This document shows, piece after piece, positions 1 to 39,263 of a DNA stretch of 39,263 nt. The DNA comes from Escherichia phage Penshu1, in sequence record MK903281.1; one strand, written 5' to 3'. The notes beneath the pieces are model-generated. The model was given only the letters and a program-made list of their open reading frames with translations, was not told the DNA's origin and searched no databases. How positions within the stretch are numbered: the first letter of the stretch is position 1; every line of letters begins with the position of its first letter. A program made the position numbers and the translations under genes.

Positions 1-190
1 TCTCACAGTTCAAGAACCTCAAGTCTCCCCCATAGGCCATCTTTCAGTCCAGACCAAAGGCCCTACCCAGTCTATCATAAGGTTGGACCGATGGTCAAGA
101 CTTCAGGTCAACGATAGGTTGAGGCTATGGCTTAGGGAAGGACGATAGGTTGGGACTATGGGTCTGCCTCTGAGTCTCTATCTGTATAGT
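1..190. repeat. Left genome end, probable terminal-repeat region (right boundary approximate)
   Basis: Window begins TCTCACAG, the same octamer that begins the T7 genome, followed by GT-rich sequence resembling the end of the T7 terminal repeat. The right-end copy is not in the window, so the length cannot be fixed. Confidence 0.35.
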
Positions 191-206
191 GATATAGTAT
201 AACATT

Positions 207-300
207 ACGTCCTACACCTACAGTCTCACTAACCTACAGTCCAACACCTACAGTCATAGACCATGAGACACTCACAGCCTACAGTCATAGACCTACAGTT
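207..300. repeat. Array of five CCTACAGT short direct repeats next to the terminal repeat
   Basis: CCTACAGT at 217, 233, 247, 278 and 292 with about 15 bp spacing; analogous to the CCTAAAG-type repeats flanking the T7 terminal repeat. Confidence 0.7.
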
Positions 301-410
301 AATAGACACAAAGCTATAGACTTAAGGTCAAAGACATGTTAGTCAAAGACTATATCCTCTTACACCATGAGGCCGACGATAGCTCAATCAATATTATTTC
401 AAATTACCTA

Positions 411-439
411 TTGACTATGGGTCCAGACTATGGCCTAAT
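411..439 (+). promoter_or_regulatory. Possible weak host sigma70 promoter (A1-like)
   Basis: TTGACT at 411-416, 17-bp spacer, CCTAAT at 434-439. The -35 box matches T7 A1 but the -10 lacks the conserved TA at -12/-11. Confidence 0.3.
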
Positions 440-551
440 AGCTTCCGTCAACACGACACGGCAACAACCGGATAGTGAAGACGCCGGGTCATCCCGGTTA
501 AGTAGACAGCCTGATAAGTCGTACGAACAACAGGCAGATGACAGAAAGTAG

Positions 552-581
552 TTGACAAGCAGTACCAATAAGATGTAAGAT
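552..581 (+). promoter_or_regulatory. Host sigma70 early promoter (T7 A2-like)
   Basis: TTGACA at 552-557, 18-bp spacer, TAAGAT at 576-581; the upstream flank (CCGGTTAAGTAGACAGCCTGATAAGTCG) is near-identical to the flank of T7 promoter A2. Confidence 0.6.
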
Positions 582-699
582 GCACCACATCGAAACGACG
601 GTGAAGCCTACCACTGAAACAGGCTAGCATGGCGACGACAGCCAATGCGAATGCTCTTTAACAATCTGGATAACTCTTAATGTGCGCCGATAGCGACTA

Positions 700-735
700 A
701 CTACAGGGTCTTTGAAAGCTGAAGGCCCTGACTGA
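700..735 (+). promoter_or_regulatory. RNase III-like processing hairpin, family 1
   Basis: CAGGGTCTT (704-712) pairs with AAGGCCCTG (722-730) as a 9-bp stem with one G-U pair and a 9-nt loop, directly upstream of the first early gene; position matches T7 R0.3. Confidence 0.5.
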
Positions 736-760
736 TAGTCACTAACTAAAGGATAGACAA

Positions 761-949
761 ATGGCATACCGTAAGATGACCAAAGCAGAAGTGATAGCTG
801 AATGTCGTGAGACTTTCCGCGAGTTCCCTGAGATTTTCAGAGGTGACGACATAGCGAAACAGCAGCACTGGAATGACTACACCGATAGTCTATGCAAGGA
901 TGGCATTATTTCTAACCACCAGTACAACACTTGGTCTAACCCATTTTAA
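761..949 (+). CDS. Hypothetical early protein, 62 aa
   Basis: First ORF after the early promoter and hairpin; weak SD (AAAGGA). No resemblance to T7 Ocr (gp0.3) that I can recognise. Confidence 0.5.
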   Translation: MAYRKMTKAEVIAECRETFREFPEIFRGDDIAKQQHWNDYTDSLCKDGIISNHQYNTWSNPF

Positions 950-961
950 GGAACTACAACC

Positions 962-1486
962 ATGAAACTGATAGGCAAAGGCGCGTTCACTAAGTGCTAC
1001 CTGAAGGACTGCGGGAAGCGTGTACTTCTGGTCTCTTCAGACCCAATCAAGGAGTGTATGGCGTGGGGATGGTTCCCTGAGTCTTCACTGTTCCCTGAAG
1101 TCAAGATGATTGAGGTAGGCACGTATGAGATGGACTACATGCCGCCAACACGAGGTCTCAAGGCGCATTTAGAACATGACCAGTGGCAACTCTATCAGGT
1201 GCTGCGCGACTGCTTCTCACGGTCTCCGGTATACTCTCGACCTGACGAACTGTATCACAAGTGGTACGAGATATTCCAAGATGCACACGACAGGTCTGAG
1301 TCTGAGACTGTGCGTGAGGGCCTGATGGATGTTCTGATGGCGCTGGACGCTTGCGCTAACTTCGGGTCAGACATTCAGTTTGAGATAAGCCTACGCAATG
1401 TACGGGCTGTGGCTGGCAAGTTGATACTGGTCGATTGTTTCTTCCTTGTGTCCAAGCTGCGAGAGGTGAGGTCATCAAGATGGTAA
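962..1486 (+). CDS. Protein kinase-like early protein (gp0.7 kinase-domain-like, C-terminal shut-off domain absent)
   Basis: Gly-rich loop LIGKGAFTKCY near the N-terminus resembles MLGNGHFSAAY of T7 gp0.7; 174 aa versus 359 aa in T7; position matches gene 0.7. Confidence 0.5.
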   Translation: MKLIGKGAFTKCYLKDCGKRVLLVSSDPIKECMAWGWFPESSLFPEVKMIEVGTYEMDYMPPTRGLKAHLEHDQWQLYQVLRDCFSRSPVYSRPDELYHKWYEIFQDAHDRSESETVREGLMDVLMALDACANFGSDIQFEISLRNVRAVAGKLILVDCFFLVSKLREVRSSRW

Positions 1487-1629
1487 CTTATGGTCTCTGC
1501 CAGAAACACGTCACTAGCGCCCGGCTTATGGTTCATACCGGGCAGTTAAACCACGATGCGGCTATGCGTCTCTTGAAAGTGGTCTACAAGCGCCGCAAGC
1601 GAATGCACGACAGTTTGCACGCTGAGTGA
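1480..1629 (+). CDS. Small basic protein, 49 aa, translationally coupled to the kinase-like gene
   Basis: ATG at 1480 overlaps the upstream stop (ATGGTAA); GAGGTGAGG lies about 10 nt upstream; C-terminal KRRKR basic patch. Confidence 0.4.
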   Translation: MVTYGLCQKHVTSARLMVHTGQLNHDAAMRLLKVVYKRRKRMHDSLHAE

Positions 1630-1632
1630 TAG

Positions 1633-1665
1633 ACTACAGGTCCTTTGACTGAAGGGCCTGACTGA
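1633..1665 (+). promoter_or_regulatory. RNase III-like processing hairpin, family 1 (second copy)
   Basis: CAGGTCCTT (1637-1645) pairs with AAGGGCCTG (1652-1660); shares the extended motif CCTGACTGAT(A/T)GTCACT with the hairpin at 700-735. Confidence 0.5.
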
Positions 1666-1697
1666 TTGTCACTTTATAACTACAGAAGGAACGAATA

Positions 1698-2045
1698 ATG
1701 ACTGCTAAAACTCGCAATGTATTCTCGGTAGCATTTAAACTTAAAGTTGTTAACTACTACACCTCCCTGCCTGAGGGAGCTATGGATAGGGTGACGGAAA
1801 CCGCCCAAAAGTTCGGGGTGGGGACGAGTTCGGTGAAGCGCTGGTTTACTCAGTTTAGCCGTGGTGAGCTTACCATGGAAAACGCTATTGCGGTAAGTCG
1901 CAGGCCCTCTAAGGTAATAACAGGGGACACATACCACCTTGCAGGAAAGGACTTCAAGTCCAAAGACGAGGCGATACGCTATGCAGTCGAGCTGGCTGGT
2001 GGGCTTACTGTAACCAAAATGACAACCATCGCGGTGGAAGTGTAG
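1698..2045 (+). CDS. Transposase-type helix-turn-helix DNA-binding protein (IS3 OrfA / HTH_Tnp_1-like), 115 aa
   Basis: FSVAFKLKVVNYY...ETAQKFGVGTSSVKRWFTQF matches the IS3-family OrfA HTH pattern (FxxEFKxxxV...xxAxxxGVxxStlxRWxxQ); RBS GAAGGA upstream; no DDE transposase partner nearby. Confidence 0.6.
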   Translation: MTAKTRNVFSVAFKLKVVNYYTSLPEGAMDRVTETAQKFGVGTSSVKRWFTQFSRGELTMENAIAVSRRPSKVITGDTYHLAGKDFKSKDEAIRYAVELAGGLTVTKMTTIAVEV

Positions 2046-2119
2046 GAGAGTGGTAGACGAGAGGTCATCGACTGATAGGTGGCCTCAAAGATTACCACTT
2101 ACATTGATAGGAGTTAACT

Positions 2120-2209
2120 ATGAACATCGGCTACTGGGTATGCTTATCTCCGGTAATCTTTCTGATAGCTTGGGGGCTTCTGGACGCAATCAAGCGAGGG
2201 TCATTCTAA
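2120..2209 (+). CDS. Small hydrophobic peptide, 29 aa (MNIGYWVCLSPVIFLIAWGLLDAIKRGSF)
   Basis: ATG at 2120 preceded by TAGGAG with 6-nt spacing; single predicted TM helix; stop overlaps the next start (TAATG). Confidence 0.35.
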   Translation: MNIGYWVCLSPVIFLIAWGLLDAIKRGSF

Positions 2210-2406
2210 TGAGCTGGATACTTCCGGTTATCTTCGGTTACGGACTTATCGCCTACGTGATGGGGAGAGACATCAACAAGGCGCGTAAAGTCTACAAATT
2301 AAACTATGTACGTCTAGGTCGCTGGACTGTACGCCAACCTAACGGTCGATTCATGCGTAACTTAGCGAACGTCTGGGATATAGCAACTCTTGGGAGCAAA
2401 CTATAA
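2209..2406 (+). CDS. Small membrane protein, 65 aa
   Basis: Internal ATG of track ORF 2050..2406 preceded by GAGGG; hydrophobic stretch ILPVIFGYGLIAYVMG; the N-terminal extension from 2050 has no RBS. Confidence 0.45.
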   Translation: MSWILPVIFGYGLIAYVMGRDINKARKVYKLNYVRLGRWTVRQPNGRFMRNLANVWDIATLGSKL

Positions 2407-2666
2407 TGAAAACCGCATACACTCACCGCCACTCTTCACACACCGCACTTCAACAGCAGGAGCGTGACCGGGTACTGCAAGCAAGACTCCGGGCTGAGGG
2501 CCATAAGTCCGAGCTGATGGGTCTGATATATGGTGGAAAACCAATCACTGACGACGGCAAACTTCTGGTCTCAGGCTGGAAGGCAATAGACCAACGGTCA
2601 ACCATCAAGCACACGACCCATGGTGACTTCAGTCATCTTCACGCTAACCCACTGATATGCAAGTGA
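2406..2666 (+). CDS. Hypothetical early protein, 86 aa
   Basis: ORF with coupled start (TAATGA overlap) and GGGAG upstream; no recognisable motif. Confidence 0.5.
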   Translation: MKTAYTHRHSSHTALQQQERDRVLQARLRAEGHKSELMGLIYGGKPITDDGKLLVSGWKAIDQRSTIKHTTHGDFSHLHANPLICK

Positions 2667-2672
2667 TTCTGA

Positions 2673-2693
2673 CTTAACTATCACTATAGGACT
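2673..2693 (+). promoter_or_regulatory. Phage RNAP promoter upstream of the RNAP gene (variant CTTAACTATCACTATAGGACT)
   Basis: Matches the 10-copy phage promoter family; +1 G at 2689; lies 71 nt upstream of the RNAP start codon. Confidence 0.6.
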
Positions 2694-2763
2694 CAAGGTC
2701 TAAGACTCCAAGTGAAAGACCAAAGAGACTTTAAGTGAAAGACTAATAACAAGGACTTTAAGT

Positions 2764-5445
2764 ATGAGCGTCATCTCTATTGACAAACACGACTTCTCTG
2801 ATGTGTCTAACGCCATTGAGCCGTTTAACCTGCTGGCTGACCACTATGGGCAAGACCTTGCAGTCAAACAGCTTCAGCTTGAGCATGAGGCATACACTGA
2901 AGGCGAGCGACGTTTCATCAAGAACCTTGAGCGACAGACTGAGCGTGGGGAACTGGCAGACAATCAGGTCGCCAAGCCTCTTATGCAGACTCTGGTCCCT
3001 AAGATTGCGCAAGCCGTTAAGGAGTGGCATGAAGGTCAAGACGGGAAGCTGTCAACCTCTCGTCCTAGCGTAGCTTTCACCATGTTGAGCACCGAAGAGA
3101 AGGTTGTTAAAGACCGCTCCCTACGCATCTCCTGCGAGTCTGCTGCGGTTATCATACTGAAGGTCATACTCTCCAAGCTGGTCAAGCCTGAAGGGATACC
3201 GATTACACCGATGGCCTCCGCGATAGGTCGCACACTTGAGGACGAAATCCGCTTCGGGCGCATCCGTGACAAGGAGCAGGAACACTTCAAGAAGGCGATA
3301 GCTGAGAACCTGAACAAGCGAGCCGGGGCATCCTACAAGAAGGCCTACATGCAAGCGGTTGAGACATCCATGCTGGAGCAGGGTCAACTGGAAGATGCGT
3401 GGGGGACTTGGAGTCCGACCGAGGCGGTACACGTTGGAATCAAGACGCTTGAGATTGTCATCCAGTCAACACAACTGGTCGAGCTTAAGCGCTACGGTGC
3501 TGGCAATGCAGCGGCTGACGTAGAGATGGTCCACCTGTCAGACTTTTGGGTAAAGAAGATGGCACAACGAGGATTTAGCCTTGCGGGCATCTCTCCAGTC
3601 TACCAGCCTTGCGTCGTTCCACCTAAGCCGTGGACCGGTGTCGTAGGCGGTGGGTACTGGGCCAAAGGTCGCAGACCACTACCACTGATTCGCTTAGGGT
3701 CTAAGTCTGCGGTGGCACGTTATGAAGACGTGTACATGCCTGAAGTCTATGACGCTGTGAATATCGTCCAGAATACGCCTTGGAAAGTGAACAAGAAGGT
3801 TCTGGACGTGGTGAACATGGTAGAGAAGCTGAACAACACGCCTATTGATGACATTCCTCAGATGGAGCCGCTGAAGCCTGAAGACTATGCGGGTGAGACT
3901 GAAGAGGAACTCAAGGCATGGAAGAAAGCTGCTGCTGGTATCTATCGCCGCGAGAAGGCCCGACAGTCACGCAGATTGTCACTTAGCTTTATCGTTAACC
4001 AAGCGAACAAGTTCTCTCAGTTCAAGGCCATCTGGTTCCCGTACAACATGGACTGGCGCGGTCGCGTCTACGCTGTGCCGATGTTCAACCCTCAGGGTAA
4101 CGACATGCAGAAGGGTCTCCTAACTCTGGCAGTCGGTAAGCCTATTGGTGCCAATGGTTTCAAATGGCTGAAGGTCCACGGTGCAAACTGTGCGGGTATT
4201 GATAAAGTAACCTTCGAGGAGCGCATCAAGTGGGTGGAAGACAACCACGACAACATAATGGCCACTGCTAAGGCACCGATGGACAGCATTGAGTGGTGGG
4301 GTAAGTTAGACTCTCCGTTCTGCTTCCTAGCGTTCTGCTTCGAGTATGCTGGCGTAATGCATCACGGATTGTCTTACTCCTGCTCGCTGCCGATAGCGTT
4401 CGATGGGTCCTGCTCTGGGATTCAGCACTTCAGCGCGATGCTTCGCGACCACATCGGTGGACATGCGGTAAACCTGACGCCTTCCGGTAAGGTCCAAGAC
4501 ATCTACCGCATCGTGTCTGACCGCATTGAGGAAGAGCTTAAAGTCCTGCTGGTTAACGGCACGGACAACGAGATGGTAACTCACGAGGACAAGAAAACTG
4601 GTGAGATTACCGAACGTCTCAAGCTGGGGACACGAGAGCTGGCCCGGCAGTGGCTGACTTACGGTATGTCACGCAAGGTGACTAAGCGTTCGGTCATGAC
4701 TCTGGCCTACGGGTCGAAAGAGTACGGCTTTGCAGACCAAGTGTACGAGGACATCGTGATGTCAGCGATTGACTCAGGGTCTGGCGCTATGTTCACTGAG
4801 CCAAGACAAGCGTCTCGCTTCATGGCTAAGATGATTTGGGAAGCTGTGAGTGTGACTGTAGTTGCTGCGGTTGACGCAATGAAGTGGCTTCAAGGTGCTG
4901 CCAAGCTGCTGGCGGCTGAAGTGAAGGACAAGAAGACTGGAGAAATCCTGAAGCCTTGCCTTCCGGTACACTGGGTCACACCTGACGGTTTCCCGGTCTG
5001 GCAGGAATACCGCAAGAAGGATACCACTCGTCTGAACCTGATGTTCTTAGGGTCCTTCAACCTTCAACCTACGGTCAACAAGGGCACGAAGAAGGAGCTT
5101 GACAAGCACAAGCAGGAGTCAGGCATTAGCCCGAACTTCGTCCACTCACAGGATGGAAGCCACCTACGCAAGACCGTAGTTCACACGCACCGCAAGTATG
5201 GCGTGATGTCATTCGCAGTGATTCACGATAGCTTCGGGACTATCCCGGCTGACGCTGAGTATCTGTTCCGTGGTGTCCGTGAAACGATGGTCGAGACCTA
5301 CCGCGACAACGATGTGCTGCTTGACTTCTATGAGCAGTTTGAATACCAGCTTCATGAGAGCCAGCGCGACAAGTTGCCTGAGCTTCCGAAGAAAGGTAAA
5401 CTGAATATCGAAGACATTCTGTCTTCAGACTTTGCATTCGCTTAA
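2764..5445 (+). CDS. Single-subunit DNA-directed RNA polymerase (T7 gene 1 homologue), 893 aa
   Basis: DGSCSGIQHFSAMLRD, IHDSFGTIPADA and C-terminal ...DFAFA match T7 RNAP signature segments; size matches the 883-aa T7 enzyme. Confidence 0.97.
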   Translation: MSVISIDKHDFSDVSNAIEPFNLLADHYGQDLAVKQLQLEHEAYTEGERRFIKNLERQTERGELADNQVAKPLMQTLVPKIAQAVKEWHEGQDGKLSTSRPSVAFTMLSTEEKVVKDRSLRISCESAAVIILKVILSKLVKPEGIPITPMASAIGRTLEDEIRFGRIRDKEQEHFKKAIAENLNKRAGASYKKAYMQAVETSMLEQGQLEDAWGTWSPTEAVHVGIKTLEIVIQSTQLVELKRYGAGNAAADVEMVHLSDFWVKKMAQRGFSLAGISPVYQPCVVPPKPWTGVVGGGYWAKGRRPLPLIRLGSKSAVARYEDVYMPEVYDAVNIVQNTPWKVNKKVLDVVNMVEKLNNTPIDDIPQMEPLKPEDYAGETEEELKAWKKAAAGIYRREKARQSRRLSLSFIVNQANKFSQFKAIWFPYNMDWRGRVYAVPMFNPQGNDMQKGLLTLAVGKPIGANGFKWLKVHGANCAGIDKVTFEERIKWVEDNHDNIMATAKAPMDSIEWWGKLDSPFCFLAFCFEYAGVMHHGLSYSCSLPIAFDGSCSGIQHFSAMLRDHIGGHAVNLTPSGKVQDIYRIVSDRIEEELKVLLVNGTDNEMVTHEDKKTGEITERLKLGTRELARQWLTYGMSRKVTKRSVMTLAYGSKEYGFADQVYEDIVMSAIDSGSGAMFTEPRQASRFMAKMIWEAVSVTVVAAVDAMKWLQGAAKLLAAEVKDKKTGEILKPCLPVHWVTPDGFPVWQEYRKKDTTRLNLMFLGSFNLQPTVNKGTKKELDKHKQESGISPNFVHSQDGSHLRKTVVHTHRKYGVMSFAVIHDSFGTIPADAEYLFRGVRETMVETYRDNDVLLDFYEQFEYQLHESQRDKLPELPKKGKLNIEDILSSDFAFA

Positions 5446-5505
5446 CAGGAGAGAGTTATGAAATTTGCACATAAGCAGACTGGCGTTAAGGGTGGGACTT
5501 AAATC

Positions 5506-5673
5506 GTGACCGTAACAGAACACAACGGCAAGGGTCTGGTGAAGACCACAGTCATTCCTACCGAAATGTCAAAGCAGCTTAACGTCCCATTCAAGACCCT
5601 CGTCTATCTTGTGGAATCCAGCCACGAGAAGTACCTGAAGGACGCAGTGACCAAGCTGGAGCAGGCCAAATGA
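5506..5673 (+). CDS. Possible small ORF (GTG start), in frame with a 14-codon ATG-initiated peptide ending at TAA 5500-5502
   Basis: Strong RBS (AGGAGAG) serves ATG 5458, which hits an in-frame TAA after 14 codons; the reading frame stays open from the GTG at 5506 to 5673. Confidence 0.2.
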   Translation: MTVTEHNGKGLVKTTVIPTEMSKQLNVPFKTLVYLVESSHEKYLKDAVTKLEQAK

Positions 5674-5749
5674 CAGACCTACAGTTACTGGCCTTGTGGC
5701 TGGGAGCACTAGCAGTATTCACTTTAATCCATCGCAGAAGAGGTTAACC

Positions 5750-5770
5750 CTAAACTATCACTATAGGATT
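5750..5770 (+). promoter_or_regulatory. Phage RNAP promoter (phi1.1-like)
   Basis: CTAAACTATCACTATAGGATT, +1 G at 5766. Confidence 0.75.
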
Positions 5771-5812
5771 AGACTCAAGGTCATGACTCAAAGTCGTGGC
5801 CTTCATGATTAA
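5770..5812 (+). promoter_or_regulatory. RNase III-like processing hairpin, family 2 (R1.1-like)
   Basis: AAGGTCAT (5777-5784) pairs with GTGGCCTT (5796-5803) using G-U wobbles; the conserved TAGACTCAAGGTCAT...GTGGCCTT(T/C)ATG motif recurs at 12520 and 36233. Confidence 0.55.
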
Positions 5813-5844
5813 CCATAAATAAACACTACTGGAGATTTAACCGT

Positions 5845-6024
5845 ATGTATCAGAACACTATCAACTTCGAGCGCATCCGTGAACGTCAGCAGACTGAAGG
5901 TTACATTCCTAAGGGCCGCAAGCTGAACAAGACTAAACGTGGCGGTGGCGTGAAGGGTGCTTTCCGTAACGCTGAAGGTAAAGACTCTATGGTTAACCAA
6001 GAGAAGTATTTCGTAGGAGCATAG
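5845..6024 (+). CDS. gp1.1-like small basic protein, 59 aa
   Basis: ATG at 5845 with GGAGA RBS; contains GRKLNKTKR as in T7 gp1.1; below the 60-aa cutoff of the ORF track. Confidence 0.55.
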   Translation: MYQNTINFERIRERQQTEGYIPKGRKLNKTKRGGGVKGAFRNAEGKDSMVNQEKYFVGA

Positions 6025-6028
6025 CCAA

Positions 6029-6286
6029 ATGGGCAGACTTTATAGTGGCAACCTAAACGCTTTCAAAGCAGCGTGTAACCGACTCTATCAGTTAGACTTC
6101 TGCGTGATACAGCAGGACTGGTACGATGCGCATCTTCGGAAAGAGTGCATGAGACTTCAAGTCGAGGACCGAGCTGGTAGCATCTTCTCGCTTAAGACCT
6201 TCGCACACCGCGATGAAGACGTACTGTATAACACTGCAACAGGCTTCCTTAACTGTCTCGCTAACCAACTCGACACATGGAGATAA
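6029..6286 (+). CDS. gp1.2-like protein (host dGTPase inhibitor family), 85 aa
   Basis: MGRLYSGNLNAFKAA...DWYDA...HRDEDVLYN aligns along its length with T7 gp1.2 (MGRLYSGNLAAFKAA...). Confidence 0.8.
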   Translation: MGRLYSGNLNAFKAACNRLYQLDFCVIQQDWYDAHLRKECMRLQVEDRAGSIFSLKTFAHRDEDVLYNTATGFLNCLANQLDTWR

Positions 6287-6290
6287 CACA

Positions 6291-7325
6291 ATGACAACTA
6301 TTAAAACCAACCCGCACCGCGCTGTAGATTACTCTGAGTCTGGCATTAAGAAGGCACTGGAAGCAGCCGGGTCTCTGGAAGCTGAAGTGAAGTATGACGG
6401 TGTGCGTTTAAACCTCATGGTCCTGCGTGAAGGTGAGACCTACTGGCTGAGCCGTGAGTCTAAACCTCTTCCAGCCTTGGAGTGGATGAACTCTGAGTTA
6501 GGTAATGCGTGGACCCAAGCTGACTGGCGATGGTTCCTGCGTCAAGCTGGCTACGAAGGCGTGGGCTTGATGATTGATGGCGAGGTCATGGTCAAAGGCG
6601 TGGACTTCAATACCTCCTCAGGCCTCATCCGAACAAAATGGCTCAAGCCTAGCAACGAGGAGTTCGCTGAATGTTATCCGGGCCGTGGCAAGAAGGTCCC
6701 GTTCTGGGTAGCCCGGTCACGACTTAAGGTTGTTGTCTACGGTGTCGTTGATATGCCGACCATAGCCGACCCAAAAGCCGAAGGTCCTATCCATAGCGTC
6801 ACACGCCTGAAGGCCGAAGCTATCGTCCCTCTCCTCCAGAAATACTTCCCGGAAATCGACTGGGTTCTGTCTGAGTCACACACGGTCTATGACCTTGAGT
6901 CGCTCAACTCCCTGTACGAAGAGAAGCGTCTGGAAGGACACGAGGGTCTGGTAGTCAAGGACCCGCTTGGTAAGTACAAGCGTGGCAAGAAGTCTGGCAT
7001 GTGGAAGATGAAGCCTGAGGAGACCATCGACGGGACTGTGTGTGGCCTAGTGTGGGGGACTCCTGGTAAGGCTAACGAGGGCAAGGTGATTGGCTTTGAG
7101 GTACTCTTAGAGGACGGCATGGTGGTTAACGCCTGCGGTCTGACTGAATCTCAGAAGGACGAGCTCACTGCTGAGGTTAAACGTCAGGAAGACGAAGAGG
7201 TTAATCCCTACGAAGGCTGGCAGGTTGAAGTCCTCTTTATGGAGCGATTCCCTGACGGCTCATTGCGTCACCCTAGCTTCAAGTGCTGGCGAGGGACGGA
7301 AGATGACCCGACCATTAAGAGCTAA
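6291..7325 (+). CDS. ATP-dependent DNA ligase (T7 gene 1.3 homologue), 344 aa
   Basis: Start moved to ATG 6291 (MTTIKTNPH..., GGAGA RBS), matching the T7 ligase N-terminus; adenylation motif KYDGVR; C-terminal SLRHPSF...RGTED as in T7. Confidence 0.9.
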   Translation: MTTIKTNPHRAVDYSESGIKKALEAAGSLEAEVKYDGVRLNLMVLREGETYWLSRESKPLPALEWMNSELGNAWTQADWRWFLRQAGYEGVGLMIDGEVMVKGVDFNTSSGLIRTKWLKPSNEEFAECYPGRGKKVPFWVARSRLKVVVYGVVDMPTIADPKAEGPIHSVTRLKAEAIVPLLQKYFPEIDWVLSESHTVYDLESLNSLYEEKRLEGHEGLVVKDPLGKYKRGKKSGMWKMKPEETIDGTVCGLVWGTPGKANEGKVIGFEVLLEDGMVVNACGLTESQKDELTAEVKRQEDEEVNPYEGWQVEVLFMERFPDGSLRHPSFKCWRGTEDDPTIKS

Positions 7326-7334
7326 CTAAATGTC

Positions 7335-7368
7335 AACCCAGTGGTCTTAGGACTGCTGGGTTTCTTTG
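7335..7368 (+). terminator. Rho-independent early terminator (T7 TE-like)
   Basis: Stem ACCCAGTGGTC / GACTGCTGGGT with loop TTAG, followed by TTTCTTT, directly after the ligase stop. Confidence 0.5.
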
Positions 7369-7390
7369 CGTCTAGGCCACCAGCTAGACC

Positions 7391-7412
7391 CTAAGCTATC
7401 ACTATAGGACAA
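7391..7412 (+). promoter_or_regulatory. Phage RNAP promoter (variant CTAAGCTATCACTATAGGAC)
   Basis: One mismatch to the family consensus upstream of the core; +1 G at 7407. Confidence 0.65.
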
Positions 7413-7436
7413 CCAACAACAGCCTAAGGAGACTCT

Positions 7437-7697
7437 ATGTCTAAGAACTTAATGTTCAACCGTTATTCCAATACCTTCCACCTGTCCAACAACCAGTTCG
7501 CTTGCATTAAGCGCAACGAGAAGCTGGGCTACTTCGGGAAGGCCGTTAAGCTGTCACCTACAGTCTTCGCTCTGATTACTCCGGGCAAAGCTGAAGAGGC
7601 TCGCCAGAAGCGTGAGACCAATGTGCCTGTGGTCCACACTAAGTGGCCCCGAGTTCGTCTGTTCGTTGAATTCATGAAGGAGGTGATCAATGACTAA
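7437..7697 (+). CDS. Hypothetical protein, 86 aa (gene 1.6 position)
   Basis: ORF with AAGGAG RBS at 5-nt spacing immediately downstream of a phage promoter. Confidence 0.55.
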   Translation: MSKNLMFNRYSNTFHLSNNQFACIKRNEKLGYFGKAVKLSPTVFALITPGKAEEARQKRETNVPVVHTKWPRVRLFVEFMKEVIND

Positions 7698-8025
7698 GCA
7701 CCATGAGTTGTGCCGCTCAGTCCTTAGCTCCGGTCCGTGCGACTGCGGTGCTGTTCTTGGATTCCGCGCCGAGTGTATTGAAGATGACGCTGTACGCAAG
7801 CCATCCCACTATCAGGTCTTTGACGGTGTCGAGTCCATTGAGATTATCGCTCGGTCCATGACTGTCAGCGAGTTCCGCGGGTTCTGCATGGGTAACGTCC
7901 TGAAGTATCGACTCCGGGCTGGTAAGAAGTCCGAACTGGCTACTATGGAGAAGGACCTGAACAAAGCAGCCTTCTATCAGGAGCTGTTCGACCTGCATAA
8001 AGGTAAGTGCTATGATGCCGAGTGA
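7690..8025 (+). CDS. gp1.7-like protein (nucleotide kinase family), C-terminal-domain-only, 111 aa
   Basis: PSHYQVFDGVESIEIIARSMTVSEFRGFCMGNVLKYRLRAGKKSELA matches the C-terminal half of T7 gp1.7 (196 aa). Confidence 0.75.
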   Translation: MTKHHELCRSVLSSGPCDCGAVLGFRAECIEDDAVRKPSHYQVFDGVESIEIIARSMTVSEFRGFCMGNVLKYRLRAGKKSELATMEKDLNKAAFYQELFDLHKGKCYDAE

Positions 8026-8107
8026 TTGGTGCCGGGAGATGTACGAGAAGACTCTCAACCCGGACTACATTACATTATACAACCAATGGAAGGAGCGCGG
8101 TTTATGA
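8012..8107 (+). CDS. gp1.8-like small protein, 31 aa
   Basis: [31 protein letters not shown] resembles the T7 gp1.8 C-terminus (WCRKMWEETFDDAYIKLYELWKSRGQ); overlaps both neighbouring genes. Confidence 0.55.
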
Positions 8108-8262
8108 CTGAGGTTGAGAAGAAATACATCGTGGAGCTTGAGGGGCGCGTTCAGTCCTTCGAGGTTCCGGTGTACGCAAAGTCTCTTGAAGAGGCTACCC
8201 TGAAGTCCCAAGAGTATGAGGACGCTGGGTTTGTGGTCGGACGGATTCGTCCTGAGACCTAA
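8104..8262 (+). CDS. gp2-like inhibitor of host RNA polymerase, 52 aa
   Basis: Start moved to ATG 8104 (GGAAGGAG RBS); [35 protein letters not shown] aligns with T7 gp2 ([35 protein letters not shown]). Confidence 0.75.
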
Positions 8263-8280
8263 ACTATCACTGTAGGACAG
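8259..8280 (+). promoter_or_regulatory. Phage RNAP promoter, degenerate (CTAAACTATCACTGTAGGACA), phi2.5-like
   Basis: Family match except A-to-G at position -3; +1 G at 8275; directly upstream of the SSB gene. Confidence 0.55.
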
Positions 8281-8320
8281 ACGTCCAGTTCGTAACTTTT
8301 AAATTAGGAGATTTACACCG

Positions 8321-9022
8321 ATGGCTAAAGAGCAACTGAAGACTTTCACCACTCCGGTAGCTGGTATCGTTGAGCCTTACGCATGGCTGAACAAAGCAGA
8401 CACCAAGTTTAACGAGCGTGGTGAGCATAAGGTTAACCTGACGTTCGACCTGAGCGACCCGAAGGTCCGTAAGATGATTGATGTCTTACAGAAGATTCAC
8501 GACGATGCGTATGCGAAAGCACTCGCAGACCACGAGAAGAACCCACCTCAGGTTCAGCGTGGCAAGAAGCCTATCGAGCCGCGTGAAGGCGATATGCCGT
8601 GGATTGAGAATGGTGACGGTACTGTTACCATGAAGTTTAAATGCTTTGCGTCTTACCTGAAAGACGGCAAGTCCGAGCCTATCGTATTACGGTTCTACGA
8701 CACCGATGCTAAACTCATCCGTGACGTCCCGAATATTGGCGCTGGGTCTAAGCTGAAGGTCAAGTTCAAAGTCCTGCCGTTCAAGTGGAACGCTGCGACT
8801 GGTGCAAGCGTTAAGCTGCAGCTTGAGTCCTGCCTTCTGGTAGAACTGAAGGAGTGGAAAGGTGATGGTGCTGGTGGCGATGGTGGTTGGGGTGATGATG
8901 AAGACCTCGGTACTGGTTATAAAGCGCCAACTGATGGTGACTTCGGGTCTGACGACTTCGGGTCTGACGATGGTTCCGAAGGTGGTGACGACTCCGGCTC
9001 TGGTGGCGATTACGACTTCTGA
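8321..9022 (+). CDS. Single-stranded DNA-binding protein (T7 gene 2.5 homologue), 233 aa
   Basis: Collinear similarity to T7 gp2.5 including the acidic C-terminal tail ending in F (...GGDYDF). Confidence 0.9.
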   Translation: MAKEQLKTFTTPVAGIVEPYAWLNKADTKFNERGEHKVNLTFDLSDPKVRKMIDVLQKIHDDAYAKALADHEKNPPQVQRGKKPIEPREGDMPWIENGDGTVTMKFKCFASYLKDGKSEPIVLRFYDTDAKLIRDVPNIGAGSKLKVKFKVLPFKWNAATGASVKLQLESCLLVELKEWKGDGAGGDGGWGDDEDLGTGYKAPTDGDFGSDDFGSDDGSEGGDDSGSGGDYDF

Positions 9023-9462
9023 TGACACTGAAAGAGAAACTGGAGGCTTACTCTATAGTTTCTCCTTCTGGCTGCTGGGAGTGGCAACGCTCCCGGCTAC
9101 CTTCTGGCTATGGTAGAATCTCAATAGGACACCAGAAACTGGACTATGCGCATCGGGTATCTTACCGAGAGCACGTTGGTCCCATACCTGATGGACTTCT
9201 GGTTCGCCATAAATGTGACAACCCTTGCTGCTGTAACCCGGAGCATCTTGAAGTCGGGACTCAGACAGACAACATGCAGGATTGCGTGAAGCGGGGTCGT
9301 CACTCGAAACCGCCAGTATTCAAAGGAGAAGCTAATCACAAGACTAAGCTGACCGAGGAAGACGTAAAGTTCATCCTGAAGTCTGACGAAAGTCCTACCG
9401 ACCTAGCCAAGAGATTCGGCGTTACCCCGCAAGCTATAGCGTGGAGACGAAAGAATGGCTAA
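9022..9462 (+). CDS. HNH endonuclease (homing-endonuclease-like), 146 aa
   Basis: HRVSYREHVGPIPDGLLVRHKCDNPCCCNPEHLEVGTQTDN is a canonical HNH motif; paralogue of the ORF at 17579. Confidence 0.8.
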   Translation: MTLKEKLEAYSIVSPSGCWEWQRSRLPSGYGRISIGHQKLDYAHRVSYREHVGPIPDGLLVRHKCDNPCCCNPEHLEVGTQTDNMQDCVKRGRHSKPPVFKGEANHKTKLTEEDVKFILKSDESPTDLAKRFGVTPQAIAWRRKNG

Positions 9463-9907
9463 ATGGTCAGCATCACGAGGACATGCAGTCGGGGCGTATC
9501 GCTCTGGACTGGAGGCAAAGAACCAAGAGTGGCTGGAGAAGAACGGAGTTAAGGCTGACTATGAGATGTTCTACCTTAATTATGTAATCCCAGAGTCGAC
9601 TCATAAATATACGTGCGACTTTATTCTACCAAACGGTATCATGGTGGAAACAAAAGGAATTTTTGACTCAGAGGACCGTAAGAAGCACCTATTGATTAAA
9701 GAACAGCACCCAGAGTTAGACATCCGGTTCGTGTTCTCAAGTTCACGCTCCAAGTTATACAAAGGGTCTCCAACCACGTATGGCGCATGGTGCGAAAAGA
9801 ACGGCTATAAGTATGCCGATAAGTTCATCCCGGTTGAGTGGCTGCGAGAGGAGACTGTACGTCTGCCTTCAGGTATACTCATCCCCAAGAAGAAAGGAGT
9901 TAAGTGA
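9455..9907 (+). CDS. Endonuclease I, Holliday-junction resolvase (T7 gene 3 homologue), 150 aa
   Basis: FRSGLE..., PNGI(M/F)VETKG, DRKKHLLI(K/R)EQHPELDIR and FSSSR(S/T)KLYKGSPT match T7 gp3. Confidence 0.9.
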   Translation: MAKWSASRGHAVGAYRSGLEAKNQEWLEKNGVKADYEMFYLNYVIPESTHKYTCDFILPNGIMVETKGIFDSEDRKKHLLIKEQHPELDIRFVFSSSRSKLYKGSPTTYGAWCEKNGYKYADKFIPVEWLREETVRLPSGILIPKKKGVK

Positions 9908-10131
9908 TGACTCAGGAAGTTAAGGTCGTTCGTCAGCGTCTGACCATTGATAAAATCCCGGTGGGCTATGCGTTTATCATCCACGGTAAGCCGGGTGAAG
10001 TGTACGTGAAGATTAGTAACTCTCACGTCTTCAACCATAAGTTACTCCAGATGCACACCACGGATGCTAACCGCTTCCAGCGTCATCTGAACCTCGTAGC
10101 TGTAGAGCTGGTGGTGTACGATGGTGAGTAA
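9907..10131 (+). CDS. Hypothetical protein, 74 aa
   Basis: ATG at 9907 overlaps the gene 3 stop, with AAGGAG 7 nt upstream; no recognisable motif. Confidence 0.5.
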   Translation: MTQEVKVVRQRLTIDKIPVGYAFIIHGKPGEVYVKISNSHVFNHKLLQMHTTDANRFQRHLNLVAVELVVYDGE

Positions 10132-10579
10132 GGTGAAATTCAACCCACGGTCCCGGACTGACGCTATCTTCGTTCACTGTTCGGCTACCAAGCCAGAGAT
10201 GGACATAGGGGTAGAGACCATCCGTATGTGGCACAAGCAGCAAGGATGGCTGGACGTAGGCTACCACTTTATCATCAAGCGCGATGGTACTGTGGAAGAG
10301 GGACGCCCGGTCAATGTCGTAGGGTCACACGTTAAGGATTGGAACTCCAAGTCCGTAGGCGTCTGCCTTGTAGGTGGAATTGACGCCAAGGGCAAGTTTG
10401 AAGCTAACTTCACTCCGGACCAGATGAACTCCCTGCGCAACAAGCTGGCTGACCTGAAGGCCCTGTATCCTCAGGCAGAGATAAAAGCACACCATGACGT
10501 AGCACCAAAGGCGTGTCCAAGTTTCGACTTGCAACGCTGGCTGTCTACCAATGAGCTGGTCACTTCCGACCGTGGTTAA
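10121..10579 (+). CDS. N-acetylmuramoyl-L-alanine amidase / lysozyme (T7 gene 3.5 homologue), 152 aa
   Basis: TDAIFVHCSATKP, GWLDVGYHFIIKRDGTVE, AHH(D/E)VAPKACPSFDL and C-terminal NELVTSDRG are near-identical to T7 lysozyme. Confidence 0.92.
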   Translation: MVSKVKFNPRSRTDAIFVHCSATKPEMDIGVETIRMWHKQQGWLDVGYHFIIKRDGTVEEGRPVNVVGSHVKDWNSKSVGVCLVGGIDAKGKFEANFTPDQMNSLRNKLADLKALYPQAEIKAHHDVAPKACPSFDLQRWLSTNELVTSDRG

Positions 10580-10593
10580 TAAACTCTAATTGG

Positions 10594-10615
10594 GGGACCT
10601 TAGGGTCCCTTTGTT
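10594..10615 (+). promoter_or_regulatory. Short hairpin GGGACC-TTAG-GGTCCC followed by TTTGTT (possible attenuator or processing element)
   Basis: Perfect 6-bp inverted repeat with tetraloop and U-rich tail between the lysozyme and primase-helicase genes. Confidence 0.3.
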
Positions 10616-10637
10616 CGCATTTGTGATTAAGGAGTGA

Positions 10638-12369
<1,732 letters not shown>

Positions 12370-12519
12370 AGCACGCTACCATCGGTTCATGTACAAATGG
12401 TGGAGCGATGAAGCAACCTGCCTGTCAAACATTCTGGGAGACCAGCGGTTCTACTCTAAGGCATGGAAGAAAGCTAACCGGAAGTTTATGTATCACTTCT
12501 TGCGTACAGACTTCTAGGT

Positions 12520-12562
12520 CTAGACTCAAGGTCATTCACATCGAGTGGCCTTTATGATTAGA
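12520..12562 (+). promoter_or_regulatory. RNase III-like processing hairpin, family 2
   Basis: AAGGTCAT (12528-12535) pairs with GTGGCCTT (12545-12552); same conserved motif as at 5770 and 36233. Confidence 0.55.
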
Positions 12563-12580
12563 CTAAACGGAGGATTAACC

Positions 12581-14752
12581 ATGTTTGACCTTAAGAGTAT
12601 CTGGGGTTCTGACATCGAGACCAACGGTCTCCTTGATACAGTCTCCCAGTTTCACTGTGGGGTCCTGATTAACGCCGAGTCGAATGAGACCCTTAAGTAT
12701 GGGGTAGCTCCGATGGTCGGTATCGTCGGTGGCTTCAAAGAGTATGTTCATAAAGTGGAAGAGATTGCCGCATCGCCTGATGGTATGCTGGTATTCCACA
12801 ACGGTATCAACTATGACGTCCCGGCTATTGACAAGCTGAAGCGTCTGTACTTTGGGAAACGCTTTAACTTCCCGAAACACAAGATGATTGATACCTTGGT
12901 GCTGGGACGCTTGATGTATCCAAACATTAAGTTCTCAGACATGGGCGCGGTGAAAGCCGGTCGCCTGCCACCTAAGATGATGGGACGCCAGTCTCTTGAG
13001 GCTTGGGGTTATCGTCTCGGTGAGATGAAGGGTGAGTACAAACACGATTACGTTGCCAAGTGCAAGGCTGAAGGTATCGAATATAAGGCTGGGGACGAAT
13101 GGTTGTTCCCGTCTCAGGAGATGCTGGACTATAACGTTCAAGACGTTGTGGTCACACTGGCGTTGTTCAAGAAGTTCCTGACTGACAAGTATTACTTCCA
13201 GTCTGAACAGTTCGCTTTCGACCAGATTTATGCGTTGCGTCTGGAACATGATGCTGCGTGGACCTGTGCTAAGATGGAACGTAACGGCTATCCGATGAAC
13301 ACCGAGATGGTCGAAGGCTTATATCGTGAACTCACCGTAAAACGTGCAGAGTTTCTGGACAAGCTGCGTTCGACTTTCGGTAGCTGGTACGCACCAAAGG
13401 GAGGCAAGGAGTTCTTCAAGCACCCACGGACAGGCAAGGACCTTCCGAAGTATCCGCGAGTCGTGTATCCTAAGGTCGGGTCAGTATTCAAGAAGCCGAA
13501 GAACAAAGCTCAACGCTTAGGTCTGGAGCCTTGCGAGTTCGACTCACGAGACACGATGGAGGGAGCACCGTTCACACCTATCACTTACGTTGAGTTTAAT
13601 CCGGGAAGCGGGGACCACTTAGCGAAAGTCTTGATGGAGCGTGGCTGGGAGCCTGTAGACTTCACTGACACCGGGAAACCTGTAGTCGATGACGAGACGT
13701 TAGAACACGTTAAGTTACCAGACGAAGAGGCTCAGGATTGCGTAGAGCTGGTCCGTGAGTATCTGGTGGTCCAGAAGCGTATCGGTCAGGCTGCTGAAGG
13801 CAAGAACGCATGGTTGAAACTTGTGGGTCCTGATGGAAGGATGCACGGGTCGATTAACCCATGTGGTGCAGTAACCGGACGTGCGACCCATAGTTCACCA
13901 AACATGGCTCAGGTCCCGGCTAACGGTGCTCCGTATGGTGAGATTTGCCGTGGTGCTTTCGGTGCAGCGTGGAACAAGAAGGACGGTGAGCCAGACCCTT
14001 GGATTCAAGTTGGTGTGGATGCTTCAGGTCTTGAGCTTCGTTGTCTGGGGAACCGAGCGTCTCCGTTCGATGGTGGTGAATATGCGAAGACTGTGGTCGA
14101 AGGTGACATCCACTGGGCAAACGCAGTCAACGCAGGGTTAGCGCCTAACGTCCCACGCGATAAGTACAGCCACGACCACGATGCCTTCCGCAACAACGCT
14201 AAGACGTTCATCTATGCGTTCCTGTATGGTGCAGGGGCCGCGAAGATTGGACTGATAGTCGGTGGGGGTAAGAAGGAAGGCGCGGCCCTGATGAAGAAAT
14301 TTATTGAGGGTACACCAGCTATCAAGGACCTCAGGGAAGCTGTGAGTAATACGTTAATCTCAGACTCTAAGTGGGTGGACGGAGAGAACATCGTCAAGTG
14401 GAAGCGCCGTTGGCTACGTGGACTTGATGGTCGCCGTATCCACATCCGGTCTCCACACTCAGCACTTAACGCCTTACTTCAGGGTGACGGTGCGGTGGTC
14501 TGTAAGCACTGGATGGTACTGACTGAGAAGAAACTTGAAGAGGCTGGTTATGGTAACGGATGGGACGGTGACTTTGCGCTAATGGCTTGGATTCACGATG
14601 AATTGCAGATAGCGTGTCGTACTCAGGAGATAGCAGAAGATGTCGTCCGTATTGCTCAAGAGGCTATGCGTGAGGTCGGACGCTTCTATAACTTCAAGTG
14701 TGAACTTGATACGGAGGGTAAGATTGGACCAACGTGGAAAGAATGCCATTGA
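12581..14752 (+). CDS. DNA polymerase (T7 gene 5 homologue), 723 aa
   Basis: Start moved to ATG 12581 (GGAGGA RBS); the 5' extension to 12545 lies inside the hairpin. GSDIETNGL (exo motif), FHNGINYDVPA, TGRATHS and YMAWIHDE match T7 DNAP. Confidence 0.95.
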   Translation: MFDLKSIWGSDIETNGLLDTVSQFHCGVLINAESNETLKYGVAPMVGIVGGFKEYVHKVEEIAASPDGMLVFHNGINYDVPAIDKLKRLYFGKRFNFPKHKMIDTLVLGRLMYPNIKFSDMGAVKAGRLPPKMMGRQSLEAWGYRLGEMKGEYKHDYVAKCKAEGIEYKAGDEWLFPSQEMLDYNVQDVVVTLALFKKFLTDKYYFQSEQFAFDQIYALRLEHDAAWTCAKMERNGYPMNTEMVEGLYRELTVKRAEFLDKLRSTFGSWYAPKGGKEFFKHPRTGKDLPKYPRVVYPKVGSVFKKPKNKAQRLGLEPCEFDSRDTMEGAPFTPITYVEFNPGSGDHLAKVLMERGWEPVDFTDTGKPVVDDETLEHVKLPDEEAQDCVELVREYLVVQKRIGQAAEGKNAWLKLVGPDGRMHGSINPCGAVTGRATHSSPNMAQVPANGAPYGEICRGAFGAAWNKKDGEPDPWIQVGVDASGLELRCLGNRASPFDGGEYAKTVVEGDIHWANAVNAGLAPNVPRDKYSHDHDAFRNNAKTFIYAFLYGAGAAKIGLIVGGGKKEGAALMKKFIEGTPAIKDLREAVSNTLISDSKWVDGENIVKWKRRWLRGLDGRRIHIRSPHSALNALLQGDGAVVCKHWMVLTEKKLEEAGYGNGWDGDFALMAWIHDELQIACRTQEIAEDVVRIAQEAMREVGRFYNFKCELDTEGKIGPTWKECH

Positions 14753-14856
14753 CGGAAAGTCCAGCACTTCACTGAAGAGGTTGGAGTCAAGACCTCTATG
14801 TGTATAAACTTAACGTCTGACAAGAAGTACGGACAATTTAAACAGGAGTAACACTA

Positions 14857-15141
14857 ATGGCTATTACTAAACGTATTCGTGTGAGTCTTGACCTGAAGAT
14901 GGTTGTTAGTTTAAAGGAAGAAGAGACCATGTGTCGCCAACTGGCTGAGATGACTAAAGCCTACGCTGAGGGTAAGAAGCTGGATGGACTTCAGTTGGCT
15001 CTGGTCAAAGCAGCAATCGAGTCAGGCCCTGAGTCTGCCCTTGAGATTGCCGCCAAGAAGACCATCAAGGAGGAGCTGGTAGACGCCTTTGGTGATGGCC
15101 ATTTCGGAGTATCCAACCTGCGATTCGAGGTCAAGCAATGA
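14857..15141 (+). CDS. gp5.5-like protein, 94 aa
   Basis: MAITKRIRVSLDL resembles the T7 gp5.5 N-terminus (MAMTKKFKVSFDV); position conserved. Confidence 0.6.
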   Translation: MAITKRIRVSLDLKMVVSLKEEETMCRQLAEMTKAYAEGKKLDGLQLALVKAAIESGPESALEIAAKKTIKEELVDAFGDGHFGVSNLRFEVKQ

Positions 15142-15347
15142 GTGAATACTTACGGGTCCTAGCGGCCCTTAAGTCCTGCCCGAAGACCTTCCAGTCCAAC
15201 TATGTGCGCAACAATGCAGCACTAGTGGCTGAGGCTGCGAGTCGTGGACATCTGAGCTGCCTGTCTATGGACGGGCGTAACAACGGTGCGTGGGAGATTA
15301 CCGCTGCTGGCACCAAGTTCCTGAACCAACATGGAGGCTGTCTATGA
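15138..15347 (+). CDS. gp5.7-like protein, 69 aa
   Basis: 69 aa, same length and position as T7 gp5.7; starts MSEYLRVLAALKSCPKTF; coupled to neighbours by ATGA overlaps. Confidence 0.6.
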   Translation: MSEYLRVLAALKSCPKTFQSNYVRNNAALVAEAASRGHLSCLSMDGRNNGAWEITAAGTKFLNQHGGCL

Positions 15348-16210
15348 GTGAGAAGAAGATTGCTCTGGTGCTGGACGGTGACTACCTAGCGTTCTCGTCT
15401 ATGGCTGCGGCTGAGGAAGAGACCGATTGGGGCGACTCAATCTGGACGCTAATCTGCGACCACGAGAAGGCTCGTCGTATCCTTGATAACACCATCGCTG
15501 AAATCATTAAGAAGCGAAAGGCGTGGAAAGACGCTAAGATTGTGATGTGCTTCACTGATGATTATAACTGGCGTAAGGACGTCCTGCCTACCTATAAGGC
15601 CAACCGTAAAGGTTCTCGCAAGCCTGTAGGATACAAGAAGTTCGTAGCCGAAGTGATGTCTGACCCACGGTTCAACAGCTTCCTACGTCCTACGCTTGAG
15701 GGTGATGACTGTATGGGTATCATCGGGACACGACCTCAGATTGTAGATTGTGACCATGCGGTTCTGGTATCCTGCGATAAGGACTTCAAGACCATCCCGA
15801 ACTGTGAGTTCTTCTGGTTAACCACTGGTGAAATCCTAAGTCATACAACTGCTGAGGCAGACTACTGGCACATGGAGCAAACCATCAAGGGTGACACTAC
15901 AGATGGCTACGGTGGCATTCCGGGGATGGGTGAGGATACCACTCGCGCGTTCCTTGACGAGCCGTACTACTTCGTGCAGGAGAGCCGTGAGCTTAAGACT
16001 GGTAAGAACAAAGGCCAGATTAAGACTGAGTGGAAGAAGTATCCAAAGCGTGACGACATGACGCTGTGGGACTGCATGGTGACTCTGGCTGCTAAAGCTG
16101 GGATGACCGAGGAGGAACTTCTGGTCCAAGCTCAGGTCGCTCGTATTTGTCGAGCCTCCGACTACGACCCTAAGTCCAAGGAGGTCATCCTATGGACACC
16201 ATCCATGTAA
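15344..16210 (+). CDS. 5'-3' exonuclease (T7 gene 6 homologue), 288 aa
   Basis: Start moved to ATG 15344 (GGAGG RBS); VSCDKDFKTIPNC, TIKGD(T/I)TDGY(G/S)GI and AKAGMTEE match T7 gp6. Confidence 0.9.
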   Translation: MSEKKIALVLDGDYLAFSSMAAAEEETDWGDSIWTLICDHEKARRILDNTIAEIIKKRKAWKDAKIVMCFTDDYNWRKDVLPTYKANRKGSRKPVGYKKFVAEVMSDPRFNSFLRPTLEGDDCMGIIGTRPQIVDCDHAVLVSCDKDFKTIPNCEFFWLTTGEILSHTTAEADYWHMEQTIKGDTTDGYGGIPGMGEDTTRAFLDEPYYFVQESRELKTGKNKGQIKTEWKKYPKRDDMTLWDCMVTLAAKAGMTEEELLVQAQVARICRASDYDPKSKEVILWTPSM

Positions 16211-16284
16211 TTTACTGGGCCGGACTTCTGGCCCTTTACTGCATGTACAAGTGGTTCGGGCCGAACAACCGTCCTAAACACTGA
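16192..16284 (+). CDS. Small hydrophobic protein, 30 aa (gene 6.3 position)
   Basis: ATG at 16192 with strong RBS AAGGAGG at 7-nt spacing, overlapping the gene 6 3' end; MDTIHVIYWAGLLALYCMYKWFGPNNRPKH. Confidence 0.45.
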   Translation: MDTIHVIYWAGLLALYCMYKWFGPNNRPKH

Positions 16285-16337
16285 GTCTAACCGATAGTCA
16301 TATCCTATCAATCCAACAGTCATCCATAGGTGAAACA

Positions 16338-16359
16338 CTAAACTATCACTATAGGGACT
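16338..16359 (+). promoter_or_regulatory. Phage RNAP promoter (phi6.5-like)
   Basis: CTAAACTATCACTATAGGGACT, +1 G at 16354. Confidence 0.75.
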
Positions 16360-16420
16360 TTAGGACCTAAGATATGACTATAAGATAGACTTTAGTCTTA
16401 ACTTAAAGAGGAGATTCAAG

Positions 16421-16693
16421 ATGGCGCTTAATGCTATTGAAAACGTTGTTAAGCAGTTACAGGAAGAAAGACTTGATGTCCCGAACATCTCCCAGTCTGC
16501 CATCCAGTTCCTGCACGTATTGTTCAACGCAAGCTACGCTGAGAAGATGGGAGCTATTAGTCTCCTCAAGCAGCAGGGCTACAGCGATGCGTTCATTGCC
16601 GGATTCATCAAGGGTCTCCAGTATTGCTCTGACACTCTCGACTCTGCGATTGCTATGCGTCGTGAGCTGAAAGATACCGTTCAGTTCGATTAA
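16421..16693 (+). CDS. Hypothetical protein, 90 aa (gene 6.5 position)
   Basis: ORF with GAGGAG RBS downstream of a phage promoter. Confidence 0.55.
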   Translation: MALNAIENVVKQLQEERLDVPNISQSAIQFLHVLFNASYAEKMGAISLLKQQGYSDAFIAGFIKGLQYCSDTLDSAIAMRRELKDTVQFD

Positions 16694-16707
16694 CTGTAGG
16701 AGGGACT

Positions 16708-16932
16708 ATGTGTTTCAGTCCAAAGATTAGCACTCCGAAGCCTTCGGTCCAAGCACCTGAACCAGCACCTCTGAGTGAGGAAGTTGCGTCAGTTGACATC
16801 GGGGCTGAATCGGATGTGGACACCAACGAGACCAAAGGTATCAAAGACCTGAAGGTCAAGAAGGAGTCTGCACCTAAAGATAAATCGTCAGTAAGTCGCG
16901 CTATGCGTAACTCTGGCGTCAACATGGGGTAA
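16708..16932 (+). CDS. gp6.7-like virion protein, 74 aa
   Basis: MCFSPKISTPK...PEPAPLSEEV resembles T7 gp6.7 (MCFSPKIKTPK...VEPAPLTQEV). Confidence 0.7.
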   Translation: MCFSPKISTPKPSVQAPEPAPLSEEVASVDIGAESDVDTNETKGIKDLKVKKESAPKDKSSVSRAMRNSGVNMG

Positions 16933-16936
16933 GACA

Positions 16937-17341
16937 ATGCTACCATATCTCAACTCACGCGAAGGTCGCCACATGTGCGCTTGTCGCCTCTGGGAAGACG
17001 GGCAGTCTAACTTCAAGTCATTCGAGGACTTCAAGGCTCATACTTACCGTATGGCTGACGAGTTCGACGGTGAAGAGTACACAATCTACGATGTCTCAGG
17101 TCAACCAGTAGCGTATCTCTACATGCTGGCTACCGCATCTTGGCACCGACCAACTCCCGGTCTTGACCTTTCAATCGTCGCTATTCGTCGTGACTCGCAG
17201 TCCTCCCGCAAGGTTCTTGAGACTGTCAGGCACATCATAAACGAAGAGTGCAAGCGGTGGGGCCTTGGCTGGTACTCTCGTGTTAAGCATGTTTCTGGGT
17301 CTGTAGACATCGTAACAACTAAGGAGATTAACCGTGGGTAA
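16937..17341 (+). CDS. gp7-like protein, 134 aa (alternative start ATG 16973)
   Basis: Position and size match T7 gene 7 (133 aa); the first ATG has a weak RBS and the second ATG has GAAGG upstream. Confidence 0.6.
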   Translation: MLPYLNSREGRHMCACRLWEDGQSNFKSFEDFKAHTYRMADEFDGEEYTIYDVSGQPVAYLYMLATASWHRPTPGLDLSIVAIRRDSQSSRKVLETVRHIINEECKRWGLGWYSRVKHVSGSVDIVTTKEINRG

Positions 17342-17582
17342 ATCAATCAGTAAGGCCTTCAAGAAAGTGGTGAAAAGTACGTTAGGGACCGTTGGTCTCG
17401 GTAATGACGAGGCACCAAATGTCGTTGAGGCTCAGACACCAGCAGCACCAGTGGAAGTACCGAACGACAAAGTGGAAGATGTGGATACTGAAGTGACTGC
17501 ATCTGACGATAAGAAAGTGAAGCGAACTGGTAAGCGTGGACTTAGCGTCTCTCGTACTTCCGGTGGTGGTATCTCTATATGA
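17334..17582 (+). CDS. gp7.3-like tail/virion protein, 82 aa (GTG start)
   Basis: Begins MGKSISKAFKK and ends LSVSRTSGGGISI, like T7 gp7.3 (MGKKVKKAVKK...SLSVARSSGGGINI); AAGGAG RBS before GTG 17334. Confidence 0.7.
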   Translation: MGKSISKAFKKVVKSTLGTVGLGNDEAPNVVEAQTPAAPVEVPNDKVEDVDTEVTASDDKKVKRTGKRGLSVSRTSGGGISI

Positions 17583-17989
17583 CAGACTGCATACTACATA
17601 AAGGCTGCGTTAGTAATTCTGGATATGGCCTGAAGTGGTATTCTGGTAGGCTGCGGGGAGCACACGTAGTGTCATATCTCAAGAACAAGGGACCTATACC
17701 AGAAGGGCTAGTTGTGATGCACTCTTGTGACAACAGATTGTGCGTAAATCCAGAACATCTTAGTGTTGGGACCTACAGTGAGAACATGATAGACTGTGTT
17801 TCCAAGGGACGGAAGAACGCTCAGCATAGTGACAGCCACTACAACTCCAAGCTGAGCGCTGAAGAAGTTAAGTCCATACGCAAGTCAGGACTAACGGCTA
17901 CAGAGCTTACAGCCATGTATCCTGGAGTGTCTAGGAGAACGCTGTCTGACGTATTAATAGGTAAAACATGGAGGCACGTAGATGGCTGA
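17579..17989 (+). CDS. HNH endonuclease (T7 gp7.7-like), 136 aa
   Basis: GPIPEGLVVMHSCDNRLCVNPEHLSVGTYSEN HNH motif; collinear with T7 gp7.7; paralogue of the ORF at 9022. Confidence 0.8.
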   Translation: MTDCILHKGCVSNSGYGLKWYSGRLRGAHVVSYLKNKGPIPEGLVVMHSCDNRLCVNPEHLSVGTYSENMIDCVSKGRKNAQHSDSHYNSKLSAEEVKSIRKSGLTATELTAMYPGVSRRTLSDVLIGKTWRHVDG

Positions 17990-19550
17990 ACGTGAAGGGT
18001 TCGCTGCTGAAGGAGCCAAAGCGGTCTATGACCGGCTGAAGAACGGTAGACAGCCATATGAGACACGCGCTCAGAACTGTGCTGCTGTCACTATCCCGTC
18101 ACTGTTTCCTAAGGAGTCCGACAACTCGTCTACTGAGTACACAACTCCGTGGCAAGCTGTAGGTGCTCGCTGTTTGAACAACTTGGCTGCAAAGCTTATG
18201 TTGGCGTTATTCCCTCAGTCACCGTGGATGCGACTGACAGTCTCAGAATATGAGGCCAAGACCTTGAGTCAGGACTCAGAGGCTGCTGCTCGTGTTGACG
18301 AAGGGCTGGCTATGGTCGAGCGTGTGTTGATGGCCTACATGGAGACTAACAGTTTCCGTGTCCCATTGTTCGAAGCACTGAAGCAGCTTATCGTCTCCGG
18401 TAACTGTCTTCTCTACATTCCAGAGCCTGAACAGGGAACCTACAGTCCCATGCGAATGTACCGCTTAGTGTCTTACGTTGTTCAACGTGATGCGTTCGGT
18501 AACATCTTGCAGATTGTGACTCTCGACAAGGTAGCGTTTAGTGCTCTACCGGAAGACGTGAAGTCTCAACTCAACGCAGACGACTATGAGCCTGACACAG
18601 AGCTTGAAGTGTATACGCACATCTACCGTCAGGACGACGAGTATCTGCGTTACGAGGAGGTGGAAGGCATTGAGGTAACAGGGACCGATGGTTCCTACCC
18701 GCTGACTGCATGTCCATACATCCCGGTACGAATGGTTCGACTGGATGGTGAAGACTATGGTCGTTCTTACTGCGAGGAGTATCTGGGAGACCTGAACTCG
18801 CTGGAGACGATTACAGAAGCTATCACCAAAATGGCTAAGGTAGCCTCCAAAGTGGTTGGCCTCGTTAACCCGAACGGCATCACGCAACCTCGTCGTCTTA
18901 ACAAAGCGGCTACAGGTGAGTTTGTGGCTGGTCGTGTTGAGGACATCAACTTCCTGCAACTAACGAAAGGTCAGGACTTTACGATTGCCAAGTCGGTGGC
19001 TGACGCTATCGAGCAGCGTTTAGGCTGGGCCTTCCTTCTTAATAGTGCTGTTCAGCGTAATGCCGAGCGAGTAACTGCTGAAGAGATTCGTTATGTTGCT
19101 GGCGAACTGGAGGCGACCTTAGGTGGCGTGTATTCAGTGCAGTCACAAGAGCTTCAGTTACCTATCGTCCGTGTGCTGATGAACCAGCTTCAGTCTGCTG
19201 GCATGATTCCTGACCTCCCGAAAGAAGCGGTTGAGCCTACGGTCTCCACTGGTCTGGAAGCGTTAGGTCGTGGTCAAGACTTAGAGAAGCTGACTCAGGC
19301 AGTCAACATGATGACCGGGCTACAGCCTCTGCAACAGGACCCAGACATTAACTTGCCGACCCTGAAGTTGCGACTGCTGAATGCCTTAGGTATTGACACT
19401 GCTGGTCTGCTATTGACTCAGGACGAGAAGATGCAACGTATTGCTGAACAATCCGCTCAAGGAGCTGTGGTCAACGGTGCGTCTGCTGCTGGTGCTAACA
19501 TGGGTGCTGTTGTAGGTCAGGGAGCTGGTGAGGACATGGCTCAAGCCTAA
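17982..19550 (+). CDS. Portal (head-tail connector) protein (T7 gene 8 homologue), 522 aa
   Basis: Extended collinear identity to T7 gp8 (YETRAQNCA, PWQAVGAR, YRLVSYVVQRDAFGN, GLVNPNGITQPRRL, AEEIRYVA). Confidence 0.95.
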   Translation: MAEREGFAAEGAKAVYDRLKNGRQPYETRAQNCAAVTIPSLFPKESDNSSTEYTTPWQAVGARCLNNLAAKLMLALFPQSPWMRLTVSEYEAKTLSQDSEAAARVDEGLAMVERVLMAYMETNSFRVPLFEALKQLIVSGNCLLYIPEPEQGTYSPMRMYRLVSYVVQRDAFGNILQIVTLDKVAFSALPEDVKSQLNADDYEPDTELEVYTHIYRQDDEYLRYEEVEGIEVTGTDGSYPLTACPYIPVRMVRLDGEDYGRSYCEEYLGDLNSLETITEAITKMAKVASKVVGLVNPNGITQPRRLNKAATGEFVAGRVEDINFLQLTKGQDFTIAKSVADAIEQRLGWAFLLNSAVQRNAERVTAEEIRYVAGELEATLGGVYSVQSQELQLPIVRVLMNQLQSAGMIPDLPKEAVEPTVSTGLEALGRGQDLEKLTQAVNMMTGLQPLQQDPDINLPTLKLRLLNALGIDTAGLLLTQDEKMQRIAEQSAQGAVVNGASAAGANMGAVVGQGAGEDMAQA

Positions 19551-19568
19551 ACTATCACTATAGGAACA
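19547..19568 (+). promoter_or_regulatory. Phage RNAP promoter (phi9-like)
   Basis: CTAAACTATCACTATAGGAACA, +1 G at 19563. Confidence 0.75.
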
Positions 19569-19639
19569 ACGTCTGGTCTACAATTTGTAGGTTTATAGTA
19601 CCGTTGTTCCTACCATTTCAATCAAAGGAGAATGACTCA

Positions 19640-20524
19640 ATGTCTCAATCAGTTTATGCCGAGTTCGGCGTTAGCTCTAATGCAGTCACTGGTTCCGTTG
19701 AGGACCTGAACGAACACCAGAAGTCTATGCTTGAACAGGACGTAGCTGTTCGTGATGGCGACGACGCTATTACCTTCAAGCAACTGGAAGCTGAAAGTGA
19801 AGAGGCGACCGAAGAAGACGAGAACGTAGAAGAGACTGAAGGTGAAGAAGACCACGAGTCAGATGACGAAGAGTCTGAGACCGATGGTGAGCAGCCTGAG
19901 TTCATCGAACTGGGTGATGCACCGAAAGAGCTGACTGAAAGTGTCACCGCTCTGGATGAGAACGAAGCTGCATTCGACGACATGGTGTCTTCTGCTGTGG
20001 AAGCTGGCAAGGTCACTGCTGATGAAATTACCTCTATCAAGGCTGAATACGCCAAGGACGGTAAGCTGTCTGACGCATCCTACGCTAAGTTGCAGGAAGC
20101 AGGTTACACCAAGCGTTTCGTAGATTCGTTTGTCCGTGGTCAGGAAGCACTGGCTGAACAGTATGCTGCTGGAGTGGTTCGCTACGCTGGTGGAGCTGAA
20201 CAGTTTAATCGCATCCTGTCACACCTTGAGTCCAACGACCCGTCAACTCGTGAAGCACTGGAAGCTGCTATCGTTCGTAAGGACATTGCGACTACCAAAG
20301 CTCTGCTGAATCTGGCTGGCAAGACTCTGGGTAAAGCTGTGGGTGTTAAACCTCAGCGTACCATCACCGCCCAGGCTAAACCTGTGGTCGCACCTAAGGC
20401 TCCTCAGACCGAAGCATTCAGCTCCAAGGCTGACATGATTAAGGCTATGAGTGACCCGCGATACCTGCGTGACGCTAAGTACACGATGGAAGTTCGCGCT
20501 AAGGTAGCTGCCTCAAGCCTGTAG
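19640..20524 (+). CDS. Capsid assembly (scaffolding) protein (T7 gene 9 homologue), 294 aa
   Basis: Start moved to ATG 19640 (AAGGAG RBS); acidic protein with VAVRDGDDAI and C-terminal IKAMSDPRY as in T7 gp9. Confidence 0.9.
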   Translation: MSQSVYAEFGVSSNAVTGSVEDLNEHQKSMLEQDVAVRDGDDAITFKQLEAESEEATEEDENVEETEGEEDHESDDEESETDGEQPEFIELGDAPKELTESVTALDENEAAFDDMVSSAVEAGKVTADEITSIKAEYAKDGKLSDASYAKLQEAGYTKRFVDSFVRGQEALAEQYAAGVVRYAGGAEQFNRILSHLESNDPSTREALEAAIVRKDIATTKALLNLAGKTLGKAVGVKPQRTITAQAKPVVAPKAPQTEAFSSKADMIKAMSDPRYLRDAKYTMEVRAKVAASSL

Positions 20525-20526
20525 GA

Positions 20527-20548
20527 CTAAACTATCACTATAGGGAGA
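20527..20548 (+). promoter_or_regulatory. Phage RNAP promoter for the capsid gene (phi10-like, full consensus)
   Basis: CTAAACTATCACTATAGGGAGA, +1 G at 20543, followed by a 108-nt leader. Confidence 0.8.
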
Positions 20549-20650
20549 CCAAGAGACAGACTCAAGGTTTCCCTATTACTTCAGTCCATACGGATTGGGC
20601 ATACAGTAAGTAATAAACTTTATCTTTCAATTGAATAGGAGAATTATCAT

Positions 20651-21694
20651 ATGGCAAACGTTCCGGGTCAGAAAATTGGTACAGACCAAGGTAAAGGTAA
20701 ATCCAGTTCCGACGCTCTGGCGTTGTTCCTGAAGGTCTTTGCTGGTGAAGTCCTGACCGCATTCACTCGCCGCTCTGTAACTGCTGACAAGCATATTGTC
20801 CGTACCATTCAGAACGGTAAGTCTGCTCAGTTCCCGGTCATGGGTCGCACCTCTGGTGTGTATCTGGCTCCTGGTGATCGACTGTCCGATAAACGTAAAG
20901 GTATCAAACATACCGAGAAAGTGATTACCATTGATGGTCTGCTGACTGCCGATGTGATGATTTTCGACATTGAAGACGCGATGAACCACTATGACGTGGC
21001 TGGCGAGTATTCCAACCAGTTAGGTGAAGCGCTGGCTATCGCTGCCGATGGTGCGGTTTTAGCTGAAATGGCTATCCTGTGCAACCTTCCGGCTACATCC
21101 AACGAGAACATTGCGGGTCTAGGCACTGCCTCCGTACTGGAAGTTGGTAAGAAAGCTGACCTCGACACCCCGGCTAAACTGGGTGAAGCAATCATCGGTC
21201 AATTGACCATTGCTCGCGCGAAGTTGACCTCCAACTACGTTCCTGCTGGCGACCGTTATTTCTACACCACGCCGGACAACTACTCTGCAATCCTCGCGGC
21301 TCTGATGCCGAACGCTGCTAACTATTCTGCGCTGATTGACCCAGAGACTGGTAACATCCGTAACGTGATGGGCTTCGTTGTTGTTGAAGTTCCACACTTG
21401 ACTCAGGGTGGTGCTGGAGAAACTCGTGGTGATGATGGCATCACTATTGCGACTGGTCAGAAGCACGCCTTCCCAGCTACTGCTACTGGTGATGCTAAAG
21501 TTGCTTTGGACAACGTTGTTGGTCTGTTCTCTCACCGTTCTGCTGTAGGTACTGTGAAGCTGCGTGACTTGGCGCTGGAACGTGACCGTGACGTCGATGC
21601 TCAGGGCGACCTGATTGTCGGTAAGTACGCTATGGGTCACGGTGGTCTGCGTCCTGAAGCGGCTGGCGCACTGGTTTTCAGCCCAGCGGCGTAA
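20651..21694 (+). CDS. Major capsid protein 10A (T7 gene 10 homologue), 347 aa
   Basis: Collinear high identity to T7 gp10A (KHTEKVITIDGLLTADV, AILAALMPNAANY, HRSAVGTVKLRDLALER, YAMGHGGLRPEAAG). Confidence 0.97.
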   Translation: MANVPGQKIGTDQGKGKSSSDALALFLKVFAGEVLTAFTRRSVTADKHIVRTIQNGKSAQFPVMGRTSGVYLAPGDRLSDKRKGIKHTEKVITIDGLLTADVMIFDIEDAMNHYDVAGEYSNQLGEALAIAADGAVLAEMAILCNLPATSNENIAGLGTASVLEVGKKADLDTPAKLGEAIIGQLTIARAKLTSNYVPAGDRYFYTTPDNYSAILAALMPNAANYSALIDPETGNIRNVMGFVVVEVPHLTQGGAGETRGDDGITIATGQKHAFPATATGDAKVALDNVVGLFSHRSAVGTVKLRDLALERDRDVDAQGDLIVGKYAMGHGGLRPEAAGALVFSPAA

Positions 21695-21825
21695 GCACCT
21701 TTAGCCAACCTAACGTCGCTACAGTAGCGGCTGCGCCTGAAGAGGAGACTCTAACTCCTCAACAGAAAGCTGCGCGTACTCGTGCTGCGAACAGGGCCGC
21801 TAAACTGGCTGAGTCCAACAACTAA
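20651..21825 (+). CDS. Minor capsid protein 10B, made by programmed -1 ribosomal frameshift at GGTTTTC (21673-21679)
   Basis: The same slippery heptamer as T7 sits 13 nt before the 10A stop; the -1 frame stays open for 49 codons to TAA 21823-21825 and encodes ...PEEETLTPQQKAARTRAAN..., resembling the T7 10B extension. Confidence 0.6.
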
Positions 21826-21831
21826 TTGAAA

Positions 21832-21868
21832 CCCCTTGGGTGCCTTCGGGTGCTTGAGGGGTTTTTTT
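21832..21868 (+). terminator. T-phi-like transcription terminator
   Basis: G-U-rich 13-bp stem (CCCCTTGGGTGCC / GGGTGCTTGAGGGG) closed by a UUCG tetraloop, then seven T residues, immediately after the 10B stop. Confidence 0.75.
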
Positions 21869-21878
21869 CGGAGGATTA

Positions 21879-22001
21879 ATGAAGATATGCGTAGGATGCC
21901 ACACGGAGAAGGACTTGAGGTCTTTCACGCCAAATGGCAGGACATGTAAGGGTACACAGAAATACGAGGCGTGCTTTGTCAGAGGTGCAACTATGCCATA
22001 G
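21879..22001 (+). pseudogene. Probable remnant of an Endo VII/HNH-type homing endonuclease gene (N-terminal Cys-motif fragment, 40 codons)
   Basis: ATG with GGAGGA RBS; MKICVGCHTEKDLRSFTPNGRTCKGT...C shares the CxxCxxEK...F.P...C pattern with the N-terminus of the intact Endo VII-like ORF at 25760; the catalytic half is missing. Confidence 0.4.
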
Positions 22002-22067
22002 GACTCCTAAGTGAGAATCCAGAGCATATTGCAAACGCTATACACTACCTTAAAGGAGAGGAGACTT

Positions 22068-22634
22068 ATGGCTCAATACATTCCACTGAATGCTAACGAT
22101 GACTTAGATGCCATCAACGATATGTTAGCTGCTATCGGTGAACCAGCAGTCCTACAGCTTGACGAGGGGAACGCTGACGTCTCGAACGCTCAACGTATCC
22201 TGCATCGTGTCAATCGTCAGGTCCAAGCTAAAGGCTGGAACTTTAACATCAACGAAGCTGCTGTCCTGACACCTGATGTCCAAGACAATAGGATTCGATT
22301 CTTGCCGTCATACCTCCGTGTAATGACCGCTGGGGCCACCAGCTACTACAGCAACATGGGTGGATACCTGTACGACCTATCCACTCAGTCAACCACTTTC
22401 ACCGACCCTATCACGGTAGAGCTTGTGGAGATGAAGCCATTCTCCGAGATGCCTGTGGTATTCAGGGACTACATCGTCACTAAAGCTAGCCGTGAGTTCA
22501 ACGCTAAGTTCTTCGGTAGCCCAGAGTCTGAACTGTACCTTCGTGAGCAGGAAGCAGAACTCTATCAGCAGGTTATGGAGTACGAGATGGACACTGGTCG
22601 CTACAACATGATGTCTGACATCGGGAGGGACTAA
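22068..22634 (+). CDS. Tail tubular protein A (T7 gene 11 homologue), 188 aa
   Basis: Start moved to ATG 22068 (AAAGGAGAGGAG RBS); KGWNFNINE, YIVTKASREFN and FFGSPE match T7 gp11. Confidence 0.9.
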   Translation: MAQYIPLNANDDLDAINDMLAAIGEPAVLQLDEGNADVSNAQRILHRVNRQVQAKGWNFNINEAAVLTPDVQDNRIRFLPSYLRVMTAGATSYYSNMGGYLYDLSTQSTTFTDPITVELVEMKPFSEMPVVFRDYIVTKASREFNAKFFGSPESELYLREQEAELYQQVMEYEMDTGRYNMMSDIGRD

Positions 22635-22861
22635 TGGCTATTCACAACCTGAAGATTCACCGCCAGCACTTTGGTCCGGTACAGCTAGGTCTAAAGACAG
22701 CAGAGCTGAGACTTAACGACCGGGACTTTAAGGTTGGCGACTGGCTTATCCTGAATGAGTGGGACAACGGGTATACTGGACAACAGGTAGCGCGTAAGGT
22801 TGTCCACATTGCTGACGTTGGTGCCATCTCTGAAGGATACGTCCTAATGAGTATGATTTAA
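22634..22861 (+). CDS. ASCH/DUF3850-like small protein, 75 aa, inserted between tail tubular genes
   Basis: HNLKIHRQHFGPVQLGLKTAELRLNDRDFKVGDWLILNEW...YTGQ follows the DUF3850 pattern (LKxxxxxFxxVxxGxKTxExRxNDRxxxVGDxLxLxE...YTG); T7 has no gene between 11 and 12. Confidence 0.6.
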   Translation: MAIHNLKIHRQHFGPVQLGLKTAELRLNDRDFKVGDWLILNEWDNGYTGQQVARKVVHIADVGAISEGYVLMSMI

Positions 22862-22870
22862 GGAGGGCCT

Positions 22871-25228
22871 ATGCCACTAATTACTCAATCAATCAAGAAC
22901 CTTAAAGGTGGCATTAGCCAGCAGCCTGATATACTGAGGTTCTCAGACCAAGGCGAGGCACAGGTTAACTGCTGGTCATCAGAGAGTGATGGCCTCCAGA
23001 AGCGCCCACCTACAGTCTTCAAGCGACGTCTTAACATCGACGTTGGGAGTAACCCTAAGTTCCACCTGATTAACCGTGACGAGCATGAGCAGTATTACAC
23101 CGTGTTCAATGGGTCCAACATTCAGGTAGTTGACTTGAGTGGTAATCAATACTCAGTGTCAGGTGCGGTAGACTACGTTAAGTCCTCCAACCCACGAGAT
23201 GACATCCGTGTCGTTACCGTGGCAGATTATACGTTCGTCGTTAACCGTAAGGTTGTCGTCAAAGGTGGAAGCGAGAAGTCACACTCTGGTTATAACCGCA
23301 AAGCACGAGCTTTAATTAACCTTCGTGGGGGACAGTATGGTCGCACCCTTAAGGTGGGAATCAACGGTGGCGTTAAGGTCTCGCATAAGCTACCAGCAGG
23401 TAATGATGCCGAGAATGACCCACCTAAGGTGGACGCTCAAGCCATTGGTGCAGCTCTGAGAGACCTTCTTGTTACTGCCTATCCTACCTTCACGTTTGAC
23501 CTTGGGTCTGGCTTCCTGCTAATCACAGCTCCTTCAGGGACCAACATTAACTCAGTGGAGACGGAGGATGGCTACGCTAACCAGCTAATAAGCCCAGTCC
23601 TAGACACTGTGCAAACAATCTCTAAACTACCTCTTGCGGCTCCTAATGGGTATATCATTAAGATTCAAGGTGAGACAAACAGTAGCGCCGATGAATACTA
23701 CGTGATGTATGACTCCAACACTAAGACGTGGAAGGAGACAGTGGAGCCGGGAGTTGTCACTGGGTTCGATGTCACCACAATGCCACATGCTCTGGTCAGA
23801 AAGTCTGATGGCTCCTTTGAGTTCAAGACTCTGGATTGGTCCAAGCGTGGTGCTGGTAACGATGACACAAACCCTATGCCTAGCTTCGTGGATGCTACGA
23901 TAAATGATGTGTTCTTCTACAGGAACAGGCTTGGGTTCTTGTCGGGTGAGAACGTAATAATGAGCCGTTCAGCCAGCTACTTTGCGTTCTTCCCTAAGAG
24001 TGTGGCGACACTGAGTGATGATGACCCTATTGATGTAGCTGTAAGTCACCCTCGAATCTCAATCCTTAAGTATGCCGTTCCGTTTAGCGAGCAGCTACTA
24101 CTTTGGTCAGATGAGGTGCAGTTCGTGATGACAAGCTCGGGGGTCCTTACCGCGAAGTCTATCCAGCTTGATGTAGGCTCAGAGTTTGCCTTAGGAGATA
24201 ATGCCCGACCGTTCGCTGTAGGACGCTCAGTCTTCTTCTCAGCACCTCGTGGGTCATTCACCAGCATTAAGCGATACTTCGCTGTAGCAGATGTGTCTGA
24301 CGTGAAGGATGCCGATGATACCACTGGTCACGTACTGTCCTATATCCCTAACGGGGTGTTTGACATTCATGGGACAGGGACCGAGAACTACATCTGCGTC
24401 AACTCTACAGGTGCATACAACCGAATCTACATCTACAAGTTCTTGTTTAAGGACGGCGTACAGCTTCAAGCCTCTTGGTCGCACTGGGAGTTCCCTAAAG
24501 CTGATAAGATTCTGGCGTCTGCGTCGATTGGCTCTACCATGTTCATTGTTCGTCAGCACCAAGGCGGCGTGGACCTTGAGCACCTTAAGTTCATCAAGGA
24601 GGCAACTGACTTTCCGTTAGAGCCATATAGACTCCACGTTGACTCCAAGGTGTCTATGGTAATACCAATTGGCTCATACAACGCTGACACCTATAAGACT
24701 ACGGTTGACATTGGTTCTGCTTATGGTGGAAACGCTCCGTCTCCCGGTCGGTACTATCTTATTGACAGTCAGGGTTCCTACGTGGACCTTGGTGAATTGA
24801 CAGACATCTCAACTGTGGCTATACTAAATGGCGATTGGTCAGGACGTACAGTGTTCATCGGACGGTCTTATCTGATGTCCTACAAGTTCTCACGGTTCCT
24901 GATTAAGATTGAAGACGAGAGTGGCACTCAGTCTGAAGACACTGGACGTCTACAACTTCGTCGGGCTTGGGTCAACTACAAGGACACTGGCGCTCTTAGA
25001 CTCATTGTCAGAAACGGTGAGCGGGAGTTCGTTAACACCTTTAATGGGTACACCCTTGGTCAGCAAACCATCGGGACTACCAACATTGGAGATGGTCAGT
25101 ATCGCTTCGCTATGAATGGTAACGCATTAACCACGAGTCTAACCTTAGAGTCGGATTATCCTACCCCAGTGTCCATCGTTGGCTGTGGCTGGGAGGCGTC
25201 ATACGCTAAGAAAGCTCGTTCCGTCTAA
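22871..25228 (+). CDS. Tail tubular protein B (T7 gene 12 homologue), 785 aa
   Basis: Collinear identity to T7 gp12 (NLKGGISQQPDILR, HLINRDEHEQYY, MPHALVR, GRLQLRRAWVNY, IVGCGWE). Confidence 0.95.
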   Translation: MPLITQSIKNLKGGISQQPDILRFSDQGEAQVNCWSSESDGLQKRPPTVFKRRLNIDVGSNPKFHLINRDEHEQYYTVFNGSNIQVVDLSGNQYSVSGAVDYVKSSNPRDDIRVVTVADYTFVVNRKVVVKGGSEKSHSGYNRKARALINLRGGQYGRTLKVGINGGVKVSHKLPAGNDAENDPPKVDAQAIGAALRDLLVTAYPTFTFDLGSGFLLITAPSGTNINSVETEDGYANQLISPVLDTVQTISKLPLAAPNGYIIKIQGETNSSADEYYVMYDSNTKTWKETVEPGVVTGFDVTTMPHALVRKSDGSFEFKTLDWSKRGAGNDDTNPMPSFVDATINDVFFYRNRLGFLSGENVIMSRSASYFAFFPKSVATLSDDDPIDVAVSHPRISILKYAVPFSEQLLLWSDEVQFVMTSSGVLTAKSIQLDVGSEFALGDNARPFAVGRSVFFSAPRGSFTSIKRYFAVADVSDVKDADDTTGHVLSYIPNGVFDIHGTGTENYICVNSTGAYNRIYIYKFLFKDGVQLQASWSHWEFPKADKILASASIGSTMFIVRQHQGGVDLEHLKFIKEATDFPLEPYRLHVDSKVSMVIPIGSYNADTYKTTVDIGSAYGGNAPSPGRYYLIDSQGSYVDLGELTDISTVAILNGDWSGRTVFIGRSYLMSYKFSRFLIKIEDESGTQSEDTGRLQLRRAWVNYKDTGALRLIVRNGEREFVNTFNGYTLGQQTIGTTNIGDGQYRFAMNGNALTTSLTLESDYPTPVSIVGCGWEASYAKKARSV

Positions 25229-25235
25229 CTTATTG

Positions 25236-25285
25236 AAGGGCCTATAGATTTACCTTAACTATCACTATAGGGACTATAGGCCCTT
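25236..25285 (+). promoter_or_regulatory. Phage RNAP promoter (phi13-like, CTTAACTATCACTATAGGGACT) nested inside a perfect 12-bp inverted repeat
   Basis: Promoter at 25254-25275 with +1 G at 25270; AAGGGCCTATAG (25236-25247) is the exact reverse complement of CTATAGGCCCTT (25274-25285). Confidence 0.65.
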
Positions 25286-25304
25286 AAGGTTATAAGGAGA
25301 CTTT

Positions 25305-25763
25305 ATGTATATTCGCAAGGCTGCGGAACAGGATGTCCACTACTTTCTGTGGCATCTTTCAGAAGATGATGTTAATGAGTGCAAAGCAAACTACGGGTCA
25401 ACCGTGGGTCTCTCTGAAAGACTGCTTAAGCACCTATCTCCGTCATCTGTGGTTTTAACGAACGGTGTAGGTGAAGTGTTTGCCTATGGTGGAAACCAAG
25501 GGGATAACGTATGGTTCTTGACTTCCGGTCTGGTCTACAAGCTGGGGCCTAAAGAGAAGCGAGAGTTCATAAAGCGTATCTCTGAGTACAGGGACTTAAT
25601 GTTAGACCAATACGGGACCATCTGGAACTACGTGTGGTCAGGCAATAAGTCTCACATTAAATTCTTGAAGTTGCTTGGGGCTAAGTTCCATGATGATTGG
25701 ACTGTAAGTCCGGTAACTGGTGAGCGTTTTCAACTATTCACTATCTCTAAGGAGCAAAGATGA
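25305..25763 (+). CDS. Gene 13-position protein (internal virion/assembly protein homologue by synteny), 152 aa
   Basis: ORF with AAGGAG RBS immediately downstream of the phi13-like promoter; function assigned by position only. Confidence 0.55.
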   Translation: MYIRKAAEQDVHYFLWHLSEDDVNECKANYGSTVGLSERLLKHLSPSSVVLTNGVGEVFAYGGNQGDNVWFLTSGLVYKLGPKEKREFIKRISEYRDLMLDQYGTIWNYVWSGNKSHIKFLKLLGAKFHDDWTVSPVTGERFQLFTISKEQR

Positions 25764-26146
25764 CCAAGGTTTGTACAGTCTGTAAGATTGAGAAGCCTCG
25801 CTCTGCGTTCTCCCCACGGAAGGACTCAAAGTGTGGTATCCGTTCGGCCTGTAAGTTGTGCCACAATGGTCGAAGCCATAAGAACAAAGGATACGAAAAG
25901 TATCACCTAACTCAGGACGAGTACGATTCAATCCTCAGGTCTCAGGACGGAGTGTGCGCTATATGCAAAACTTCAGGACCTAGCCGAGGGCTATGCGTGG
26001 ACCACTGCCATGACTCCGGTAAGGTGCGTGGTATTCTGTGCCACACCTGCAACCTTAAGCTGACACGTAGAAACTATCCGTCCACCTGCGACAATTTCGA
26101 CGAGAAGGCTGCTGAGTATCTGGCTGGTAGCCGGAAGGGGGATTAG
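25760..26146 (+). CDS. Endonuclease VII-like (His-Me finger / HNH superfamily) putative homing endonuclease, 128 aa
   Basis: GVCAICKTSGPSRGLCVDHCHDSGKVRGILCHTCNLKL matches the T4 Endo VII core (CLICQ...HLDHDH...GKVRGLLCNLCN); N-terminal CxxC...C...C zinc motif; inserted between genes 13 and 14. Confidence 0.8.
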   Translation: MTKVCTVCKIEKPRSAFSPRKDSKCGIRSACKLCHNGRSHKNKGYEKYHLTQDEYDSILRSQDGVCAICKTSGPSRGLCVDHCHDSGKVRGILCHTCNLKLTRRNYPSTCDNFDEKAAEYLAGSRKGD

Positions 26147-26173
26147 AAAATTTGCGAACCAATTTCTATCGGC

Positions 26174-26737
26174 ATGGGTGTCATGGCTGTAGCCGGGGCC
26201 ACTATGTCCGCGTCCCAACAGGCCAAGGCAGAGGGAGCTGCTATTGACGCTCAGAACCGACAGGCTCAGGAGATGATTAAGCAGATGAACTACTCCGACG
26301 CCAACCTGAAGATGCAAGAGCGAGACCTTAAGAATCAGCAGGTCGCTGAGCTGACCGAGACGACTCTGAATGGTATCCGCAATCAGGGAATGGTCCGTGC
26401 AGCAGTGGCTGAGTCCGGTCTGGAAGGAAACTCCATGAACCGCATTGAGCGCTCAGTGGAAGGCGACACCGTGAAAGAACGTGCTGGCATCACCGAAAGT
26501 TACGACCGCGACTATGCGACTATCTTCGGGAACCGTATCGCCAACATTGAGAACACCAAGTCTGCTATCCGTGGTCAAGGTAAAATCATCAAGACCAGCC
26601 CACTAGCTCATGCACTTAATGTTGCTAACGCCGGGATGCAGGGATACGCTGCTGGTGAGTCAATCTCTGGGGCATCAAGCTCTGGGGGTGCTGCACCGAT
26701 TAGTGCTGCTAAAGGCACACCTACAGGTCATAGCTAA
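26174..26737 (+). CDS. Internal virion protein (T7 gene 14 homologue), 187 aa
   Basis: Collinear similarity to T7 gp14 (SGLEGNSMNRIER, YDRDYATIFG, C-terminal AAKGTPTG); weak RBS, probably displaced by the upstream endonuclease insertion. Confidence 0.8.
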   Translation: MGVMAVAGATMSASQQAKAEGAAIDAQNRQAQEMIKQMNYSDANLKMQERDLKNQQVAELTETTLNGIRNQGMVRAAVAESGLEGNSMNRIERSVEGDTVKERAGITESYDRDYATIFGNRIANIENTKSAIRGQGKIIKTSPLAHALNVANAGMQGYAAGESISGASSSGGAAPISAAKGTPTGHS

Positions 26738-26748
26738 GAGGAGGACTA

Positions 26749-29031
26749 ATGGCTAGTAATATTGAATCAGCTCTGGCTAATCGGACTATGGGTCGTGGCA
26801 GAGCGCCGGGTAAAACTATCGCCGTCAACTATCAAGCAGCCAACGTTCAGGCTCCGACTGGCGACTCCGGGCTGGCTCGTGCGTTAACTAACTTCGTTGA
26901 GTCTGGGACTGGATTGTATAAGCAGTTCAAGGACGAGGAGAAGACCAGAGCTGACGAGCGGTCTAACGAGATTATCCGTAAGTTGACACCTCAGCAAAGA
27001 CGTGAGGCTATCCAGAACGGCACACTGCTGTATCAGGATGACCCTTACGCTATGGAAGCACTTCGAGTCAAGACGGGACGTAACGCTGCCTTTGCGGTGG
27101 ATGACGAGATTAACGTTAAGATTCAGAACGGTGAGTTCCGTACACGTCAGGAAATGGAAGAGTATCGCCACCAGCGACTTCAGGACGCCGCTAAGTCCTA
27201 TGCTGAAGAGGCAGGTATTAACCCTACAGATGAGTTCTTCCAGCGCGGGTTCAACGATAACATCACAGACCGCAACATCGCTATCTATGGGTCTTTCAAT
27301 AAGTATTTCAGCAAGCAGTCTGAAGAGACAGCAATGTTGAACACTCGTATTGAGATGAACTCATTCCTGAACGATGGCGACCTGATGCGTTCACCTGAGT
27401 CCGGTAAGACCTTCATGGCCTACCTTCGTGATGGCCTGACTACTGCTGCTATCCCTTCGGACCAGCGAGCACGGGAGGTCATTACCCAGACGGTCCGTGA
27501 CGCAATCCAGAAGTCAGGAGGCTCAAACTTCCTACAGCAAGTCCGTGGCGAGCGTATCACCCTTAACGGCGTTGACGCTACAGTCGAAGAGATTGTAGGA
27601 CCTGATGTCTTCAACGCTGCTATTGTTGAGGCACAAGGCACCGAGTACAAGCTGGTGGCTAAGTATCAGGAAGACTTAGCGTTAGGCGTTCAGTCTGCGA
27701 TTCTTCAGGACGACCCAACCATTGGTCTTGCCCAGATTCAGAAACTCAAGGAGCAGAACAACCTGCTTCAGCCGGGTGAAGAACTCACGCCTCAGCGTCA
27801 GATGCTTATTAATGCCGAAGCCAGCTTACTGGAAGCGGTCAAGCGTAAGTCTGCTGAACAGGCGAAGGAGAACAAGAAGTTAATCCAGACCCAGAACAAG
27901 CAACTGGTCATTGACCAAGTTTATCAGCGACGTCTGGCTGGGGACAACGTGTCCACCAATTATGAGGACCTTCCGGTCTCTGAAGCTACAGGAGAGTTCA
28001 AGCGTTCAGACATGAACAACTATGCGTCTACTAAGCTACAGCAGATTGACCAGATGGACATCCCTGAAGCGGCTAAAGACGCGCAGAAGGTGGCATTGTT
28101 AAGGGCTGACACTAACAATGGTCCGTTCCGTAATGCCTTCCAGACGCTGACTCAGGACGCTGCTGGAGAGTGGCAAGCTGCGGTCATCCGTGGACAGTAC
28201 GACCCAGACAAGATGCAACGCTTCGAATCTCTTCGTCGTGCCTACACTCAGGACCCTTCAAGTTTTGCTGCGCTGTATCCTGACCAAGCTCAATTGTTCT
28301 CTACGTTCGACCAGATGGACAAGATGGGTCTGGACCCTCAGACGATGATTGAAGCTGATAAGCAAGCTGCAAGTCAAAGCCGTGAGATGCGCATGGAGTC
28401 AGACAAGGCGTGGCAGGAGTTGAAGAACGACTCCAAGAACACCCAGTTGTCTCGCCTCCCAACGTCTCTGGACTCAAGTGCTCGTAAGGTCTGGGACTCA
28501 TGGTACTATCGTACAGGTAACGCTGACGCTGCAACTCAGCAGACTCAACGCTGGCTGAATGAAAATACCGTAACGTTCCAGTCTGAAGGTTCTGACGGTA
28601 AGTCAATCGGCATGGTGTCCAAGCATCAACTGATGGTCGGGGACAACCCAGAGTCGTGGCAGGTTGGTCGAGACATTATCGACACCGCTCGTAAGCAGCT
28701 CATTAAGGCCAACCCTTGGGTAGTGAACTCTCAGTTGTCCGTTGTTGAACAGAACGGCTCTGTCTTCCTTCAGGACGCTACCGGGACCATTCGCATCCGC
28801 TACGATAAGGAACTGGTAGGCAAACTGTACCGTGAACAGCAGAAGCAAGCTGAGGATAAAGCCTACGCTGAAGCTGAGCGTACAGCCAACACCCGCGCTC
28901 GCATTGTCGAGACTAAAGCGGCTGGTGATAAACGTAGAGCCGAGCGTGAAGGTAACATCCAGAAACGAGGCGGTCTGTACAGTGATGTCTCGCTGGAGGG
29001 TATCGCAAACACCTTAATCGGTAAGGAGTAA
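26749..29031 (+). CDS. Internal virion protein (T7 gene 15 homologue), 760 aa
   Basis: ERSNEIIRKLTPQQRREAIQNGTLLYQDDPYAMEALRVKTGRNAA is near-identical to T7 gp15; similarity continues along the length. Confidence 0.9.
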   Translation: MASNIESALANRTMGRGRAPGKTIAVNYQAANVQAPTGDSGLARALTNFVESGTGLYKQFKDEEKTRADERSNEIIRKLTPQQRREAIQNGTLLYQDDPYAMEALRVKTGRNAAFAVDDEINVKIQNGEFRTRQEMEEYRHQRLQDAAKSYAEEAGINPTDEFFQRGFNDNITDRNIAIYGSFNKYFSKQSEETAMLNTRIEMNSFLNDGDLMRSPESGKTFMAYLRDGLTTAAIPSDQRAREVITQTVRDAIQKSGGSNFLQQVRGERITLNGVDATVEEIVGPDVFNAAIVEAQGTEYKLVAKYQEDLALGVQSAILQDDPTIGLAQIQKLKEQNNLLQPGEELTPQRQMLINAEASLLEAVKRKSAEQAKENKKLIQTQNKQLVIDQVYQRRLAGDNVSTNYEDLPVSEATGEFKRSDMNNYASTKLQQIDQMDIPEAAKDAQKVALLRADTNNGPFRNAFQTLTQDAAGEWQAAVIRGQYDPDKMQRFESLRRAYTQDPSSFAALYPDQAQLFSTFDQMDKMGLDPQTMIEADKQAASQSREMRMESDKAWQELKNDSKNTQLSRLPTSLDSSARKVWDSWYYRTGNADAATQQTQRWLNENTVTFQSEGSDGKSIGMVSKHQLMVGDNPESWQVGRDIIDTARKQLIKANPWVVNSQLSVVEQNGSVFLQDATGTIRIRYDKELVGKLYREQQKQAEDKAYAEAERTANTRARIVETKAAGDKRRAEREGNIQKRGGLYSDVSLEGIANTLIGKE

Positions 29032-29036
29032 CAATT

Positions 29037-32000
29037 ATGGCGACTCGTGGTATTCGCAACAACAACATCGGGAACATTCGCGTTTCCAAGGACCAATGGG
29101 AAGGAGCTACGGGTGATGACGGAGCGTTCGTGACTTTCGACACCCCAGACTCCGGTGTACGCGCTCTGGCGAAGAACCTGATGTCATATGGTCGACAGGG
29201 CTATGACTCAATCGAGAAGATTATCACCAGATGGGCACCGCCTAACGAGAACGATACTCAGGCGTACATTCAGTCCGTGGCTTCGGCTACGGGCATCCCG
29301 GCAACTCAAAGTCTCGACCTGACGGACCCGGATGTCCTCGCCTCTCTGTCTGAGGCTATCGGCTACCATGAGACTGGCTCTCGCTACGATAAGTCTGTCT
29401 ATCAGGCTGGCGTGGGCCGTGCTCTGGGAGGTGGCATCAGCCCAAAGACTCCACCAGTAAGCGCTAACGTATTTGACGCACTCACGGAAGGACTCAAGGC
29501 TAAACCTAAAGTAACTCTGGGTGAGAGCCTTCCGACCGCTGCTGGTCTGAACATTGAGGGTCAAACACCTGAAGCTCCCAACGAATCGTTCGGTGAGATG
29601 TTCTATAAGGCTACTGGTGAGACCATGCAGGAACGAGAGGACCGCTCTACGTGGTTCGGTTTCGGTGCGGCTACAGAAGCTGAAGTGAAGAACTCTATGG
29701 TCGGCGTGGCTATCAGAGCTGGTCAGACTGAGGACTCACTGGATGTCATTGGCGATGTGTTCAACCCAACCCGATGGAATAGCCATAAGTGGTCTCGTGA
29801 GGAGCTGGACCAGATTCGTAACGCTGGGGTCCTGCCTCAGTATTACGGGGTCATTACTGGTGGCTCCCCTCAGAACCTGACCGAGCTTATTAACTTGGCG
29901 CTTGAGAACCAGAAGTTGGACCAAGAGAAGGCCAAGGCAGGGATTGGTGCTCAGTTAGCCGCTGGTGTGATTGGTGCTGGTGTAGACCCGCTGACCTACG
30001 TTCCTATCGCTGGACAGGTTGGCAAAGGTGGTAAGCTGGTCAACAAGATGTTCACCGTGGCTGCTCAATCTGGAGCACTGGCTGGTGTGTCCGAGATGGC
30101 CCGTACCTCAGTGGCTGGTGGTGATGCCCATGTGGCTGAAGCTATCCTTGGTGGTGCTCTCTTCGGTGGCGGTATGACTGCTATCGCTGATGGGTTAGGC
30201 AGAGCCTTGGGTCGCAACACTAATGAGTTTGCTGGTCCAGCTACACGTTTGGAAGCTCGTGAGACCGCTCGTAACGTTGATGGTCAGGACCTGTCTCGTC
30301 TCCCTATTCAGGAAGGTGAGCAGACCTTTAGTCATCAAGGAGTTAAGTTCGCTGAAGTCCCGAATGAGCCGGGTAGTGTACGACTTGAAGATGGTTCAAT
30401 CCTGATTGGTGAGAACCCTCTGAACCCTAAGACACGTCAAGTCTTTGACGAAGTGATTGAGCCTGAACGTGCTGCTGCTGGTGTGAACCTTGGTGGGCTG
30501 ACTGAGATTGGCCTGAAGCTGCTTCGGTCCGAGAACCCTGAGATTCGTGGAGTAGCTGCTGACTTAGTGCGTTCACCAACTGGTATGCAGTCTGGGGCTT
30601 CAGGTAAAATCGGGACCACTGCGTCAGACGTATTCGAGAGACTTCGTGCTGTGGACCATCGGTTCTACAACGACATCGACGATGCGGTTACTGAGGCGCT
30701 CAAGGACCCATACTTCCAGACAGCATTCTGGCGAGACTCTGGCGCATTCCGTCAGGACATCTACCAGCGCGTGTCTATGGCTATCGAAGATGGTAGCGGA
30801 AACCTGAAGGCTGAACTGACTCCGGGAGAACTGAAAGTCTATGACCTGCTGAAGAACCAGTTTGACGCAAAGCGTGAGATGATGGAGAACCCAGCGATGT
30901 TTGGTCGTACAGACGCTCAGTCTATCTTTCCGGGTAGTAGATTCAAGGGGACCTACGTCCCGCATGTGTATAGCAACCAGATGAAGGAGCTGTACATCAA
31001 GGAGCTTGGAAGTCCAGAGGCACTACAGGAGGCCATCAAGAAGTCATGGTTGACCAGCTATGCGTCAAGACCTGAAGTCAAGAAACGTGTGGACGAGGCA
31101 CTCTTAGAGGCTGACCCTACGTTGACTCCAGATGGACTTGCGGCTGCGGTCGATAAGTACGCCAACGATAAGGCTTACGGTATCTCCCATACAGAGCAGT
31201 TCGAGCGTTCATCCGTAATGGAAGAGAACATCAATGGTCTGGTGGGTCTGGAGAACAACAGCTTCCTTGAGGCTCGTAACCTGTTCGACAGCGATATGTC
31301 AATAGTTCTTCCTAATGGTCAAACCTTCAGTGTCAACAACCTGCGTGAGTGGGACATGGACAAGATTGTCCCGGCCTACAACCGTCGAGTTAATGGTGAT
31401 ATTGCTATCATGGCTGGTACAGGCAAGACAACGAAGGACATGAAGGACTTGGTTGAGACCATGATGAACAAGGCAGGGGATGACGGAAAGTTGAAAGGTG
31501 AGGTCTCGACCTTACGTGACACCTTGAAGATTCTCACTGGTCGTGCTCGACGTGATGGTTCTGATGATGCAGCCTTAGCTACAGTGATGCGCACAATGAC
31601 AGACCTATCGTTCTTCGCTAAGAATGCCTACATGGGTGTTCAGAACTTAACGGAGATTGGTGGTATGCTGGCTCGTGGTAACGTTCGTGCACTGCTTCAT
31701 GGAGTCCCGATGTTCCGTGACCTAGCATTCCGTAACAAGAAGGTAGGAGCTTCAGAGATTAAGGCCCTGCACAATGTTATCTTCGGTAAGGAACTGGATG
31801 ACTCAATCCGTCCGTCTAAACAGGATGTCATTGACCGTCTGCGCTCCTATAGCGACCTAGGTCGTGGGGCAGCTACGGCTTTAGGCTCCGCCAAGTATTA
31901 CACTGGTGAACTTGCAGTACGCTCTCCGTTCACTAAAGTCCTCAACGGTACGACCAACTACCTGTTAGATGCTGGACGTCAAGGATTCCTGTCTGACATC

Positions 32001-32927
32001 GTGGAGCATAGCCTGACTGGTAGTAAGCGTAAGTTCGATGACCGATGGCTGAAGACCGCTGGTATCTCTGACGAGCAATGGAATGGCATTAAGTCCCTAA
32101 TCCGTGAGTCAGTGACTCGTGGGCCAGACGGGAAGTACACCATCAAGGATAAGAAGGCGTTCAGTAAGGACCCAAGGGCTATGGACCTGTGGCGTATGGG
32201 TGACACCATCGCTGATGAAACGTTACTACGACCTCATAAGCTGTCCAACATGGACGCCAAGGCTTATGGTACTATCGCTAAGACTGTCCTTCAGTTTAAG
32301 AACTTCGTCATCAAGTCCATCAATGGACGTACCATGCGAACCTTCTATAACGCCACGAAGAACAACCGAGCGATGGACGCTGCTCTGTCCACTGTGATAT
32401 CGATGGGTCTTGCTGGTGTCTACTACATGGCTCAGGCTCACGTCAAGGCTTACGCTATGCAGGATGGTCGAGACCGTGATTACCTCAAGCAAGCTCTTGA
32501 CCCGACTATGATTGGTTATGCGGCTCTATCCCGTAGCTCACACTTGGGTGGCCCACTTGGGGTCGCCAACATTCTGGGTGGCATCGCTGGGTATGAGGAC
32601 ACTAAGTTACTCCGCTCGTCTATCCTTCCGCGCTCACCTACCGAGAAGACTGAGAAGCCAATCGCCTTTGGTGCGGCTACAAGTGACCCTGTGATGAATG
32701 TTGTTGGTAACTTCTTGGAGCAGGTTCCAGCTTTCGGATATGCTGCTAACGTTGGCTCTTCGGCTTACAACTTGGCTGGCTACCTCAAGGCTGATACTCG
32801 TGTCAACGAGCGTGACTACATGACCGGGATGTATAATACGTTCCGTGAACTGGTTCCGAACGACCCCATTACCCAGAAGCTGTTACTTGGAACGTTTGAG
32901 GAGCAAGGTATCCACATCAAGGACTAA
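29037..32927 (+). CDS. Internal virion protein (T7 gene 16 homologue) with a divergent N-terminal domain, 1296 aa
   Basis: From about residue 200 onward collinear with T7 gp16 (RSTWFGF, TRWNSH, VITGGSPQNL, GAGVDPLTYVP, MENPAMFG, KGTYVPHVY); the first ~200 aa do not resemble the T7 lytic-transglycosylase N-terminus. Confidence 0.9.
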   Translation: MATRGIRNNNIGNIRVSKDQWEGATGDDGAFVTFDTPDSGVRALAKNLMSYGRQGYDSIEKIITRWAPPNENDTQAYIQSVASATGIPATQSLDLTDPDVLASLSEAIGYHETGSRYDKSVYQAGVGRALGGGISPKTPPVSANVFDALTEGLKAKPKVTLGESLPTAAGLNIEGQTPEAPNESFGEMFYKATGETMQEREDRSTWFGFGAATEAEVKNSMVGVAIRAGQTEDSLDVIGDVFNPTRWNSHKWSREELDQIRNAGVLPQYYGVITGGSPQNLTELINLALENQKLDQEKAKAGIGAQLAAGVIGAGVDPLTYVPIAGQVGKGGKLVNKMFTVAAQSGALAGVSEMARTSVAGGDAHVAEAILGGALFGGGMTAIADGLGRALGRNTNEFAGPATRLEARETARNVDGQDLSRLPIQEGEQTFSHQGVKFAEVPNEPGSVRLEDGSILIGENPLNPKTRQVFDEVIEPERAAAGVNLGGLTEIGLKLLRSENPEIRGVAADLVRSPTGMQSGASGKIGTTASDVFERLRAVDHRFYNDIDDAVTEALKDPYFQTAFWRDSGAFRQDIYQRVSMAIEDGSGNLKAELTPGELKVYDLLKNQFDAKREMMENPAMFGRTDAQSIFPGSRFKGTYVPHVYSNQMKELYIKELGSPEALQEAIKKSWLTSYASRPEVKKRVDEALLEADPTLTPDGLAAAVDKYANDKAYGISHTEQFERSSVMEENINGLVGLENNSFLEARNLFDSDMSIVLPNGQTFSVNNLREWDMDKIVPAYNRRVNGDIAIMAGTGKTTKDMKDLVETMMNKAGDDGKLKGEVSTLRDTLKILTGRARRDGSDDAALATVMRTMTDLSFFAKNAYMGVQNLTEIGGMLARGNVRALLHGVPMFRDLAFRNKKVGASEIKALHNVIFGKELDDSIRPSKQDVIDRLRSYSDLGRGAATALGSAKYYTGELAVRSPFTKVLNGTTNYLLDAGRQGFLSDIVEHSLTGSKRKFDDRWLKTAGISDEQWNGIKSLIRESVTRGPDGKYTIKDKKAFSKDPRAMDLWRMGDTIADETLLRPHKLSNMDAKAYGTIAKTVLQFKNFVIKSINGRTMRTFYNATKNNRAMDAALSTVISMGLAGVYYMAQAHVKAYAMQDGRDRDYLKQALDPTMIGYAALSRSSHLGGPLGVANILGGIAGYEDTKLLRSSILPRSPTEKTEKPIAFGAATSDPVMNVVGNFLEQVPAFGYAANVGSSAYNLAGYLKADTRVNERDYMTGMYNTFRELVPNDPITQKLLLGTFEEQGIHIKD

Positions 32928-32945
32928 ACTATCACTATAGGAAAC
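32924..32945 (+). promoter_or_regulatory. Phage RNAP promoter (phi17-like)
   Basis: CTAAACTATCACTATAGGAAAC, +1 G at 32940, overlapping the gene 16 stop codon. Confidence 0.75.
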
Positions 32946-32991
32946 GGGAGGCGCTACCATAGGTCTCCCTTTAAATCACAAAGGAGGCATA

Positions 32992-35733
32992 ATGTCCACG
33001 ATTACACAATTCCCTTCAGGCAACACTCAGCACAGGATTGAGTTCGACTATCTAGCCAGACCATTTGTTGTTGTAACTCTGGTTAATAGCTCTAACCCTA
33101 CCCTGAACCATGTGCTGGAAGCGGGTCGAGATTACCGATTCCTTAATCCAACTATGATTGAAATATTGGCTGACCAATCAGGTTTCGACATCGTTCGTAT
33201 TCACCGTCAGACTGGAACTGACTTAGTGGTAGACTTCCGCGATGGCTCGGTGCTGACAGCTAATGACCTGACCAATGCAGAGCTTCAGGCTATCCATATT
33301 GCAGAAGAAGGTCGAGACCAAACGGTTGACTTAGCGAAGGAATATGCCGATGCTGCTGGTATCTCTGCTGGTAACGCTAAGGATAGCGAGAACGAAGCAC
33401 GACGTATCGCTGAGAGTATCAAGACTGCTGGTCTGATGGGTTACATTACTCGTCGCTCCTTCGAGAAAGGCTTCAACATTACCGCATGGAACGAGGCCCT
33501 GCTGTGGGAAGCTGATGGGAACTACTACCGCTGGGATGGAACATTACCTAAGAACGTGCCTGTGGGCTCTACACCTGAGGCCACTGGTGGAGTTGGTAAA
33601 GGTAAGTGGCTTTCGGTCGGAGACGCAACGTTGCGCACTGAGATGCTTCGTGGTCGCTTCAAGTTCGAGGGAGCTGAGTCTGTCTACTATGTCCCGAACA
33701 TCAACTTCAACACTTCGGTAGATAACCGAGCCGCTGCTTATGCGTTTGCCAGTAAGATTTACATCCCTCGTGATGTGACCATCCGTGTGAACCTGCTGCC
33801 AGACGACGATGTTCGTAAGTTTGTAGGTGAGGGTAAACTCATTGTCAAGAACCAGTTCTATGGAGGTGACATGCTGTTTGACGTAGAGAAGGCGACAAAT
33901 GGTAATGGACGCTCGGTCAAGGATGTACTGATGAGCGCTTACAGTCGTCAGGCCTACGGAGTGGCTGACGTTGGTATCGTTGGCGACTCTATCACCGATG
34001 GTGCGTGGGGTAAACAGAACTGGGCGTCCCCACCTCTTACCCCAGAACGTGACCTTCAGGCTCCTATTGATTATGATCACAGTCTGTCTGGTGGTTCACA
34101 CTCATGGTGCGCGCACTGGGAATACCTGATGAACGCTGTTCAGTCACGCTTCTCCGCCGAGGCTATCTTCAAGATTAAGAACGCCTCTCTGTCTGGTGCT
34201 AGGCTGAGTGACGGCTGGGGCTACCGTAACTTCGACCGTGGGTTCTTCGGTAATATCCGCTATGGTGCAAAAGCTCCGAACATCTGCATTCTGGCTATGG
34301 GCTGGAACGACAGCAGCGCTAACAGCGATACTTACCGCGACCAGATTGACATGTTCGTCCGTAAGGCGTGGGGATATGGTTGCACCGTTGGTATCGTGAC
34401 TGTAAATGACAACGACCCGCACCGCATGGGCTTCGAGGCAGACACAAAGCGTCAGATGTGCAATCGTCTTGGAATCGACTACTTCAACCTAGGTCCTGAC
34501 CTGACGGAAATCAGTAACAAGACCATGCATGATATGGAGTGGTATTACACCAAGAAAGACCCAGCGTGGGACACAACGCACCCTCAGGAGCTTGGACAGA
34601 TGGTAATGGGAAACGCAATGTTCATGCAGACAGTAGGCGAGAAGTATGTACGCCGGGTCAAATCAGGGGATGTAATTACTCCTGCTGTGGTTGAAAGCTA
34701 TTGGGATGCAGTCACTTACCCATCGCACAACCACCTGAAGCCAGCCTATGGTAAGACTGGTGGTACTCCAGTTCTGGACTCGCTGAAGTATCTTCCTATG
34801 GCATCTACTGCTGGTGAGAACGTAACGTTCACCACTTTAGTCTGGTGCGAGGAGAACGATATGTCCCTGACGGTCTTTGAGCCGTGGACTGGTAACGGCA
34901 AGGTAGGGGATTATAACCACGTCAAGGTTATCAACCCAGCGGGCAAGGACTTGGACATTAATGACCCAGTTTATGGAGCCAGAAACACCACGGTAAACAA
35001 TGAGCGCATCCTGCGTCAGGGGAAGTTAGCCTCTAGCTGGCTTGGTGGTGGTAAGAGCTTAACTACCTACGTAGGCCGACTGCGTAAGGGCTTAAACCAG
35101 ATTAACATCGTTAATGGTGGTCAGCTTCCCACTGTTTGGTATCCAGCCCTGAAGTTTGGCACGTCCAACAATGACGGCATCCACATCCCGATGACACGAC
35201 GGGGTATTGGTGTCTCCGCTCTTCCTACAGCACTATACGCAGATGGTAACAAGTTCGAAGACTACATGCTTAGCAACGTTATGTCTGGACGTAAAGGCTC
35301 CCTCACGGCTGACGCTTATGCTCAGCAGGGTACGCTGGTGGGTCGAGTATACGTTAAGTCCGGACTGAAGAAGTCAGTATACTTGGCGTTGAACTGGAAT
35401 CCAATTATGAACACAGCGGTCCTCCTTGGCGTGGCCTCTGATGGTCGACTGGCGGTGGGTACGTGGAATGGTGGTGAGCCTACTGACTGGAAGGTCCTGA
35501 CGTCTGCATATCAGGGCGACTTCACGGACAAAGGTTTTACAGTGTATCACTACACCCAGGTCTCCGATGGTTCTCATCTTTTTACTCTGACTACTGATGA
35601 CGGAACTGTTAAAGACGCTAACGTGTTTACGACACTTACTGCTACATCCGGTGTCGTCGGGCTCCTGAACCGAGTAGGAGGCTCGAAGATTGTGGAAGTA
35701 GAGGCGAACTACACGCTGACTAGCGTAGGGTAA
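32992..35733 (+). CDS. Tail fibre / tailspike with gp17-type N-terminal anchor and an internal SGNH (GDSL) esterase domain, 913 aa
   Basis: N-terminus ([14 protein letters not shown]...DYRF...[16 protein letters not shown]...IHIAEEGRD) matches the T7 gp17 tail-attachment domain. SGNH blocks: GDSITDG (Ser codon 33988-33990), GWND (34300-34311) and DTTHP (34570-34584). Confidence 0.85.
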
Positions 35734-35775
35734 CAACTTTGGGTCAAGGACGACCCGCTTTAAACTGGAGGTTTT

Positions 35776-35970
35776 ATGCTTGAGTTAGACTTCAAGAATG
35801 AGGTCCTTAAAGCCTCTCCTATAGTCGGGACCGCTGCGGCTGATGGTGCCAGTCGGTTCTTCTTCGGACTCACACTGAACGAATGGTTCTACGTTGCAGC
35901 TATCGCGTACACCGTTGTCCAGATTGGTGTGCTAGTCTACAAAACGATTAAAGGAGGTGGTAAAACATGA
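35776..35970 (+). CDS. Holin (T7 gene 17.5 homologue), 64 aa
   Basis: MLELDFKNEVLKASPIVGTAAADGASRFFFGLTLNEWFYVAAIAYTVVQIG is near-identical to T7 gp17.5. Confidence 0.85.
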   Translation: MLELDFKNEVLKASPIVGTAAADGASRFFFGLTLNEWFYVAAIAYTVVQIGVLVYKTIKGGGKT

Positions 35971-36230
35971 CGCAGATGGACTTAGAGAAGTTCCTCTTGA
36001 TGCTAGATACTGAACGTGCTCGACTCATGCTGCAAGACCTGCGGGATGACTCTAAGCGTTCACCTCAGCTCTACAACGCCATTGAGAAGCTACTGGCTCG
36101 TCACAACTTCGTGTTAAGCAAGGTGTCTGTGGACGAGAAGACTCTGGCTGATATGGAGGCCCTGAACGCAGAGTACGATAAGGTACTTTCAGCTACTGAG
36201 GATAATGACACTGGATATGGTGTTCAATAA
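35967..36230 (+). CDS. Terminase small subunit (T7 gene 18 homologue), 87 aa
   Basis: Position, size and the RSPQLYNAIEKLLARHNF motif match T7 gp18; ATGA overlap with the holin gene. Confidence 0.85.
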   Translation: MTQMDLEKFLLMLDTERARLMLQDLRDDSKRSPQLYNAIEKLLARHNFVLSKVSVDEKTLADMEALNAEYDKVLSATEDNDTGYGVQ

Positions 36231-36232
36231 GT

Positions 36233-36275
36233 GTTAGACTCAAGGTCATTACTATATGTAGTGGCCTTTATGGTT
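36233..36275 (+). promoter_or_regulatory. RNase III-like processing hairpin, family 2 (R18.5-like)
   Basis: AAGGTCAT (36242-36249) pairs with GTGGCCTT (36261-36268); same conserved motif as at 5770 and 12520. Confidence 0.55.
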
Positions 36276-36331
36276 AACACTAACTAGTGGAGGCGACTCT
36301 ACGTGGATTCTGAGAAATGAGGAGGGCAACT

Positions 36332-36769
36332 ATGCTCGAATTTTTAAAGAGAGCGGCTCCGTGGTTACTTGCAGCAGTGATGTTTGCTGGTGGCTACCAC
36401 ACCGCTAACAATAAGTGGGAGGCTAAGGTCAATGCAGAATACACCTCGAATCTTAAGGCATCGGAAGATACAAGGCTTGCTGTCCAAGCTGAAGTCAACA
36501 AAGTGTCCAAGCGGTTTCAGGACGAAATGTCCTCGCTGGAAGGCAGCACTGATAGGATTATTGCTGACCTTAACCGCGATAACAAGCGGCTGCGCGTCAA
36601 AGTCAACACCTCAGGTCTCACCGAGCAAGCTATCAGTCGATGCTTCCCTAATGGTAGAGTCGAACTACACCCAGAAACTTCTAAAAGTCTTATCCGAATA
36701 GCTCAGGAGGCAGACCTTAAGGAGAAGGCGCTTCAGGACACAATAAGGAGGCTCCAAGGTGTTAAATGA
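36332..36769 (+). CDS. i-spanin, Rz-like (T7 gene 18.5 homologue), 145 aa
   Basis: Start moved to ATG 36332 (GAGGAGGG RBS); MLEFLKR..., N-terminal TM segment and GSTDRIIADLNRDNKRLRVKV match T7 gp18.5. Confidence 0.85.
   Translation: MLEFLKRAAPWLLAAVMFAGGYHTANNKWEAKVNAEYTSNLKASEDTRLAVQAEVNKVSKRFQDEMSSLEGSTDRIIADLNRDNKRLRVKVNTSGLTEQAISRCFPNGRVELHPETSKSLIRIAQEADLKEKALQDTIRRLQGVK
36432..36701 (+). CDS. o-spanin lipoprotein, Rz1-like (gene 18.7 position), embedded in the +1 frame of the i-spanin gene, 89 aa
   Basis: ATG 36432 with GGGAGG 9 nt upstream; basic N-region then hydrophobic AALIGLLLTLTAI and lipobox-like ITSGC; the first ATG of the track ORF (36384) has no RBS. Confidence 0.55.
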   Translation: MQNTPRILRHRKIQGLLSKLKSTKCPSGFRTKCPRWKAALIGLLLTLTAITSGCASKSTPQVSPSKLSVDASLMVESNYTQKLLKVLSE

Positions 36770-36804
36770 TTACTACAAAGTGGACCTAATGCTGGAGGGA
36801 CTAT

Positions 36805-38571
36805 ATGTCTAAGAAAACACCCGCTGAAAGACAGGCAGAAATGACCCAAAGGATGAGGGACGACTTCGTGTTCTTCATCTTCGTTCTCTGGAAAGCACTA
36901 AGTCTTCCGGTTCCAACCCGCTGCCAGATAGATATGTGCAAGAAGCTGGCTGCTGGGGATAATCGCCGCTTCATCCTTCAGGCGTTCCGTGGTATTGGCA
37001 AGTCGTTTTTGACATGTGGCTTTGTGGTCTGGAAGCTATGGAACAACCCAGACTTGAAGTTCATGATTGTGTCGGCCTCAAAGGAACGAGCCGATGCGAA
37101 CTCCATCTTCATTAAGCGAATCATCGACCTCATGCCTCAGCTTCAGGAACTCAAACCTAAGCAGGGACAACGAGATGCGGTTATCAGCTTTGACGTTGGG
37201 CCAGCCAAGCCAGACCACTCACCTTCGGTTAAGTCCGTTGGTATCACTGGTCAGTTGACTGGTAGTCGTGCGGACATCCTGATTGCCGATGACGTAGAGG
37301 TCCCCGGTAACTCATCGACTCAAGCTGCAAGGGACCGACTGTCAGAGCTTGTGAAAGAATTCGACGCTATCCTGAAGCCGGGAGGTACAATCATCTATCT
37401 AGGCACTCCTCAGAACGAGATGACCCTGTACCGTGAGTTGGAAGGTCGTGGGTATACCACTACTATCTGGCCAGCTCGTTATCCACGCGATAAGAAGGAC
37501 TGGCAGTCTTACGGCGACCGTCTGGCTCCTATGCTTCAGGCAGAGCTGGAAGAGGACCCTGAGTCCTTCTACTGGCGTCCGACTGATGAAGTACGCTTCG
37601 ATGATACGGACCTGAAGGAACGTGAGCTGTCCTACGGTAAAGCTGGATTCGCTCTACAGTTCATGCTTAACCCTAACCTGAGTGATGCTGAGAAGTACCC
37701 TCTGAAGCTCCGTGACCTTATCGTAGCCGACTTGGACCCAGAGTCCAGCCCAATGGTCTACCAATGGTTGCCGAACCCTCAGAACAAGCGTGAGGACGTT
37801 CCTAATGTTGGACTCATGGGTGATTCATACCACACGTATCAGACTGTAGGTTCTGCCTTTAGTTCGTACACCCAGAAGATTCTGGTCATAGACCCTAGTG
37901 GTCGTGGTAAGGATGAGACGGGCTATGCGGTACTGTATCAGCTCAACGGCTACATCTTCGTGATGGAAGCTGGTGGTATGCGTGGTGGTTATGAAGACTC
38001 TACGCTGGAAGCTCTGGCTAAGATTGGTCGTAAGTGGAAGGTTAACGAATACGTCATTGAGGGTAACTTCGGTGATGGCATGTACCTTGAGCTATTCAAG
38101 CCTGTAGCGGCCCGTATCCATCCTGCTGCTGTAACTGAAGTTAAGAGTAAGGGTCAGAAAGAACTCCGCATCTGTGACGTTCTGGAGCCTATCATGGGGT
38201 CTCACCGACTTATCGTTAACGCTGCTGCTATCGTCCAAGACTACCAGTCAGCCTCTGATAAGGATGGTGTTCGTAACCCTATCTACTCTCTCTTCTACCA
38301 GATGACCCGTATCTCTCGTGAACGTGGCGCCTTGGCACACGATGACCGACTTGATGCGCTGGCTATCGGTGTACAGTTCTTCGTTGAGTCTATGGCTAAG
38401 GATGCCAACAAAGGAGAACGTGAAGTCACTGAGGAGTGGCTGGAGGAACAGATGGAGAACCCACGGAAAGGCTTCGAGTCCATCCACACTGAGTTCTGGG
38501 ACAATGGGGTCCGGGTAACTCACGATACGGACGACGAGCTTGGACTAGGGTCCTACGTTACGTTCCACTAG
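36805..38571 (+). CDS. Terminase large subunit (T7 gene 19 homologue), 588 aa
   Basis: Collinear with T7 gp19; ATPase and nuclease segments ([38 protein letters not shown]). Confidence 0.95.
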
Positions 38572-38666
38572 CTGAATGAATAACTATGGGCGAAAGCCGC
38601 ATGAATACGCGGTTAGTAACCTATAGTTACTACCAGACTAACCTACTGTTTTATAAGCAGTTTGGA

Positions 38667-38688
38667 CTTAACTATCACTATAGGGAAG
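38667..38688 (+). promoter_or_regulatory. Phage RNAP promoter near the right end (phiOR-like)
   Basis: CTTAACTATCACTATAGGGAAG, +1 G at 38683, downstream of the terminase gene. Confidence 0.7.
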
Positions 38689-38867
38689 ACCCCCGGTTAC
38701 TTATAGTATTACTGTAGTGAATATACATATGCAGACTTTATGCAAGACCTTAGGAGGCATACTCCGAGTTCTTACCTAAGGCTTGCACCGATGGAGGAGG
38801 GTGATATTAATCATAATCCCTCCAATACAGATAGTCACCGACCATAGATACAGGAGGTATGTAGCAT

Positions 38868-39026
38868 ATGGAAAAGACCAAAGCTGTACTTAAAGCTCTG
38901 GCGACCAATCGAGCTACATACAGGTTTCTTGCTGCTGTTCTACTTGCTGCTGGCGTTACTGCTGGAAGTCAGTGGGTCGGGTGGGTCGAGACTCTCGTAT
39001 GTTCTCTGGTCTCTCAGTGTAATTAA
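38868..39026 (+). CDS. Small hydrophobic protein, 52 aa (gene 19.5 position)
   Basis: ATG with AGGAGG about 10 nt upstream; MEKTKAVLKALATNRATYRFLAAVLLAAGVTAGSQWVGWVETLVCSLVSQCN. Confidence 0.4.
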   Translation: MEKTKAVLKALATNRATYRFLAAVLLAAGVTAGSQWVGWVETLVCSLVSQCN

Positions 39027-39185
39027 CGCAATCATGGTAACGATTCATGAGCGGAAGACCTAAGGTCAGTTCATAGCTAACGCTACTCTACTGACCTTAG
39101 CTACTGTAGTCAAGGACTTTAGGTAACACCTTAATAGAAGCTCACTTAGGGTCATCCTACTTATTGGTCTATCCTAGTGTCGCCT

Positions 39186-39226
39186 GACCTACGGTCCTTG
39201 ACCTACAGTGGCTGTGGCCTACAGTA
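39186..39226. repeat. Right-end CCTAC(A/G)GT short direct repeats (three copies)
   Basis: CCTACGGT at 39188, CCTACAGT at 39202 and 39217; same motif as the left-end array, as expected for repeats flanking T7-like terminal repeats. Confidence 0.6.
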
Positions 39227-39263
39227 GTGACGATGAGTTTTGGACCAAAAGTTTGAGACCACA

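Follow-up and report, generated by a model that had tools for sequence, protein, structure and literature searches.

The N-terminal 131 residues of gp16 from Escherichia phage Penshu1 are not homologous to the SLT domain of T7 gp16. We suggest, with a probability of about 0.8, that they form an Enc34-type (PHA02564) peptidoglycan glycoside hydrolase, which took the place of the SLT head by non-orthologous domain displacement, was fixed in the Kayfunavirus lineage and is still an exchangeable cassette. Since relatives of this domain degrade Gram-negative peptidoglycan, our best reading is that the wall-cutting head was replaced while its role in DNA ejection stayed unchanged. Hundreds of Kayfunavirus records, including the GenBank entry of Penshu1, name gp16 'peptidoglycan (lytic) transglycosylase', and the main value of this analysis lies in a correction, namely that the head is an Enc34-type glycosidase usually mislabelled as a transglycosylase. 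The novelty is low; this kind of domain has already been characterized, and the exact protein is already in GenBank.

Gene 16 and the boundary of its head module

The window is the whole stretch of DNA analysed, 39,263 nucleotides from Penshu1, which is a T7-like phage of the K1F-like Kayfunavirus type. The features of the gene 16 region are as follows.

26749..29031, + strand: gene 15 homologue, internal virion protein C, 760 aa (phrog_1339, E=0)
29023..29028, + strand: AAGGAG ribosome-binding site within the 3' end of gene 15, separated from the gene 16 ATG by 8 nt (read from the sequence)
29037..32927, + strand: gene 16 homologue, internal virion (ejection) protein D, 1296 aa (ORF list and translation)
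29037..29429, + strand: head module, aa 1-131, Enc34/PHA02564-type putative peptidoglycan glycosidase domain in place of the T7 SLT domain
29430..29657, + strand: linker or 'molecular tape', aa 132 to ~207, homologous to the T7 gp16 tape and retained, not swapped

The product of 29037..32927 belongs to the gp16/internal virion protein D family (phrog_342, E=0), and an exact-sequence look-up identified all 1296 residues as GenBank QEG09816.1 of Penshu1. PDB chain 9vvp_L is near-identical to this protein and aligns over residues 1-1296; no relevant publication for PDB 9vvp came up in a literature search. The gene order gp13-gp14-gp15-gp16-gp17 is kept, with neighbours that match phrog_308, phrog_805 and phrog_1339 and with the tailspike gene next, and the spacer between genes 15 and 16 is 5 nt. 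The gene 15 product, with which gp16 pairs in the ejectosome tunnel, is 46.7% identical to T7 gp15 over residues 3-720, and a Pfam scan of it revealed no hydrolase domain.

When we compared Penshu1 gp16 with T7 gp16 using BLASTP, collinearity began at Penshu1 residue 132 (GGISPK), which corresponds to T7 residue 158 (GGITPK). Residues 132-1296 are 53% identical to T7 residues 158-1315, and BLASTP gave no alignment upstream of Penshu1 residue 132, indicating that the replaced module comprises aa 1-131 (nt 29037-29429). Penshu1 gp16 also aligns with the T7 gp16 chain 7eyb_I over residues 130-1295. The homology resumes where the T7 transglycosylase domain ends, and the adjoining T7 'molecular tape' (residues 157-228), which binds gp15 in the periplasmic tunnel, is the counterpart of Penshu1 residues 132 to ~207 (PMC8954989 for the T7 limits). 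In the AlphaFold2 model, the pLDDT values were above 94 for residues 1-130 and ~50-66 for residues 131-200; the low values are consistent with an extended tape segment and agree with a boundary at residue 131.

The general layout of the protein is shared with T7 gp16 (PDB 7eyb, 7k5c). The gene lies after those of gp14 and gp15 and before the tail fibre or tailspike gene, and a wall-cutting head is followed by a gp15-binding tape and a membrane/cytoplasmic body. The heads themselves are different, since that of T7 is an SLT/GH23 domain of 156 aa, whereas that of Penshu1 is a non-homologous Enc34-type domain of 131 aa. The head end at residue 131 together with the conserved GGI[S/T]PK junction provides a clean module boundary, which is useful when chimeras are constructed or when a small putative muralytic domain of 131 aa for Gram-negative bacteria is to be mined.

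Identity of the head domain

We searched the head for SLT-type signals. Pfam SLT (PF01464) gave no match at E<=1 to residues 1-201 or to whole gp16, and Pfam and NCBIfam scans of both returned no match, while T7 gp16, used as a positive control, matched Pfam SLT at residues 15-127 with E=1.7e-31. When a 27-sequence alignment of the head was compared with T7 gp16 residues 1-156 by hhalign, the probability was 0.16% (E=0.37), and a Pfam scan of all 27 members yielded a single match, a spurious one to Peptidase_C39. The Enc34-type head domain is covered by no curated Pfam or NCBIfam model.

On the other hand, the head matched the Enc34 endolysin domain 7q47_A with E=3.5e-13 over query residues 3-122 in a phmmer search, and phrog_873 with E=4.6e-50. 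The three-dimensional model of the head is a predicted one (AlphaFold2), built from 27 sequences; it is all-helical, contains ~130 residues and superposes on 7q47, which was its sole significant Foldseek PDB match. Beyond Enc34, the nearest structural neighbours, below Foldseek PDB significance, were GH73 glucosaminidases and not GH23 enzymes. Alignment to 7q47 placed three residues of the Enc34 endolysin, with roles as described in PMC8943055, on the following codons.

29232..29234, + strand: codon for W66, counterpart of Enc34 Trp79, which positions the substrate
29265..29267, + strand: codon for Y77, equivalent to Enc34 Tyr95
29370..29372, + strand: codon for E112 (motif HETGS versus HENGS), counterpart of Glu131, the catalytic residue of the Enc34 endolysin

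All three residues are invariant in our alignment A1. The preliminary description had noted an N-terminus lacking the T7 SLT signature and proposed a swap of the peptidoglycan-degrading head. Both points agree with our results, as domain search and structure prediction led to a non-homologous Enc34/PHA02564-type glycosidase domain with Glu, Tyr and Trp in place, and an SLT profile alignment failed to appear. The extent given there needs to be revised, however, since collinearity with T7 gp16 was placed at about residue 200 and the replaced block was taken as about 200 aa, while the BLASTP start (132/158) and the drop in pLDDT leave only 131 aa non-homologous to the T7 SLT domain.

The closest characterized proteins are ORF39 of the Hafnia phage Enc34 (PDB 7q47; CDD PHA02564, 'virion protein') and M4Lys of the Salmonella phage BSPM4. 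Both are lysis-cassette endolysins, in which this domain is the enzyme and a transmembrane segment at the C-terminus serves as an anchor. In Penshu1, by contrast, the domain forms the N-terminal end of a virion ejection protein of 1296 aa, and it would act when infection begins, from outside. The Penshu1 head is only 32-38% identical to them and carries Ile instead of Pro at position 11. A literature search found no paper joining Enc34 or M4Lys with gp16 or internal virion proteins.

Higher identities (45-55%) were observed to domains in a Uetakevirus internal protein, in free-standing 138-aa proteins and in proteins of 841-920 aa, and residues 348-478 of a vB_EcoP_PAS61 protein are 52.7% identical to the head. 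The Uetakevirus (epsilon15-like) internal protein of 935 aa, phrog_873, phrog_992, phrog_2276 (tape measure) and phrog_7182 ('tail injection transglycosylase') resemble Penshu1 gp16 in having an Enc34-type domain in a protein that is co-delivered with DNA. In those carriers, however, the domain is internal or C-terminal in unrelated proteins, while in Penshu1 it is N-terminal on a T7-type gp16. The ejection proteins of SP6, K1-5, K1E and phiKMV likewise indicate that podovirus ejectosomes carry their peptidoglycan hydrolase as a mobile module, although there it is of a lysozyme family and sits on a different core protein or in a different position (PMC8954989, PMC5380687). The gp16 head of Penshu1 is a further well-resolved case in which the wall-cutting module of a podovirus ejectosome was displaced by a non-orthologous one.

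Putative activity and bond specificity

A C-terminally truncated Enc34 ORF39 is lytic for E. coli, P. aeruginosa and H. alvei cells with permeabilised outer membranes, and its authors did not obtain a substrate complex (PMC8943055). M4Lys without its transmembrane domain degrades purified peptidoglycan and strips GlcNAc from muropeptides, and it also gave an endopeptidase signal that was left unexplained (PMC7143992). Enc34-type relatives are probably N-acetylglucosaminidases. By extrapolation from relatives at 32-38% identity, we infer an enzymatic activity, a bond specificity and an entry role for the Penshu1 head, which would probably cut the GlcNAc-(1,4)-MurNAc bond as an N-acetylglucosaminidase, like M4Lys and the GH73 neighbours. 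The T7 gp16 head acts on the MurNAc-GlcNAc bond by lytic transglycosylation. The Penshu1 head would differ from it in probably cutting the other glycosidic bond, and by hydrolysis.

We regard it as unlikely that the head cleaves peptidoglycan with the other specificity, as a lytic transglycosylase or muramidase on MurNAc-GlcNAc, although the GenBank name 'peptidoglycan lytic exotransglycosylase' implies this. The Enc34 fold has been argued to share ancestry with both GH23 (phiKZ gp144, MltC) and GH73, with the catalytic Glu superposing throughout (PMC8943055). In addition, a single acidic catalytic residue is identified, as in GH23, and transglycosylase names are borne by many database records. 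However, because the head has no SLT signal, these names were most plausibly transferred from T7 gp16 via the homologous body; the neighbours of the predicted head model after Enc34 belong to GH73, and the sole product analysis in the family, that of M4Lys, showed loss of GlcNAc (PMC7143992).

It is very unlikely that the head is now mainly structural, with little or no catalysis, serving as the 'wings' of the periplasmic tunnel that gp15 and gp16 form, or as a packing element of the core. Under many conditions T7 can do without its transglycosylase, and the Penshu1 head may accordingly add little to ordinary infections in the laboratory. In T7 gp16 the N-terminal domain builds the tunnel wings, and only certain states of the wall require its activity (PMC8954989). 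Moreover, the gp16 head of Providencia phage PSTRCR_120 has Leu for the conserved Trp, showing that some gp16 heads tolerate changes of the signature. Nevertheless, E112 and Y77 are kept in 79/79 domains (78 viral-contig loci plus Penshu1) and W66 in 78/79, and the conserved residues line the Enc34 groove rather than a generic surface. The dN/dS between the two head alleles is 0.07-0.09 despite a dS of 1.7-2.0, indicating that the head is functional and is under purifying selection as strong as that on the body.

Distribution, hosts and entry

The distribution was obtained by tblastn against a phage collection and from IMG/VR loci. At >=60% identity, the head was found in 223 phage records and the body, in a separate count that matches, also in 223. 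Other gp16 bodies numbered ~1050, against ~1030 full-length SLT heads. A homologous-protein search with the head retrieved only short free-standing proteins of 130-225 aa and none of the gp16 proteins. The Enc34-type head is thus a normal, genus-wide trait of Kayfunavirus and not a peculiarity of Penshu1, while the SLT (GH23) head is carried by T7, T3, KP32 and gh-1-type phages. The Enc34-type head occurs in phages of E. coli, Salmonella, Enterobacter and Klebsiella, and these hosts are common to SLT-headed relatives.

The preliminary description had further read the new head as an adaptation to a different cell-wall chemistry or entry mechanism, which we consider highly improbable. O-acetylated MurNAc blocks lytic transglycosylases and muramidases, and a change from a lytic transglycosylase to a probable glucosaminidase could in principle matter on such a modified glycan. 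However, since both head types occur in phages of the same enterobacteria, which have the same peptidoglycan type, a different wall chemistry is unsupported, and the conservation of gp14, gp15 and the tape and body of gp16 speaks against a different entry mechanism. The idea that no swap took place and that the N-terminus is a highly diverged SLT domain sharing an ancestor with the T7 head is effectively refuted: at the superfamily level both domains are lysozyme-like alpha-lobe folds with a catalytic Glu, but relative to GH23 the core helices of Enc34 show a circular permutation (PMC8943055), the Pfam SLT and hhalign comparisons failed, domains 45-55% identical to the head lie in unrelated phage proteins, and the boundary to the conserved remainder of gp16 is sharp.

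The proposed entry mechanism is mostly modelled on T7. Indirect evidence for a place in the virion comes from a gp16 homologue detected by mass spectrometry in virions of Kayfunavirus B1 (PMC12785254) and from the near-identical PDB chain 9vvp_L. By analogy with T7 we infer that Penshu1 gp16 is packaged in the internal core of the virion and expelled through the tail at infection. Its head would then reach the periplasm and cut glycan strands locally, with E112 as the catalytic acid and with Y77 and W66 positioning the sugar. The tape (aa 132 to ~207) and gp15 would subsequently build the trans-periplasmic tunnel, and the C-terminal body would insert into the inner membrane. K1F-like phages are used in therapy and engineering, where it matters that the entry hydrolase is of a different enzyme class.

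Recombinant patch and head alleles

Sliding-window identity and mismatch maps of the region revealed a mosaic structure, and the motif around residue 11 marks the head allele.

28755..29438 (about), + strand: recombinant patch, ~680 bp, running from ~93 codons before the end of gene 15 across the 5-nt spacer and the head of gene 16; 'group B' sequence in a 'group A' (K1F/PSK1-like) backbone
29067..29069, + strand: codon for I11, motif RNNN-I-GN (family consensus RNNN-P-GN), marker of the 'group B' (Enterobacter-phage-type) head allele

Penshu1 is 95-99% identical to PSK1 outside the patch and 68-79% inside, whereas its identity to Enterobacter phage vB_Ecl_MII_002 is ~80% outside and 91-98% inside. 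Relative to PSK1, dS is 1.67 in the head and 0.16 in the body. These identities point to a second, Enterobacter-phage-like Kayfunavirus lineage ('group B') as the source of the patch. The right breakpoint falls at the head boundary, and the pattern recurs across 23 full-length IMG/VR Kayfunavirus loci, which provides a well-resolved example of ongoing within-genus exchange of the wall-cutting module. We also considered that recombination always respects the domain boundary and rejected this, since one locus (L009) has a hybrid head, indicating that breakpoints also occur inside the head.

Pro occupies position 11 in 104/108 motif-bearing homologues, while Ile is found in 9/23 Kayfunavirus loci. 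This recurrence, together with identical DNA at this site in vB_Ecl_MII_002, led us to reject a sequencing error as the origin of NNNIGN in Penshu1.

It is a long shot that the C-terminus of gp15 and the gp16 head form a separately circulating cassette, with selection instead of neutral mosaicism separating and reshuffling its P11 'group A' and I11 'group B' alleles. If this were true, the ejectosome head would be a determinant of host range or defence evasion that acts after adsorption. Such selection might come from inhibitors, either periplasmic or encoded by prophages, that act on the incoming hydrolase, or from modified glycans on which a GlcNAc-MurNAc cutter does better than a lytic transglycosylase.

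Finally, we considered whether the C-terminal tail of gp15 belongs to the block non-homologous to T7. The BLAST alignment ends at gp15 residue 720, yet a RAxIVxxTKA-type motif is common to both proteins by eye, which suggests that the gp15 tails of Penshu1 and T7 are probably diverged homologues.

Gene 16 and its neighbourhood

The 39,263-bp sequence is a complete T7-like genome, and its gene order from gp13 to the tailspike matches the T7 arrangement.

25305-25763: gp13, first of the T7-order cluster
25760-26146, + strand: Endonuclease VII-like ORF, 128 aa (Pfam Endonuclease_7, E=9e-18; phrog_2633)
26174-26737: gp14, 3' of the Endonuclease VII-like ORF
26749-29031: gp15, directly before gp16
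29037..32927, + strand: gene 16 (gp16 homologue), ORF of 1296 aa
32992-35733, + strand: tailspike, the gene 17 product, 913 aa, after gp16

Gene 16 is preceded at 8 nt by an AAGGAG ribosome-binding site within the 3' end of the preceding gene. Its product is identical in sequence to GenBank QEG09816.1, titled 'peptidoglycan transglycosylase [Escherichia phage Penshu1]', and falls in phrog_342, 'internal virion protein with endolysin domain' (E=0). The closest DNA relatives of 28500-30500 were 221 Kayfunavirus (K1F-like) records at ~89% identity, from phages of E. coli, Salmonella, Enterobacter, Klebsiella, and Citrobacter; the best match reached only 89.9% in a phage collection that apparently lacks a Penshu1 record.

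The Endonuclease VII-like ORF lies between gp13 and gp14, overlaps the gp13 stop codon, and resembles a homing endonuclease inserted among the internal virion protein genes; such an ORF is also present at the equivalent position in PSK1. In addition, the 14-mer AACTATCACTATAG occurs in 8 copies across the window, presumably as phage RNA-polymerase promoters, and comparing the two ends of the window revealed no exact terminal direct repeat.

Replacement of the transglycosylase domain

The preliminary description held that the gp16 N-terminus lacks the T7 lytic-transglycosylase signature, and Pfam, NCBIfam, and hhalign confirmed this. While the T7 gp16 control matched Pfam SLT, the lytic transglycosylase domain, at residues 15-127 (E=1.7e-31), the Pfam and NCBIfam scan of the Penshu1 protein gave zero matches even at E<=1, and a profile of 27 homologues of its N-terminal head aligned with T7 gp16 residues 1-156 at an hhalign probability of only 0.16%. 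The boundary had been placed too far downstream, at about residue 200. In BLASTP and phmmer, the T7 alignment starts at residues 130-132, which pair with T7 156-158 (GGISPK / GGITPK), and the two proteins are 53% identical from GGISPK to the C-terminus. In T7 gp16, the transglycosylase domain occupies residues 1-156 and is followed by the 'molecular tape' (residues 157-228), which fixes gp15 within the periplasmic tunnel (PMC8954989). This indicates that only amino acids 1-131 (nt 29037-29429), the head, were replaced and that the tape was kept. In the AlphaFold2 model, residues 1-130 are compact and helical (pLDDT >94), and the low confidence of residues 131-200 (~50-66) is consistent with an extended segment.

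The head is an Enc34-type domain

The head matched the catalytic domain of the Hafnia phage Enc34 endolysin ORF39 (PDB 7q47) by sequence over residues 3-122 (E=3.5e-13), and 7q47 was the sole significant PDB match of the head model in Foldseek (E=7.8e-10, probability 1.00). Classified in NCBI family PHA02564, the Enc34 domain lyses E. coli, P. aeruginosa, and H. alvei cells with permeabilised outer membranes, and its catalytic signature is Glu131, Tyr95, and Trp79 (PMC8943055). When aligned with 7q47, gp16 presents these residues as W66, Y77, and E112, which are invariant in the 27-sequence head alignment; across 79 domains (78 IMG/VR loci and the window), W66 is conserved in 78 and both Y77 and E112 in all. 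The dN/dS between the two Kayfunavirus head alleles is 0.07-0.09, indicating strong purifying selection. It is nearly certain that the head is an Enc34-type domain. It is detectable solely via PHROGs, CDD PHA02564, and PDB 7q47; Pfam-A (2025 copy) and NCBIfam release 20 contain no model for it, though it occurs in 764 phage records.

Proposed role in entry

With the T7 scheme as template (PMC8954989), gp16 would be ejected and its head would cut a local opening in the peptidoglycan, the tape and gp15 would next assemble the periplasmic tunnel, and the gp16 body would then pass into the inner membrane. The cutter would be a glycosidase of the Enc34 type instead of a GH23 lytic transglycosylase, and probably a hydrolytic glucosaminidase. 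This role is likely. A T7-type gp3.5 amidase is retained (10121-10579; Pfam Amidase_2) and is assigned to lysis, and a Pfam search of gp15 for a hydrolase domain found none, leaving the head as the sole candidate virion-associated wall hydrolase. The bond specificity is the weakest step of the explanation. The related domain of M4Lys, from Salmonella phage BSPM4, degraded purified peptidoglycan and removed GlcNAc from muropeptides (PMC7143992), from which the Enc34 authors concluded that the family are probably beta-N-acetylglucosaminidases (PMC8943055). For the domain assignment and the entry role together, we estimate a probability of about 0.8.

The economical reading of the replacement is functional equivalence, i.e. 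non-orthologous displacement. Nothing speaks for the earlier idea that the head was adapted to another wall chemistry or way of entry: the same enterobacteria serve as hosts for phages of both head types, and the remaining parts of the ejectosome are conserved.

Distribution of the head module

In three tblastn searches over 50,697 phage records, 764 records matched the Enc34-type head (223 at >=60% identity), 1275 matched the gp16 body (aa 201-600; 223 at >=60%, 1052 below), and 1222 matched the T7 SLT head (~1030 full length), the last set spanning T7, T3, KP32, Yersinia, Pectobacterium, and gh-1-like Pseudomonas phages. The equal counts of 223 indicate, as totals rather than record-by-record pairs, that head type tracks the Kayfunavirus clade.

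The module also has many other carriers: it is internal in a 935-aa Uetakevirus internal protein (residues 348-478, 52.7% identity) and in 841-920-aa proteins (residues 248-376), N-terminal in proteins >1450 aa, and part of PHROG families annotated as tape measure and as 'tail injection transglycosylase'. It further occurs as free-standing 135-160-aa proteins and in ~213-225-aa proteins with membrane anchors, which are endolysins.

Providencia phage PSTRCR_120, of another Studiervirinae lineage, carries the same head type on gp16. Between PSTRCR_120 and Penshu1 the heads are 41-46% identical, while the PSTRCR_120 gp16 body is only ~30% identical to T7 and Penshu1 alike. Within the comparison set, the Kayfunavirus heads are the nearest kin of the PSTRCR_120 head, which makes a gp16-to-gp16 transfer into the Kayfunavirus ancestor plausible. 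In this distant gp16 (L004 4965-8843), Leu replaces the conserved Trp (TRLSPPNEN) while Tyr and Glu are kept, and the active site may be altered or weakened.

Recent cassette exchange

Compared with E. coli phage PSK1, Penshu1 is 95-99% identical at the nucleotide level over gene 15 and the body part of gene 16; identity drops to 68-79% from ~28755 to 29438 and is back at 97-99% at 29449. Enterobacter phage vB_Ecl_MII_002 shows the opposite, with ~80% outside ~28755-29438 and 91-98% inside. The same two classes recur among 23 full-length IMG/VR Kayfunavirus loci compared with the window. Group A (K1F/PSK1-like, Pro11 head) shows 93-97% in the backbone and 74-80% in the gp15 C-terminus and head, whereas group B (Enterobacter-phage-type, Ile11 head) shows 80-85% in the backbone, 90-94% in the gp15 C-terminus, and 84-93% in the head; the gp15 C-terminus of vB_Ecl_MII_002 (GenBank) is 98.6% identical. 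Relaxed constraint as the cause of head divergence is excluded by dS against PSK1 (head 1.67, body 0.16). Based on the identity patterns and dS, Penshu1 is a group-A genome that gained ~680 bp from a group-B phage, and the exchange is recent. The patch spans the final ~93 codons of gene 15 and the head, and its right breakpoint (29426-29440) falls at the head/tape junction; the hybrid head of locus L009 indicates that breakpoints also occur away from the domain boundary. Ile at position 11 (NNNIGN, family NNNPGN) is a mere marker of the group-B allele.

Relation to previous work and neighbouring observations

The protein is already deposited, a chain near-identical to this gp16 is in the PDB (9vvp_L), and the domain family is characterised biochemically and structurally. 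Hydrolase-module mobility among podovirus ejection proteins is also an established theme (PMC8954989, PMC5380687), and the gp16 head swap is ordinary and explained. Our literature search found no paper that explicitly places the head of Kayfunavirus gp16 in the Enc34 family, and many database records wrongly name gp16 a lytic transglycosylase; what is gained in practice is a correct annotation and a well-defined limit of the module.

The gene 17 product joins a T7 tail-fibre N-terminal adaptor to tailspike domains like those of phage G7C gp63.1, among them an SGNH/GDSL esterase region, which suggests an O-antigen-deacetylating tailspike. From ~nt 33500 on, the gene shows no relationship to its spike counterparts in PSK1 and vB_Ecl_MII_002 (identity <50%), indicating a second swapped module adjoining gp16.

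Among the IMG/VR Kayfunavirus loci, L026 has a gp16 frame of 1462 aa and L028 one of at least 1461 aa that extends past the locus end, against the usual ~1295; in GenBank phage TM1, the 28500-30500 match is in two pieces with an HNH homing endonuclease annotated under it. Insertions or fused frames may thus exist in or beside gene 16 of some relatives. Finally, the vB_Ecl_MII_002 record (PQ039553.1) is 78.7 kb with a large annotated repeat region, two matches to the head, and several ejection-protein genes in fragments, and looks as if a ~39 kb genome had been assembled in duplicate or as a concatemer.

Follow-up and report, generated by a model that had tools for sequence, protein, structure and literature searches.

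The tailspike encoded in the 39,263-nucleotide stretch of DNA analysed here (the window) is a new allele in an already known family of esterase tailspikes, one with a solved structure and experimentally characterised members, namely that of gp63.1 of phage G7C, and its residues 155–913 are a direct homologue of the G7C protein. We propose, with a probability of roughly 0.85, that this Kayfunavirus tailspike consists of a T7-type anchor joined to a complete deacetylase cassette of the G7C gp63.1 type, the two having been assembled by cassette recombination. A preliminary description of the same DNA had recognised a gp17-type anchor followed by an SGNH esterase, an arrangement borne out by the order of Pfam domains, by the match to the G7C crystal structure and by a fold search; its reading of function was right in kind, whereas its reading of the module as functionally novel was wrong.

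The genome in the window is of the Kayfunavirus type (T7-like, of the K1F/EcoDS1 group) and complete or nearly so, with DNA approximately 93% identical to that of phages pO91, YZ1, and Mt1B1_P3; its ends showed no exact terminal repeat. The tailspike gene starts with an ATG and occupies the position expected of a T7-like phage, between a gene for a gp16-like internal virion protein of 1296 residues and the holin gene, an order that is the same in phage Pisces, and it is the only receptor-binding protein gene evident among the open reading frames of the window. It has its own phage promoter, the consensus of which, ACTATCACTATAGG, is present in ten copies in the window, all on the plus strand, where 0.05 would be expected by chance; a scan for sigma-70 promoters and terminators around the gene revealed nothing beyond chance. 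The features of the gene and its product are as follows.

32928..32945, plus strand: phage RNA-polymerase promoter of the tailspike gene, ACTATCACTATAGGAAAC, a copy of the consensus
approximately 32981–32987, plus strand: ribosome-binding site AAGGAGG, 3′ of the promoter, as read from the sequence
32992..35733, plus strand: tailspike gene (gene 17 position), 913 aa, from the open reading frame listing
33019..33333 (aa 10–114), plus strand: Phage_T7_tail (PF03906), the T7 gp17-type tail-attachment domain, E = 1.3e-15
33454..33624 (aa 155–211), plus strand: Tail_spike_N (PF18668), TSP1/gp66-type, E = 2.7e-18
33691..33885 (aa 234–298), plus strand: Gp63_3rd_G7C (PF21562), domain 3 of G7C gp63.1, E = 3e-28
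33949..34686 (approximately aa 320–565), plus strand: SGNH esterase domain, from homology to domain 4 of G7C gp63.1 and from the fold
aa 329–450, plus strand: match to Lipase_GDSL (PF00657), 26.2 bits with a cut-off of 23.6
33982–34002 (aa 331–337), plus strand: SGNH block I motif, GDSITDG, with the nucleophile Ser333
aa 397–402, plus strand: block II motif, with N397 and G402
34300–34311 (aa 437–440), plus strand: block III motif, GWND, with Asn439
34570–34584 (aa 527–531), plus strand: block V motif, DTTHP, with Asp527 and His530
34702..35160 (aa 571–723), plus strand: G7C_GBD (PF21988), galactose-binding-domain-like, of the domain 5 type, E = 2e-38
35173..35715 (aa 728–908), plus strand: G7C_C (PF22245), G7C-type C-terminal domain, E = 4e-34
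35562..35733, plus strand: 3′-terminal 57 codons, which provide the zone of homology on the right-hand side of cassette exchange and survive in other Kayfunavirus-type phages as decayed remnants 3′ of unrelated tailspike genes, from nucleotide matches

The Pfam search thus places six domains in order along the protein, the first of which is shared with T7. The N-terminal ~150 residues had been described as gp17-like and the remainder as unrelated to the T7 fibre, and both statements stand: in addition to the Phage_T7_tail match, the T7 gp17 structures 7boz and 8dsp align to residues 6–115 only, and sequence matching against the structure database found no gp17 similarity past residue 115, either to the T7 shaft or to its C-terminal tip domain. 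The anchor region (residues 1–150) includes a helical stretch of low model confidence. The spike in the tail structure of phage E1004 (9vvr) aligns over residues 1–218, its modelled N-terminal parts being 92% identical to the window tailspike, and the presence of 18 spike chains in that structure supports the usual arrangement of six trimers. Between the anchor and the enzyme lies Tail_spike_N, which the preliminary description missed and which is common to Kayfunavirus spikes and to spikes of the G7C/CBA120 type.

From Tail_spike_N onwards the relationship is to G7C. The structure of gp63.1 (PDB 4QNL) aligns to residues 155–913 with an E value of 3.7e-251, the tailspike matches PHROG 21878 (E = 2e-215), and the two proteins are 51% identical over ~760 residues, sharing all four G7C-specific Pfam domains. 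The domains also follow one another in the same order in both: Tail_spike_N, domain 3, SGNH, galactose-binding-like, and C-terminal. Precedents had previously been sought among a few unrelated tailspikes, but the protein is itself a member of the gp63.1 family. Identity to G7C falls along the cassette, from 74% in domain 3 and 66% in the SGNH domain to 46% in the galactose-binding-like domain and 40% in the C-terminal domain. A search with generic esterase models, proposed earlier as a check, gave a divided answer: Lipase_GDSL scores above its cut-off yet covers only residues 329–450, whereas Lipase_GDSL_2 (PF13472) over residues 330–536 reaches 20.5 bits and falls short of its cut-off of 32.9. 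From such models alone an SGNH assignment would be marginal; the gp63.1 match and the fold search nonetheless secure the domain.

What this family does is known from gp63.1 (Prokhorov et al. 2017, Mol Microbiol 105:385), as that work is reported by citing papers (PMC10743462; PMC13123978; PMC12625404): it is an SGNH esterase that cleaves an O-acetyl group from the O-antigen of E. coli 4s, which is O22-like, and leaves the polysaccharide chain uncut, this deacetylation is essential for G7C infection, and E. coli mutants without O-acetylation resist the phage. Esterase or deacetylase activity has also been measured for the related spikes of phages Moo19 and B2 (PMC11654681) and Possum (PMC9569702). 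For the window tailspike, the present analysis shows the homology, the order of the domains, the fold, the retention of the catalytic residues, and the limits of the recombined segment. Its enzymatic activity, the identity of its substrate, its processivity, and the need for it in infection are predicted by analogy with these proteins, and deacetylation of a surface polysaccharide during adsorption, as proposed in the preliminary description, is the same function as that reported for gp63.1. The gp17-type N-terminus (residues 1–150) would dock spike trimers on the tail, and Tail_spike_N (residues 155–211) would join this anchor to the cassette of domain 3, SGNH esterase, galactose-binding-like, and C-terminal domains. 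By homology, the spike would bind to a host of the Escherichia type at a surface polysaccharide bearing O-acetyl groups, most likely the O-antigen, and hydrolyse the acetyl ester through a triad of Ser333, Asp527, and His530, the oxyanion hole being made up of Gly402 and Asn439; the sugar backbone would stay intact, and deacetylation would let the virion penetrate the polysaccharide and reach the outer membrane. The tailspike determines host range, and among resistant hosts we expect to see, besides rough mutants, those that no longer O-acetylate, as has been reported for G7C, a prediction that is useful for choosing or engineering phages.

The substrate is the part of this proposal that varies most readily. 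The C-terminal domain (residues 728–908) is the most divergent part of the protein and probably sets specificity, and because the distal domains are so much less similar to those of G7C than the enzyme is, the substrate may be something other than an O22-like O-antigen, or indeed than any O-antigen. No DNA homologue or prophage copy of the cassette that might hint at a serotype was present in 5,426 complete E. coli genomes. One alternative is therefore an active esterase of the same kind that acts on the K antigen of a capsule or on some other acetylated exopolysaccharide. Kayfunaviruses do include capsule-specific phages such as K1F, and phages of Acinetobacter and Klebsiella have SGNH receptor-binding proteins that act on capsules, which together with the divergence of the distal domains lends this some plausibility; however, the characterised member of the family, that of G7C, acts on O-antigen and nothing in this analysis points to capsule, so that we regard a capsular substrate as unlikely.

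The second alternative is that the SGNH domain is catalytically dead, retaining its fold for binding only in a lectin-like role. The predicted activity is, after all, drawn from homology, and inactive enzyme folds are retained in some phage receptor-binding proteins. The catalytic residues argue otherwise. The preliminary description had noted GDSITDG, GWND, and DTTHP in that order in the 913-residue reading frame, and each lies where it was placed; block II (N397...G402) had been overlooked, and all four SGNH blocks (I, II, III, and V) are present in order. An ordered GDS...GxND...DxxH pattern arises in only 53 of 20,000 shuffles of the tailspike protein, a minor consideration beside the homology. 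In a four-way alignment made here, Ser333, Gly402, Asn439, Asp527, and His530 correspond without gaps to S276, G345, N382, D470, and H473 of G7C gp63.1, with identical residues at each catalytic position, and the neighbourhoods of the four blocks are nearly identical among the proteins aligned, G7C included. Across 31 homologues, with identities as low as 33%, Ser333, Asn439, Asp440, Asp527, and His530 are invariant and Gly402 is retained in 28, the pattern expected if selection acts for catalysis, and one that argues for a working enzyme and not a relic fold; a dead enzyme is thus highly improbable. Arg478, the counterpart of G7C R421, is kept in 24 of the 31; in G7C, the R421P substitution is reported to alter host recognition (preprint 10.1101/542787).

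An AlphaFold model built on the same 31 homologues has a mean pLDDT of 80.7, rising to ~90 from residue 240 on, through the enzyme and distal domains, and is low only in the helical stretch of the anchor, which needs the trimer. Comparison with known SGNH tailspikes had been suggested earlier, and the best Foldseek match of the model is indeed 4QNL (TMq 0.78, TMt 0.83, rmsd 3.4 Å over 766 columns, 51% identity). Further matches are to SGNH esterases that stand free of any spike, namely CEX (6hh9), 3rjt, 4rsh, Axe2 (4jko), TAP (1u8u), and RGAE (1deo), with TMt values of 0.5–0.74 and a probability of 1.00 for 3rjt, 4rsh, 4jko, 1u8u, and 1deo, as expected of the three-layer α/β/α fold with a parallel five-stranded sheet that characterises the superfamily. 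Ser333, Asp527, and His530 are predicted to be juxtaposed in space, given that the motifs align with the crystal structure 4QNL without gaps. A lipase or lysophospholipase acting on outer-membrane lipids or the acyl chains of lipid A, instead of on a glycan acetyl ester, might be suggested by the name GDSL lipase/acylhydrolase of the matching Pfam families and by the presence of TAP/lysophospholipase L1 among the fold matches, but the nearest relative, by a wide margin, deacetylates a glycan, the best fold matches other than phage spikes are carbohydrate esterases (CEX, Axe2, and RGAE), and carbohydrate-binding-like modules flank the SGNH domain, leaving this alternative, too, highly improbable.

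The preferred reading, an anchor and a deacetylase cassette joined by recombination, can be examined at the level of DNA. Homology to Kayfunaviruses with other receptor-binding domains (IMEP24 and PH1061) ends at nucleotides 33612 and 33637, at approximately residues 207–215, and restarts at 35562, 172 nucleotides before the stop codon. Homology to the Phapecoctavirus SKA64 begins at 33582, and taken together these limits place the left crossover zone at ~33582–33637, at the end of Tail_spike_N, in agreement with the end-of-anchor motif conserved across Kayfuna-, Gamaleya- and Kutterviruses (PMC10408124). In the proposed exchange the left crossover falls where Tail_spike_N ends, and the right one either at the 3′ terminus of the gene or in the intergenic region before the holin gene.

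The 3′ end of the gene has a distribution of its own. Its last ~172 nucleotides recur in 71 phage records at 80–88% identity, and the lengths of these remnants are nested (172, 159, 140, 125, 103, 71, and 66 nucleotides), nearly all with the same right end. Both IMEP24 and PH1061 have the copy 3′ of their own, unrelated tailspike gene, and frameshifts and stops interrupt it; these copies are fossils that cassette replacement has left of a window-type allele. We note also that the 3′ end of the window gene is nearer to these fossil copies than to the Pisces allele.

SKA64 (OM362897) is a 152-kb myovirus, and its tail spike (UKM17348.1) is 66% identical to the window tailspike over residues 109–907, with 98% identity in domain 3, although its N-terminus is G7C-style and lacks the T7 anchor. 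SKA64 and the window are 95.4% identical over 216 nucleotides (35716–35931 in the window), a match that spans the gene end, an intergenic hairpin (GGGTC-AAGGAC-GACCC), and the first ~52 codons of the holin gene, these codons being fused in SKA64 to unrelated sequence. The holin fragment in SKA64 indicates export of the cassette by a Kayfunavirus to a myovirus.

These scars admit a broader reading, which we offer tentatively and hold at a little under even odds. In a large share of the Kayfunavirus-type phages, the receptor-binding locus would once have been filled by the window allele or by a close relative of it, as the nested and decaying 3′ remnants in the 71 deposited genomes suggest; the last ~170 nucleotides and the conserved hairpin would have served as the right-hand landing pad for repeated replacement, and the cassette would have moved from podovirus to myovirus together with a holin fragment. 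Separately, the distal domains may recognise an O-acetylated glycan that is new as a phage receptor. The recombination scars represent a concrete, datable case of receptor-binding cassette swaps within the Kayfunaviruses and of export to unrelated phages.

The cassette is found behind several kinds of N-terminus. The combination of T7 anchor and G7C cassette forms four protein clusters, mostly metagenomic, that are 95, 76, 73, and 62% identical to the window tailspike, the third of these being the Pisces cluster. The closest relative, on ENA/Logan contigs of ~41 kb (P0001), is 95% identical over the full 913 residues and 92.6% identical in the DNA of the surrounding locus; the contig is colinear with the window, has an additional HNH gene preceding that for the terminase, and is metagenomic, unannotated, and uncultured. 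The G7C cassette also occurs behind N-termini that have Tail_spike_N only (G7C and SKA64), behind P22 Head_binding anchors (P0015 and P0016), and behind a tail-collar fibre N-terminus (P0018). Conversely, Kayfunavirus anchors also carry unrelated esterases, as in P0054 (Lipase_GDSL_2) and P0057 (SASA), and because the Kayfunavirus-anchored GDSL spike of P0054 has no sequence relation to the window cassette, esterase spikes have entered the Kayfunaviruses from more than one source.

Comparison with known systems shows why the fusion, proposed in the preliminary description as the most likely functionally novel module, is not novel. The Kayfunavirus Pisces (MK903277) encodes a tail spike (QEG09597.1) of 913 residues, at the same gene position and with the same anchor-plus-cassette architecture, and its GenBank annotation already records an SGNH hydrolase domain. 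This is the deposited protein nearest to the window tailspike, and the two spikes are 73% identical overall, 98% in domain 3, 71% in the galactose-binding-like domain, 50% in the C-terminal domain, and 44% in the last 57 residues; the Pisces spike thus represents another allele, probably with a specificity of its own, and the divergence of sequence suggests that the target glycan of the window tailspike probably differs from those of both G7C and Pisces. Tailspikes with a T7 N-terminal domain and a G7C-like SGNH part were also described in the Pectobacterium Studiervirinae Q19, PP47, and PP81 and attributed to horizontal transfer (PMC7693777), and the deacetylase activity of the spike of the Autographiviridae phage PP99 was shown by experiment (PMC6989608). 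All four share with the window tailspike a design in which a T7-like anchor carries an SGNH deacetylase resembling that of G7C; they are, however, much more distant, with a G7C likeness seen by HHpred only (PMC7693777, PMC6989608), and belong to phages of other hosts. With these precedents and the related esterases noted above (PMC9569702, PMC11654681), the tailspike brings no new mechanism.

The clearest difference from G7C itself concerns attachment. G7C is an N4-like phage of the Schitoviridae and the window phage a Kayfunavirus; gp63.1 is attached to the G7C virion by way of another spike, gp66, the two making up a branched complex, and a second spike gene is not seen among the open reading frames of the window. 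Branched attachment through gp66 is a trait of the G7C virion and not of the cassette, which also occurs behind the P22 Head_binding and tail-collar anchors noted above. In the window phage the cassette directly follows an anchor of the T7 gp17 type in one polypeptide, and this fusion constitutes the sole receptor-binding protein.

Esterase spikes entered Kayfunavirus on several separate occasions, since two metagenomic spikes, P0054 and P0057, carry other types of esterase on the same Kayfunavirus anchor (approximately 87% identity over the first 220 aa). Behind this anchor, P0054 has a canonical Lipase_GDSL_2 domain whose sequence is unrelated to that of the G7C gp63.1-type cassette present in the window, while P0057 has a SASA sialate-O-acetylesterase domain.

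The final ~172 nt of the esterase tailspike gene (window 35562-35733) are matched in 71 phage records at 80-88% identity, for the most part in Kayfunavirus-type phages whose hosts are E. coli, Salmonella Typhi or Klebsiella. These matches are nested, ranging from 172 down to 66 nt, with a right end that is common to nearly all of them. In the two genomes examined, IMEP24 and PH1061, the copy lies 3′ of an unrelated tailspike gene and is interrupted by frameshifts and stop codons. The 3′-end copies are fossil tailspike 3′ ends, left behind when the cassette was replaced. The features concerned, together with the hairpin that follows the gene, are:

L004 (IMEP24 locus) 3846-4017, copy of the tailspike 3′ end
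L005 (PH1061 locus) 3685-3855, copy of the tailspike 3′ end
Window 35741-35756, small hairpin GGGTC-AAGGAC-GACCC, after the stop codon of the tailspike gene and ahead of the holin ribosome-binding site

In SKA64 (OM362897), a Phapecoctavirus with a 152-kb myovirus genome, 216 nt (L003, the SKA64 locus, 6424-6639) are 95.4% identical to window 35716-35931. This segment takes in the 3′ terminus of the tailspike gene, the hairpin in the intergenic region and, from the Kayfunavirus class II holin gene, the first ~52 codons; in SKA64 the holin fragment is joined to unrelated sequence, giving a 114-aa 'hypothetical protein'. This suggests that a myovirus acquired the esterase cassette from a podovirus and that the holin fragment hitch-hiked along.

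Within the SGNH domain itself there is a family-specific insertion that may contribute to the substrate-binding site; all 31 homologues keep its residues Y361, H363, G367, G368, S369 and W372 without exception. The window has ten copies of ACTATCACTATAGG, the promoter consensus of the phage RNA polymerase (0.05 expected by chance), every copy on the + strand and one of them immediately upstream of the tailspike gene.

Tailspike aa 340-375 (nt ~34009-34116), insertion between SGNH blocks I and II
Window 2677, 5754, 7395, 8263, 16342, 19551, 20531, 25258, 32928 and 38671, + strand, ACTATCACTATAGG promoter copies

No exact direct terminal repeat was found between window 1-80 and 39184-39263, even though the length and gene set resemble those of a whole T7-like genome. 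Compared with the physical genome ends, the sequence of the window may have been trimmed or permuted.

The closest relative, L006, an ENA contig encoding a 95%-identical spike, has a gene that the window does not have, the terminase gene coming next in the window, at 36805:

L006 6784-7167, HNH_3 endonuclease gene (127 aa), flanked by the Rz-like and large terminase genes

The window shares the conserved GGGTC-AAGGAC-GACCC hairpin with Pisces, IMEP24, PH1061 and SKA64, whereas G7C has instead another GC-rich terminator repeat after each of its two spike genes.
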